Assembly (NCBI GenBank): GCA_051362555.1 | Contig: CM120640.1 | Coordinates: 50,074,788-50,138,787 of the forward strand | DNA: 64,000 bases | DNA from: Lingula anatina | Lineage: Eukaryota > Animalia > Brachiopoda | Reading direction: 5' to 3' | Shown: piece after piece, positions 1 to 64,000 of the stretch | How positions within the stretch are numbered: position 1 is the first letter of the stretch | Layout: every line of letters begins with the position of its first letter | Translations under genes and position numbers: made by a program | Notes under the pieces: generated by a model | Database searches by the model: none | The model's input: the letters and a program-made list of their open reading frames with translations, nothing else | What the model was told of the DNA's origin: nothing

Positions 1-669
1 CTGATCACAAAACCTGAATTTAACCCAAAGAAAATGAAGCATGTTGAAGGAAATCATCTGTTAGAAGTGATGTTACAATTTCACTCCAATCAAATTCTGA
101 TTGAGTGTTCATTATCTTATGAACCCTCATTAGCCAACCAGGAAGGCAAAAAACCATTACAAGCAATGCTATTTCTCTATCATTAGCTCTTGAAAGATTG
201 ATATTCTAATAAAAAATGTACAGTTCAGAAAGCTACTGGTTTCTAGAAGTATATGTAAAGGTATTAAAACTAATAGATGTTATGCATCTTTTAAGGATAA
301 GTAATGGTTTCAGTATGGAAAGTGTTATATATATGTAATAGTTGTAATTAGAATAGTTCCAGACCATCCAGCTAGTTCTGTAAGATTTTAATCCTACAGC
401 CCTGAAGGCATATTAATATTTTTTCTGCCAAGTGTCATTATCTTCAACCTGGGCAAGCAGTTTAAGCAACTGGGCAAGATAAAGACATCATTGTATCAGG
501 CTGCTCAGGCATCAAACTGCCTAATGGTATTTGGATTTTTTTTCAGTTTATTTTGGTAATTTTTGTCATATTTGTCATGCATGCTTTATAAGATCCCCAT
601 TTTCTGGGATAAGATATCAAGGTGGACTACGTTTGTTTATATTGTATTTTGATTTCTTTTTAATTTCAG

Positions 670-3600
670 GATATGTTCGATCTGTTATATAATTTGAAAG
701 ATAAGAATAAAAACAGAATAGCAGAACTTCATATTAAAAACAACCAGGGACTGACCCCTCTTACTCTGGCTGCAAGACTATCAAGAAAAGATGTAAGTGA
801 AGAAACCCTATTAACATAAAAAATTTTCAGCAGTTATACTAAAAAATAATGGCAGTTATTTAGTTCCAAGGATCTTGTACCAGTACATAGCATCAGCAAT
901 GATTCTGACTTTTAGCCCATAAGTTTTTGCCCATATGTTTTGTGTGTTTTAGCATGTTCACATGTGAAAAACTACTGCTAAAGGCAATCATTTGGAAAAG
1001 AATTAACCTTTTGCAAAAAGTGGTATCATACTTGTTCCAATATCATACTCCCTTTAACACAGAAGACTGGGTTCCTTATTTCCCAACACTGCTTCTCACT
1101 CCAGAGGGAAAAGAGTGCAGCCAAATTTGAGGTTGAAATAAAAGTATAATGTTGAACTGACCAGTTGTAGCCAAAAAAAGTAAAGGGACAGAGTTTACTA
1201 GCATACCCCACTCCAAATGTGCCAAATGTTATTGAAAATTATGTTAACTTTTTGTTTTTCCCAAAACATGATACCAATTTCTCTTTACAGATGTATGAAC
1301 ACATTCTGGAGATAGAGCGTGAAGTCTACTGGATGTATGGCAATGTGACATGTGCAAACTACCCACTACAGGACATAGACACTATTGCACCTGATGGCAG
1401 AATCAACCCCAGATCTGTGTTGCGTGAAGTTGTGTATGGGGTGAGGAGCAAAGAATAGCAATATTTCAATATTTTTGTATTATGACTTGCCTAGAGAGGT
1501 GCATTCATCTGCTATAGATATCATACCTTAGATCAGGTCAGTTTAAAATATCTAATGGAGAAATGTGGCAATTTTTAGTCATTTTTTTTGAGACTTAAAC
1601 TTTAAGATGGTTTTAGCATAAAGGAATGGAAGAAAATTATGGTTTTATTTTTAGAAACTTCCTGGTCATATTGATATGATGGATGGAGTTGTAGCAAACT
1701 TACTGGATGAGAAATGGAAAACTTTTGCGAGATACAGGTAAAAATATTTGATAAAATCATTAACTTACATTTTTCAGACAACAGGTTGTTTTAAATTTAT
1801 TTTCAGTGGTATTTCAGTCAAAGAGTGTTAAATCAGTCAAAGAGTTCTCACATTTTTTCATGGAATTTTGCCATAAGTAATTAATGCATTTTTTCTGCTA
1901 ATAGAGTTTTTTATAATACCAGGTTCTACCGCCGATTCCTGATGTTTTTCTTGTATTACGCGATTTTGGTGGTGGCCTTCATGCTGCGTCCAGGGGCAGA
2001 CACTATGCCCACACAAGGTCCTAATGGCACAAATATCACAAACCCTTGCTATCTTGGCTTAGTCAGGAAACCAGAGGATTATGTGAGTTATGTTCACTTG
2101 TAGTGTGTAACATCTTCAAGGTAGGCCAGAGGGGTTACTGGTTTAGGAAGCTGCTTAAATTTAGTAATTAATTGATTGCTTCAAGAAAAACATAGAAGTA
2201 GGCATTTCTGTAGAATTAGTATGCCTCTTTCATCCAAGAAACAAAAATAAATTGTAACACCCCATTCTCATAGATTAGATCGACCTACATTGGATCGACC
2301 TAACTCCCTGGGGGTTCACGCTAAATAGCTGTCAGCCGGGCGGACACGAAAGTTAATTACCCCTTAAAGCTTGTAGTAGGCGGGGACGGACACTTAAGGG
2401 GGATTATCTGACAGTAATCTAGTGAGACTCCCCGCGGTGATAGATCGATCTAAAAGTTGTGAGAACAGAGCCTAAGTCTTGCTGTTTAAAAGAGTCAATT
2501 AAATAAAAAAAGTAAGTAAGAAAGTGGAAAAAATACCTGGCTATGCTTATTGCCCTTGCAGTGATACATTTTTTTTATTTTTCAATGTAGGCCCGTTTCG
2601 TGTTTGAAGCTCTTACTCTAGCAGGTGCCATATTGTACTTGTTTCTGTCAAGTCGGGAGACATATCATGTTGGAATCCATGTATTTATTGAGAGTTTGGT
2701 AAGGCATAAATAGTTTTAAAACAGCTGTAACATTAATGTTTTTTTTTTATTTATTTGGCATTGCCTCATAATGGTAATTAACTTTATATCTTACAATATC
2801 TGTGAAAATCCAAGTTGAACAACAATGTTTATTTCATAACTTAACTTTACGTTGAGTACTTCATTGTACTAATACAGGGGCAGGTCCAGGATTATTTGAA
2901 GGGGGGTCTGCTGGCGCAAAGCCCCCCCCCCCCCTCCCCCCCCCCCTCTCCACCCCCATGGCGTGGGGTCTGGACCTGGTTAAGGGCCCCCAAAAATTTT
3001 GGTATTTAAGAAGGTGAATGGTGCCATTTGGTACGGTTTAGAACTATGATTCAGCTAGTCATAATGCTAATTTCAAGAGGGGACAATTGGTATGATTTTC
3101 CCCCCTGACATCCCCCTAAATCTGCCACTGTAATTTATCTTGCAGGTATGCTTTTAAAAAAAAAACTGTTATGGTACAATGTACTTTTTTCCAGAGAAGT
3201 GCACCAACCAAGGCTTCATTTCTGCTGTCCTGCGTGGTTATAGTATTTCTTGTTCCTGGGAGGATAGCATGTGCTCCTGGTTATGAGGATGTTATGGCAG
3301 TTTTTGCAGTATTGCTGATCTCTTTATATTTTCTTTTCTTCTGCAGGTAGGTGGCAATATCTTGTCTGTCCATGAAAGAGGATTATTCTTTTATGCCCTT
3401 CTAGTTTATGGTTACTGTTACTTTGGCAAATGGAAGGGCAGACATTTTATTTGTACACTTTTTTTCCTTATGTGTTCAACAAAAAAAAAAAAAAAATATT
3501 AAGATTTGTGGGTAAATCATAAAAATGAAAAATAAAAAAGTTCTTAAATGATTTAGTGAATAACGTAAATGTTAAACAATTAAATTTGTTATTTTTTTCA

Positions 3601-5492
3601 GGGGATTTAAGATAGTGGGTCCATTTGTTGCAATGATCTATAAAATGATCATAGGGGATTTGCTGCGATTCTTTACCATATATTTGGTTTTTGTAATGGG
3701 ATTTTCTCAGGGTATGTAGACATACAACTTTTTGTAGCATTACACCAGCATTAACAAGTGTTTGTTGTGTTAAAGCATATATTGCAGTTTAATTATAAAT
3801 TTGTTCTTACCCATATTTAGTTGCCAGCTAACCAATATTCCATAGGATATTTCCAGTAAATGTGAAGTCTTGATTTGGCGTAAATAACAGACTGCAAAAA
3901 ATACTGCATGTTAATATTTGTGCAGTCTCAAATAATTGTTTTGATTGTGTCTGTTGCAGCCATGTATATTGTATACCGTGGGACTGATGATCCCATCTTC
4001 AGCCACTCTACAGAGTCCATAATGGGAATGATCATCATGTCTTTAGGAGAGTTTGGTGACATTTATGATTCATTTGATAACACCCTACATCCAATAATGG
4101 GAAAGGTGAGTTTATGATATTTTAAATCGTAAACCCATTTGGAGCATTTTATCATAGCATAGCTATATGTCATGTGCCAGTTTTGGCCTGTTTGAAGCTG
4201 CTTCTACTAATCAACTCTATTATGTTAATTGCTACTTCTCTTGTACTGTATCTTGATATTGCATTACAACACTTACCTTGCCCTGTTATATTTTATTAAT
4301 TAATTTTTAAATGTGGAAACTTAATTGTTATTGTACATAATTTTATAAAATTCACATTAATTTCAAGGCAGTTTGAAGCAGTGTTATTTTTTTTTTCTTT
4401 ATTCCAGGTTTTATTCTTTGTATACATGGTCCTGGTGACAGTATTACTGGTTAATATGCTCATTGCTATGATGGGGAACACTTATACTCTGATCAACTCG
4501 ACCCAGAAAGAATGGTTGAGACAGGTGAGATATAAAAAGAAAGCTTCATTGTAATGCACATCAGTTTTTTTCATTTTTTAAACTCAATTTTATCATATAA
4601 GAATTTCAAAGGCTTTGCTATTCACAATTGAATTCCAAACTACAGTTATATTTTTGGAAAGAAAAATAATATAATATTGTCTCTTTTACTCACACAGTAA
4701 AAATGTATATATTGTTTCTGTGAAATGAATTTTTATCTAATTTAAAAAGAGCATTGTTGGGTTTAGATTATAACCAAAATTCCCTTGAGAACATCAATTG
4801 ACAATTTTTTTTTTTTTTTAGAAAGCTCACATAGTCCTGGTGATTGAACAGAGCGTGACCACAGAAGAGAGGAAGAGACAACAGAGGATTTACTCCCAGC
4901 CCATGGGGGGTGACCGACGGGCACTGGTGGTCAGGTGGCATCAATCTGTAAGTGGTTTGGTACAATTTTTTCAGAAAGCCAAATACTGAGATGTTTTACG
5001 TTTGTTCATAATAATGAAAAATATTGGTATTTTTTTATTCTGAATCTATTACATATACTTCTCTAATTTTGTCCTGTATGCTTTGTTTATGACAGCATTA
5101 CTTGGAAGAAAGCTAATTTACCGTCTACCCTTGAAAGATGTGTTTTGTTCATTTGGTACATATGAAGATACAAGCTTATTTGGCCAGTGCATGTTTTGCA
5201 TCTTTTTTTTATTTGAATTTGTTGTGACACATTTTTTCTGTATTTGTTGTAATACATTTTTTAAGCTTAAGTTGTGTATAATATTTCCCATAAGTCATGT
5301 AATTTATCTATATTGAGTGTTGAAAAATATATTCAGGAAAAAGAGAAAAAGGAGTTATTGCAGCTGAGAGAAAAACATCGTCTCCAGAAGCAGTCTAAAC
5401 TGGCAAGAAAGAGAGATGGACGAATCCTGGTGGTCAGTGGGAGTACTACTTTAAATGTACTAGAAGCTGAGCAGGGCTTAGTTAACATTTAA
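670..5492 (+). CDS. nan: TRPV cation channel, Nanchung/OCR-like (3' part; 5' exons lie upstream of the window)
   Basis: Phase-consistent GT-AG exons: 670-792, 1291-1440, 1655-1737, 1923-2082, 2591-2698, 3195-3346, 3602-3711, 3960-4105, 4408-4524, 4822-4947, 5337-5492 (TAA). Encodes ankyrin [73 protein letters not shown] and [16 protein letters not shown], which match Nanchung-type TRPVs. Confidence 0.88.
2258..2472. mobile_element. Non-autonomous MITE (PIF/Harbinger-like), family A copy 1
   Basis: Flanked by TAA/TAA with degenerate TIRs. The interior is the reverse complement of the copy at 32102-32316 (shared gatcgacctaactccctgggggttca and gtaatctagtgagactcccc). Confidence 0.7.
2875..3130. 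mobile_element. MITE with CAG(G/T)GGC...GCCACTG termini
   Basis: Imperfect TIRs CAGGGGCAGGTCCAGG / CCTAAATCTGCCACTG and a GC-rich interior with poly-C, inside an AT-rich TRPV intron. Superfamily not assignable. Confidence 0.6.
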
Positions 5493-8344
5493 TATCGTTA
5501 CATCCAAATGCACCTGGATATTTTAAAGGGACTATCTATCAGTATCAGTTTTTTCTTAGATTATTTTAAAAACCATCCGTCTTTGTGTTCTGGTTAACAC
5601 AGATATGTTTAGATTAAATTTTGCCACATGTTGTGAAGAATGAAAAGCAGGGACTATTTGCCACACACTGTGAAGAAGGAAGAGCAGGGGCTCTTTATTG
5701 ATCTTTCTTCCATGAGGATGTACATTAGAATACATGCATTATACATGAAAAATTGTTGTTGATAATGTGCTTCTGTGAAGTATTCATGTTGGTTAAGTAA
5801 TTGTAATCTCATTGATGTGTAGTATAAAATATGACTTAAACAGCAACATGAAAATTAAAGAGTGATGTACATGGATCAGAATATTTGTCTTGATTAATCT
5901 CTTCACTGATGTACATTTGGAAAATGTAAGTCAAAGAATCTCATTGGGGGGAGTTTGAATCTTATGAAGTGTCCATTTAGTCGATATACAAAGAAAATGA
6001 ATTATTCCAGTCCTGCAACTTGAAGATTGGGTCATCACCAGAGCATTACTAAGCTATACTTCTTTTTAAAATGCAAATTTCTAAAACAGGGAAAACAGTA
6101 TAATGAGTGTGGTTTAACCAAGAAAGTATATTAGATCATAACTTCTTGGTATAGCTAATTAAATTGAAAAAAATTATAGAGCTTATGAGCAGACTGCTGA
6201 AACACACTTTATATACAATTTAAATACTGTCTGTTTTCTGATGTATACAGTTGTTAAATCTCATCCTAAGAAACATGCAACTGTTCTCAAATAGTGTTTT
6301 ACAAAGAACTCTTTATGTTGTTCTATAGCAGCAAGTTCAATTTTGCACTGCCACAAAATAAATGGTTATTTCCACTGATTGTGCAAGATTTTGACTAATA
6401 TTTATAGAAGTTTTGGGTTCAACAACTATTATGCAAGATGTCCTGCATAAGTTCATTCCCATTTGTCATGGATGTATGAATGGAAAAAAATCTTGGCTTC
6501 AGAATTTGTCATTTTATGCAATATTTATAAGAATGTTTTAACCCAACAATTAACAACCCAGTTCAATAACTTCAGACATGACAATCTTTTAATGTCTACC
6601 TTTTATTATATGTAGGCTGTACAGTTTTGTCCAGTCAGCTTTCATTTTGACCTTACTGACCTCGTACCATTGCTACAGACTGTTACATTTATCACAGAGA
6701 AAACAAATTAATTCTAAGCTAGAAGACTAAAATGTCAATGTCATATGAGTTAACAGGTAAAACATGAACAGCATGCATACATATTCAATAGTAATAAAGT
6801 GCTGAAATGCTTTCAGGACATAATCCCATTATTTAGCGATAATTATTACATTTAATAGGGAAATATTAGATTTGGTCCCTTCGAAATATTACAATATTAA
6901 AACAGGATAACAGCTATTAATATTTCCTCTGCAACATGCCAGTTTGCATACTTCTGGACTTCCCAGCTAACTAGAAAAATAATTTCCTCTTCTGGGATTA
7001 TTGAACAACTAGACAGCAAAGCTGGCAAATAAACAGACATCATACAAGTAACAAGGCAGCAAAGCTGTTAAATGTTCAGGTATTACGCAGAAAATAGTAC
7101 ACAAAATAATATTTTGGTGAATTTTTATCCACTGTGACGTAATGCTTTAATACAGCATCTTATCCTCATACACAATGTACTACTGGTAACATGGACATTG
7201 AAAAACTAGCAAGTGATTCAGTTCCATGGGATATAAAAGCCACTGAAAATCCTAATGGATGAAGATTTCACACACACAAAATGAGAAAAATTACCATAAA
7301 TGTAAAGCGATCATGCTGATTTTGAAAAGCAACCTGCCTCTTTACCAAACAAACCCACTCGATAAATTTAAAGTAAAACAAAAATACAGTTTGAAAGTTA
7401 TGGGGTGAACGTCATGTGTCCTACAACAATAACAACAGCAACAATGCACACAGACAGACTGATCAGAATATATACAGACACTGTAAGTGTCTGTATATAA
7501 AAATAAAACCAATTTTCACTGAATTCACAGTGATTTCTCATTATTTTGTTGCAGAAAAAGAGCATTCAACTTACGTTCCTCCTTTGCTTCATCTTTTAAA
7601 GCTTTGTAGAAATTGAATGAAACTTAAAAACCAGTCTTACAAGATTCTAGATACAGTGTGCTTGTTGGATTAAGCTAAAACATATAATGTACACAAAAAA
7701 CTTTTAAAAAGTCAAGAATCCATGTTGCTTGCTTTCTCTACAAGAGTATCTAAATGCAATACACAGAGAAAATATAACAAAGAAAACAAGATTGGGTACT
7801 TTGGATGGAATGAATAAATATATATGGACGGTTTTACAGCAAACAACATTATACTAATGAATATACATTTGTTTATAAAAGGACTGTCAAATACATTCAA
7901 CACTAGTGATTTGTTTGACTTCTAAAAAGCATATGATGACATACAAATCTAAAGCTACAAAATATTTGATATTTCACGAGTCATAAGTACAATGGCTCAT
8001 TTGAGACATTTAACTATGAGGTTTTACTGTTAGTGTTTTTTAATTGATGTGTGTGCTTAAAAGTACACAATAAATCGCATTTTCACATTTAAATAAGTCA
8101 TTTACAAATAAATAATCCAAATTTTCTTTGAAATTTTCTTTATGCAACAAAGACTCTATTTTAATACCTTGACTTTAGGACCCAGTATACATTGGGTCAT
8201 TGCTTGAATAAAAATGTAGAGATGTTTCTTATGCATTAGCTGAAGCACAACCTCTTTTGATATATTCTTTTAAAGTCAAATGCCATATTAGAAAAAGAAT
8301 TTTTCTTTAAAATGAGTCTCAACCTAAATGTTTGTCAATAGAAT

Positions 8345-9942
8345 TCATTTCTTTTTACCCTTTCCAGACTTGATATTTTTAAAGACCCAATCCATGCCTT
8401 CCTGTAATAAATGAAAAACAAATTAAAAAAGATTGATGGCATAAAAACACTTTTTCTTTTTCATGGGATTTGGCAAGACCAGTGTTTTTACAAGTTTTTA
8501 ACTAAATAAAGGTAGAAAGTATTTATTTATGGGGAAATGTTACATCATGGCCTTAAAGTAGAAATATTTTCTTACTCTGACACCCTCTCCAGTAATAGCA
8601 GAGCATGGCTGTATCTGCCATGCATGGTCACGTATTTGTGAAAGATCCAGCCCTTCAGAAATTTCACCTGGACTAGAAGCATTAAACAAATCCTGCTTAT
8701 TTGCATATATGAGGACTGGAACTCCGCCTAGTTTTTCCTCTTCTAAAAGTTCACCTAGCTCCTGCAAATAATATTATTCTTTAGATTAATATAGATAAAA
8801 AAAATTGTCATTACTTTTGCATTATTTTTGCTAAATAACTCAATATCTAATTTTTTCATAAATTGGAACAAATCAATTGTAAATTCCCAACATGTTTAAT
8901 GCCTTATAACTGCCTTTTGGGGATCAAAAGACTCCACACATATATATATATATTTCCTTTCTGAGTCTGTCTACCAATACCTTTGTTTTAAGATTTTACA
9001 GAATCTCATGAAAATCACGAAAATAAGAAAAATAAATAATAATAACAATCTTTGCATTTTAAGAGCAAAGATAAAAATGGTCCTGGAGTCAGACTTATGG
9101 TTGGGGTGGGCAAACATTCAGCTTGGAGACTAATATAAAGTAAGTTCTTCTGTGGTCTAATTTTGCTTATAAAACAGTTTTTTAAACTCCTTATGATGCT
9201 TGGGATGCCTGCATTCTAAAAAATCAATATGTTTATCATTGTAAATTATCTTGTTCTAAAACAGTAAACTATAACGATTTGGACTTCCACCTAACAAGAA
9301 TCTCCTGCAGAGTTGGACTGACCCAGCTAATACAATGTGTGCATCTGAATGCACCATGACACAATGGTCTTTAATGCACGTACCGCTCCTGTTTCTTCAA
9401 ACCTTTTCTGGTCTGCACTGTCTATCACATACACCTGAAATAAATTTTTTAAAGACGCAACATAAAATAATGTATTTAAGTGATTATTTATCATAATCAA
9501 TATCTTTTATTTTGAGCCAGTAAAAATTAAATATTACACTACTTTTTCTAAATGTACTTATTTGCAGTTTCACACATGACATATTTACAATGAATACTTA
9601 CCAAAATATCAGTGTTCTCAAAATAGTTTCTCCAATATGGCCTTATATTCCTCTGTCCTCCAATGTCCCATACATTTAACTTAAATCCATCTGATGACAC
9701 ACTCTTTATATTGAAACCCTATGAAAAATAATGAAGAAATCTTAATATGCATACTTCCCATTGTAAAAATGTCTATTGAAAACTCAAAAGCATGGAAATT
9801 GTTCACTAATTTTGAACTCCAATCTTTTAGGAGCATAGCAATAATGAGAAATATAAAACAGTAAATATCCATCAAAGGAAGCGACTCCAAACTCCCCAAA
9901 ACCATTTACCATAAAACAGAGTAAATTATCTCTGAATCCAAG

Positions 9943-9987
<45 letters not shown>

Positions 9988-10888
9988 TAGTCACCTGTGT
10001 TGGCATAATGTGGCTTATGTCTTCTGATGCTAAATGTTTTAATATTGTTGTCTTCCCAGCATTATCTAAACCTAGCAGCAATATTCTCAACTCCTTATCT
10101 GGAGAAGACTTAAGTTTCCGTAAAAGTGAAAGCAATCCCTAAAATAAATTAAAAGGTATTATAGAATAAACAATGAAACACGATAATGTGAAAATGCATT
10201 CCTGAAAACATTAAAATAGACATTCTTTTGACATAAGTTTATGTAATTCAAACCAGCCTTGATTATGCCTAAAACAAGTAGCATAGCAATAATGAGAAAT
10301 ATAAAACAGTAAATATTCATCGAAGGAAGCGACTCCAAAAACTATTTACCATAAATCAGAGAAAATTATCTCTGAATCCAAGCTATACCATATTTCTTTG
10401 GGAAAATAAAAAATAGTATAAAAGGCTTGATGATGTCAATATTTAATGAAATATCTCAACACTGTGAAAGAGGGTTGCTGTTTTAAAAATAAACATTATT
10501 CTTATTGTTTATTAAGTTACCGCAACTCTTGTAGATCTTGACATCCTTTCATTAAAAAATGGCCCTACTATCTAACACTTAGTGACTTAGAAATGACTCC
10601 CATTTTTCCAAATAGGCAAAGAAAAAACAATTTTTTTATTAAATACACAAGAAACCGTGACTGAAGTCTAAGTACCAATTATTTCTTTGCTCCGCCATTT
10701 TCAAATTGGCTTCGTTGCAAACATCATGCCTCCAACCGGATCAATAATAAGTAACTAGTATGTATAACCAAATAATACATTTACAATAAATCCGAATCCT
10801 TAGTAACACAAGATTTTCACTGTACATTTATCAATTATATTAAAACCACATCTGTGGAAGAAAAATGATGTCAAACAATTCTTACCAT
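8345..10888 (-). CDS. ARL3: ADP-ribosylation factor-like protein 3 (185 aa)
   Basis: Exons 10886-10888 (ATG only), 9995-10138, 9602-9718, 9384-9434, 8576-8761, 8345-8401 (TGA), all phase 0. Sequence [51 protein letters not shown]. Confidence 0.96.
9832..10387. repeat. ~110-bp direct duplication, one copy in each intron flanking ARL3 exon 2 (9832-9947 and 10280-10387)
   Basis: Both copies read agcatagcaataatgagaaatataaaacagtaaatat...gaagcgactccaaa...tttaccataaa...attatctctgaatccaagctata. Confidence 0.9.
9944..9984. repeat. (TA)n microsatellite; others at ~12407-12452, 32040-32089 and 52711-52747
   Basis: Directly visible dinucleotide runs. Confidence 0.95.
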
Positions 10889-11220
10889 GTCGGCTTTTTT
10901 TCAGCTTCAAGGTATCCAAGTCCTGACGTCACTACCGGAAACGATAAAATGCGCACTGCCAGTGACCCAATTTGCGAAAAATAAATAAAGCCCTGTGACC
11001 TATATGTGCATTACTTCAATGCGATATCATGTGCAGTGATTCGTGACGAGTATTACTTGGTTTGGGTCGGTACGTCACTATCAGTGGAGATATATATAGG
11101 ACACTATTAAACTGTTCTGTACTTGTTGGAGAGATCCCTCTGTAGTATTTGGACTTTTGTAGTACTGGTAGATATTCATGTAAAGTTACCCAAAACAGCC
11201 TCAAGTTCAGCAGGTGCATG
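10889..11220. promoter_or_regulatory. Bidirectional promoter ARL3/SFXN2
   Basis: Short CpG-containing interval between divergent genes. Palindromic CRE TGACGTCA at 10924-10931, ETS-like CCGGAA at 10935-10940, TACGTCA near 11070, and a + strand donor GTAAGT at 11220 that suggests a non-coding SFXN2 first exon. Confidence 0.65.
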
Positions 11221-11876
11221 TAAGTTTGTTGTTAACAACAACATGATTAATGACAATTAAATGATTAATTAAGCAATATCAATTTGGAACATGGAACTTC
11301 ATTACAGATAGTTTATTTTCGTGACAACACATATGCATTTTTTTAATTTTTTCTTAACCACAAATTAAACCACTCGAGTATATACAAGATCTCGAAGTGC
11401 AGTGGTTGTTTGTTTAGAGTTTAACCTTTTCCAGTTCATACTGGCCCAGGCCAGTTTGTAATCCACATTTATTTTGTAATAACTATGTTTATAGGTACAT
11501 TATTTGAGACTTAAATCTTATGAGAAAAATAATGCAGAGATGACTGCAACACTTGCAGTTACATACAGTACATGTAGATTTTGATTTTTTTTTTCAGTAA
11601 TATACACACTTGGTGACCTACATGTAACTTGTATTATACTGGACAGTGACCAAGGGTCATCTCAAAATGATAATCTTTGCCCACTCTGCAAGGTTCTAGT
11701 GGGAAATCAAATTGGATATTGAAGCTCAAATCTTGCACGTAATTTTATTAATTATTTTATTTATAACAACAGTCAGTATATCTAAATGACATTAATGAAA
11801 AGTATACATGTTATGCTGTGGCCGGAGATATTGATGGAATGTGCTTTGTGATTTGCTTTTAGGCTTCAGAAATTGC

Positions 11877-12402
11877 ATGAAGATGGCAAATAATAATTTT
11901 GCAAAGGACATGCGCATCAATCTGGATGAACCACGGTGGGATCAAAGTACATTTGTTGGTAGACTTAAATACTTTTTTTGGGTAACAGATCCTAGAGCTG
12001 TATTTAAGACAAATAAACAGCTTGATGATGCCAAGGAACTTGTAGCTCTCTATAAGTAAGTTGTGTGTGTGTCTCAACTAAATATGCATATAACATGTTA
12101 GATAAGTATCTTTCAGATAAGTATTTTTCTAAAAGCTGCAAAAAAAAAAAGAAAAAAAAATCAAACTTAATTTATTCATTCAAATTTTTTACAAAAAATG
12201 CCAAATTTTAAATGCCAAAATAATTGCATGGTGTTCAAAACACAAATTTGAGGGATAGATCTGTGATGACTTACATACAAGATAAAATTTTGATGACAAA
12301 TGTTTTAGTGGGAATAAGCTATTTACACAGCCATGAAGCAAGTATAACATTGAAATCGTTCCCATGCCACCCTCTTATTTTTTACCGCCCTCATTTTTTT
12401 TA

Positions 12403-12457
<55 letters not shown>

Positions 12458-15400
12458 TGAATATCTTTTGAAATAAAACTTCACTGTACAAAGTCAACAT
12501 TTGCAGTTTTTCATTCTTGTTAATCACTAAACTCACATATTTTGGCAGATGTACCAATTGTAGCATAACATGTGATGCATACAGTTCAGGGCAATTAAGG
12601 AAACTGTCATCAATTTGTCAGACAGATTATTAACAATGTCAAAAGGCAAGAAGAATGCTAGATTGAGTTCAGAATTGAAAACTTTAAGAGGCTATACATA
12701 CACTGATTTACTGTAGGTTGTATTAATTTACCTTTGTCAAATATAACTTTCATACATTGTGTTAGCAGAAGAAGGATTTTTTAGAATAAGTATGCAGGGA
12801 AGAAAAGAGGAGTAAGTATTTCATAATTTGAGAAAGTCAGAGACATTGTTTATGTGACATTGCTATAAATATAATTAATAAATGAAAGCCCATGCTTGCA
12901 ACTTTTAGGGAAGGCAAAGAGCCAGAGGGTACCACAGAAGAACAGATATGGTATGCAAAGAAACTTACTTTATCTGCCTTCCACCCTGACACAGGTGAGA
13001 GACAGAATGTCATAGGAAGAATGTCATTCCAAGTTCCTGGAGGCATGTTAATCACTGGATGTCTGCTGCAGTTCTACAGGTCTCTCTTATTCTTTTTTTC
13101 TCTCTTACACAAAAGATATTTAATATTGGAAATAATTATGACATTTGCTATATGAGGAACAGCTGTCATATTTCATATGATCTATTTGTACTTCTAGAAC
13201 CAGTGCTGCTGTGGTCTTCTGGCAGTGGGTAAATCAGTCCTTTAATGCATTGGTTAATTACACCAACAGAAATGCTCAGGCCTCAATCACTAACCAGTAA
13301 GTTGTTTATAGATTATAAAATCACACTGATAATTACTTTTTGACTCGTGGAGTAATTCATTCACAGATATATTTGTAAAAGTATTATAAATTTAAGTATG
13401 AAAAAACTTAATTAGTACTATCTTAGATAAAAGAATTAAGAACTGTGTGACTGTCCTAATGTCTGGCTTTGTCATCAGTAGCTTGATAACTACATGTCAC
13501 TTTCATTAGAACTATCTGTTAGAACTGTTTGAACTAGTACTACGATTGAGTAAAGTTTTTGGGTGTAAGATGAGTCACTGTGGAGGTGATTTCCTTTCAT
13601 TCTTTTATAGAAACAGGGTCTCTATGTATATTTATATTTAAGTGCGTAGTAGGATTGCCTCCTAGTGTTTCTCACTCTCAAAAGGAAATGGCATACGTGA
13701 CAAAATTATACTTTACTAAGTGTTACCATATATTCTTCTGAATTTTCAATAATATAAATATGACTTTCCTTCCAAACTTGTTACTAACAGTTGTACACAT
13801 TGTTGTCTCTCTCTCTCTTGGTGGTGGCCCTTTGTTAATTGCCATATGTTAGTACTGTCTATAAGAACTTTCTGAACTTAGGCTTCGTTCACATGCAATG
13901 TCTATTTTCTAAATTCTATTTTCTATTCGCGCTATCTTATGATCACGGTCTGTGCACTCAATATCCCGCCGCGTAATTACTGGCAGCGCGAGCCAGTTAC
14001 TTATAGTAACTTATAGTAACTGGCTCGCGCTGCCAGTAATTACGCGGCGGGATATTCAGTGCATAGACCGTGATCATAAGACATGCCGCAAATAGAAAAT
14101 AGAATTTAGAAAATAGACATTGCATGTGAACGAAGCCTTACTTAAATTTAATGCTAAATATCCATAAATGGTCATCTTGTCATCATGCATGTTTTTATCT
14201 TTTACAACAGACATTTTCCTGTCTGTCATGGGAGACACACCAGCTGTATCAACCAATTTTATCCCATCTATTAAAACAATACATCCCAATTCTAAAAACA
14301 AGAATTGTCCATGTAGCTAGTTAAGATAAAACTTATAGTATCAACGTTATCTTAAATCACAACACTACAGGAACATTAATACACTAAGAGTGAATGAGTA
14401 CAATTAGAATTGAATCAACTTTTAATTTGCTTTTATTTATCATATTATTATGATATTGAAGGGTATTATCAGCTTTAAAAATATTCTTATAGCAGACTGT
14501 ATATCATATCTTTGTAATGCAACCAAGCCATATAGATCATCTGTCATACTCACCTTTCACAAAATCAATAAAATGGGTCAATTATGAGAGACATTGAAGA
14601 AAAATGTTGAGCTGAAGCTCTCAGATTTTTCACAGAGCTACTATAAAATCATAAATGTAAAGAATATTTCTACCAAATTTCAATTCATACTGTTTAGCAT
14701 ATTATGAAATTAAATGCTTCCAAGTTGATGATAAAATACAGCTTTCAAGATGTTGACAAAATTGGAACTGTGTCCTTACTGCATCCATTGTGCTGGATGT
14801 TTTGTTTTGTCCTGATATTTAGTTGACAGATTATAATAGAATCCAAATTTTGAGCTGCAGATAAATGAAATTGAACTTTTTATGACTTTAAATTGTAAGT
14901 GCAAAAAAAAAAGTTTTATGACTTTAAATTTTTTAGCAAAAAAAAAAAAAAAAAAATACATACATACATACATACATACATATATTAGTAATGCTGATTT
15001 GATACTATACATATCTGACTGGAGAGAGGAATGAGGTCATGTTTATACATCCCACACACACAAAAGTTGGCAAACAAGTTTGGAGTGCAAGTTTGGAGGA
15101 AATAATTCATTTCAAATGGAAAAAATGCATTGGGTATTGAGGTGGAAAAGTACAATTGATCACAGGGAAACCCTTAATGATGTTGCTTTTATACTTTTAA
15201 TAATACATACCCCTTTAAATATTTTTTAAATATACTGACTGACCAAAGAATTCAGTTGCAGAATTTTTTTTTTAAATAAAAAATGAATTTTGTCTACAAA
15301 CTATGTTTACATACATGTAGAGTCACCACTTGGTCTGGTATTACATTAAAAAAAATTCCTTTAAGTCACGCCCCTTATTTTTTACATATTTTTTACTAGG

Positions 15401-18400
15401 CAGATAGCTGTTGCATATGTGTCTGCTACCTCTTCTGCTGTAGTCACTGCTATTGGACTCAAGACTTTTTTATCTAAGGTACAAATCTATTATATATTTC
15501 CTTCTGATTATGTTTCCTGTTGAATTCAGTTAATTATAACTTTTTCTTAGAAAGGAAATACTAAAGCAATAACATGTGAATCCCATATGTGTCACATCAA
15601 ATTATGAGAGGTGGGTCAAGGAGGTAATATGCCATTTGCAGCTAGATACGGCATTGCATAGTGAATAGTGCTCATTCTCATAGTAACACTCTCTGAGGAC
15701 AACCACGGTGTTACTGAATGCTTTTTAAGATAGTAGGTTTTGTAAGTTTGTTCATATAACATTATCAACATACTACAAAAATGAATTTCGATCTGACAAG
15801 TGTTTTGTTAAGCACATCCCTTGAAGGTGGTTCCTACACAGGAGGTTGACCCCACATTTGTAGTTTTTGAGCCACCTTTGCTCAAACATTACTCTAAATG
15901 ATGATTAATTTAATTTCCAGAGAACTACATCAACATTGTTGCAGAGGTTTGTCCCGTTTGCTGCTGTAGCTGCTGCTAACATGGTGAACATTCCTCTTAT
16001 GAGACAGAGGTACTGCATGTTTTGTTTGTAATCAAGTGAGGACCTTATAAATGAAACTGCCATTTGTTACATCGAGCTGCAGATTAGTGATTTCAATCAC
16101 TGAATTTATGACTGGACAGCTATATTTTATTGTCCAATTACACAAATACTGACTGTACGTGTCATTAACTGGGAATCACAAATCTGCTCACTACCCCTTC
16201 CGTATGTGAGATTATTGAGAGCGCATTACGTACTCCCATATTTATTTAGGAAAGGAAATAGAAGATTATAGAAATGTATTACAAGTAGTTTTATAGAAGA
16301 TTATAGAAATCAGTTACTTTCATTCTTTGTGAAGGTTTTTTTTCCTCAATTTTTAAATGAAAAGGTATATATATAAGGTATTTGTTGGTTGGCTGTCTCA
16401 AAGAAAACACTAAGCTTTTAAGTATTATCAGAACTGGCAATCTAAATTGCTTATTCATGGATCCAATTCACAAATGGCAATTATTGTTCAAGATGCCTGA
16501 AGTGTTTACAGCTTTTCTGTAATACTTTTCCTACATCCAGCATGAAGATGTGTATATATTCTTTGCGATGTATCTCCCAATTTCCTTGTATATTTACAGT
16601 GCTTGTTAATTGATTAAGCCCCAAGGTCTGTCATTTTTATTCAACAAAGGAAAAAGGGGCCATGACAATGATGTAAAAGTAGATAAATAGTAAATGAGAC
16701 TTTTTTGGTTTTCCTAATTGAAGTACAAGAGCTGCACCTTTGGTCATTTCAGTGAGTTAATAGATGGAATAGCAGTATTTGATGAGAATGGGAAAAGGGT
16801 ATCAGAGTCAAGGGTAAGAATGTTTTTTTTTTTTTTTTTTTTGTTTTTTTTGCACTGTAAAATTTTTCTTTTGTTATTCATGATAAACTGCAAAGATATT
16901 GTGCTAGAAATGTCAGTGAGTCACAAATTGAAAGCACCTTTGTTTCTTTACAGTGAACAATTCAATTGCTTTTTAGATATAAGAGACGATAAACAACTCC
17001 CTGCTAAGAGTGGTCAAATATTTGCTTATAAATTTGTGTTTTAATGAATATATTCTTTCTGAATCAGTTAATTTTATAATAGTGAAAATCTTTTTTCTTT
17101 TTTCAGTATGGTGCAGCAAAGGGAATCAGCCAGGTTGTGTTTTCTAGGATTGCAATGGCCACCCCTGGAATGTGTAGGTCTTCCCACATTGCATTATATA
17201 TTGAACTAATGTGAACAAAATGGTTTTAAAAACAAGATGGATTGCATAGTTATAGACTTTGCAATATATTTGAATAATTGGTTTCCACTTGAAAATTAAA
17301 TTTAATGCAAAGGGTTCCATTTATACTGGTTGCTGATTAATTTAAAAATAGACTTCTGCAGCATGTGATGTTATCAAACCTAATGTACGTATGGGGAATT
17401 TATAAAAAAATGTGACAGGTTCTTTTTGCTTCACACTTTACTGTCCAGTGGTTATTATTCTCTGTCTCAATTTTTAGTATTAACGCCAGTCATTATGGAA
17501 AGATTAGAAAAATATAGATGGATGCAGAGGATTAAACCAGCCCATGTTTTTATACAAACATTGATAGTAGGATGCTTGTAAGTAAACAGCTTTACTGAGC
17601 AGTGCTGTGCATTATTTAATGGGTTATATAAAACTCCAGTGATTTAGACCTTAGATAGCCTGTGGTAGTTGACACAGATCTCATGTTTTTACCTGCTACA
17701 GACGTTTAAGATCTTAATTCATATAAATGAGTAATTTTCTACCCAAGCAGTTATGGTTCATTGTAAAACAAATATAGTGAATAATTTGATGCTAGCATTC
17801 AATGATTGGAAATTTATTTCACCTTCAGCCTTCTTTTCATGACACCAACTGCATGTGCCTTATTCCCACAGAAATGGTAAGATATTTAAAGCAGTTTTAC
17901 TTACATTTTCAGCATATAAATTTGTGCTTGTGTGGTTAGCTTTAGACCAATTTCTTTTGCACTTTTTCGTTTCATCTTCAGTGTTATATTTACCACTCCC
18001 ACTGCATGTGCCTTCTTCCCACAAAGATGGTAAGACCTGCATTTACTGGTTTCTTTTTCTCCTTTAAATATCTTCTTTCTTTATTTTAAAGTGTAGAATA
18101 ATTCACGAGGGTTAACATGTTGCATCTTAATCCACGAGTTTTAAAATATGTTTATTTCACTTTAATATAACAATTAAAATGGAGTTTATTTAGTTAAATG
18201 TTGTGTGTCACATCTGGATGCACATGGGCTTTTGTGGGGTTAAACATGAAGAGTATGAAGATAGCCCCTCTCACCTGCTTAAAAATAATAATTGATGCTT
18301 TTTTTTCACTAACAAATAGGGAACAGGTAGATACAAATAATTAGTGCTTTTTCCACTTACAAAAAGTTAACAAGTAGATACAAAGCTGTGTGATTAAATT

Positions 18401-18881
18401 GAGTAGTTTCTAAACATACTAAGACCGCATTCACAACGAGTTGAGCCATGGATCTACAAAGTCGCGTACTAAATATGGCGGGCGTACATTAAAGGAAAAC
18501 CACCTAATCTTTTAATAGTCTCTCCGCCTCTCACACGCCTCCCCATGTGTCGTCCCAATGGAGGTGAGATTTATTGACTGTACCCCCGCAGGAACGACAC
18601 ATGGGGAGGCGTGTGAGAGGCGGAGAGACTATTAAAAGATTAGGCGTTTTTTCTTTTATGTACGTCCGCCATATTTAGTATGCGACTTTGTAGATCCATG
18701 GCTCAACTCATTGTGAATGCGGTCTAATTAACTTAAGTAGCATGTTGCTGAATCTCATTATTCTTTCAGCTCTATCAATCTAGAGAAAATGAGGCTTGTA
18801 GACTCCAAGAAGTATGAGGCTATAATGACAGGATATGGAGATGCCCCACCGAAGAAACTATACTTCAACAAAGGTTTATAA
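11877..18881 (+). CDS. SFXN2: Sideroflexin-2-like mitochondrial inner-membrane transporter
   Basis: Exons 11877-12055, 12909-13079, 13198-13296, 15400-15478, 15921-16009, 16753-16813, 17107-17173, 17478-17577, [17829-17876 or 17982-18029], 18770-18881 (TAA). Motifs [66 protein letters not shown] and C-terminal YFNKGL. Exact start Met (11877 or 11883) uncertain. Confidence 0.93.
13881..14137. mobile_element. Fold-back MITE (PIF/Harbinger/Tourist-like)
   Basis: Near-perfect 257-bp palindrome GGCTTCGTTCACATGC...GCATGTGAACGAAGCC with TTA target-site duplication at 13878-13880 and 14138-14140. Confidence 0.9.
17829..17876 (+). CDS. SFXN2: SFXN2 duplicated exon A (48 nt, phase 2-2; [17 protein letters not shown])
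   Basis: ttcag acceptor and GTAAGA donor; matches the single sideroflexin segment of FLIFMVPVACGLFPQKC type. Confidence 0.85.
17982..18029 (+). CDS. SFXN2: SFXN2 duplicated exon B (48 nt, phase 2-2; [17 protein letters not shown])
   Basis: Long polypyrimidine tract with ttcag acceptor, GTAAGA donor, same length and phase as exon A, open frame. Confidence 0.8.
18423..18724. mobile_element. Fold-back MITE (PIF/Harbinger-like), family B copy 1
   Basis: Long TIRs GACCGCATTCACAA.../...TTGTGAATGCGGTC with TAA TSD. Shares cctaatcttttaatagtctctccgcctc with 32869-33414. Confidence 0.9.
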
Positions 18882-19295
18882 AGCATGCAACTGTTACACC
18901 TGTTGATATTTATCCAGTCTTCCCAGTAATTGATTTAACTCTGTAGTTCAAAATATTGTAATTTGCTCAATAATGTCGAAGCAGATAAATCATAGCATGC
19001 GACATTCTGATGATGCTGACACCTGTATTCACAGTGATTAACTGAACACCAGAACCAAGAAAAGCATCTGCACTGACAACAGATTTTGGGGTTTTTTCCA
19101 GTTAACTGTGCAATTGGAATTTTGTGAAGGGTCCAACATTAAAATAGGTTCACAACATTGTGTTCAATTTATAATTTAGCAAATGCATGTTTTCGTTCTT
19201 GCATTGCTCTCGATGCCAGTCTCAATTCAACTTAAATTTTCTTAGCACACTGACAGGGTTGTTATGTTCTTAATTCAATTCTTATTAAGAGGGGG

Positions 19296-19330
<35 letters not shown>
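19296..19330. repeat. (TAA)n microsatellite; (AAT)n also at ~43420-43450 and (AAT)n(GAA)n at ~39290-39332
   Basis: Directly visible trinucleotide runs. Confidence 0.9.
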
Positions 19331-19331
<1 letters not shown>

Positions 19332-20554
19332 TTTCATTTGGTTCATGATTACATATGCAAATATTTGGTACCTGGCCAACATTGTAATGTATGTCATGAA
19401 TGTATGCCCAGCTCTGCAGAAATTTATATCGATGACAGTAATTAATTGAAAAAGGGAGGCTAATTATGTGAGAATAAGTTTACTTCTCTTTTTACAATTT
19501 TGGACTTTTCAAATGTAAAAATGACTGAACTGTACTGAAACTAACATGACTACAAAAACTAGAATAATAAAATGTATGAAAATATAAATCAGTTGAATTG
19601 TACAATTTCATGAGCACTGACATAAATACCTGTACTGTAAAAAGATGAAAAACTATACATTTATTTGATAAAGTTTTTATAAATTATAAACATATAATAG
19701 AGAAGTAATTTGATAGTATAATCTGTATAAATTATATACAGAAGAGTCCAGTAGGACAAATTGCACAAAACATGTTTGATTATTGAAATAAAGAAAGTGG
19801 GTGATAACTAAAAAGAAAAATATGAATTCGATGTAAACTAACGACTTTCTCATTGTTTGAAAACAGACAATCAAAATGTATCAAGTTAAGTCACTACACT
19901 CTCACAGTTTTGTCCAGTCCAAACAGACAATTAGAGCTCTACATTACCTCTTTTGCATGTAAATGTGCTTTTCTATTGGAATGTATACTTTCACCAAATC
20001 AATTTTCAGTAAATTAACATTTTGGATATAAAACCCTTGCCGGAGGTGCCCATGAATTTTTCTGAGAAGTAAATTATACTGTGTGAAGTGACCTCATAAA
20101 TCTCAGCTACCCCTATACATAAAATTCGATTCTCTGCGTTTTTTTTTTTTTTTTTTTTTTTTTTCATGTAGTAATCAAACTAGAGGTTTCTTCAAATCAA
20201 CTCAAATCGTGTCTAATGTAGAATCCAAGAACCAAAAACAACATTTGGTTAACACTAAAAATAAATTACCCAATGTTACTAAAAGAGAAAATTATGCAAT
20301 CAAAAGTTGAGCCATTAAATTATAGTGTTTTTGTCCTTTTTGGTAACATTAAGGTATTTCATTCTGGTTGTTAATGAGTTCTTGTTTTTCAATAAAATTT
20401 TTAGAAACATATCAGGCAAGTAGTTTCAGTTGTAGGTTTCGGTAAAAAAATGCTATCAAATATAGAAAATAATTTAATTGAATTCTGTGGGGCATTAACA
20501 ACTGTTGTAAACAAAGAATGAATAAGCATCCCCGGTAAATGATGAAAAAATTGG

Positions 20555-23500
20555 TTAACTACAGAAAGTCTCAATGATGGACTCTATACAATCAAAATAC
20601 ATCTCCATTCTGGGTGTTTGTCCACTTTCTCTTTGTGAAAACTTTGCCCTGAGTTCTTGGACTACCTCTGTGACTCTGTCCTCACTCTCTGTGTTTTCTG
20701 AGATAATGCTCTGTCTGGCCCAGATGGGCATGTAGATGTTCTCTGGTGTAACAAAGAAAATGTATAAATAAACCAACCTGTTGACTAACTTTAGACAAAA
20801 TGCATTTCAGCATCAAACTGTATTTAATTTATTGTTGTGCAGCAATAAGTGAGAGACTCTGATTACCAGCAATAAAAAAACTTGGTCTAGAAAATAACTG
20901 GAGAGGCCAAATTGGACTGTAAAATAAAAAATTTACATGCGAGTTAAAAGGGCAAAATATATCAAAATTTTTGTTACCTTTTTTTATCCTTACATAACTT
21001 TCCACTAACATGAACAGAAGCATCACCAGTTCCTCCATGTCACTTGTGTTGTGTCCTGGGCAAGGCTTGTGATCCTGATCCTCAGGGGTGGGGCTACAGC
21101 CTGGGGATGAGGGAGGGGTCAAGTTACCAGTGGCACGTGGCGGGGGAACACAGTCTTTGTAACATTCCAGCATATCCAAAAGACTACCATGGCCATTTTT
21201 CATGTATATAGCATAGTCTCCATCACAGTAATCCTCCAGAATCCTTTGCACTACATGAAGTCGCAGAAGATGATTACATATTGTAGACAGCAGAAGATGA
21301 CGTGTTTCTTTACTTGGCTGCATTATGTAATTTCTGGCCAGTTCAACTGCAATTTTTCTAGCACTGTCAATGGGATGTGGAGTCACGCTCAAAGAGAGTG
21401 ACAACAGTTTCTGAATGAGGGGCAAGACTTCTGGTACATCCTTGTGGCACACAGAACTATCATCCTCACTCAGTGCAATTTCTCTTTTTACATTGTGTTT
21501 TGAGAATGAAGCTGTGACATTGTCATGTTCCCCCAAAACAAAGCAACTACACAACCATGCCAATATTTGTTGCACATGTTGGAAGTTGCTTTCAGCACAG
21601 AGCCACCTATATACCACAGACTTCTTGACATCTCTCTGATCAGATAAGTTGTGCTGTGCCAATTCCATCTCCAGGTAACTGACTATTATTTCAAGCCCTA
21701 GCGCAGTACTGGCAACAGACAGAGGCTCTTGCTCATTCACACTGTCAGGAAGGCTCAGACATCTGAGAATGTGTTCAATATGATCCCACTGGAAAGGAAT
21801 ATTCCTCTTTGGGGGATGAAGAGTCTGAACATGTTTAAGTGCCTTATAAGCCTTGCTGGTGATTGTATAATCTTTACTTATAATGAGTATGTCTTTCAAA
21901 ATGTCAACAACCATCTTTTCTGAAGGGCGCATTCTGCTAGTGGTAAAATCCTCCACCATTTTGGTCACATGAAAGTTAAATGAATTTCCTTCTTCCAAGC
22001 AAGCCTCTATGGAATGAACTTGTGCAGACGTGAATGACTTTGGTTGTACATCACTGCCTAAATTGGCATCTATACCTGGTTTACTGACCAGAAGTTGATG
22101 GCTACTTGTACTGAATTTCCTGAGTGAACTCACACTGGTTTGTTGTTCTTCTTCTTCTTCATCCTCTGGTGGTGCATCAGTAGAATGTAGCAAATGCTGA
22201 AGCGAGGTTCGCACAATCTGGTCAGATACATTCCTTTCTGCCTTCAAGTGTTTTTTGGGTGATGCACATTCAAAATCACTATCTTCTTCAACAGCAGATT
22301 TTCTTCGTTTTTTGCTGAATGTGCAGTCATCTTTCCAATCAGTGTGAAAAGTATGCTCTCTTTCTTTTCTTTTTACAATACCTGTACATTTTTGAACTTC
22401 TGTGATCCTGCGTTTCTTTTTGCAAGATTTGGCACCCTCCCTTTGTTTTTTCTCTTTCAACACATTAGGACATAAAGACAGGGGCTGATTTATCTCATTG
22501 TCACTGTCACTGACAAGATCAATCAATACTTCCTCAAGACCAAGATCTCCCTCAAAATGCTGTTTACTGTATGTATCTTTGTGTAAGGGGATCCCCTCTT
22601 CAGTATCAGAGTTGCTTATATCACTGTAACAGAAAATGGGCCTTGATTTGGACTTCTCTGTATCTGACTCACTGCTTATGTCACTACAGTCCAATACATG
22701 GTATCCGTTTTCTGCTGATGATTGTCTGGTAACACTATGATCTGCTTCTGATTCACAATCACTTATATCACTGTACTGATTAGTATCATACCTTTTCTTT
22801 TTAGCAGGACTTTCCTGATCATCGTCAAAGTTTCCTTGTTGTTGTACTCTACTCGGTGCCACTTTTAATTTTGATACAGCAGTTCTCAGCTTCTTTAAAT
22901 TAAGACTGATGTTTGATTTATTTTTTATGTCTTTCAAAGTATGTTCTTTTTGAGCAGTAAAGTCATTTGAGATTTTGTGATAGCATTCTTTTTCTAGAAA
23001 CTGTGTGGTATCCTCACTGTCACAGCCTAACTGGTTTTCTTTTCTGGTAGTTTGCTGGGACAATAAAGAAAAACTTCCAAACTCTCCTCCATCCAACTGG
23101 TAATCAGTCTTTACATCTGGTGGTGGTGTGTCTTGCTCTTTATAGGTCTGGGGAAGAAAATAATGGTGTTATATAGTTTTAAACAAATCTCTAAGGATTT
23201 AAAGTAAATTATCCCAAGGTCAGCGCTTTGAACAGTAGGATAAGGGCACTTGCTTTTCACCTACATGCTCGCCTGTATTTTTTTAGCTTTGGCATTCATC
23301 CTGTTGTTCTAAGTGCCAGCCTTGGAATAAGTCAGTTGCAGCAAGAAGCAACTTCTTGGTTACAGCTACTCATTGTCCATTGTCCACTCGCTATAATTAG
23401 GCTGATATAATTAGGCTCAGCTGTGCCTCATTATTATTATGCTCTTGTATGTTGCATGCAGCAGACAACTCATGTTGCAACTAGTCTTTAAAGTGTTAAA

Positions 23501-26500
23501 ATATCATAACAATTGTTCTTTAATGTGTCTGAGAACTACAGTGCTTAGGGGAAGGTGTAATTTGAACCAGATAAGCATTATCTTTATAGATCTTTTTTTA
23601 ACTATGGTAGACTATAAGGGTCTTATCACTTGACTATATTTTTACAGTTTTGTTATACAATAGGATTTTGTTATACAACAGTTATACATGTATATACACT
23701 CCTGTTAGTGTTATGCCTGGTAAAAGGTGACAAAATGGGGACAGCGCGCTGTGCCGAAGGTTCGCTGTGCCGAGGGTTCACTGTGCCGACAAAACCGGAA
23801 AATTGGTCTAAAATCGGCTAAGTTTTTCCGGAGCCCCAAAATCAAAGGTTCGCTATGCCGAAAGGGTCGCTGCGCCGAGGGTTCGCTGCGCCGAAAAAGT
23901 CGGCTACCCATCACCCATTGTGCTTGTTATGTAACGTGGCGAGCAGTGGCCTTTTTTGAAAATAAACGAGTTTTAAAAGTTCTCTTCTTCTATCCGTACC
24001 ATTTGGATTTGTTAAAACTGCGCATTGAAGATTTATCCTTATGGACATAAACATCTTAAATCGCTTTAAATAATCAGTTCTGTAAGTTAATATATTAATT
24101 ATTTTTGGCACTATGGGCGTCACCCACATTTAGGAAATTACTGACAAGAAAACATTCTCTAATTATTTTTGGCGAACTTGTTGTAGTTATTGGGTGTGTG
24201 TAAAATTAACATCTTTTTAAAAACAATCGGCATAGCGAACCCTCGGTATAGCGAACCTTCGGCTCAGCGAACCCTCGGCATAACGAACCTTCGGCATAGC
24301 GAACCCTCGGCACAGCGAACCTTCGGCATAGCGAACCTTCGGCATAGCGAAGCGCACCCGACAAAATGAGCATTTGTGACTAATTTCTGTGTTGCAATGA
24401 ATTGCCTAAGGGACAACTTCTTAATACAGGAGCTAAAAACTTTTCACATGACACCATTTGAAATACATATTATATGAAATGAAAAGGGTGATCATACAAT
24501 GTGTGTAATGCACTAAAGGTAGATAACAAAGGTAAGAAAAATGACTAGTCCATCATATTATATTATAATAATAACTTGGGTACCTTCAATAAGTGATATT
24601 AACATGAAAGGTTAGACTATAAAATGTGAGTAAAACACTTTCCTATTTTAGAAATGCAACATTCCCTTTCACTATGACACTCAAATTTTAACCAGATGAT
24701 GAAAAATCCACAAATGGCCAAAACTGTTGTTAACTAGTGAGATAACATCGTAATTTCACCATTATCATTTCAGGTGCATAACTGTACATTCACTTCCCAC
24801 ACTACATAATCCCTTTGACACCTAAATTTAAAGCTGTTTAAAGCTCCCAAAGGGGACATAATCTTACATCATTTCATATCATATCAGATAAAAGTTTTCA
24901 AATAACCAGGGTGCAGATTAAGCACTTACCAACTAGCAAATGCTTGTGCTTTTCAACTTTGACAAACACCATAACCAGAGAAAAAGCCTATTTCTTCTTT
25001 TTGTGAAAAAGTTAAGGCCTATATTCTTTACCTTTACATACCTAACTAAGGGAATACATGTAGCAAAGAAAATCTGTGAAGCATATGTCTTTATCACATC
25101 AGAGGTTGGATCCTTACCCTAAGCAAATATATATTATGCTGCTACATTTACACAAAACTCAAGCTTTTTATCTGATATCCTTATTACATAACAATCAGAG
25201 TTGCCTGTATAGCTTCTATATTTGCTTTAATATATGTTATAAAATATCAGCATATCCTTTCAAATGAAGACAATCCCATTCAGCCTTCTAGATGCAATTA
25301 TTGGTCTATAGTAGCCACAAAATTTTCTGCTAGGTGACCTACTTGATACCCGTTTTGAAAATGTATGCATGCACAATGATAGCTTAATAAAACATCAAAC
25401 ATAACTTAAAGCATAAATCCAGTTGTTTCTATTTTTGCTTTGATATCATGTAGATAATTTACCCATAAATCCCTCTAACCACAAGTTTGCATAGAAGCCA
25501 CAAAAATATTGCAAAACTTCGATTGAGAATAAAAATAAAAAGTAATCATATTTATTAATATGGTAATAACAAAACCAGTTAATATCCAAAATGTAATCCA
25601 AATGTCAAAATATTCATTTAAACATAAAGATCAGAGCGCTATCCAAGCCATTCGAAATACCTGTAACAAAAATTTATGTACCTTTAGTAACTGTTCAATA
25701 ACAGACCAAGCACAGTGGTCCATGGACAAAATTCCCAGCATCATGAAATTTCCTACTTCTATACAAAAACAAGAGCGTGTGCACATGCTTCCTGTCACTT
25801 CACTATGATCAAAGTGTAACCAGTATTAAATCACATGATTATGCTGTGCTATGTTGATAACCTATTCTAACCATCCAAGTTAAGCCACATCATCATTAAA
25901 CCCCAATGCCACCAATGGCTGGCAGACACAAGGCATATCAGTGTGACTCATGACAAATGGCTTTATCAGGTAGAGTTACAGGATCAATTTTTAATGCAAA
26001 TGCTGGTATCGAGTTTCATTCTTGACTGTTATTTCTTTCAAACTGCCACATGATCACTTGATTATAGAAAAAATATGAACACTTGATTAAAATGTTTAAA
26101 ATGTTTGTAAAATGAATCAAATTTGTTGTATAGTAAAACAATAGCTTACTTATAAAATTTCACTAGATCAAATAGCTACATGTATAAAATGCTTCCAATA
26201 TTAGAAATTCCAACTAATACCATGATATGGTGTTTCTCTTCTCAGGGATCTGCATATATCTATTCTTTAACTGACCCCTATATATTTTTCTATGGCAGAG
26301 ATATTGAGTAACCTAAGATTATCCAGGAAACCCAGCTATTGGAGCAACTGATCAAACCTTGCTGACAATAAAAAATATTCTCCACTTGATTCTCCACTTG
26401 ACTGAGTAAACAAGGCAGCAAATCTGTCAAATATACATACATAAAGCAGAAAATAAAAATGCATGTAATAGGTTATTTGTCAATTTTGATGCAATATTAC

Positions 26501-28156
26501 ATAATGCTAAATCAACAACAAATTTTAATTAGGCACAACACAGTGGCAGATGGAGGCCGTCTTCTGGGTCCCGGAAGATGGTCAGATGTTCAGTTTACAT
26601 TGATGGGCATCAAATTTTTTCTATCGGGAGACGGTAAGGAATTTTCAAGATTTTGTTGAAGATCTTCTTACTTTGTCTGTGACAGTCTTACGTGACTTTC
26701 CTACTCACTTCAGTAATAATAGTTGCCATGAGACCATAATCACCTTGAGTGGTTTAGATCATATCAAAAGCTGACGGTCGTCCAAATTAACTATCATCTG
26801 TTGACAAGCTTACTAATTGCTGATGCAATTAAAATACCTGGTAGTTGACCAGAGGGTAAGCTAGAGCACGTAAACAATTAACTATTTAATTACACACCGT
26901 CGCACTCCCAAGCCAGGTTATGACAGGTAACTCGACCTGTAAGATTCTTGGTAGGCATTAATATGTTTTCAATATCCTTCTCTTATTTCATGAGGTAATG
27001 TTATTGGTACTCTTAAATGACTTTTGATATCCATATTTAAAACAAGTGAGTTTAAGCATGGTTCCTCAACATTCATGAAAGAGATCACTCTCAGGGTATC
27101 TTGAAGCATGTGTATGCCCAGGCAATACTTCTGAGGAAGAAAACGAGAGAATAGTGAAATAGTGTTGTGTGCACTGAGAATTTATTTATTTGTTTCTTAG
27201 CTATATTCAACCTCAGGATATATAATTTGAAACCTAAGTACTAGGTCTTTACATGCTTTGCACCAGCTTTTTAAGTAGGTCATATTTTTTCACGACACAT
27301 TCGCTTCTTCAAGCAGTGGGAATGGAGGCAAAAAAGACCTAACGCCTAAAAAAAAAAAATTAATAAAATAAAAAAAAATAAATTAATAATAATTATAATA
27401 TAATAATAATATAAAGTTTCCAGGTAGTGGTCCTTTCAGCAAACTTGGGAAAAGAATTATAAATAACCTTGCCCTTACTAACAGTTAAACAGTAAGTTCT
27501 GGATTTAAGGTAGATCGGTCGTTACATGTTCCAACGTTCGAATTTTTTTAAAAAATTTTTTGTTTGAAGAGACACCCAAGTACATTAAAAATTTGCAAAA
27601 TAAATTGGGGGTCACCGACCAAATAAGAGAACTAGGCCCAAATATGATACACCCTGCATATCGCACTAGTCTCCACTAGTGTTTTTTCACTAAAGCATTA
27701 TTTTTTATGACTTTCTGACGTTCGAATTTTTAAAAAAAAATTTTTGTGGAAAGAGGCCTCCAAGTACATTGAAATTTTCCAAAAAAATTGGGGGTCACCG
27801 ACCAAATAAGAGAACTACGCCAACTTGAAGTGCGTCACACCCTGCATGACGCACTAGTCCCCATTCAAATCAATGGGCAAATGGGTGTTTTTTCACCAAA
27901 ACGTTATTTTTTATTATTATTTTCTAACGTTTGGATTTTTTTAAAAAACTTTTTGTGTAAAGAGGCATCCATGTACATTTAAATTTTGCCAAAAAAAATT
28001 GGGGGTCACCGACTAAATAAGAGAACTACGCCAAGTTGAAGTGCGTTACACCCTGTGTGACGCACTAGTCGGAAGTCCCCATTCAAATCAATGGGAAAAT
28101 GGGTGTTTTTGCACTAAATCATTTTTATTTATTTATTTATTTTATTTATTTATTTT

Positions 28157-28188
<32 letters not shown>

Positions 28189-31100
28189 GAGAGAGACATC
28201 TAAGTACATTAAAAACTTTCATTATGTTTAACAGTTGAAGTGAGTATACTCAGCTATTTTCAGATTTGTCATACTGAGAAGGTGTAAGCCATTAACTTTA
28301 CAACAAAATTATTGAAGAGAGTAATAAGGGAAATACTCATGCATATGAAAATAGTTAATTGCCGTTGTTATTTATTAATGAATATAACATGAACGTGACA
28401 TCGTAAACACTGTGTTGTCAAGTAAAATGAAGCGTCTGATACAAAGTATCAAATGCGGCATTCACGTGCTTGCTTGCGGTGCACAATTTTTCTGTATAAT
28501 AAAACGCAGTTTCAATTTTGATTAGTGAATTCTCTTCAAGCTGTATGGCCATTTTCTGAACATTTGTATAAGCTACGAAATATTTCTCAGTCCAAATTTC
28601 TCTAAGTCCAAATCGGTGGCGTTACGACGCACTTCCGGTTTTTGTCGAAATCTAAGCCAGGGGGTGGAAACGCGCTACTTATATGATTAGGACGAGCCTA
28701 GCCGTCAGTACCGGATATTGTTTTGTGACCTTGAGGAGCAATTAAGTTTGGTCTTTGCGGCACGTATGAACAGTAGTTGAACTACCACACCTGGGTCTTT
28801 TGTTTTTGACAACTGTTCACTCGTCATCGAGGTGCTTGTTCACGACTACAGGCTGATATCTACTAGTACTGCCAGTGGCTTCATTAGTAACGTTCCCACA
28901 ATACTTAGTTTTCTGTCTGTGCGTACATACCCTGAAAATGGTTAGCCTCACTGACGAGAACAATGGACGTTTCTCACCCCTCTCTAGGATTACCCCTGTC
29001 TAAGCTAAGGTTTGCAGCACATTCAGGGCGTTCTACCTCAAAATGTACGCAGCCGCTTTGATTGGAATTTACAACTCTTATTCTTTACATGATATAGCAC
29101 CTACGTGCATAACGTGCTACAGTTGTCGTATGGAATCATAGTCGACAAACGTTGTCGAAAACCTGTATCGATCGTATGGAGTTACAGACAAGTTGATATT
29201 GTGTGTTTATCTTATAGATAATTGTTTTATTTCCTCAAATTGATAAAACAGACTGAAGTGTCGTTAGAGACGATTGACGATGCGCTGAAATTGCGCAAAA
29301 CGTCAAATTACGTAACGACCGATCTACCTTAAAAGGTTTATTAATTCTGTGAAAAAATATTGGTAACTGTGATAATTGAATGAGGTACTAGTCGGGGCTG
29401 ACTGGTAGGTATATGACCTAAAATAAAGGTATTTAGAAGTGAGCAGTGATGATAATAATGTTGTTTCTTTTTTATTCCCTCGTATTTATAAATTTTTTAA
29501 AAAAATTTAATGTAGCATTCCCATTAATATCATTAATTTTATTATCCACATGTAGGTCCCTTTTTTATTTACTAGCTTTCTCAGTCATTAAGGGGGGAAT
29601 GTAGGTTGGAGATTTTCTCTTAAAATAAAGGCCTTAGCTTTTTTTATTCCTTTCATATTCAATTAATGTATCTTCAAAACATCTAATTAATTATTATGCT
29701 TTAAACACAGCTCCAACTTCATCGTGTGACATAATATTGGGATTTTGGGAACAAAAACACCATTTTTAAACACCTGATTTTCTCTGGCACCTGGACAGCT
29801 ATAAACATGCTTTTAATGGTATTATAACATTTGAACAAAGTACTACATAAGGGAGTCAGGGATTTTTCTTTAGAGACTTATTGTTGATTTTATCTATAAA
29901 AATGTGAAATTACATCAAAATATAAAGGAATTTTCACTTTCAAAGTTGATTGGACAAGAGAGGATCAATCAAGATTTTTTAAAAAGCACTTGTCTTAATA
30001 AGCATGGTGAATTTGGTCTCCCTCAGGTGTACAGGTAGACAGTTATAGCTCGCTTCGATAACGCTATCTCTTCAATCTGGAAAGCGAAGAAAACGAGCAA
30101 AAACCCTTTCAGGGAGGTTAATTGTCTTAATAGCAAATTAAATTGTTGACAGCTTTACCTGTTATCGTTCTGACCATCGTGAAGATGGGTACTCTATTGT
30201 CGGTTGAAATTAGTTTGTTTGCATGCATTTGGATGTCAGAAAATCTTATTTTTGTATCAATCTAACCTCCTGTTAGTAACTTCAAGGGGTTACCGCTAGC
30301 ACTGCCAGAATGATTGACAGGCAATCAAGTAAGCTCTAACTACTCAACCAATCAGTGGCCACGTCAATTGACGAAGGGGCAAGTGTTAGGGATGTGCTCT
30401 AGGATGTGTACACAATAACAACATCGCAGGAATTCTTGTCCACATTCGCCGAGTGAAAAATGGTACGAAAACACGGTCGTGTTACAGGACGCCAATTGGA
30501 CCATCAACAACAAGAAATAAATGCAACCAGGCAGGGCTTGTTTGAGGAAATGTGTTAAGTTGTGTTAGTCAGAAACTGGGATGATTATTGAAGAAAAAAA
30601 CACCATGTTGGCCTTGAAAGTGCATACATGCATCCAGAACTGTACCTCGCGGTATATCAGCATTTAGGTTGAAAATGCTAGGACTTATTCTCCAGCTCAT
30701 ATCTCATAGCCGAAATGAATAATTCTGAAAAATCAAAATGTTATAAATACTACAGCTTTTACGTGATCTCAGCTTATTATTGTTCACGCAAAAAAGGGAG
30801 TCTAGCAATGTCATTAGCTCTATTTGCGTACGCTTTTTTTGCACATGTACTGAAATTTTACGCCACCCGATGAAAGGGTACGCTAGGGCTTAAGTCTTTT
30901 ATTTCTGCAAAGCAACCTTGTATACGATTCTAGTCAGTACTCAACCAAATGTTTATGTCGATGTCACTCAGAAAAAGTCCAAAACACAGAAATTATCACC
31001 ATCGTCACATCGTAATCATTAGTTGTCAAGTTAAAGATTTGATAAACATGCGCCTCGATGCTAAGCCAGATGGCCCAAGTTGCATAGATCTATAAATTCT

Positions 31101-32037
31101 GACAACTGTATAGAGCTGCTGTCGAAGATTGATTGATAGTTTGACGGATGCTGTCACAGGTAGCAAGCAGAGAAATGTTTCTCTTTTTTTGTATTTCAAA
31201 ATGTTAAGAAGAAAATTGAAAGTACATGTATAGCAACAAGCAATTCAAGGGAAAATGTGTATTGCAAGCAAATCCAATGTGTTGGAAAAGATTCTCCTTA
31301 GCGCTGATCACAATCAAGAGCGACTAACAAAACCTAAAGCAAAACAATAGGCAGTGCTTTGCTGATCGCTGTTTATGACAAAGGGAGTATGACACGTTCC
31401 TGTTTTATTGTTTGGCGAGTCGTGCTGATGCTGCGAAGGTCCTCCCACAGAGTTTACCCATGCCAACAGCCCTTGGCAATGAAGGCAGGGCACAGACCAA
31501 GCCACTGGTGCCGATGACTGCAGCATCAAAATCCTCAGAAAAAACATATTTTTTGTTCGAAATGTAAAAATGTTATTCTGTTAAATGTTAGATACACATT
31601 TAACCAATAATTAGACATAAAAAACCAAATGACGATTTTTAGCCGTATTTGGGTACATCCACCCCTTAAAAACAGGTTATCTGGACTAGATAAATACTTC
31701 AGTTTTCATGGGTGAAATGCCATTTTGCTTAAAATTTTAAAAATTTTTGTTGGGGGAATTCTCCCAAACCTCCCACCTGGAGGGAAAGGCAACCCCCACC
31801 TGCAGAGGGGGGAAGGCGACCCCCACTCCCACACCAGCCTTCCACTATTAGTAAGTCCAAACCTGTTTCAGTGTATGTGTGTGTGTGTGTGTCACATAAC
31901 AGACTGATGTGCTTTACTTTTTTTTGCAAAAATGGAAAAAGTAAGCACTGCAATAAAACTATAGGACAACATCATGTGACTCATTTTCAGTTTCTTTGAG
32001 TGCAGTAAAGTTGACTTCTCGTTCTTATTATTGGCGT

Positions 32038-32092
<55 letters not shown>

Positions 32093-34915
32093 CATCTATT
32101 AGGGCGCATTCCCATAGATTTTAGATCGATCTATCCCCGTGGGGAGTCTCACTAGATTACTGTCAAATAATCCGGCTTAAATGTCTGTCCCACCTACTAC
32201 AAGCTGTAAGGGGGTAATTAACTTCCATGTGAGGTCGGCTGACAGCAATTTAGCATGAACCCCCAGGGAGTTAGGTCGATCTAGTAAGATCGATCTAAAT
32301 CTCTGGAAATGCACTCTTAGCCTTGTGGATGTTGCCATTTTTATTTGGCTAACTGTAAATGTGTAATTACTGGTTTGGCAATTGCAGTCGGGCTACCAGT
32401 TGCTGAAATTAATGTTGGGCCCTGCACCCTAGGTACTTTAACAAACAACTTAGCAATCTCTTGAATCAACTTAGTATCAGCCCATCTAAAAAAATGACTA
32501 GTGAACTATGGAGGGCATTTATATCGCTTTTATGATGATGATGATGTGGACATTTGAAAATCTTGCAAAATGCACTAGTATCACCATTAGACTCTAAAAT
32601 GCACTAGTATCACCATTAGACTCCAAGATTTTCCAAATTTTTGTAGAAAGAAAATTTAATCATTTTAGTTAATGAGAACATCTACTATTATCAACCTCTG
32701 AAAGGTATAAACGTCATTGTTCCAATTAATGCAACACATCTGCAACTTACATGTAAATCACCATATTCATAAAGGTTCATGTATATTGATGATAAACAGC
32801 ATTCACTCATTGCTTTGATTGCGATTTCCTAATAACTTTCTGTAATTATCAAAAATCATCTTTTCTAAGAGCGCATTCTCAACGAATTAAGCCAGGCTTT
32901 ACAAAGCCGGTGACCTAAAAATGGCAGACGTACATGAAAGAAAAACCGCCTAATCTTTTAATAGTCTCTCCGCCTCCCCACACGTCATCCCTGCGGGGTA
33001 CAGTAATTAAATCTCGGCTCCGTTCGCCATGCGGAAGCTACCTGAGAAATATTAAGTGCGCATGCTTATCAGTTAAACTCATGGTGAAGAAAGCATGGCA
33101 GCTGAAGGCGATCGAAGGAAAAAAGCTCTTCTGTTCTATTATCTTTGAAAACAGAGACGAAAAAGGAATAATTTGGCCCGTAGAGCAGCAATGAATCGAC
33201 TATCTACGGAGATAATATCCCCAGAGATATTCACGGAAATATTAGTGTTCGGAGCCGAGATTTAATTACTGTACCCCGCAGGGACGACGTGTGGGGAGGC
33301 GTGTGAGAGGCGGAGAGACTATTAAAAGATTAGGCGGTTTTTCTTTCATGTACGTCCGCCATTTTTAGGTCACCGGCTTTGTAAAGCCTGGCTTAATTCG
33401 TTGAGAATGCGCTCTTAGTGTTTTCTTAGATTCTACAACCACATAAACAAACTTGTTATCACTAGGAGTGACATCATTGCACATGCCAGCAGTTGCAAGT
33501 GTGACATCACAATGAAACCCTGACACACTTCTCATTCTCTTGTACATCTTAGTGCAGTTTACATTTTTTCTAATAACCCCTGAATCATACTGGCTGTTGA
33601 GTTCTCACCTCCCTTGAGAGGATACAGCCCAGCTGTCTTACACATGTATGGCCGCATTCAGAATAGTGGTCTTACTAGTCCACGGGTCAAATATGTCATC
33701 TAATACCCTAGCACGAAAATTAATGCGTTAGCACTCCTATTGACGATTCTGATATGTACTGGCTGTGCACAGCCAGTGCATATCAGAATCGTCAATAGGA
33801 GTGCTAATGCATGAATTTTCGTGCTACTAATACCCTAATAGACACTGAATAGATTCCCCGTGGAGAAGTATTCAAGTGGGTTGGCCATATTTGACTTGCA
33901 GACTAGTTAGTCAGCTGTTCTGAAAGTGGCCTATGAGGTGCTGAAAGCTAGCATACCAACAATATCTTTCATTGCCAGACCAGGATTAATATATTATTAA
34001 ATGACTGGTGTCGCAATACTGTTTGAACCCATAGCACTCCCTAGGCAGGCAGGCTTAGCAATAGAGATCTCTTTTCCATAAGCCCATCATGCATACATGA
34101 CAAAAGTGGACAGAGCTTAACACAAAATTAACAAACTGACTTCAATAGGCTAACATAATTGGGTTGATGTAACCTATTTTAGTCAAATTTGAAGCATTTT
34201 GCGGGAAAAAAAAGTAGTGAAAAAGTAGTGATGTGGCTACAGTAAGTGAAGAAAATAGCTGCTTTTTAACAAAGGCCTTCACCTTGCTAGTCTCAAGTAT
34301 GGGTCTGCTTTGGTTGATTACAGATACTCGCAGCGCTAGTACTAGTAGTTTGGAATAACGACAAAAGTTATATGATATGATTTTGGGGTTCCCGTGGGGA
34401 AGGCCGACTTAAATAGAAGGGACTTAGTACCATGACATATAAGATATACATACCTTATTTGGCTTCGCTTGTCTCCCTTAGTCCAGTGCTATATGTTACA
34501 TACAAAGTGCCAGTGTATGTACAAGTAGCACTCACACACATAAAGTAAAACGTCTTACCTTAAAACCTTTCTTCGATGTATCCAATGTCGGGTAACCACT
34601 TGCAGGTTTTATTTTCGTGCTTTCACCGAACGAGGCTTTCAGGCATCTACTGTTGGATGAGCGATGAAACGAATCGTCTTCACTGAAACTTGCACTTTCT
34701 TTTGATGTATTTGGCAAATGATTTGCTGTAGCTGCGAAAGGAGATTCTTTGACAGCAGAAGTCTGAAAAGTTGCAGAAGATGCAGCCAAAGGATGTATAT
34801 CTAAAACTTCAATTTCATCGGAAGATATGTCTATTACATCACTCTCGTCCGTATCACTCGATATATATATAACTTGATTTTGTGAGCCCATCATAAATGC
34901 CTTAATGCACCCCAT
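20555..34915 (-). CDS. SIMC1: SUMO-interacting motif-containing protein 1-like (SIM-rich N-terminus, Nse5-like helical C-terminal domain), ~900 aa
   Basis: Exons 34559-34915 (SIMs VIYISSD, VIDISSDE, IEVLDI; phase-0 donor), 20978-23147 (phase-0 acceptor in frame with the 755-aa ORF) and 20555-20742. The segment DFTTSRMRPSEKMVVDILKDILIISKDYTITSKAYKALKHVQTLHP resembles vertebrate SIMC1 [25 protein letters not shown]...EAYMLLMKIQQLHP as recalled. The join across the 11.4-kb intron is inferred from phase and SIM content. Confidence 0.75.
23738..24359. mobile_element. Non-autonomous Mutator-like element with 16-bp subterminal tandem repeats
   Basis: Perfect 9-bp TSD GACAAAATG at 23729-23737 and 24360-24368, GGG...CCC termini, and inverted arrays of (t)gccgaaggttcgct units at both ends. 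Confidence 0.88.
27509..29328. mobile_element. Non-autonomous TTAA DNA transposon (Kolobok-like) with internal tandem repeats
   Basis: Perfect 17-bp TIR GGTAGATCGGTCGTTAC / GTAACGACCGATCTACC and TTAA on both sides. Three to four ~185-225-bp tandem units (aaattgggggtcaccgac..aataagagaacta) at ~27530-28215. No intact transposase ORF. Confidence 0.85.
29592..31665. mobile_element. Non-autonomous TTAA DNA transposon (Kolobok-like), family K copy 1
   Basis: TTAA flanks and short imperfect TIR GGGGGGAATGTAGG / GGTACATCCACCCC. About 1 kb of the left arm and 0.55 kb of the right arm are reverse-complement homologues of 48167-50377. Confidence 0.85.
32102..32316. mobile_element. MITE (PIF/Harbinger-like), family A copy 2
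   Basis: TIRs GGGCGCATTCCCATAGATT / AATCTCTGGAAATGCACTC with TTA TSD; inverted homologue of 2258-2472. Confidence 0.82.
32869..33414. mobile_element. MITE (PIF/Harbinger-like), family B copy 2, long TIRs
   Basis: TIRs of ~150 bp, GAGCGCATTCTCAACGAATTAAGCC.../...GGCTTAATTCGTTGAGAATGCGCTC, with TAA/TTA flanks. Confidence 0.88.
33650..33931. mobile_element. MITE family C (GGCC termini, TAT TSD) carrying a nested insertion
   Basis: TIR GGCCGCATTCAGAA / TTCTGAAAGTGGCC with TAT on both sides; related to 42157-42350. Confidence 0.75.
33709..33826. mobile_element. 118-bp hairpin MITE with 9-bp TSD (Mutator-like), family D copy 1
   Basis: Near-perfect palindrome TAGCACGAAAATT...AATTTTCGTGCTA; TSD CTAATACCC at 33700-33708 and 33827-33835. 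Confidence 0.88.
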
Positions 34916-34985
34916 TATCCACTGCCCATTATCGATACATATTACCCCGCGTCCGCCATTTTGCTACTTGTCACGTGACTGAAAT
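34916..34985 (-). promoter_or_regulatory. SIMC1-like promoter / 5' leader
   Basis: Palindromic E-box GTCACGTGAC at 34970-34979, YY1-type CCGCCATTTT at 34953-34962 and DRE-like TATCGATA at 34930-34937. Confidence 0.55.
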
Positions 34986-36385
34986 TCCCCACCATCACCA
35001 TCTGTATTTTCGACAAGCTTACTCATGTGTTCATGATATTCGATGACGAGGCACGATACGGTATATGGTAAATTACTCCAATAAAAGTATCACCCAAAAT
35101 TTTAACATAATGTTTAAAATATTTTTCTTTTTAATTTTTATTTTGGAGATGAATTGATTTTTTTAAATCTGTGGTTATTAATAAGTGAAAGTAGGCCCAT
35201 GCACTTCTCGGATTTTACAGTAGGCCTACTGGCAGACCTAATTACCGACACATTAAACATTTTTACAGCGACAGTACCTGGAAACTGCTGAAATGCTGGA
35301 CATTTAGATGTTTTCTTATTAAAGCTTCAGTCCATGCCGCCAAAAGAAAAAAAAACATATAATTTTTAAAACTATTTTTATTGTTATTATTATTTTTTAT
35401 TATTACACCGGTCGTGAATTAGGTCGAGCATCGAGGTTGCATATTAGGCCTATGTTGCCCAATACAGCATATTGCAATGCTTGGATATAAAAAATTCTTA
35501 TTAAGCGACTTATACTGGTATTTGTGGTAATTAAGTTAAGTACCAGTATCCTACCTTGTACCTTGCGAATCTCATTTATTAAAGTGTCGCAAAACAGAGC
35601 TCCCGAGTGAGACTTGAACTAGCTTTACATCTAGTAAAAATGCGTTTTTCATACCATGTCACAAACTTGCAAATATCTTAGTCATCTTACTGGCTGTACA
35701 TCGACTAAATCGACAGATGGCCAGGATAACTACAGTACATGAAGGAAAAGGCCGTCTGAACTGGCCTGAATGACCTAAACTATCTCGAAAAATGAAAATA
35801 TTCAGTACTAACGTCTACGTAAAGTTAACCTGCATATTTCCAAGTTTCGCCCTCAGGTCACCCTAAAATCATAATAATAATAACAAATAAATAAAAGTTA
35901 AACCCTAAAAAAATAATTAGAATTACGCTTGCCATTTTAACATATCAATGACAGTTGCTTTTAAAATCCGCATCGAATTGCTTTGAGGCCAAAATGTCTG
36001 AAGATGTTAGACAAACACGGGGTTTTGATTCAATGCTGCAAGCTCACGAGACGGTTCTTAATGCATATGATATGAAATGGAGACCGCCATAGATTTTTTT
36101 CTTCGCGAAACCTGATCACGCTATTTTTATAACTTACTGTAAAGCTGGTTTTACAAAAGGTCTCTAAGCTCCCAAACCCAATATAGAGGTGTATTTCACA
36201 TGCTGAAGTGTCAAAAAAAAAATTAAATTGAATGAATTCAAAGTGGTCTTCCATTTTTTAAAAATACATGTGTATAGAACAAAAATCCACTATTGTCTCA
36301 ATTTAAATTCAAATTTTTATTTTTACAATGTATTTTACATTACGCAAAGAGCCCTAAATGGTAACACCCTATGTTCCAAACACGT

Positions 36386-36430
36386 ACGGTAGGGGAGACC
36401 GGGGCTAGTTGGACCCCGGGGTAAGTTGCC
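36386..36430. mobile_element. Probable DNA-transposon terminus fragment
   Basis: TACGGTAGGGGAGACCGGGGCTAGTTG...GGGGTAAGTTG resembles termini of TA-inserting invertebrate DNA transposons. No partner TIR found. Confidence 0.35.
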
Positions 36431-37185
36431 GGAGTCATTTAATTTTAATTTTTATACCGCGTTCCGATATATTTTGTAGTGGTAAATTAAATGTACAATG
36501 TATAACGTAAGGTTGTTTTTATAAATATTTAAAGTATTGCGTCATGGCTAGTACTAGGTAACGTATGTTCCCTAGAAAAATTGTCAAAATGTTTCATTTT
36601 GTTCAAGTACTTGGTGCAAGAGCAAACAATGTTTTCTTTTGCTGACCGAAAAATATATTGTGATACCAATGATAGTTTGACATTTCTGATATAATACTTG
36701 GAGCACGAGGGGATAAATAATTTATTTAATGTTTATTTTACTGTCGGTAGGGTGTATATTCCCGGGTTTTTAAAATTTTCAGTGACAAGCAAACATAAGT
36801 TGCTCAAAGACAATTAATTGCTCTATACAGATTTTTATAATTTTTTACAACGTTATGGCCCTACTTGTATTAAAGGCCAAAACCAATGATGACTGAATTT
36901 TCAAAGTGAGTAAAACGTTTCACAGTTGGACGTTTTGCATTTGTGACAGTAACGTATGTTCCTTTTTGGGGTTAGACGATGAATTTTATTATTATTATTA
37001 TTATTATTCATGGTTCCAGGAGGGTGAAACTTTGATACAAACTTCTTCATGTGGGACCTTAATATAATCAAACATAGTTTGTAATCTGAGCACTAAATAC
37101 TTTACTAGCATGCCTGTGACATCAGTTGCACCTCTATATTGGGTTTGGGTGTAAGATGTGATCGGTTTCCGACGCAACTCCCTAA

Positions 37186-37403
37186 ATCCCCCCTTACACT
37201 GGACGGCGTCCTTTCTGCATCCTCTGTGCGACCAAGAAACTGGCATCGCTGTGGTTGTTAAAAGGAGGCAGCAGGCATCGCTTTGGTTGCAGAATGAATG
37301 CTCAATGATCGGCCAGTTGTCGGCACTTTAAGAATTTTTTTTACTCTCAAACGGTGCCGTTCTCAGAGACGCAAAAAAGACGCCGACCAGTGTAAAGGGG
37401 GCT
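37186..37403. mobile_element. MITE (PIF/Harbinger-like)
   Basis: TIRs ATCCCCCCTTACACTGG / CCAGTGTAAAGGGGGCT with TAA TSD. Confidence 0.78.
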
Positions 37404-38508
37404 TAATCAAGTATCTGACATGGTTGACGACTAGGCTACACCATCCTCTGGCGACTTTTGTTAATATTTTTAAGAGATATGAATCCCTTATGCACGATGT
37501 TCCAGTAAACACGAACCTTTTTTCGTCTCTTTACTGATAAAAACAAGAAAATTTGATGATATCATATAATCATCACCACTCAAAAATTCCATCCAGGGTC
37601 ACTCATTTCACAAACACGCATCCTCTTGTTTACAAGGCACCAGTTTAATCACAAGCTTCTCTGTATTCTATTCTATTCTACGCCAGGAGACAATGTGTTT
37701 GTCCATTCTATCATTCTGCGAGTTACTGAGCACTACACAAGCTATTGCAGTACACTAGCTCTTTCTGAACGAAACATATATCTACAGTTTTATTTCCTCA
37801 TATCCCAACAATTTCCAATACCTCCACCTACTCTGGGGCAATGTTTTGTATGTCAAGAATGCAAATTCTACTTTACAGGAAAAGAGGGCTGTGACTATCC
37901 GATATGGAACCACTAACATTTGCTGCAGCAGTTTGCCTGCTACTGTCAATTAAAATAACATTACAATTAGAATATCATTCATTCACTATTATTATAACTC
38001 CAATCCCATTATGAACTTTACTATGCAGCTTTTACATTTTTTTCAGAATATGGAATTTGAAAAAAAAAAAAAAAAACACCATTACACAAACACCAACTTT
38101 TCATGAAGTTGTTAAAACATGCAACATGCTAACAATTATTAGCCATGGATAGAGCGTCAATGTATTAAAGATAATGTTCATAATTTGAAAGGACATTAAA
38201 AGGAAGAACAATGCACTTGAAATATATCGCAAACCAACCGCTTTGTCCAGAACTTAAAGAAAATGCGCCTTTTAGGCTTACCATAGAAAGTGCCATGGTG
38301 GTTTTATTTTCAAGCTCTTCACATTTCAATATGCAGAGTCAAATATTGACATTATTTAAGTCAGTTCAGTTTGTGGTCAATGTGGTAAAAAATGATAATT
38401 AAATCAGGCAGTTAATATTTGAAATCATGCTGCTTGGAAAAGAATACAACAAATAATTGTATATGTAAAAGAGTCTTAAGTTCATTAGTTTGCTAGAAAA
38501 CTTCATGA

Positions 38509-41500
38509 TTAAGACTCTGTATCACTTGGGGGAGGTTCGCTGGGTGCTTTCTTTTCAACCTTTTTCTTCTTCTTTTTTACTTGCTTTTTGTCTCCTTGTG
38601 TTTCTTTATCATTATCCTCAGGCATTAGTGAGAAAGGTGGTGGTACAGCATAATCAGATACAGCCCCCAGACCCCTGGCTGAGGCATGAGCAGCAAGAAC
38701 ATCTGCAGCCTGCTTGGTTTCCACCATCACACGAGCATCCCTCAGCCAATCACTTGCTACTCTCTTAGGCATTCCCTGCAACTGGCCTATATATTTCACA
38801 GCATTCTCAAAGTTACCTCTGTCCATAAAGTATTTTGCACGTGCTAGCAAACTTATGGTGTTCACCTCTTCTGGCGCCATGTCTGAATTTGGTGATGCGG
38901 TGTATCCAGTATCGAAGATAAACAGCTGCTGGAGCCAGGATAACAGGTAGAGCATTGGACCAGCACCATTTTCTCCAACCAAAGCTACTCGACGACAAAC
39001 CTTGTACACTTTCTCAAATCTGCTCTTCAGAGAATCTGCACTCCACACGCCCTTGTCCACAGCCTCACTTGGCACACCATTCAACACACTGGCTACAAAG
39101 GGGTCCAAGCCTGCTGCATCCCTAACTGCAGCAATCTCCTCCTCCAGGGGTTTCTTTGGATTTTCAGCATCCCCAGTCCCCGTGGTGATGGCATTCAATA
39201 AAGCTTGGCTAGCCAACCAATATTCATGTGCTGTGCCACCTTCCATTTCCTTTAAGGCTTGACCTGAATCAAATGAAAAGCATTAACTAAATAATAATAA
39301 TAATAAGAAGAAGAAGAAGAAGAAGAAGAAGACATTTATGCTCCAAATGCTGCAATGTCATTTATGCCAGTTCTCTGCACTACATATATATATAAAGAAT
39401 ACAATTATAATGCAAATAATAATATTGTATTTCCTTTACAAGGAATGCCTAGTGTGATTGATTATTTGAGTTGGGGGGGGGGATCCTTTTGCATAGCCAT
39501 TTAAATATATCTGGATATGTCCATCATGGTCTTTGCTCTTTATGGGTTCATGAGTCATTTCTCACTATATATTTATGTAATAATAACATCATTGTAACTA
39601 GAGGATCAGAGGTGATATTCCCTCCGAGTCTTGTAACACTAGCCAGAGTAGGTGCATTTGTATGAAAAAAAAAAAAAAAGGTATATTTAGCATTTTAATT
39701 TCAAACAAGGGTGCATTGCAACGACTACCATACCTAGACTGGTGCACCGATGAAGCCCAAAATTTACGTGAATCGAGTTGAGATTATGTGCAGCCAAAAT
39801 CCAAGAGATGGGTAAGCAGGATCTTGTCGTTTAGGAGAAGATGTAAAGGTGACATAGCGGTGGGACCAAAACCATGTGTACCCCCATATGCCAGGCTGGT
39901 GGTACAATAAAACAATATTGTACAATTTTGAAAGTTGAACTTTTACCTTCAAGCCTGTGACCAAGAGGGCAAATGAATAACTGATAATTACAAATTAATA
40001 GCTATAAATTCAAATTCACTATTGTGTATTATGCGTGTAGATACCTTGTATAGCCAATTCCATGGAAAACAGCCTGCCAGCCAATGAGGTTATTTCCTTA
40101 TTCAAGTCATTGTGCTTCTTTCTAGCAGCCTCTTCTGCCATCTTGTCAAATTCGGCCTCCAAGTCCTTCCGCTGTGTTGCTAGTACTTCTGTTAAATGGT
40201 CATTGTATGCTGCAGCTTGGCGAGCCAGTGCTTGACGAAGCTCCTTCTCAAATTCAATTCTTGCATTAGTTTCCTGAAATAAAAAAGTCTTATACCAATA
40301 CTAAAGAAATACTAGGTTAAATTGTTCAAGCTTGGAAATCCTTTTAAGTGCACAAACAGCTTATGTAAAACAGTTTGTTTTTAACAATCTTTTACTATTA
40401 GTTAATAATGAAAAGTAAAATTCTCTTATTTCAAAAGCTACATAATCATTAAATGGATTTATAGTAAAATTTCATTAAACATGTTTATCTTTTTTATTAG
40501 CTTTCAAATTACCAAATGTTTTTTCTCTATTTCAAATTTGCTGATCAGAGCTTCTTTCTCTATTTGCAACCTAGAATCTAGCAGTTTTTCATCTGTAGTA
40601 CGCTGTTGTTCCAGTGTTTCACCCACAACTTTTAACTGTGAGACCTCATGTTCTGCCAGCTGCTTCTGCAGTTGATCAATTCGTCGGTGAGCATGTGAAA
40701 GAAGAGAATTGAGCTCTTCTACACTGAGTTTCTGACCTGGAAAATGTAAAATTGTTGCAATATCTCATGTTTCTGGCATATGCCAAGGTTTCTAACACGG
40801 AGCAGGAGTCTAGTACATACAATTGTGTTCCAGTATAAATTTTGTGAGTAAATTAATGCAAAAACTACCACTCCCAATAACTAGCATTCACTGATTGTGT
40901 GTTTTCAGTTAATATCCTTAAATTAAAACAAACTTAAATTTCATCAAATAATGTACAAGGCAATTCACCCTTTTCTCCTAGTTTTACATCTGGTACTATA
41001 CTCTCCATCTCTTTCTGAAACTGGTCTTTTCCTTTTTCCACGCGGTCCTTATAATGATGCAATATATTTGACTCGGACAAGGCATGGCTGACCTAAAAGA
41101 GAAAGAGAATTTCAAACTAACATAACTCTTGTCAATTACTTTGTCTTAAACAAATGCAGTACTGAAAACAAAACTTAATTGAAATCTGCAAAGCATACAT
41201 CATATCATATCTCAATATTAGTACTAGTTACAACAAGAGTAATCTACTGTACCTGACATCCAAGAGCCTAATGTTTGCTCTTGTATGTTGCATACAGTGG
41301 ACAATGAGTCGTTGTAACTGACTTATACCACACTGGACAGTGGTGCTTCAAAAAATAGGATGAATGCACAGACTGAAGCGTATGAAAATACAGGGGAGCC
41401 TGTAAATGAATTACAAGTGCAATTATCCTATTGTCTGAAGGCCTAGCCATGGTATAATTACATACAATGTTATTAAGTTTAACAGTTACCTACTTTTGCA

Positions 41501-43418
41501 ACTACTCCATCTAGTTCATATTTTAGGTTGCTGTACTGGTCTTGGGCCTGTGCCAATATCTCATTTGCCTCAGTTTTAGCTTCAGCTTTGCCATCTTCTA
41601 TTGCCTTTTTCAGCATTTCTAATTCATCACTAAATAGTTTAGAAGTAAAATGTTATAAGAAACCATCATTTTAATTAAATACCTAAAAGAAAACAAACTA
41701 TGAGAAATAACTAAATGCAATATCTATCAGAGTTGGTTAAGAAGCTGACAAAGCATACTTATGGAGATCTAATAGATAAAACATGCATGCGTGTGGGCAT
41801 GCACAGAAATACATAGACTCACAGACATTCACATAGAAAATTAATAAATATCCTACTGAGCAAACTGTCGCATTCTTTCTGCCTCTTCTTGAGCTTTCTT
41901 TTTCAGCTCACCAGCATGGAAAAGCTCAGATCTATGGGATTCTTTATCACCCTAAATTAGAAGCAATGGTACAAAAACAAGTTTAAGGAAAAAAAACTAA
42001 AAAAATTATTATTTTAGACATTTTGTTCTGACATATCTGATCTGTTCAAAACTTAGTAACTAGGTGAGCCAGTTTTTCATGTATTACACATCAATAATCT
42101 TACATACAAATGTTACACATAATAAAGATGACAAAAATAAGTGTGAAAACATCTATGGCCACATTCAGAACAGATGATCTGCAGACTAACTGGTCCATGG
42201 ATCAAATACAGCCAACCCTACTTGAAAGCAAGGACTCCCTGCCTACCACATGCGCCAGGCCTGCAGGGGCCTGGCAATTAAACAGATTAAATCTCAGCTC
42301 TGAGTTAGCTAGGACAGTTAGCATGAGAATCATCTGTTGTGAATGTGGCCTATCTAAAACTTATTTTCCAAGTTTGAAGGTTTCAACATAAAAAAATAGT
42401 AAAAACTTAATGATTAAAGAAAATCGTTTGCTACTGCTATTTCAATTCCTAAGATATTTGGTGGCCAATTCTAATATATATAATTCTAAATGTTCTGACT
42501 TTGCCATAAATTAAATGATGCAGTATTAAAAATGTGTACCTCTGAAGACTCATCCATGGTCTTTCGGAACAGTTTAGTATGATTTGCAATGACCTCTGCA
42601 GCGTGATGGTGAAGGTCTACTGCACGCTGAACCAATTTCTTTGCAGAAGTCACAGACTTGTCCACTTGCTCTTCAAGCTCTATTGAGAAAATAAATAAGT
42701 AAACAGCAAAGCTGGCAAATATTCAGGGTCCCGTTTCACGAAGCAGTCGTTAGTTAGAATAACTAACTATTGAATTATCTAGCTAACAAGAAAACTTAGC
42801 ACAACAATGTGATAGAAAAAAAATGAAAAAAAAGAAAGAAAGAAAAAATAATAAAATAATCCCATCATGCCAACATGTCTTTTTCTTAAGCAAAGCCATT
42901 AAGCAAATTTGAAGTAAAATAAAAATATGGCTTGATAATCATAGGACAAACATTGCCAAAATACACGTAAAAAACAATTATTCCTGTAAAAACAATCTGA
43001 TCATACTGATTTTTGAAAGGAAACTTTTTAACCAAACAAAGCCACTTGGTAAATTTAAAGCAAAATTTATACAGACTGATGTATTTATCAGCAACTGCAA
43101 AAAGAACAGACACAGTGATCAGAATAAATACAGCCACATACCATGTCAGTATATCAAAAGAATGGTTTAGCTTTATTTAATCAAATTGTGAAGAAGGAAC
43201 AATGTTTTCACATACAGTGAAGATAAGCCTGGTACTGAAGACTCACTTTGTGTTTTTATATAACTTTGTAGATGATATTACCTTTATTTCTTTTCATTAT
43301 TAAATCTTCTTCTTCTTTGATCTTACGGTCTACCTCCAATTTGTCTTGTCTTTTTCTTTCCAAGTCCTGTTCTTTTTCAATTTCCTTTGCAACTTCTTCC
43401 GGAATTTCAACTTGCAAA

Positions 43419-43450
<32 letters not shown>

Positions 43451-45328
43451 CTCTTTCACACACTTAAATTACAACTCTTTACAGAAATTGCACATTTATT
43501 CCCAATAAAATTATATTTTATGTCTTCAAAACATAACCTGTTAACATTTTAAAAAATAAAGATTTCTCTTATTATCAATTTAAAGAAGACTGCTGGTATA
43601 TTTGCACTTTCAAATTCAAGAAAGCATACATTATCTTACTTTTCTTTTTCTTTGCTTTAACAGCCACACCCTTAGGAGACAAATCCAGCTGTGCAGAACT
43701 CTTTGCTTCAACTTTCTCAGGAACTTGCTCTATGTCAGCCCTGTCTTCAGACTGCATTATAAATTTTAAAAAAAGCTGCATCGCTTCTGCACAAGTTGTA
43801 GAAGTCCAATATAAACATCAAAATGTGTACTAAAGAGTAACAGTCTTATTGTGAAAATTCTGGTAATGGGAGAAGAATTGGTTTAGCTGAAAAAAGTTTT
43901 TGACGAATGCAGTTTTATCAACTGACTTAACTAATTAATTATGTTGCATGAAACTGATCAATCATCCTGCCATTTTTTTCTTTTTCTGTTTTATTATTTT
44001 TTTTTTTACCATACAGGTATATATATGATGCACATAGAAATGCACACATTTATAAAATTTTAGAAGCAAATTAGCATTACTATTTGATTAAAATATTTTC
44101 AACTACCTTTGGTGTTGATCCTGATAAAGCTGGGGATCCTCGCAAGAAGTTATTTCTAATATAATTTTAAAAAGATCAAATATATAACCAAACATTAGTT
44201 GATATTTTTCATAATAATGTATTCAAACTATAATATCTGGATTAAATCCAAACAAAACTACAAATGACAAAATAATAGCTTATCTGAAGAACTGTTAAGG
44301 CCAAAAATTAAAACCTTTTGTCTGTTATTTATTTTGTCATACTCAACATATGTATGCAACTAAGTGTCTATTTATATCCTAAAACTTTTGCTCACTTAGT
44401 TATGTCTTTCTTGGCTGGGAGGTATTGAAAAGCTAAATCTGCATATGGCACTTTTTCCTCCAAGAATTCCCTATAGGTAGGTTCATACAGAGCATAAGCT
44501 ACATTTCCTCCAACACCAACCACTGTCAACCCTGTGAGAGGAAGTATCCAGCTACCAGCACCTCCACTGGAAAGATAAAAAAATATAAATATAAACACTG
44601 AATGTAATGTAAACACTGAATATTCATTGGGCATCTAATCCTTCTTATTTTCTTCAATAACTGGAAATTATTACTAATGCTTAGATATATGAAAATAATC
44701 ATAGGTGTATGCTATGTCACAATGCTCAGTTCACACACAAACACACACACACACACGCACGCACACACAAACACACACACACTAGTACCCTTACCCTCCT
44801 CCTCGGGGTGGTGGTGGTGGAGCAGCATTCTGCCACAATCTGTGGGTCTGACTAAAACCTCGTTTACCAAGGCCTAGTAGTGCACTGGCCTTAACATTAG
44901 GACCCCTGGGTTTAGCTGGTCCAGAAGAGCACTGTTAGTAAAAAAAATTTTTTTTAGTATAAATTTATGTTTTTATTGAGCTTTATAATGATATAAAAAA
45001 TTTAATAAAGTATAAATTCATGTTTTTATTGAGCTTTACATGGTCCCACAGCTTCATTTTGTCTTGAAACAAAAAATATCAACTATATTAAAAATATCAA
45101 CTAATGTTTGGTGTCGTCCCTGCATACAGTAATTAACTCTAATCAATTCAACCAGTCGAGGGACGATGCGTGGGGTGCCGAGCATGAGAGGCCATTACAG
45201 GATTAAGCAGTCTTCCTTTCATGTAGGTCCGCCATATTTAGGTCGAGGTCTAGCTAGCACTCAGCTCTTTTAATTCTTAATTGGGGCATACAGTGGTGGA
45301 ATAAAGCCTTACCTAATATGCGTAGCAT
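38509..45328 (-). CDS. IMMT: MICOS complex subunit MIC60 / mitofilin
   Basis: Phase-consistent exons 44795-44931, 44396-44566 (TM segment), 44107-44155, 43640-43751, 43282-43410, 42540-42679, 41857-41951, 41494-41629, 40969-41092, 40513-40736 (LNSLLSHAHRRIDQL), 40045-40273 (RQAAAYNDHL) and 38509-39263 (mitofilin domain, VASDWLRDARVMVETKQ). 5' exon(s) uncertain (candidates 45313-45328 plus 45040-45062). Confidence 0.9.
42157..42350. mobile_element. MITE family C copy (GGCC termini, TAT TSD)
   Basis: TIR GGCCACATTCAGAACAGATGAT / ATCATCTGTTGTGAATGTGGCC with TAT flanks. Confidence 0.78.
45150..45250. mobile_element. Degenerate remnant of MITE family B in the MIC60 5' region
   Basis: gattaagcagtcttcctttcatgtaggtccgccatatttaggtc resembles gattaggcggttttttctttcatgtacgtccgccatttttaggtc at ~33330-33372. 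Confidence 0.6.
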
Positions 45329-46090
45329 TGTAATTTGTAAGGCATTTAAGATAAGGCAAAGTAATCGCCATGTTTTTGGGGCTTATGTATACCTTCTTTG
45401 ACTCTAGCACCAGCAGTGAATATAACTGTACTTTCAAATCGCTGCGACAGACTCACAGAGTCAGGAACTTAAAACTACAGTATATGTTTGATCACGTAGT
45501 CATAATTGTATGGGTGAAGAAGCACACCACCGACCGGTGTCAACGAACAGATAAATTTCGTCACTAATAGTGATGTGGTGACACTATTTATGCAACATAC
45601 TGATGTCGTTTGATGCATTATCTAGCTGAATCAAACTGCCATAGGCATATTCCACTTAACAACTTACGGAAATGTTCCTTGCAATTTGCTTCGAAGGTGC
45701 CCTCCACATTTCGGTGCATCCACACAATATGGCTGAATGGGCGAGAGGAGTCTGGGTACTCACAGCTAGCGCAATTAAATAAATATATATTGCATTAATA
45801 ATTAGAGACGATTTGACAACAATGGTCGATGCCTTACGTTCTTAATTGGATTATTATATTTATATATTTATATATTCTGGATTCAATATGTTTTGAACAC
45901 TAACTATTATATGGTCATTTGTTCTGGGAAACTCTATTCGAAAGGAAAAATTAGCTCTACATTACGGGTAAATCGAAATGAGATGTAAGCTCAAGTGGCA
46001 ATTGAAACAGGATGAAAAAAACTCAGTGAAACTGTGATATAATATTGCAGTCTCTTAGGACATTGTGTTTAACACTTTCCTCGGCAGAGG

Positions 46091-47805
46091 ATGGATCCAG
46101 ATCCTTCATCGTCAAGCTTGGAATCTAAGAAAGACATTGCTGCTGGCGCTACAGAATTGAACATTTCTGGAACAAGTAATGAAAGCTTGGAAGAAAAGCA
46201 CGAAGATAAGGGCGATGTCGAGCCAGATGTTGACGAAAAACACAAAGGAAAAAGTGAAGTTGACGTTGAAAAACAAGAGAGAGACGATACGCATGCAATG
46301 CTTAAAAGAAAGAAAGAAAAGCAGGACGAAGAGAGGATGAAAATGCAGTAAATATTAGAATAAATAATATTAGTCCTTATCGATACCATCATTATTTATA
46401 CCAATGCCAAATAGTTATAAAAGCGCCGGTAGATATCTTGTTCCTTTATTGAAATTGACAGTAATGCATCATGTACAGGTTTATGTAACTGCAAATGGCA
46501 TAAAATGCATGCCTTTAATTGATATATATAGTACATAGTAGACAAAGAGGTATAAAACAATGAATGCATTGGATTTCGTCAGACATTCTTACTGCTACAT
46601 GTAATTCTTACTGCTGAAATGATTTTACTTTAGACTGTATAAAGAACATTTTTGGTGCCTGAACTCTAATTTTGAAATCTATTTAATTTTGTACATTTCT
46701 GCAATGATCTGGCTCTCTCAGGCTCTGGCAGCATGAAACTAATGCATTACCATTTTTATTGGCAATTTTGATATCCACTGTGTTAGCACAGCCAGTGCAA
46801 ATTATCAGAATTATCAATAAGAGTGCTAATGCATGAATTTCGTACTAAGGCTCTGTGTGCCTTACAAAAATTCTTTTTAAATCCAAAATTCTGTTAAAGC
46901 ATTTTAGTCCTTTCAGAAGGGAGGATTAAAGATGTCAATGCAAAACCAAGAAAAAAATTTCATAAAAATGAATTCTTCCTCTTTTCAGGGTCTTGGTGTC
47001 CAATTTTTCAGAAGAACAATTAAACCAGTATGAAATGTACAGAAGAGCAGCATTTCCAAAAGCTGCAATCAAGAGGGTAAGTCACTGGGTTATCTCAAAA
47101 TAAATGACTAAAATAAAATAAATATGGTAGTTACAATACCATCACCCATGTTATTCTGCAAGGCTTCATTTTAATGCCAAGTATTATTGATGATGTTAAA
47201 TGTACAGCAACATGTATTTAAGTTATTGTCTTGATGGAATGTTTCTTGACAAGTTAAAGGGGGAAAGTTAATTTGGCTGATGCATGCATATACTGTAGAG
47301 TTAATCATAAGAATGTTTATCATTTAAAAAAGTCTAATAACACCAAATAAATATCATGAATGTTTATTGCAGCTTATGCAGTCGCTTACTGGAACAACAG
47401 TTGCACAAAATGTTGTCATTGCTATGTCAGGAATTTCCAAAGTATTTGTAGGAGAAGTGGTAGAGGAAGGTACATAATAAACATGACACACTGTACCCAA
47501 ATAAAGAATCATTATCTTAATGTTGTAATGTAAAGCAGTCTCAGGATTTAATTTTTATATTGTTAATGTATTTTTGTATCGTAAAGATCTATTTCCCATG
47601 TTTCTCTGGGTCAGATATGAAAATCATACACATATTTATTAAATTGGTCACTAATTTGGAATTTATTATTTCAGCCTTAGATGTGATGGAGCAGTGGAAA
47701 GAAACTGGACCCCTACAGCCAAAGCACTTGAGAGAAGCTGTGAGAAGACTACGTTCAAGAGGTCAAGTGCCAACAACGAGATACAAAAAGAAGTTCTTTC
47801 ACTGA
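46091..47805 (+). CDS. TAF11: Transcription initiation factor TFIID subunit 11
   Basis: Exons 46091-46347, 46989-47076, 47373-47469, 47675-47805 (TGA). Motifs [59 protein letters not shown] and [15 protein letters not shown] (TAFII28 histone fold). Confidence 0.96.
46729..46847. mobile_element. Degenerate hairpin MITE, family D copy 2
   Basis: Homologous to 33709-33826 (gcacagccagtgca...gagtgctaatgcatgaattt); 9-bp flanks AGGCTCTGG / AGGCTCTGT. Confidence 0.75.
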
Positions 47806-48166
47806 TACCAAGAAGCAACATATGAGGAATCATTTTATGACATGATGCTTGGGAAGATCTAAATTGATATGGATTGCAGTGGCAGGACCTGTCACACCTA
47901 ACACATTTAGAAATACATGTGCTGAAAAACCGTTTTATATAAGGTGCAAGTAGATAGATTTGCTGTGGCATAGATCCTGATCCACCTTTAAACCATATTG
48001 TTTGATCAGGATAGCTGTGAAGGGCTGAGTGTCTTGTTACAAGTATTGTCATTTCCCTCAAGTAATACAGGTCTAGGTTGCCCTAATGCCCAGGATTGGG
48101 CCAGGAAGATGCACACTTCTAATGAAATTGAAGTATGCAAATAATTTACTGAAATGAAGGCATTAA

Positions 48167-50377
48167 GGTACGGATGTACCCAAATATAGCTAGAAATCCT
48201 CATTTTTGGTTTTTTATGTCTAATTATTGGTTAAATGTGTATCTAACGTTTAACAGAATAAAATTTTTACATTTTGAACAAAAAATATGTTTTTTTCTGA
48301 GGATTCTGATGCTGCACACATCGGCACCGGTGGCCTGGTCTATGCCCCGCCTTCGTTGTCAAGGGCCGTTAGCATGGGTAAACTCGGTGGGCGGACCTTA
48401 GCAGCATCAGCACGTCCAGGGAAACAATAGAACAGGGATGCGCCATGCCCCCTTTGTCATAAACAGCGATCGGCAAAGCAGTGGCTATTGTTCCGCTTAA
48501 GCTGTTTTGATAGTCACTCTTGATTGTGATCAGCGCTAAGATGAATCTTTTCCGACACATCGGATTTGCACGAAATCCGCATTCTCCCTTGAATATAGCT
48601 TGTTGTTACACGCGCTCTTTCGATTTTTTTTTTGTTCATTTTTGAGATACGCAAAAAAAGAAGAAAATTCCCTTGCTTGCTACCCGTGACAACAATCGTC
48701 ATACTTTCTATCCATTTTCGACAACAGCTCGATGCCAGGGGCGTAACCAGGCATACGCACGGATGCACTGTGTGTACAATTTTTTGAGCCAACCATGATA
48801 TTATTCTCCATAAATTCAGTGTATTTTTCACCGAATATAATCGTACCTGGGAATTTTCAAAATCTGTGCGTACAATTTTAAATGGTCTGGTTACGCCCCT
48901 GCATGCAGTTGTTAGATTTTAAAAATCTTAACATGGGCGTAACTAGGCATACGCACGGATGCACTGTGTGTACAATTTTTGGCCAACCATGATATTATTT
49001 CATGTAAATTTAGTGTATTTTTCACGGAATATAAAGAAATCCTCTGCTTATTAAAGTCACCTGTATGAACAAATCCTCTGTATCAATTGTATAGGCACAA
49101 TTGTTCTGACCCCCCCCCCCCCCCCCCCCCCCCCCCGTCTTGCATACTTTTATTTATAAAACTCTCCTGAAGCCTCGCTGGCGATATTTAGCTCAGGTAA
49201 AAATGTACCCGAGTGTTATTTTCAAAGAGCAGCTCCCGCAACCCTGAGGGCACTAGATAAAATCTGGACACCAGGTTTTATAAGGAGCTAGAGAAACAAA
49301 GGAAGGATTTTTCCTGCAAAGCGTCAAATAATTTTGAAACTGAGTTGACCCAGCTTTTTTCTTCAACAATTATCGCAGAATTTTTCCTGGCTCACCCAAC
49401 TTTAGACATTTCCTCTAACAAAACCTTTTGGGTTGCGTCTATTTCTTGTTGTTGATGGTCCGATCGGCGTCCTGTAACAAGACCGTGTTTTCGAACCATT
49501 TTTCGCTTGGCGAATGTGGACAAGACCGCCTGCAATGCTGCTATTGTGTGCACATCCTAGAGCGCATCCCTAACACTTTCCCCGATGGCAATTGATGTGG
49601 CCACTGATTGCTTGAGTCATTAGGGCTTACTTGATTGCCTGTCAATCATTCTGGCAGTGCTAGCAGTAACCCCTTGAAGTTACTAACAGGAGGTGAGATT
49701 GATACAAAAATGAGATTTTTTGACATCCAAATGCATGAAAACAAGCTAATTTCAACCGGCAATAGAGTACTCATCTTCGCGATCGTCAGAACGATGACAG
49801 GTAAAGCTGTCAACAATTTAATTTGCTAATTTGGACAATTAACCTCCCTGAAAGGGTTTTTGCTCGTTTTCTTTGCTTTCAATATTGACGAGATAGCGTT
49901 ATCTTAGCAAGCTATAACTGTCTACCTGTACACCTGAGGGAGACCAAATTTACCATGCTAATTATGAAAAGTATGCACTAAAAGTGCTTTTTAAGAAATT
50001 TTGATTGATCCTCTCTTTTCTAATTTATAGACTTTGAAAGTGAAAATTTCCTAATATTTTGATGTAATTTCACGTTTTTATAGATAAAATCAACAATAAG
50101 TGTCTGAAGAAAAATCCCTGACTCCATGCTGTAGTACTTTGTTCTAGTGTTATAATGCCATCAAAAGCAAGTTTATAGCTGTCCAGGTGCCTGAGAAAAT
50201 CAGGTGTATAAAAATGGTGTTTTTGTCCCCAAAATCCCGATATTACGTCACACGATGAAGTTAGAGCTGTGTTCCAAGCATAATTAGATATTTTGAAGAT
50301 ACATTAAATGAATGTGACAGGAATAAAAAAGCCAAGACCTTTATTTTAAGAGAAAATCTCAAACCTACATTCCCACC
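48167..50377. mobile_element. Non-autonomous TTAA DNA transposon (Kolobok-like), family K copy 2 (inverted)
   Basis: TTAA at 48163-48166 and 50378-50381. Reverse-complement homologue of 29592-31665 with a different middle and nested insertions. Confidence 0.85.
48736..48901. mobile_element. MITE nested in family K copy 2; partial second copy at 48932-49034
   Basis: Perfect 15-bp TIR CAGGGGCGTAACCAG / CTGGTTACGCCCCTG; absent from the homologous position (~31110) in copy 1. Confidence 0.8.
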
Positions 50378-51602
50378 TTAAAAATGTAAATACTGTGTAG
50401 TTTTTATGATTTTTATTTATTTCTAACTATTTTGTAAAATGAACAACGCTAAGAAACAAAATGTTAGTAAAACTCTATGGAGTCCAAAAAGACTTCAGAA
50501 TTGCAATCCATGGAGTTTACAGTTCATAAGTAGAAAGCCTTTTAAGAAATTTTACTTATTTGAACCATACAACAGAGGCTCATCTAATTCAATAGGCTCT
50601 GCAGATCTCCATTAAGAAATACTGTCATAACATAGTTTGTCTTTTTTAAAAGACCATATTTTAGGACTAAAATTTGTAATGAAAATGTTAATTGTGAGAT
50701 AAGAAATACATTTTGTGCTAGAGAAAATGCAAGTGCAAATTGAAAGTATAATGATATGTAACATCTTTTTGTTTTGTTGTATTACTATTGTCATTATTGC
50801 TAAATTAAAACAAAATTTGGTATCAAATGCTGAACTTGACTGAATTTTCAGTCCATCAATAGATTTTTGCATACATTACAGTTTTGATATGGCCTCAGTA
50901 TCAAATGAAGTTATGTTTTATTAAATTTTTTTTTTCCAGATGATATCAAAGCCCCTCTCTCTACCCTAAAGTATACCTATAAAAACAGCGATTCCAACTA
51001 GCAACCATACTTCTTTTTCAATGTCATGTTCATGCTCGCAATTTGGCTCTGAACCCAAAACTCTGAGCCATCTGTTTCAAAAGTATGTTTGATGAAGTTA
51101 GACTTTTGACAGCAAATATTTTAAAATCTTAGTAACAAAATACTTAGCTTCAACAATAAGTCATAATGGATACAAATAAGAACAGGCTAATAAAAAAGAA
51201 TCTCTAATAAAAACATCTGAGGTGAATCTCCTACTTTAAGTGGAGAATGATAATTGTTTATAAGTTAAAGAGTATATATGAACAAAATACTAAAATGGTA
51301 AATATGCTCAGATTCATACATTTGCATTGATAGTGCAATAACAACCCAGTATTGACAGCACCATTACATAACCTCCAAGAGATTAAAGTTTAAGTTTAGT
51401 TCTTAATAACCTCTTAAACTACGTATCCATTATATGCCCTTACTTCATTTACTTCTCTGAAGTTCTCTCAATTAAATTAAATTGATATATGTATTTTCTA
51501 GACAACGGGGGCATTTCTGAAAATCATATATTATCAAATGAGTGATAGACAATTGAATAAAACTGAATGTACAAGTTGAAAAACAGGATCCAACCCTTCC
51601 TC

Positions 51603-52707
51603 TTAGTCAGTTTTTAATTGACTGTGCTGCCCGTTAGCCAATCCATTTTCCTCACTGGTTTTCTTTAGCAAGACATCAATAGGGCTGTCCACTACAGATA
51701 GTGCTATTCCGAATTGTGCTGCATAATATGTTGTCATGATGATAGTGTGACCAAATGGAATAGGCATGACAAACTTATCCAATGCAATGGTTAAATCGGA
51801 GATGAGGAAAGCAATGGAGCCAGCACATCCACACAGCTTGGTCCAAGTCCACAGGTCATCAAAGAGCTGGACCCTGGCCACTGCCCTCCAGGCCATGAAC
51901 AAAATGAGGATGAGGTACATGGGGACCAGTATGTTCATTATACCAGTTAACCCAGGAGACAAGATGGTATAGACAATAGATCCCAGGAAACTGATTACTA
52001 ATCCTGCCCATGGGTTTAGAGGCCTCATTCCAAATGCAGAAGCATACAGGAGCTGGGCTACAGCAAACATTGCCAATCCATGTTCAAAGCAATAGTGTTT
52101 CCATACCAGGAATATATCCCCAAGGCAGGAAAAGATCAAGCCAGCAAGGATTCGTCTGGAGTATGCATAATACTCTGACAAGTTCATGCCATGAAGCAAC
52201 ACAAACACTATCAATGATATCACTGGCAAGCACTTGATGATGGCATAGAAGATGGACCCATAGGAAGCTTCATCCCCAAATAGCACAAAATAGATAGCCA
52301 ATGTTTTGAAGAAAGGGACTAGTTTCGGACCCACAGACTTCAGCTGAAAATTAAAAAATAAAATATATATATATATGTGTGTGTGTGTGATTATATATAT
52401 ATATATATATTCTTGGTGTACTATTTTAACTTCCGCCTTAACATGGTAAGTGTTTTAGTTAATGTTACATAGTGTACAATGTGTTCTTGTGTAATTTCTC
52501 TTGACCAAAATTGAAAGCACTGTCAATAAATTGTTCAACATTTAATAACCAAAACCCGTGCATAAATATATAAATATAAATTTCTTGGCTGTCTTCTTTC
52601 CATTTTTAGTGAGGGAACAGGTAGAAATGAGGATAATTTCATGTTCAACGTCAGTACTAAATAGCGCAAAATACACAAGTTTTTCATAATGTCAGATGAC
52701 ATATCAG

Positions 52708-52753
<46 letters not shown>

Positions 52754-53208
52754 CAGAAAGAGATTTAAGTGGTATATACGTCTGGCAGCAAAGGTACAAT
52801 AGTTTAAGTATATATACACGATTATGAGGCACTGGACTTTGACCGTCAGTTCTCCCACGTATTTCTCTAACACAAAGCAACTATCGTTAGTCATCATCAC
52901 AAGACCTTGGTCAAGATCCACGTGCCTACCTTAAGAAAGTATAACAGTTTATGGCCACTATAAGAGCATGATAAATTATTTAAAAAAACAGATATTCATT
53001 CCTCTTACAAATACAAATATGTAGTCAGTCACAGATTCTTTTACGTCGAATAGTTGCTCCACCATTGCCTTTGTTTACGTTTTGTTACTAAAAATAGCTT
53101 GCGCACAGATGTTTACAACTTTTCACTGACAGAATGTAGGATTTTAATATAAACGAGACACCTGAACTACAACGCTGGTACACTTACCACAGTGAGAGGT
53201 CTCGTCAT
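51603..53208 (-). CDS. TMEM86A: Lysoplasmalogenase TMEM86A-like (YhhN family)
   Basis: Exon 53188-53208 (MTRPLTV) spliced in phase 0 to 51603-52343 (LKSVGPKLVPFFK...KCLP...GLIFSCLGDIFL...FLISD...IMTTYYAAQ). Confidence 0.93.
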
Positions 53209-53600
53209 ACTGCAATTGTTCGAAAAATTACATTAAAGAGCAGATTCTGGTCTGAACGCAATAAACCCTCTTGAAAAAATTGTCTGTCCTGTCAAAACTG
53301 TTTTCTATCTACGTCACTGGCTCAAAGGTTGAAATGACGTCACAGGAAATGTGGGTTGAGAAAGCAATGTTTACTGGCTATTTGGTTCCAATCGTAAAGC
53401 ATTTTAACCTATGAGAAAACTTTTTACATAAGGTGTTTGTATGTTAGCCACCAGGTGGTAGCCTACCAAGATAATCCTTCATGTACACCGTGGAGTAACA
53501 TTGAAATCGACAGACTGCCAGGCAATGGTGTGGGAACAGTAGCCCTTACAAAAGTTGTTAAGCTGTTGCGAACTTTCATCTAAGTAGGCAATATACATCT
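53209..53600. promoter_or_regulatory. Bidirectional promoter TMEM86/ANKS1
   Basis: CRE TGACGTCA at 53335-53342, TACGTCA near 53310 and CTCF-like CCACCAGGTGGTAG at 53448-53461, between divergent start codons. Confidence 0.55.
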
Positions 53601-53742
53601 CTACATCTCTGGACGCGTAAGGGAAATCAACAGCTCTGAAAATAAGCGTGAAACAATATTTTTATTCCTGTGTTAAGTTTTGGGAAGGGCCATTTCATTT
53701 GAATGACCTAAATTTATAACAGGACATCTGTGGATCCATACA

Positions 53743-56700
53743 ATGGGCAAGGATCACGATTTACTGGAAGCTGCCAGAAATGGACAGGTTGAACAAATAG
53801 AACGAATATTGGGTCATCATAAGACGAAAAAAGTACCACTTGGGCCATTGTCAAGGTATTACTTGTTGCTTGAAGTGCATTTTTCTAAAACAGGAAGTAA
53901 CGTTAAAATTGTGAAATAAAGTTTGTAAAACTTTTGGAACGGGTGGAAATAAAGCTAACCCCAGAGCTTAATATGACTTGGTTTGACTTTGGTCCTTATC
54001 ATTATTATGTAGTATTTACCAAATGACGAAATGGAAAAAAGTAGTTTTTGAACGACGGAGCATTACGTAATTGGTTCAACAGGTACTTACAACTTTGTTT
54101 ACACTTTGAACAGTGCTACTGCTGCCCTGACAGGCAGGCTAATTTTTTTATCCAATCATATTGTGGAAATAAACAAAAAAAGAAATGTACACTTTTATGG
54201 GTCCATTCTAATTTTTATGTATCATTTCAATAATTTTTATGCCAGTTGTGAAAATGGCAAATAAAAAATTCATCTTGTGCCTTTCATACTGGTATTTGAT
54301 TGTACATACAGTGCTAATATTGAAGCCAAAGAACAAAGAACATGATAGCTATTTTTTTTTTTTTTTTAGTTCATCAATATAAACCTTGCTTTGCATGCCA
54401 AGATGCAATATGAAATTACTGGCAGTAAGAATATCAAAGGGTCACTTGCTCTATGAAATATAAGTTTTTAGTCATAGATTAGTGAAATCTTTACTTTAAT
54501 GAAATCTTAACCTGTTATGGTAATTGATAGATTCCTTCCAGGAAATGAAAGGAAATATTCCAATCAGCCTTTCAGGTTAGCTGTAAATCTTAAGTAGCCA
54601 ACTGGGACAGAGCTGCATATGCGGAGAGGATTGAAATCAATAAATAGTGATAGACTTGGAAGGGGCTTAAAGCCAGTTCAACTGATCATCGTTGCATTAT
54701 CGTTTGTTAATGAATGCAGCCATCTGTGGCAGTTCCTGTGGGACTTCAGTTTACTGCATAAGAAATTACCTGACATACATAGCTATATATGTATAGTCTT
54801 GATCCTAACATTGTCTTGCTTATTTCAGTGCCATATGTAGATATACACCTTATGTATTACATATTAAAATAAAGGCCTTTTTATGTAGAGCATCTTTTGT
54901 GTGATTAGAAGTAGAAATAAAGATTAATTTGAAAATATTACCTTTTCCCCCTTATGGTAGCTGCCTGTGATTTACAAAAAGAGACACTGACAATCAATTT
55001 AAAAAATAAACTTTTAATAGGAAATGAAATAAAGAGTTCTTGCAGACATAGGTGTTAAGTGGTTCTGTGGATATCAAGGCAACAATTAACTGTGCATTAG
55101 TAGCTTAATCAGCTGTGAATTGATTTTGGGACATGATTGTGTGCCGTTTAATATGATTGATTATCAATATATATAAACATTTAAATTACACAGTGTGTGC
55201 TGTAGATTTTTTTAATATTATATTATTTACTTTATATTATTATTCCATTTAATAGTACATAACATGTTTCATTAGTTTTATAAGAAATAAGAAGAAATAA
55301 GTATCTTCAATTTTTGTTATAGTCTTAGGAAAGGCCCAAATCCAAGTTGTCAAGATGGCAATGGGGAAACACCTCTACACTATGCAGCTCTCAATGGACA
55401 TGTGTGAGTGGAATATGTGTATTTACTTTATTGTTACCCTTACTAGTAATGTATATATATTCATATGAGATACTTTTCAGATTTGTGTAATGTAGATTAT
55501 TAACTCCTCTTAATTTTAACTTACCAGAAATATGTAATATACATTCTCTAATTGAAAGACTTGGAAGACAATGCCTCTTTTATATTTGCTCAGAAACACC
55601 CAAGATACTTACTGTACACTTTATTAACAAATCTGTCAGTCAAAGAAAGGCCTGCTGAGCCATAACCAAGATAAGAAATGGAAACAAATACTGGCACGTG
55701 TACTAGTATATAAGTTTTATTAATATACATTAGAAGAATAAGAGAGCTTCTGTAACATGTTTTATGTTATTGAAAGTCAGACCTGTGTCATCTGTGGTAC
55801 TTCTGTACATATGTGAGTATATGGCATTGGTATTTGTCAGTTCTGTAAAAAAAAAACTGAAGATGCTACAAAAATTCCGAAAACTACAAAACTCCCAACT
55901 AGAAGAATAAAAGGCTCTTTTTGAAATTTCAGTATTTTCATTATTTGCTAAGAAGCATTCCCCTTGTTATCACCTGTCTTTTCCTTTCAATATCACCATC
56001 ATTCACCAGCTGTTATTATCAACACTTGCCCTTTGCTGTCACGCAACTTGAGATATATCCTGCTAACATTCTTTAGTCTGCTGTTTTGTTCACCCAACAC
56101 TGTCTCTTCCTACATCTGATCTTTCTTATTATTGGTTCTATATTTATATAAATATATGCATATTAAACCATGCAGGTAACATTTTGTGCTGTACCCAACA
56201 AAGCATAAATTTTCAAAATATATTTCAAAGGTATTTAATAGTAAATGGGCAAAGACATTTTAAATTTTTTTAATAAAAAATGAAATTTCAAAATATGACA
56301 GTGAATATGTCATGGATTATGAACAATTCTTGACCATCATCTGAATATTAAAAGGGCCTATTTATTAAATATTTGTATTTATTCATTTTTATATGTATTA
56401 ATTTTGATCAGTATACTAAAATTATTCCTCTCAGGTCTGCTGTCCAGTCTCTTCTAAGACATGAAGGCTGTGCCACCATTGCAGACAACAAAGGATGTCA
56501 TCCTATCCATCTTGCTGCCTGGAATGGAAATGATGAAATCTGCAAACTCTTACTCACTTCGGGACCATCATTTGCCAGTGTTAATGAACAGGTGAGAACA
56601 CCATATTTCATAACTCTTTTTAAAGAGTGTAATCTTGAACAAGGCTGTGTACTCTGATGAAGATATTATGATGTTAGGTTACAACAGTGCACAGTGTTCT

Positions 56701-59700
56701 ATTAAAATGCCAAATATGTTCATTTGCTTTGTTATTATGCTGCCTGTTTACTGTAATACACCATAAATGAATTATTTACCAACATTTTAATTTTATAATA
56801 ATGAATTCAATAAATTGTAAAATCTTTGATTACTGGACATATTCATTGTTAGTAGGTTTTATTGGAGTTATTTTTAAACCTGAAGAAAAAACTGTCTTTC
56901 AATTCATTTGTTAGGTTGTATAATTTAAAGTAGGATTTCTGTTGTCACATCAGTTATTTGAATGAATATAAGCTCCTGTTGATGACTTTTAGAGTAGATG
57001 AAGATACAAAATATGGCATTTAAAATCAAAATGTTACAAATAAAATAAAATTGGTAATATAAATAGAACTTAACTGTATGGGCATGAAAAAATTTATATG
57101 CAGACAAAATTTGAATTTTAACATTATCCAACTAATAAAGGGAAAAACCATTCATTATTGAGTCTAATATATGTATCTTGATTGCATTGCACCTGATGCT
57201 ACATTGTTTCATTGCATTGCACCTGACGCTACATTGCTTTGGCCTTGAATTAATAGAAATGGATCAAGCATACTTATAAACCTCTCATCTATTGTGCCGT
57301 ATGTATACTACTTGAGATTTAGGTTGCCTTGTCCTGTCATGTGATATGTATCTCTTTTTAATGGTAAAAATCAATGGCACCACTTAAATCTTTGTTAAGT
57401 GCTAGACTTGTGAAAATGAACTACAATCAGAGCATTTACTTTGGGATCTTTTAATTTGACTGCTAACTTTGTTAGAATTGTTTGCTCAGAAAATGACATG
57501 TGTCGATGTTTGTGTTAGCTTTAAGGCCTTATTGATTTGTGTTGTTTTCATCATATCATCCATAAGATTTAATGGAATGGACCACATTGGAAGCACACCA
57601 TTGTTGTTAGTGGGGCAGAAAAATCTTAACCTCTCTAAATTAATTGTATGTTAAATCTTTTTGTTGAAATTGGTATTTTGTCTTAGAAAATTGGGATAGT
57701 ATTCCATATTTGTTAATTGGTAAGCATATTTTGTAGAGATTTGTTTCTCTTCTCTTTTATGAACATGTGCATTATTTGGGAGTCTGTGTATATTATTTTG
57801 ATGATCAAAGCACATTTTATTGATATCCAGAACCATGAAGGAGACACAGCACTCCACACAGCTGCCCAATATGGCCATACAAAAGTAGTGAGGGTATTGC
57901 TTGAGGTGAGTAGAAATGGTAACTTTCCAGTCGTTATTGTAATTTATAGTTTGATAAAATTTTAGCAATTTGTAGCAGTTGCACACTTGTTAAGTGTATA
58001 CTACAATTTTATACACTCTCATATATCATATGTAATTAGTAATCCCAAAAATATAGATAAACAGAATAATATTATTTTTACTTTCATTAGGAAGATTGTG
58101 TAGACGCTCTTCAAATTAGGTGACAATGACTGTTGCAGAACTTAAATGATTATTTTATGTAGTAAATTTGGCAGTGTGGATACTGTATCATCCAAATGTT
58201 TATTATGTTAAAGTTGAAAACTGCTGGTGTTGCTTTTGGGCCTTAAGGGCTATTCAAGTTCAAATGTGGACATGATCCAATTATTCTTTATATATGTATA
58301 TCTGCACGTTCATGATACTGAGTAACAACAATGGGTTATCATCTTTCATGTGAAAGAGGATAGATTTGTCTTACTGAAACAAACATTTTTGTGTTTTCAA
58401 ACATTATTGAGTATTTTAAACTTTTTATTTCTTAGCCAAAAATGACACTCAAAAAGCGCCTTTTTAAAAAATTTCAACTTTTTACAATTTTCAAATCTGG
58501 AAGGGATATACTAATACAGTAATCGCTTACTTGAGCATGAAAATAAACATGGCAAAATCAAATGTACCCTTGAATTTGACCTATTTTTCCAATGTAAAGC
58601 AACTTATTTGTATATTGCTGTGTTATGTTTTGGCTTAAACTAGCTTGTTGCCTCTTATTGACTCAAAATTCAAGCTAGATTTTGATGCCATCAGAATGAT
58701 GGCGTAATAAGTTTATCAATGGGACTTTCAAGCCCTCCCTGTGATCATCAATAAAGTACCTGATTCCAGTGCCTTAAGTGGGCAGATGTATAAAAGATAT
58801 TGTACATTGAGATATTTAGTTAATCTGACCCCCAACAATTACTAAAAATGTGTGCACCTTTCACTTATTGAAACTTAACATGTATTAGGCTTGAGAGATT
58901 GGATTGGATTGCTAATAATGGCCATGCAGTGCCATAGAGATCTAGGTAAATCAAGGGTCCAAATAAATCTGTTTGATTATGTCTGATTAAGCTGTAAGTG
59001 ATAAGATGCATACTGTATGATAAGTTAGAGGTGAAGGCTATAGGCTAGCGCTTTTACTTAAAGAGTGTATCAGCTGCTTTTTAAATGCCTATACATCAAA
59101 CACTATATCATAGCAATATGTACTGGTGCAATGTATGTTTTGAGAGTTTATTAACTTTACACACTGAGTGTTATGAGATGTATATAAAAGACCATGACCA
59201 ATTGATAGTGAGATAATTTGCTGAAATATAAAATTAAAAAGAAATGACCCTCGTGTCTGAAATAACAGTTACTTTGTAAAATTAGTAAATAGTTAGACAA
59301 ATGAATGCAAGTAATTTTCCTTTCCTTCTTCCTCTGAGTTAACAAAGTGCATGACTGTTTCAAAAAAAAAAAAAAAATTTGGGCCTGATAATAAGAATAC
59401 ATTGGCTGTCTCCCAGAGGAATTTTTAAAATATGTGACACCAATCTAAAGATGTGCAGATCAGCCATTGTCCTTTAGATATCAAAGTTGGCTTTTATCTC
59501 AGTCATGTGAATTACTCAGTATACATGCACATACAGATTCATCAAAGGTAAAATGATTGAGCACTTAAATTTCCTGTGTGACATGTCGTCATGAAACAAT
59601 ATTGCTAATCTGAGCAGTTGAGTTACTGGCACAACTGAATCATTTGACATGTGTGGAGATGTGATTTTGTCAGTTTTGAGATTGGTAATTGAAATTTCAC

Positions 59701-61379
59701 ATTATGGCAAAACAATCCATTTTATCCATTTCTGATGTAGTCGTTTAGTTGATATCACAACCAAAAGAATGGATAAGTAAGCTTAATTAAGTTTTATCTA
59801 GGACATCAGTTGTAAATTCTTTTGCCCTAATTTATATATTGTTTTAGAAACATCCTCACATTTTATCTAGTGAATTCCTTTAATTCGCACTCCCCTGCTG
59901 TGTTATATGTGGCAAGAAAACCATGCGTTAATCAGCCGTCAGTAAAGCAGCTTCCATCAGCTTTGGCAGGTGTGCAGTCTTCCTGATCAATTTTCAAAAG
60001 CTAATAAAAACTGGTTTCTCATATTGCAGATCCATTTTCCATTGTCTCAGCAAAACTATTTTCTTTATTCTGTGTGTCTGTTCACATGATTCATTTTGGT
60101 ATTCAAGACAATTTATCTTTGAAAAAAAGTGTGTATGTCTAAGATATTCTGAGATCATTAGAGAGAAAAGTATTCCCAGAGTGAAATATCTGAATCTTAA
60201 AGAGTATTTGCCATTAGTCATTAAAGTGAGTTTTTAGCAGGATAGGAAGACTCTGTGGGATTATGCCATTAGCACCTTTAGTGATTTTTTGAGGGTGCTT
60301 TTGTTTTATTCCAACTGAGGAAAAACTGCTTGAAAGGAATCATTGAGCTGGATCATATTGCATTTTGTCCTTATGCAGATGTAATTACTGATCATGATTA
60401 GATAAAACTGTCATGAATAAAAATATAGAAAATCAGAGGGGAATATTCTTTGATTCGGATGCAGATGCTGCCTGAAGTGTTTTAATATTTAACAACACTT
60501 TGTACTTCTTGACAGCCTGAAATGGAAAGATAAGATTTTTTTATATCCAATTTAAAGTATGTTATATTGGAATTAATTCTCATGAAGTATGAAGAAGTGA
60601 CAGTTGGTTTTTTTTTTTTTTCAATAATAAGGTAAAAAGAAGTATTGTTATTATCAACTCAATTGAATTTCTTCATTATTTGTAAAAGCTGATTGATTAA
60701 ATAAACCCAGCAATGTGTTCCTGCAGTATTCATATGAAAATGCAAAGTATTATTTTGTTTCATAAAATGCTCAGTCATGTTTGTATTTTACTATACAGAA
60801 ACTTTGTTATGGAATCATATGAAAATAGATATTTCTATTGTCAACCAGCAGCAGTTCATGAGGATGCGAATTTCACCAACTAAGCATTTATATCATAAAC
60901 TGAATGAAGTAGTCTTCATTTGTTATGATAACTTTATTGATACGAGTTATGTTTTATTTTTGAAGCTATTTGCATATTATTTGCATATATATTTATCCAA
61001 TCTTTACAGAGGAATTGCCAAAAATCTCTCTTCTTTGATATTCACAGGAAACACTCCTGATCATGGTAGTTTTGAATTTGCACATATGTATTCCTTTGCG
61101 AGTTTTAGCGTTTGAAGTTTTTTTAGAATTTTTAATATCAATTCCATTCACATTCAGAGTAAAGCAGATCCTACCATACGGAACAACAGAGCAGAATCTC
61201 CATTGGACTTAGCTGCCCAGTATGGCCGTCTGGAGACGGTGCAGGTTCTGTTGAAGTTTTGTCCAGCACTGGTCAATGAGAAGTCTTCCAAACACTCTCC
61301 GCTTCACCTGGCCTGCAGAAATGGACAAAAGCAAGTAGTTCAAACCCTGTTGGAAGCTGGATTTGACATAAATACTGAG
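53743..61379 (+). CDS. ANKS1: ANKS1A/B (Odin/AIDA-1)-like ankyrin repeat and SAM domain protein, N-terminal part; continues beyond the window
   Basis: Exons 53743-53855, 55323-55403, 56435-56591, 57831-57905, 61158-61379. Sequence MGKDHDLLEAARNG, ADNKGCHPIHLAAWNG, GPSFASVNEQN, TALHTAAQYGH, DPTIRN, PLDLAAQYGRL and KHSPLHLACRNG matches the ANKS1 ankyrin array. SAM and PTB domains not seen in the window. Confidence 0.88.
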
Positions 61380-62400
61380 GTACATATATATATATATTCA
61401 ATTTATTTATTTGATAACTTGTGTGGTATTTTTACTGGGTTTTGTATGATTTTTGGTTACCAGAGCAGGGCCCCTTTGAACAAATTAGTTTAAACAATAA
61501 TCCAACACTCAAATCCAAATTATTTATTCAATTACCTGACTATTTCAGTGCAATCTGATTATCTCACCTGACTTTTCTCTGAGGTCATTCATATGCACAT
61601 CACCATCTCTCGTGCATGCTTGCATGGAATAAACAATGCTGCATTTTGCTCCAAAACTCATTCAATTTATCCTCAAATTAATCTTTTATGTCTGATGTAT
61701 CAGATTCCAAGCATAGAACACGTATATAGTTCTTTTTTTTTTCTCTGTGCCCCTGCATTTTGGGGTATTTACAAATGCTTTTTAACATTTAAATACATAA
61801 ACCAGTTAACTGGAATATTTGATCATTTTGATCACTTACACAATTCAGTCTTAAATTATTATCACAGCAGAATGCTATTTATTTATTATTTTTTGCAAAA
61901 CAAAATATTGACCAAAAAACAAGTGATTGTTTTATGATATAATTTAATACCTGAATGTCAGAGTCCTTTAAGATTACATCAAAAGTTGCAACATTGTTGT
62001 CATCTGTTTTTCAATGTCTCCTATTATCTGATGGGTCAAAAAATCCATGACAACATCATTAGTTAATATTGTGTCAAATGAAAACATAATTGTTTACTAC
62101 TGACTTTTCAAACCTTTTATTGGAAATCATGTCATTACCTGTGGTAATTATATAAATAAATGCTTGTTATTTACTTAGCTCTAACTTTAATGTTAAAAAA
62201 CATTGTTAAAACTTACAATTATTCACATACAACTTTCATCATCCAAATCCATTGATCAAGTGAATGTTCTATTTGAATCCAATCTTACATTTCTGGCATT
62301 GTTGAGTATTGTGTTTACAATAATCTAGAATGGATTGTCCTGTCAGAGGAAGATGATTTTTATGTATTATAGCAAAAGTATCTCTGATGCCACTGTAGAA

Positions 62401-63908
62401 TTTTTATGTACAGACACATGTGTCTGTACATATTGCCATCACCTGCGTCTGTCGTCGCCGATGGCGATGGCGATGGCGATGCCGATGCCGATGCCGGCGC
62501 CGTGCACTTTCCTTGTAAACACGATAAGTGGAGGGCAGTTTTACTTTTTGGCTTTATATTTACAGAGCTGATGAATATTCATAAAACGCAGGTCAAGTTC
62601 GAAAATCAGTATGATTGGGCCATTATTGTAGAAGTTATGCTGTTTTTTCACTTTTCAGCATATTTTTCACATTTCCTCAGATTCAATTCTTAGGCATGTT
62701 AACAGTCTCATTATTAAACTAATAAGATACATAAAAGTGTTTGTTTGACATTTCCTGCATCTTTACAACATTGTTAGTTGATTTTGTAAAAAAGATGGTA
62801 AACTTGTTATCATGTATTGTGTAATAAAGTTTCAAAAATAGAAAAAAACTCATATCATTGCAGTTTGTCAGATTCAATCATTCACTATGTTCAGAATCTC
62901 AGAATGGAAGAAATTGGACATTTAACACTGCTCTGTTGATATTTTTCCCATCTCATCAATTTTCTTAGTTGATCATATAAAAATGGCAGTAAACTGTTAA
63001 TTTTGTTTTATGTTAAAAATTGTTAAAAATGGAAAAAAAAACATTTCAGAACAGTGCTGTCTTGTTTACATTTTGGCATTTTCAAGTTGTGACTTTGAAG
63101 TTCCATGGGCCTGAAGACCTTTGCTAGTCACATTTTCTGAACATCCATGATACTAATATTTTATTATTAAAAATTGATGGTCATTATGCTGTTAAACATT
63201 ATGTAATATTGCATCAAAATTTGAAAAAAACCTATTTTGGGCACTGTTCCCATGATGACCATTTAAGAAAAAAACCATGTCAATTACTGTTCTTAAACAG
63301 TACAGTAAATATATATAGATGTGTCTGTACATATTGACATCACCTGTGTCTGTCGTCGCCGTCATCGCCGTCGCCGTGCACTTTCATTGTAAGCACGATA
63401 AGTGGAAGGCAGTTTTACTTTTGGGCTTTATATTTACAGAGCTGATGAATATTCATAAAACACAGGTCAAGTTCAAAAATCAGCATGATCGGGCCTTTAT
63501 TGTAGAAGTTATGCTTTTTTTTTTTCACTTTTCAGCATATATGCAACACTGTAAACACATTTCAAGAAAAACCGATAGGCTTGTTGTCATGAAACTCACA
63601 GGAGTAATTGATCTTACTAAAACGCAAGTCAAGCATGCAGCCTGAGTTGGAAAAGCAGTCTAATTGGCTTCTTTTTCTGGAAGTTATACATGTTCAAAGT
63701 GTGAACTTGAACTCCCATGGGCCTGAAGCCTTATGCTTGTTACACATTTTACTTACATTGGTATTACCTGTTGAGCATAATTAAAATTTGATGTTAAATT
63801 TGCAGTTTAACATAATGTACTTTTGCATCAGAATTGACATTAGCCTATTTTGTGCATAGTTATTTCCTGCTTTTTGTCTGTACATTTGACAGCTTTGCTG
63901 CCTTGTTT
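62401..63908 (+). mobile_element. Helentron-type non-autonomous element (HINE/DINE-like) with duplicated 5' module
   Basis: T-run, 5' hairpin ATGTACAGACAC-AT-GTGTCTGTACAT and a (GATGGC/GATGCC)n microsatellite. The module is repeated at ~63318-63540. The 3' end has sub-TIR GTCTGTACAT, a short palindrome GACAGC-TTT-GCTGCC and TTGTT. Confidence 0.7.
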
Positions 63909-63960
63909 AACAAGCCATCAATAATGCAATATTGGCATTTTGGTCTACAAGAGAAAGCAT

Positions 63961-64000
63961 CAGGGGCGGATTTAGGTCGTCTTCTGGGTCTTCCGGAAGA
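63961..64000. mobile_element. Start of a CAGGGGCGGAT-terminated element, truncated by the window edge; degenerate relative at ~26541-26580
   Basis: CAGGGGCGGATTTAGGTCGTCTTCTGGGTCTTCCGGAAGA vs CAGTGGCAGATGGAGGCCGTCTTCTGGGTCCCGGAAGA. Confidence 0.55.

What the first reader, a model, noticed from the sequence alone, without database searches (positions are those of the whole stretch)
17577..18080. Competing RNA base-pairing switch around duplicated SFXN2 exons
Seen: the start of the inter-exon intron (17879-17905) is complementary to two distant partners. Pairing 1: the reverse complement of 17887-17904 is GTAAGTAAAACTGCTTTA, versus the upstream intron start GTAAGTAAA-CAGCTTTA at 17578-17594 (one bulge, one mismatch); this loops out exon A. 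Pairing 2: AAGATATTTAAAG at 17879-17891 is a perfect 13-bp complement of CTTTAAATATCTT at 18062-18074, extendable by AGAAA 17870-17874 with TTTCT 18076-18080; this loops out exon B. The two helices share 17887-17891, so they compete. Each ties the donor of the preceding exon to a site just past the exon being skipped. Established: competing docking-site/selector pairing drives mutually exclusive splicing in insect Dscam, 14-3-3zeta and Mhc. Inference: this is a two-way structural switch in a mitochondrial transporter gene, which I do not recall being described. Caveats: the sequence is AT-rich, 17581-17596 can also form a local hairpin, and both helices occlude the donor that must eventually be used.
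Basis: partly seen in the sequence, partly recalled or inferred. Interest (0 to 1): 0.82.

Follow-up and report, generated by a model that had tools for sequence, protein, structure and literature searches.

The report
Donor-hiding RNA switch in brachiopod sideroflexin
A mitochondrial transporter gene (SFXN2) of the lamp shell Lingula uses one of two look-alike 48-base exons, and the short stretch between them matches the start of the intron before and a site in the intron after better than chance, so it likely folds the RNA two ways that each would hide one splice signal and help decide which exon is used.

Summary
Both complementarities are at the stated coordinates. The gene is Lingula anatina SFXN2. 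Exons A and B are real alternatives: RefSeq X1 and X2; exon 8 joins A in 34 reads and B in 4, with no A+B or skip-both joint listed. The two donors flanking exon A have the best donor-anchored complements among 114 GTAAG sites, apart from a hairpin repeat and helix 1's own mirror (shuffles 2 and 1 of 3000). By energy they are weaker (5 and 29 of 300). In a diverged lineage the only change in the upstream arm hits helix 1's sole mismatch; the other arms were not covered, so covariation is untested. The helices share only 5 nt and could coexist as a pseudoknot. The layout is that of Drosophila serpent bidirectional pairing, so the kind is known. What differs is that both helices bury 5' splice sites. 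The scan noted similar switches in other genes of other genomes, none in SFXN2.

The parts
17478..17577 (+). SFXN2 exon 8 (constitutive, upstream of the pair)
   Evidence: Boundaries rebuild P0002/P0121; RNA joints 17173>17478 and 17577>17829/17982
17572..17594 (+). Arm X: exon-8 donor and first 17 intron bases (17578-17594), with a possible exon-side extension from 17572; pairs with arm M (helix 1); 17581-17596 can also form a local hairpin
   Evidence: one substitution in run X10, at the mismatch position 17588
17829..17876 (+). Exon A (48 nt, ancestral-type residues, major isoform, RefSeq X1)
17877..17915 (+). Exon-A donor and arm M: 17879-17891(94) pairs downstream (helix 2), 17887-17905 (plus 17911-17915) pairs upstream (helix 1); also holds the only two yTnAy branch-like motifs of this intron apart from one 8 nt before the acceptor
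17982..18029 (+). Exon B (48 nt, derived copy, minor isoform, RefSeq X2); 12 of 48 bases differ from A
18059..18080 (+). Arm Y in the intron after exon B; perfect 13-bp complement 18062-18074 with extensions
18410..18737 (.). High-copy hairpin repeat (156-nt arms, 89% complementary) in the last intron; if folded it would shorten the path to exon 10
   Evidence: very high depth in DNA run X10; only sub-threshold Rfam hairpin matches
18770..18881 (+). SFXN2 last coding exon (exon 10)
   Evidence: RNA joint exon A > 18770 and loose ends
11877..18881 (+). Whole SFXN2 coding span (exons 11877-12055, 12909-13079, 13198-13296, 15400-15478, 15921-16009, 16753-16813, 17107-17173, then exons 8, A or B, 10)
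   Evidence: Pfam SFXNs; 100% match to Lingula anatina sideroflexin-2

Best explanation
Lingula SFXN2 splices in either exon A or exon B, and the first 28 bases after exon A are complementary both to exon 8's donor and to a site after exon B, so they likely form two alternative pre-mRNA helices that would each hide one splice donor and thereby help set the A/B choice. Shown: the exons, their alternative use, the complementarities. Inferred: helix 1 can form first, as soon as arm M is made. It locks exon 8's donor and leaves exon A's donor (+1 to +10) open; exon A then joins exon 10, that intron carries away exon B and arm M, and the freed exon-8 donor can only join A (isoform A, downstream intron first). 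If arm Y takes over arm M, helix 2 buries exon A's donor and releases exon 8's; the 48-nt exon A loses its definition and exon 8 joins B (isoform B). The least supported step is what stops exon A's donor from joining B in the helix-1 state; helix 1 covers the intron's branch-like motifs, which may do it.
For: Alternative use: exon 8>A 4, 8, 11 and 11 reads; exon 8>B 0, 1, 3 and none listed; A>exon 10 4, 10, 6 and 12; no A>B or exon 8>exon 10 joint listed (listing needs 3 reads). B is under purifying selection against A (pS 0.57, pN 0.14), so the duplication is old, yet the arms are near-perfect while the flanks of A and B no longer align clearly (p = 0.30 downstream, 0.04 upstream). Both arms start at donors and are the two best non-repeat donor-anchored complements in the window. 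Helix 1 core has probability 0.38-0.90 before arm Y exists when folding starts at 17540 or 17560. Forcing helix 1 takes the exon-8 donor to 0.0 unpaired and raises the exon-A donor to 0.45; forcing helix 2 gives 0.33 and 0.16. Little helix is left once a donor is opened. Arm X keeps every paired base in diverged run X10, and exon A shows 0 of 48 changes in X19 against 6 in exon 8. Precedent: a stem joining a donor to a box 185 nt away suppresses that donor (CG33298, PMC2724269, passages); SMN2 intron 7 long-distance pairing occludes the donor (PMC7404189, passage); ATE1 works by hiding splice sites (PMC7797038, discussion).
Against: No covariation: arms M and Y were not covered in the diverged lineage. 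The conservation signal is weak: 6 of 11 transitions outside GTAAGT change helix 1 by 0.5 kcal/mol or less, and the local hairpin at arm X is equally unharmed (-7.0 both). Equilibrium folding of the full region mostly favours helix 2 (0.55-0.96 against 0.00-0.25; 3.2 kcal/mol), while A is the major isoform; this fits the loop-out mapping more simply, and masking then needs kinetic trapping of helix 1 or direct exon 8>A splicing in the helix-2 state. Folding swings with window ends (helix 1 core 0.00 for 17479-17920 and 17479-17950). Helix 2 is A/U-rich and unremarkable by energy (29 of 300). With about 38 informative reads, double inclusion of several percent would be missed, and one of three members of the protein cluster was not shown. 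No partly spliced reads were seen to test the order of splicing.
Confidence: 0.3

Rival explanations
1. The same two helices act as in Drosophila serpent: helix 1 loops out exon A and favours B, helix 2 loops out exon B and favours A; burying the donors only delays splicing until both exons exist.
For: Same order of arms as serpent, downstream-pairing part before upstream-pairing part (PMC6071210 part 3; PMC4691838 results). Helix 2 dominates most full-region folds and A is the major isoform.
Against: Each helix must open at the donor that is then used, leaving about -6 kcal/mol across loops of 170-290 nt. In serpent itself the weaker stem went with the major exon, so the match of strength and abundance is weak evidence.
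Confidence: 0.25
2. Only one helix matters and the other is incidental or a by-product; exon choice is biased by one pairing plus splice-site strength.
For: The two tests disagree on which helix stands out: helix 2 by perfect match, helix 1 by energy. Another intron of this gene reaches a score of 10 against helix 1's 11. Overlap is only 5 nt.
Against: Both are donor-anchored outliers by Watson-Crick score, and their joint occurrence was 0 of 2000 and 1 of 826.
Confidence: 0.15
3. The pairings are chance or neutral relics of short template-switch inversions in A/T-rich DNA; exon choice is set by exon definition and splicing proteins.
For: The finding was picked from a very large scan; the window is about 33% G+C; energies are only modestly beyond shuffles; no covariation was obtained.
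Against: Two consecutive donors flanking an alternative exon pair are both outliers, the exon-7 and exon-B donors are not; paired bases of arm X are unchanged in X10 while neighbouring intron carries an indel and the alignment breaks by 17653.
Confidence: 0.2
4. Arm M's TTTTACTTAC is a distant branch point for exon B, 23-27 nt from exon A's donor, and steric clash forbids A>B joining as in OGDH 4a/4b; its match to the exon-8 donor is a by-product of branch-like sequences resembling anti-donor sequences.
For: 8 of 10 acceptors of the gene have a yTnAy at -45 to -15; B has none there, only at -83, -79 and -8. OGDH distant branch points lie 25-41 nt from the donor (PMC7969005, passages).
Against: The AG exclusion zone fails: CAG at 17910-12 and TAG at 17937-39 and 17943-45 lie between; lacking a proximal yTnAy has a 20% chance from composition; it does not explain helix 2 or the 17-nt length of helix 1.
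Confidence: 0.1

Closest known systems
Drosophila serpent exon 4.1/4.2 bidirectional RNA pairing (PMC4691838: abstract, results part 1 of 4, sections 10 and 12 read; a corrigendum exists and was not read; summary in PMC6071210 part 3)
   Same: Two duplicated mutually exclusive exons; one pairing from the upstream intron into the middle intron and one from the middle intron into the downstream intron; crossing, pseudoknot-like order.
   Different: Serpent uses four separate conserved intronic elements that do not share a site; here the two middle elements overlap by 5 nt and both helices include a 5' splice site. Serpent is conserved across Drosophila and proven by mutagenesis; this case is neither.
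Human ATE1 exons 7a/7b, R1-R3-R4 (PMC7797038: passages, section 14 and discussion read)
   Same: A central element between the exons pairs either upstream or downstream, and the helices overlap splice sites.
   Different: ATE1 hides 3' splice sites and its outer arms are duplicated copies competing for the same site; here 5' splice sites are hidden, one of them constitutive, and the outer arms are not detectably homologous (p = 0.12).
Drosophila CG33298 donor-masking stem (PMC2724269, passages) and SMN2 intron 7 long-distance pairing (PMC7404189, passage)
   Same: A long-range stem of about 185-300 nt span that includes a donor and suppresses it.
   Different: Single stems controlling alternative donors or a cassette exon, not a pair of stems around duplicated exons.
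Dscam1 exon 6 / 14-3-3zeta / Mhc docking site and selectors (as described in PMC6071210 part 1)
   Same: RNA pairing linked to mutually exclusive duplicated exons.
   Different: No single docking site with homologous selectors at each exon; the sequence after exon B has no comparable complement (score 6, rank 83 of 114).

Membership tests
Tandem duplicated mutually exclusive exons | Homologous, same length and phase, each used alone | tested here: met
   48 nt each, 36 of 48 identical; both rebuild RefSeq proteins; exon 8 joins each in reads
Tandem duplicated mutually exclusive exons | Double inclusion and double skipping absent or rare | tested here: inconclusive
   No such joint listed in four RNA runs, but about 38 informative reads and a 3-read listing threshold; the B>exon 10 joint was not listed either
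Serpent-type bidirectional pairing | Upstream intron pairs with middle intron, middle intron pairs with downstream intron, in crossing order | tested here: met
   order as described in PMC6071210 part 3
Serpent-type bidirectional pairing | Arms conserved or covarying across species | tested here: inconclusive
   Only arm X covered in one diverged lineage, one change at the mismatch; no relative's intron found
Serpent-type bidirectional pairing | In-loop exon suppressed, outer exon activated, rescued by compensatory mutation | not testable with these tools
   Needs minigenes
ATE1-type competing pairing | Outer arms are duplicated copies competing for one site | tested here: not met
   Intron starts holding X and Y align no better than chance (p = 0.12); shared site only 5 nt
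ATE1-type competing pairing | Helices hide the 3' splice sites of the two exons | tested here: not met
   Donors are buried; acceptor tracts stay 0.6-0.7 unpaired in both forced states
Dscam docking site / selector | One docking site with a homologous selector at each variable exon | tested here: not met
   Post-A versus post-B p = 0.30; best exon-8-donor pairing after B is -12.7 against -19.7 kcal/mol after A
Distant-branch-point steric exclusion (OGDH 4a/4b) | Branch motif within about 50 nt of the upstream donor | tested here: met
   yTnAy adenines at +23 and +27; motif only, not mapped
Distant-branch-point steric exclusion (OGDH 4a/4b) | AG exclusion zone from branch point to acceptor | tested here: not met
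   Three YAG in between; nearest upstream AG at -38

The most novel reading that the evidence does not exclude
A self-releasing donor lock: one 28-nt intronic element alternately seals the upstream constitutive donor or the first alternative exon's donor, so that RNA structure dictates the order of intron removal, and excising the element itself unlocks the remaining donor. Mutual exclusion would come from ordered splicing rather than from looping out exons or hiding acceptors, and it would switch two near-invariant residues in the last long helix of a mitochondrial sideroflexin.
Probability: 0.2. Interest if true: 0.75.

Novelty: new variant of a known kind. Interest (0 to 1): 0.46.

Why it matters
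Pairing-controlled exon choice is established in insects and a few human genes; a compact case (500 nt, all parts in one small minigene) in a brachiopod would extend it and offers a clean test of an open point: whether such helices work by looping exons out or by hiding splice sites, since here the two readings predict opposite isoforms. Exon B replaces L283 (99% of homologs) and M286 (96%) in the predicted last long helix, residues 269-292, so the minor isoform may transport differently; no sideroflexin relative was found in solved structures. If the pairings are inert, this is an ordinary annotated exon duplication.

Tried and rejected
No whole genome was held. A pattern scan of metagenome contigs for the exon-donor junction found nothing. 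79 metagenome loci of relatives held no duplicated copy of this exon: 60 one motif, 18 none, and L050 has two whole tandem genes; four compact animal-like loci show a single copy with apparently the same exon limits. Among 237 fetched proteins none had the segment twice. Run X11 laid nothing and run X2 is near-identical (1 difference in 891), so neither informs on conservation. X10 depth near arm Y was not reproduced and looks like low-complexity matching. No indexed RNA holder was listed; raw-read runs were laid instead. Origin of the arms by duplication of one stem arm (PMC6071210 model) was not supported. Rfam gave nothing over the arms above threshold. Literature: 'sideroflexin' + 'mutually exclusive exons' 4 papers, 1 listed, about SFXN1/SFXN3 paralogs; 'SFXN2' + splicing terms 6 listed, none on such exons by title or abstract start; 'Lingula anatina' + 'mutually exclusive' 29 papers, 20 listed, none on splicing by title; donor-masking search 0 papers. 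The library lacks most subscription papers, and no supplements were read (MXE catalogues there could list this pair). Earlier scan notes: none near this place or by sequence.

Full report
Gene and exons. A 56-residue exon from the window is 100% identical to Lingula anatina sideroflexin-2 (P0002; Pfam SFXNs). Ten GT-AG exons between 11877 and 18881 rebuild P0002 (RefSeq X1) exactly with exon A (17829-17876), and P0121 (RefSeq X2) exactly with exon B (17982-18029). Both are 48 nt, so including both or neither would keep the frame and decay cannot enforce the choice (inference). A and B differ at 12 of 48 bases, pS 0.57 and pN 0.14: an old duplication with both copies under constraint. B is the derived copy, changing L283 (186 of 188 homologs with a residue) and M286 (181 of 188) in the predicted helix 269-292. 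No second copy of the exon was seen in 237 proteins or 79 loci of other organisms.

Use of the exons. In RNA runs X12, X15, X18 exon 8 joins A in 4, 8 and 11 reads and B in 0, 1 and 3; A joins exon 10 in 4, 10 and 6. X19 adds 11 exon 8>A reads, 12 A>exon 10 loose ends and about one read on B. No A>B, exon 8>exon 10 or B>exon 10 joint was listed (threshold 3 reads). So A is about 90% and exclusivity is consistent but thinly sampled. X18 and X19 belong to a lineage with six substitutions in exon 8, and X18 still uses both exons.

The observation. Duplex energies: helix 1 -13.3 as stated, -16.4 with one more pair and flanks, -20.4 extended; helix 2 -11.3 to -15.8. Chance: position-blind shuffles gave helix 2's 13 bp in 1 to 4 of 2000, a helix-1-like score in about 3%, both in 0 of 2000; sliding geometry gave both in 1 of 826 placements. 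Among 114 GTAAG sites on both strands, the exon-A donor ranks 2 and the exon-8 donor 4 for a complement 60-400 nt downstream, behind a hairpin repeat and helix 1's own mirror; shuffles gave 1 and 2 of 3000, against 2517 and 2241 for the exon-B and exon-7 donors. By energy the result is milder: 5 of 300 and 29 of 300. Six other intron trios of the gene score 7-10 and 8-9 against 11 and 13. These tests were set up after seeing the finding, and the finding was selected from a large scan.

Do they compete? Only in part. They share 5 nt (8 with extension); helix 1 keeps -11.0 to -15.0 kcal/mol without them, helix 2 keeps -5.5 to -7.9. Nested folding makes them exclusive because they cross. Before arm Y exists, helix 1's core is at 0.38-0.90 for folds starting at 17540 or 17560 and 0.00-0.64 from 17479; with arm Y either helix wins depending on window ends; over 17470-18120, 17540-18120 and 17479-18400 helix 2 leads, by 3.2 kcal/mol at 37 C in forced ensembles. 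The pair is near-balanced, and these models cannot rank the states.

Conservation. A contig of run X10 shares the six exon-8 substitutions of X18/X19 and covers 17442-17653 (16 other letters, 8 listed, 1 gap). In arm X the only change is at 17588, helix 1's single mismatch; a deletion at 17598 and a change at 17617 lie just outside, and the alignment ends at 17653. Five of 19 synonymous sites of exon 8 differ; the five listed exon-10 changes (truncated table) are by my hand reading non-synonymous, so the neutral rate may be nearer 11% than 26%. The observed change costs nothing (-0.4 kcal/mol; 5 of 33 possible changes are as harmless), but 6 of 11 transitions would be tolerated, and the local hairpin is equally intact. 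Exon A has no listed difference in X19 at depth about 15. This points the right way but is not significant. Arms M and Y were not covered, so covariation, the decisive test, is open.

Mechanism. Both helices begin at a donor: helix 1 covers -1 to +17 of exon 8's, helix 2 +3 to +15 of exon A's. With +1 to +7 opened for U1, -6.5 and -5.8 kcal/mol remain, too little, I infer, to hold an exon looped out while that donor is used. Where such stems were tested they suppress the donor (CG33298, PMC2724269 passages; SMN2, PMC7404189 passage). I therefore read helix 1 as a lock on exon 8's donor that is released when A-to-exon-10 splicing removes arm M (isoform A), and helix 2 as a lock on exon A's donor (isoform B). 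The serpent-like loop-out reading gives the opposite mapping and fits the folding bias and A's dominance more simply; the two are close (0.30 against 0.25). Together with the one-helix case I put the chance that at least one pairing matters at about 0.7 and both at about 0.55. A distant branch point inside arm M is possible but fails the AG-exclusion test.

Known systems. The crossing upstream and downstream pairings match serpent exon 4 (PMC4691838; PMC6071210 parts 1 and 3). ATE1 has a central element competing for two partners and hides acceptors (PMC7797038). It is not a Dscam-type docking/selector array and the arms do not look like duplicated copies; short template-switch inversions are a possible origin (own knowledge, untested). 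My searches found no report of alternative exons in a sideroflexin, or of such pairing in Lingula. The scan's notes list similar candidate switches in other genes; they are unchecked and were not used as support.

Verdict. Real observation, real alternative exons, pairings probably not chance, function unproven. A new variant of a known kind, whose distinctive feature is that both helices bury 5' splice sites. Interest 0.46.

Noticed in passing
window 9995-10138 (-) and 11877 (+): An ARL3-like exon (best PDB matches ARL3) starts about 1.7 kb upstream of SFXN2 on the other strand, head to head. From memory, human ARL3 and SFXN2 are also head-to-head neighbours, which would make this an old gene pair.
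   Followed up: partly
window 9829-9947 and 10277-10387: A roughly 110-nt segment occurs twice (92-95% alike), on either side of the first ARL3-like coding exon.
   Followed up: no
window 18410-18737; also 32865-33418 and 13875-14143: Hairpin-shaped repeats like miniature inverted-repeat transposons; the first is very high-copy and heavily represented in RNA reads from both strands.
   Followed up: partly
window 20829-23168 (-): A 779-residue open frame with an acidic, serine-rich first half and no Pfam match at E below 0.05.
   Followed up: no
window 18770-18881: In run X18 the five listed differences in exon 10 appear by hand reading to be amino-acid changing, whereas five of six in exon 8 are silent.
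   Followed up: partly
window 17578-17600, 17877-17904, 18030-18048: All three introns of the cluster carry TTTACT shortly after their donor; the post-exon-8 and post-A stretches align at p = 0.015. Meaning unclear.
   Followed up: partly
window 23747-23900 and 24206-24365: Two inverted arrays of a 16-nt unit about 450 nt apart.
   Followed up: no
L050 1674-2840 and about 4282-4641: Two sideroflexin gene copies in tandem on one metagenome contig.
   Followed up: no
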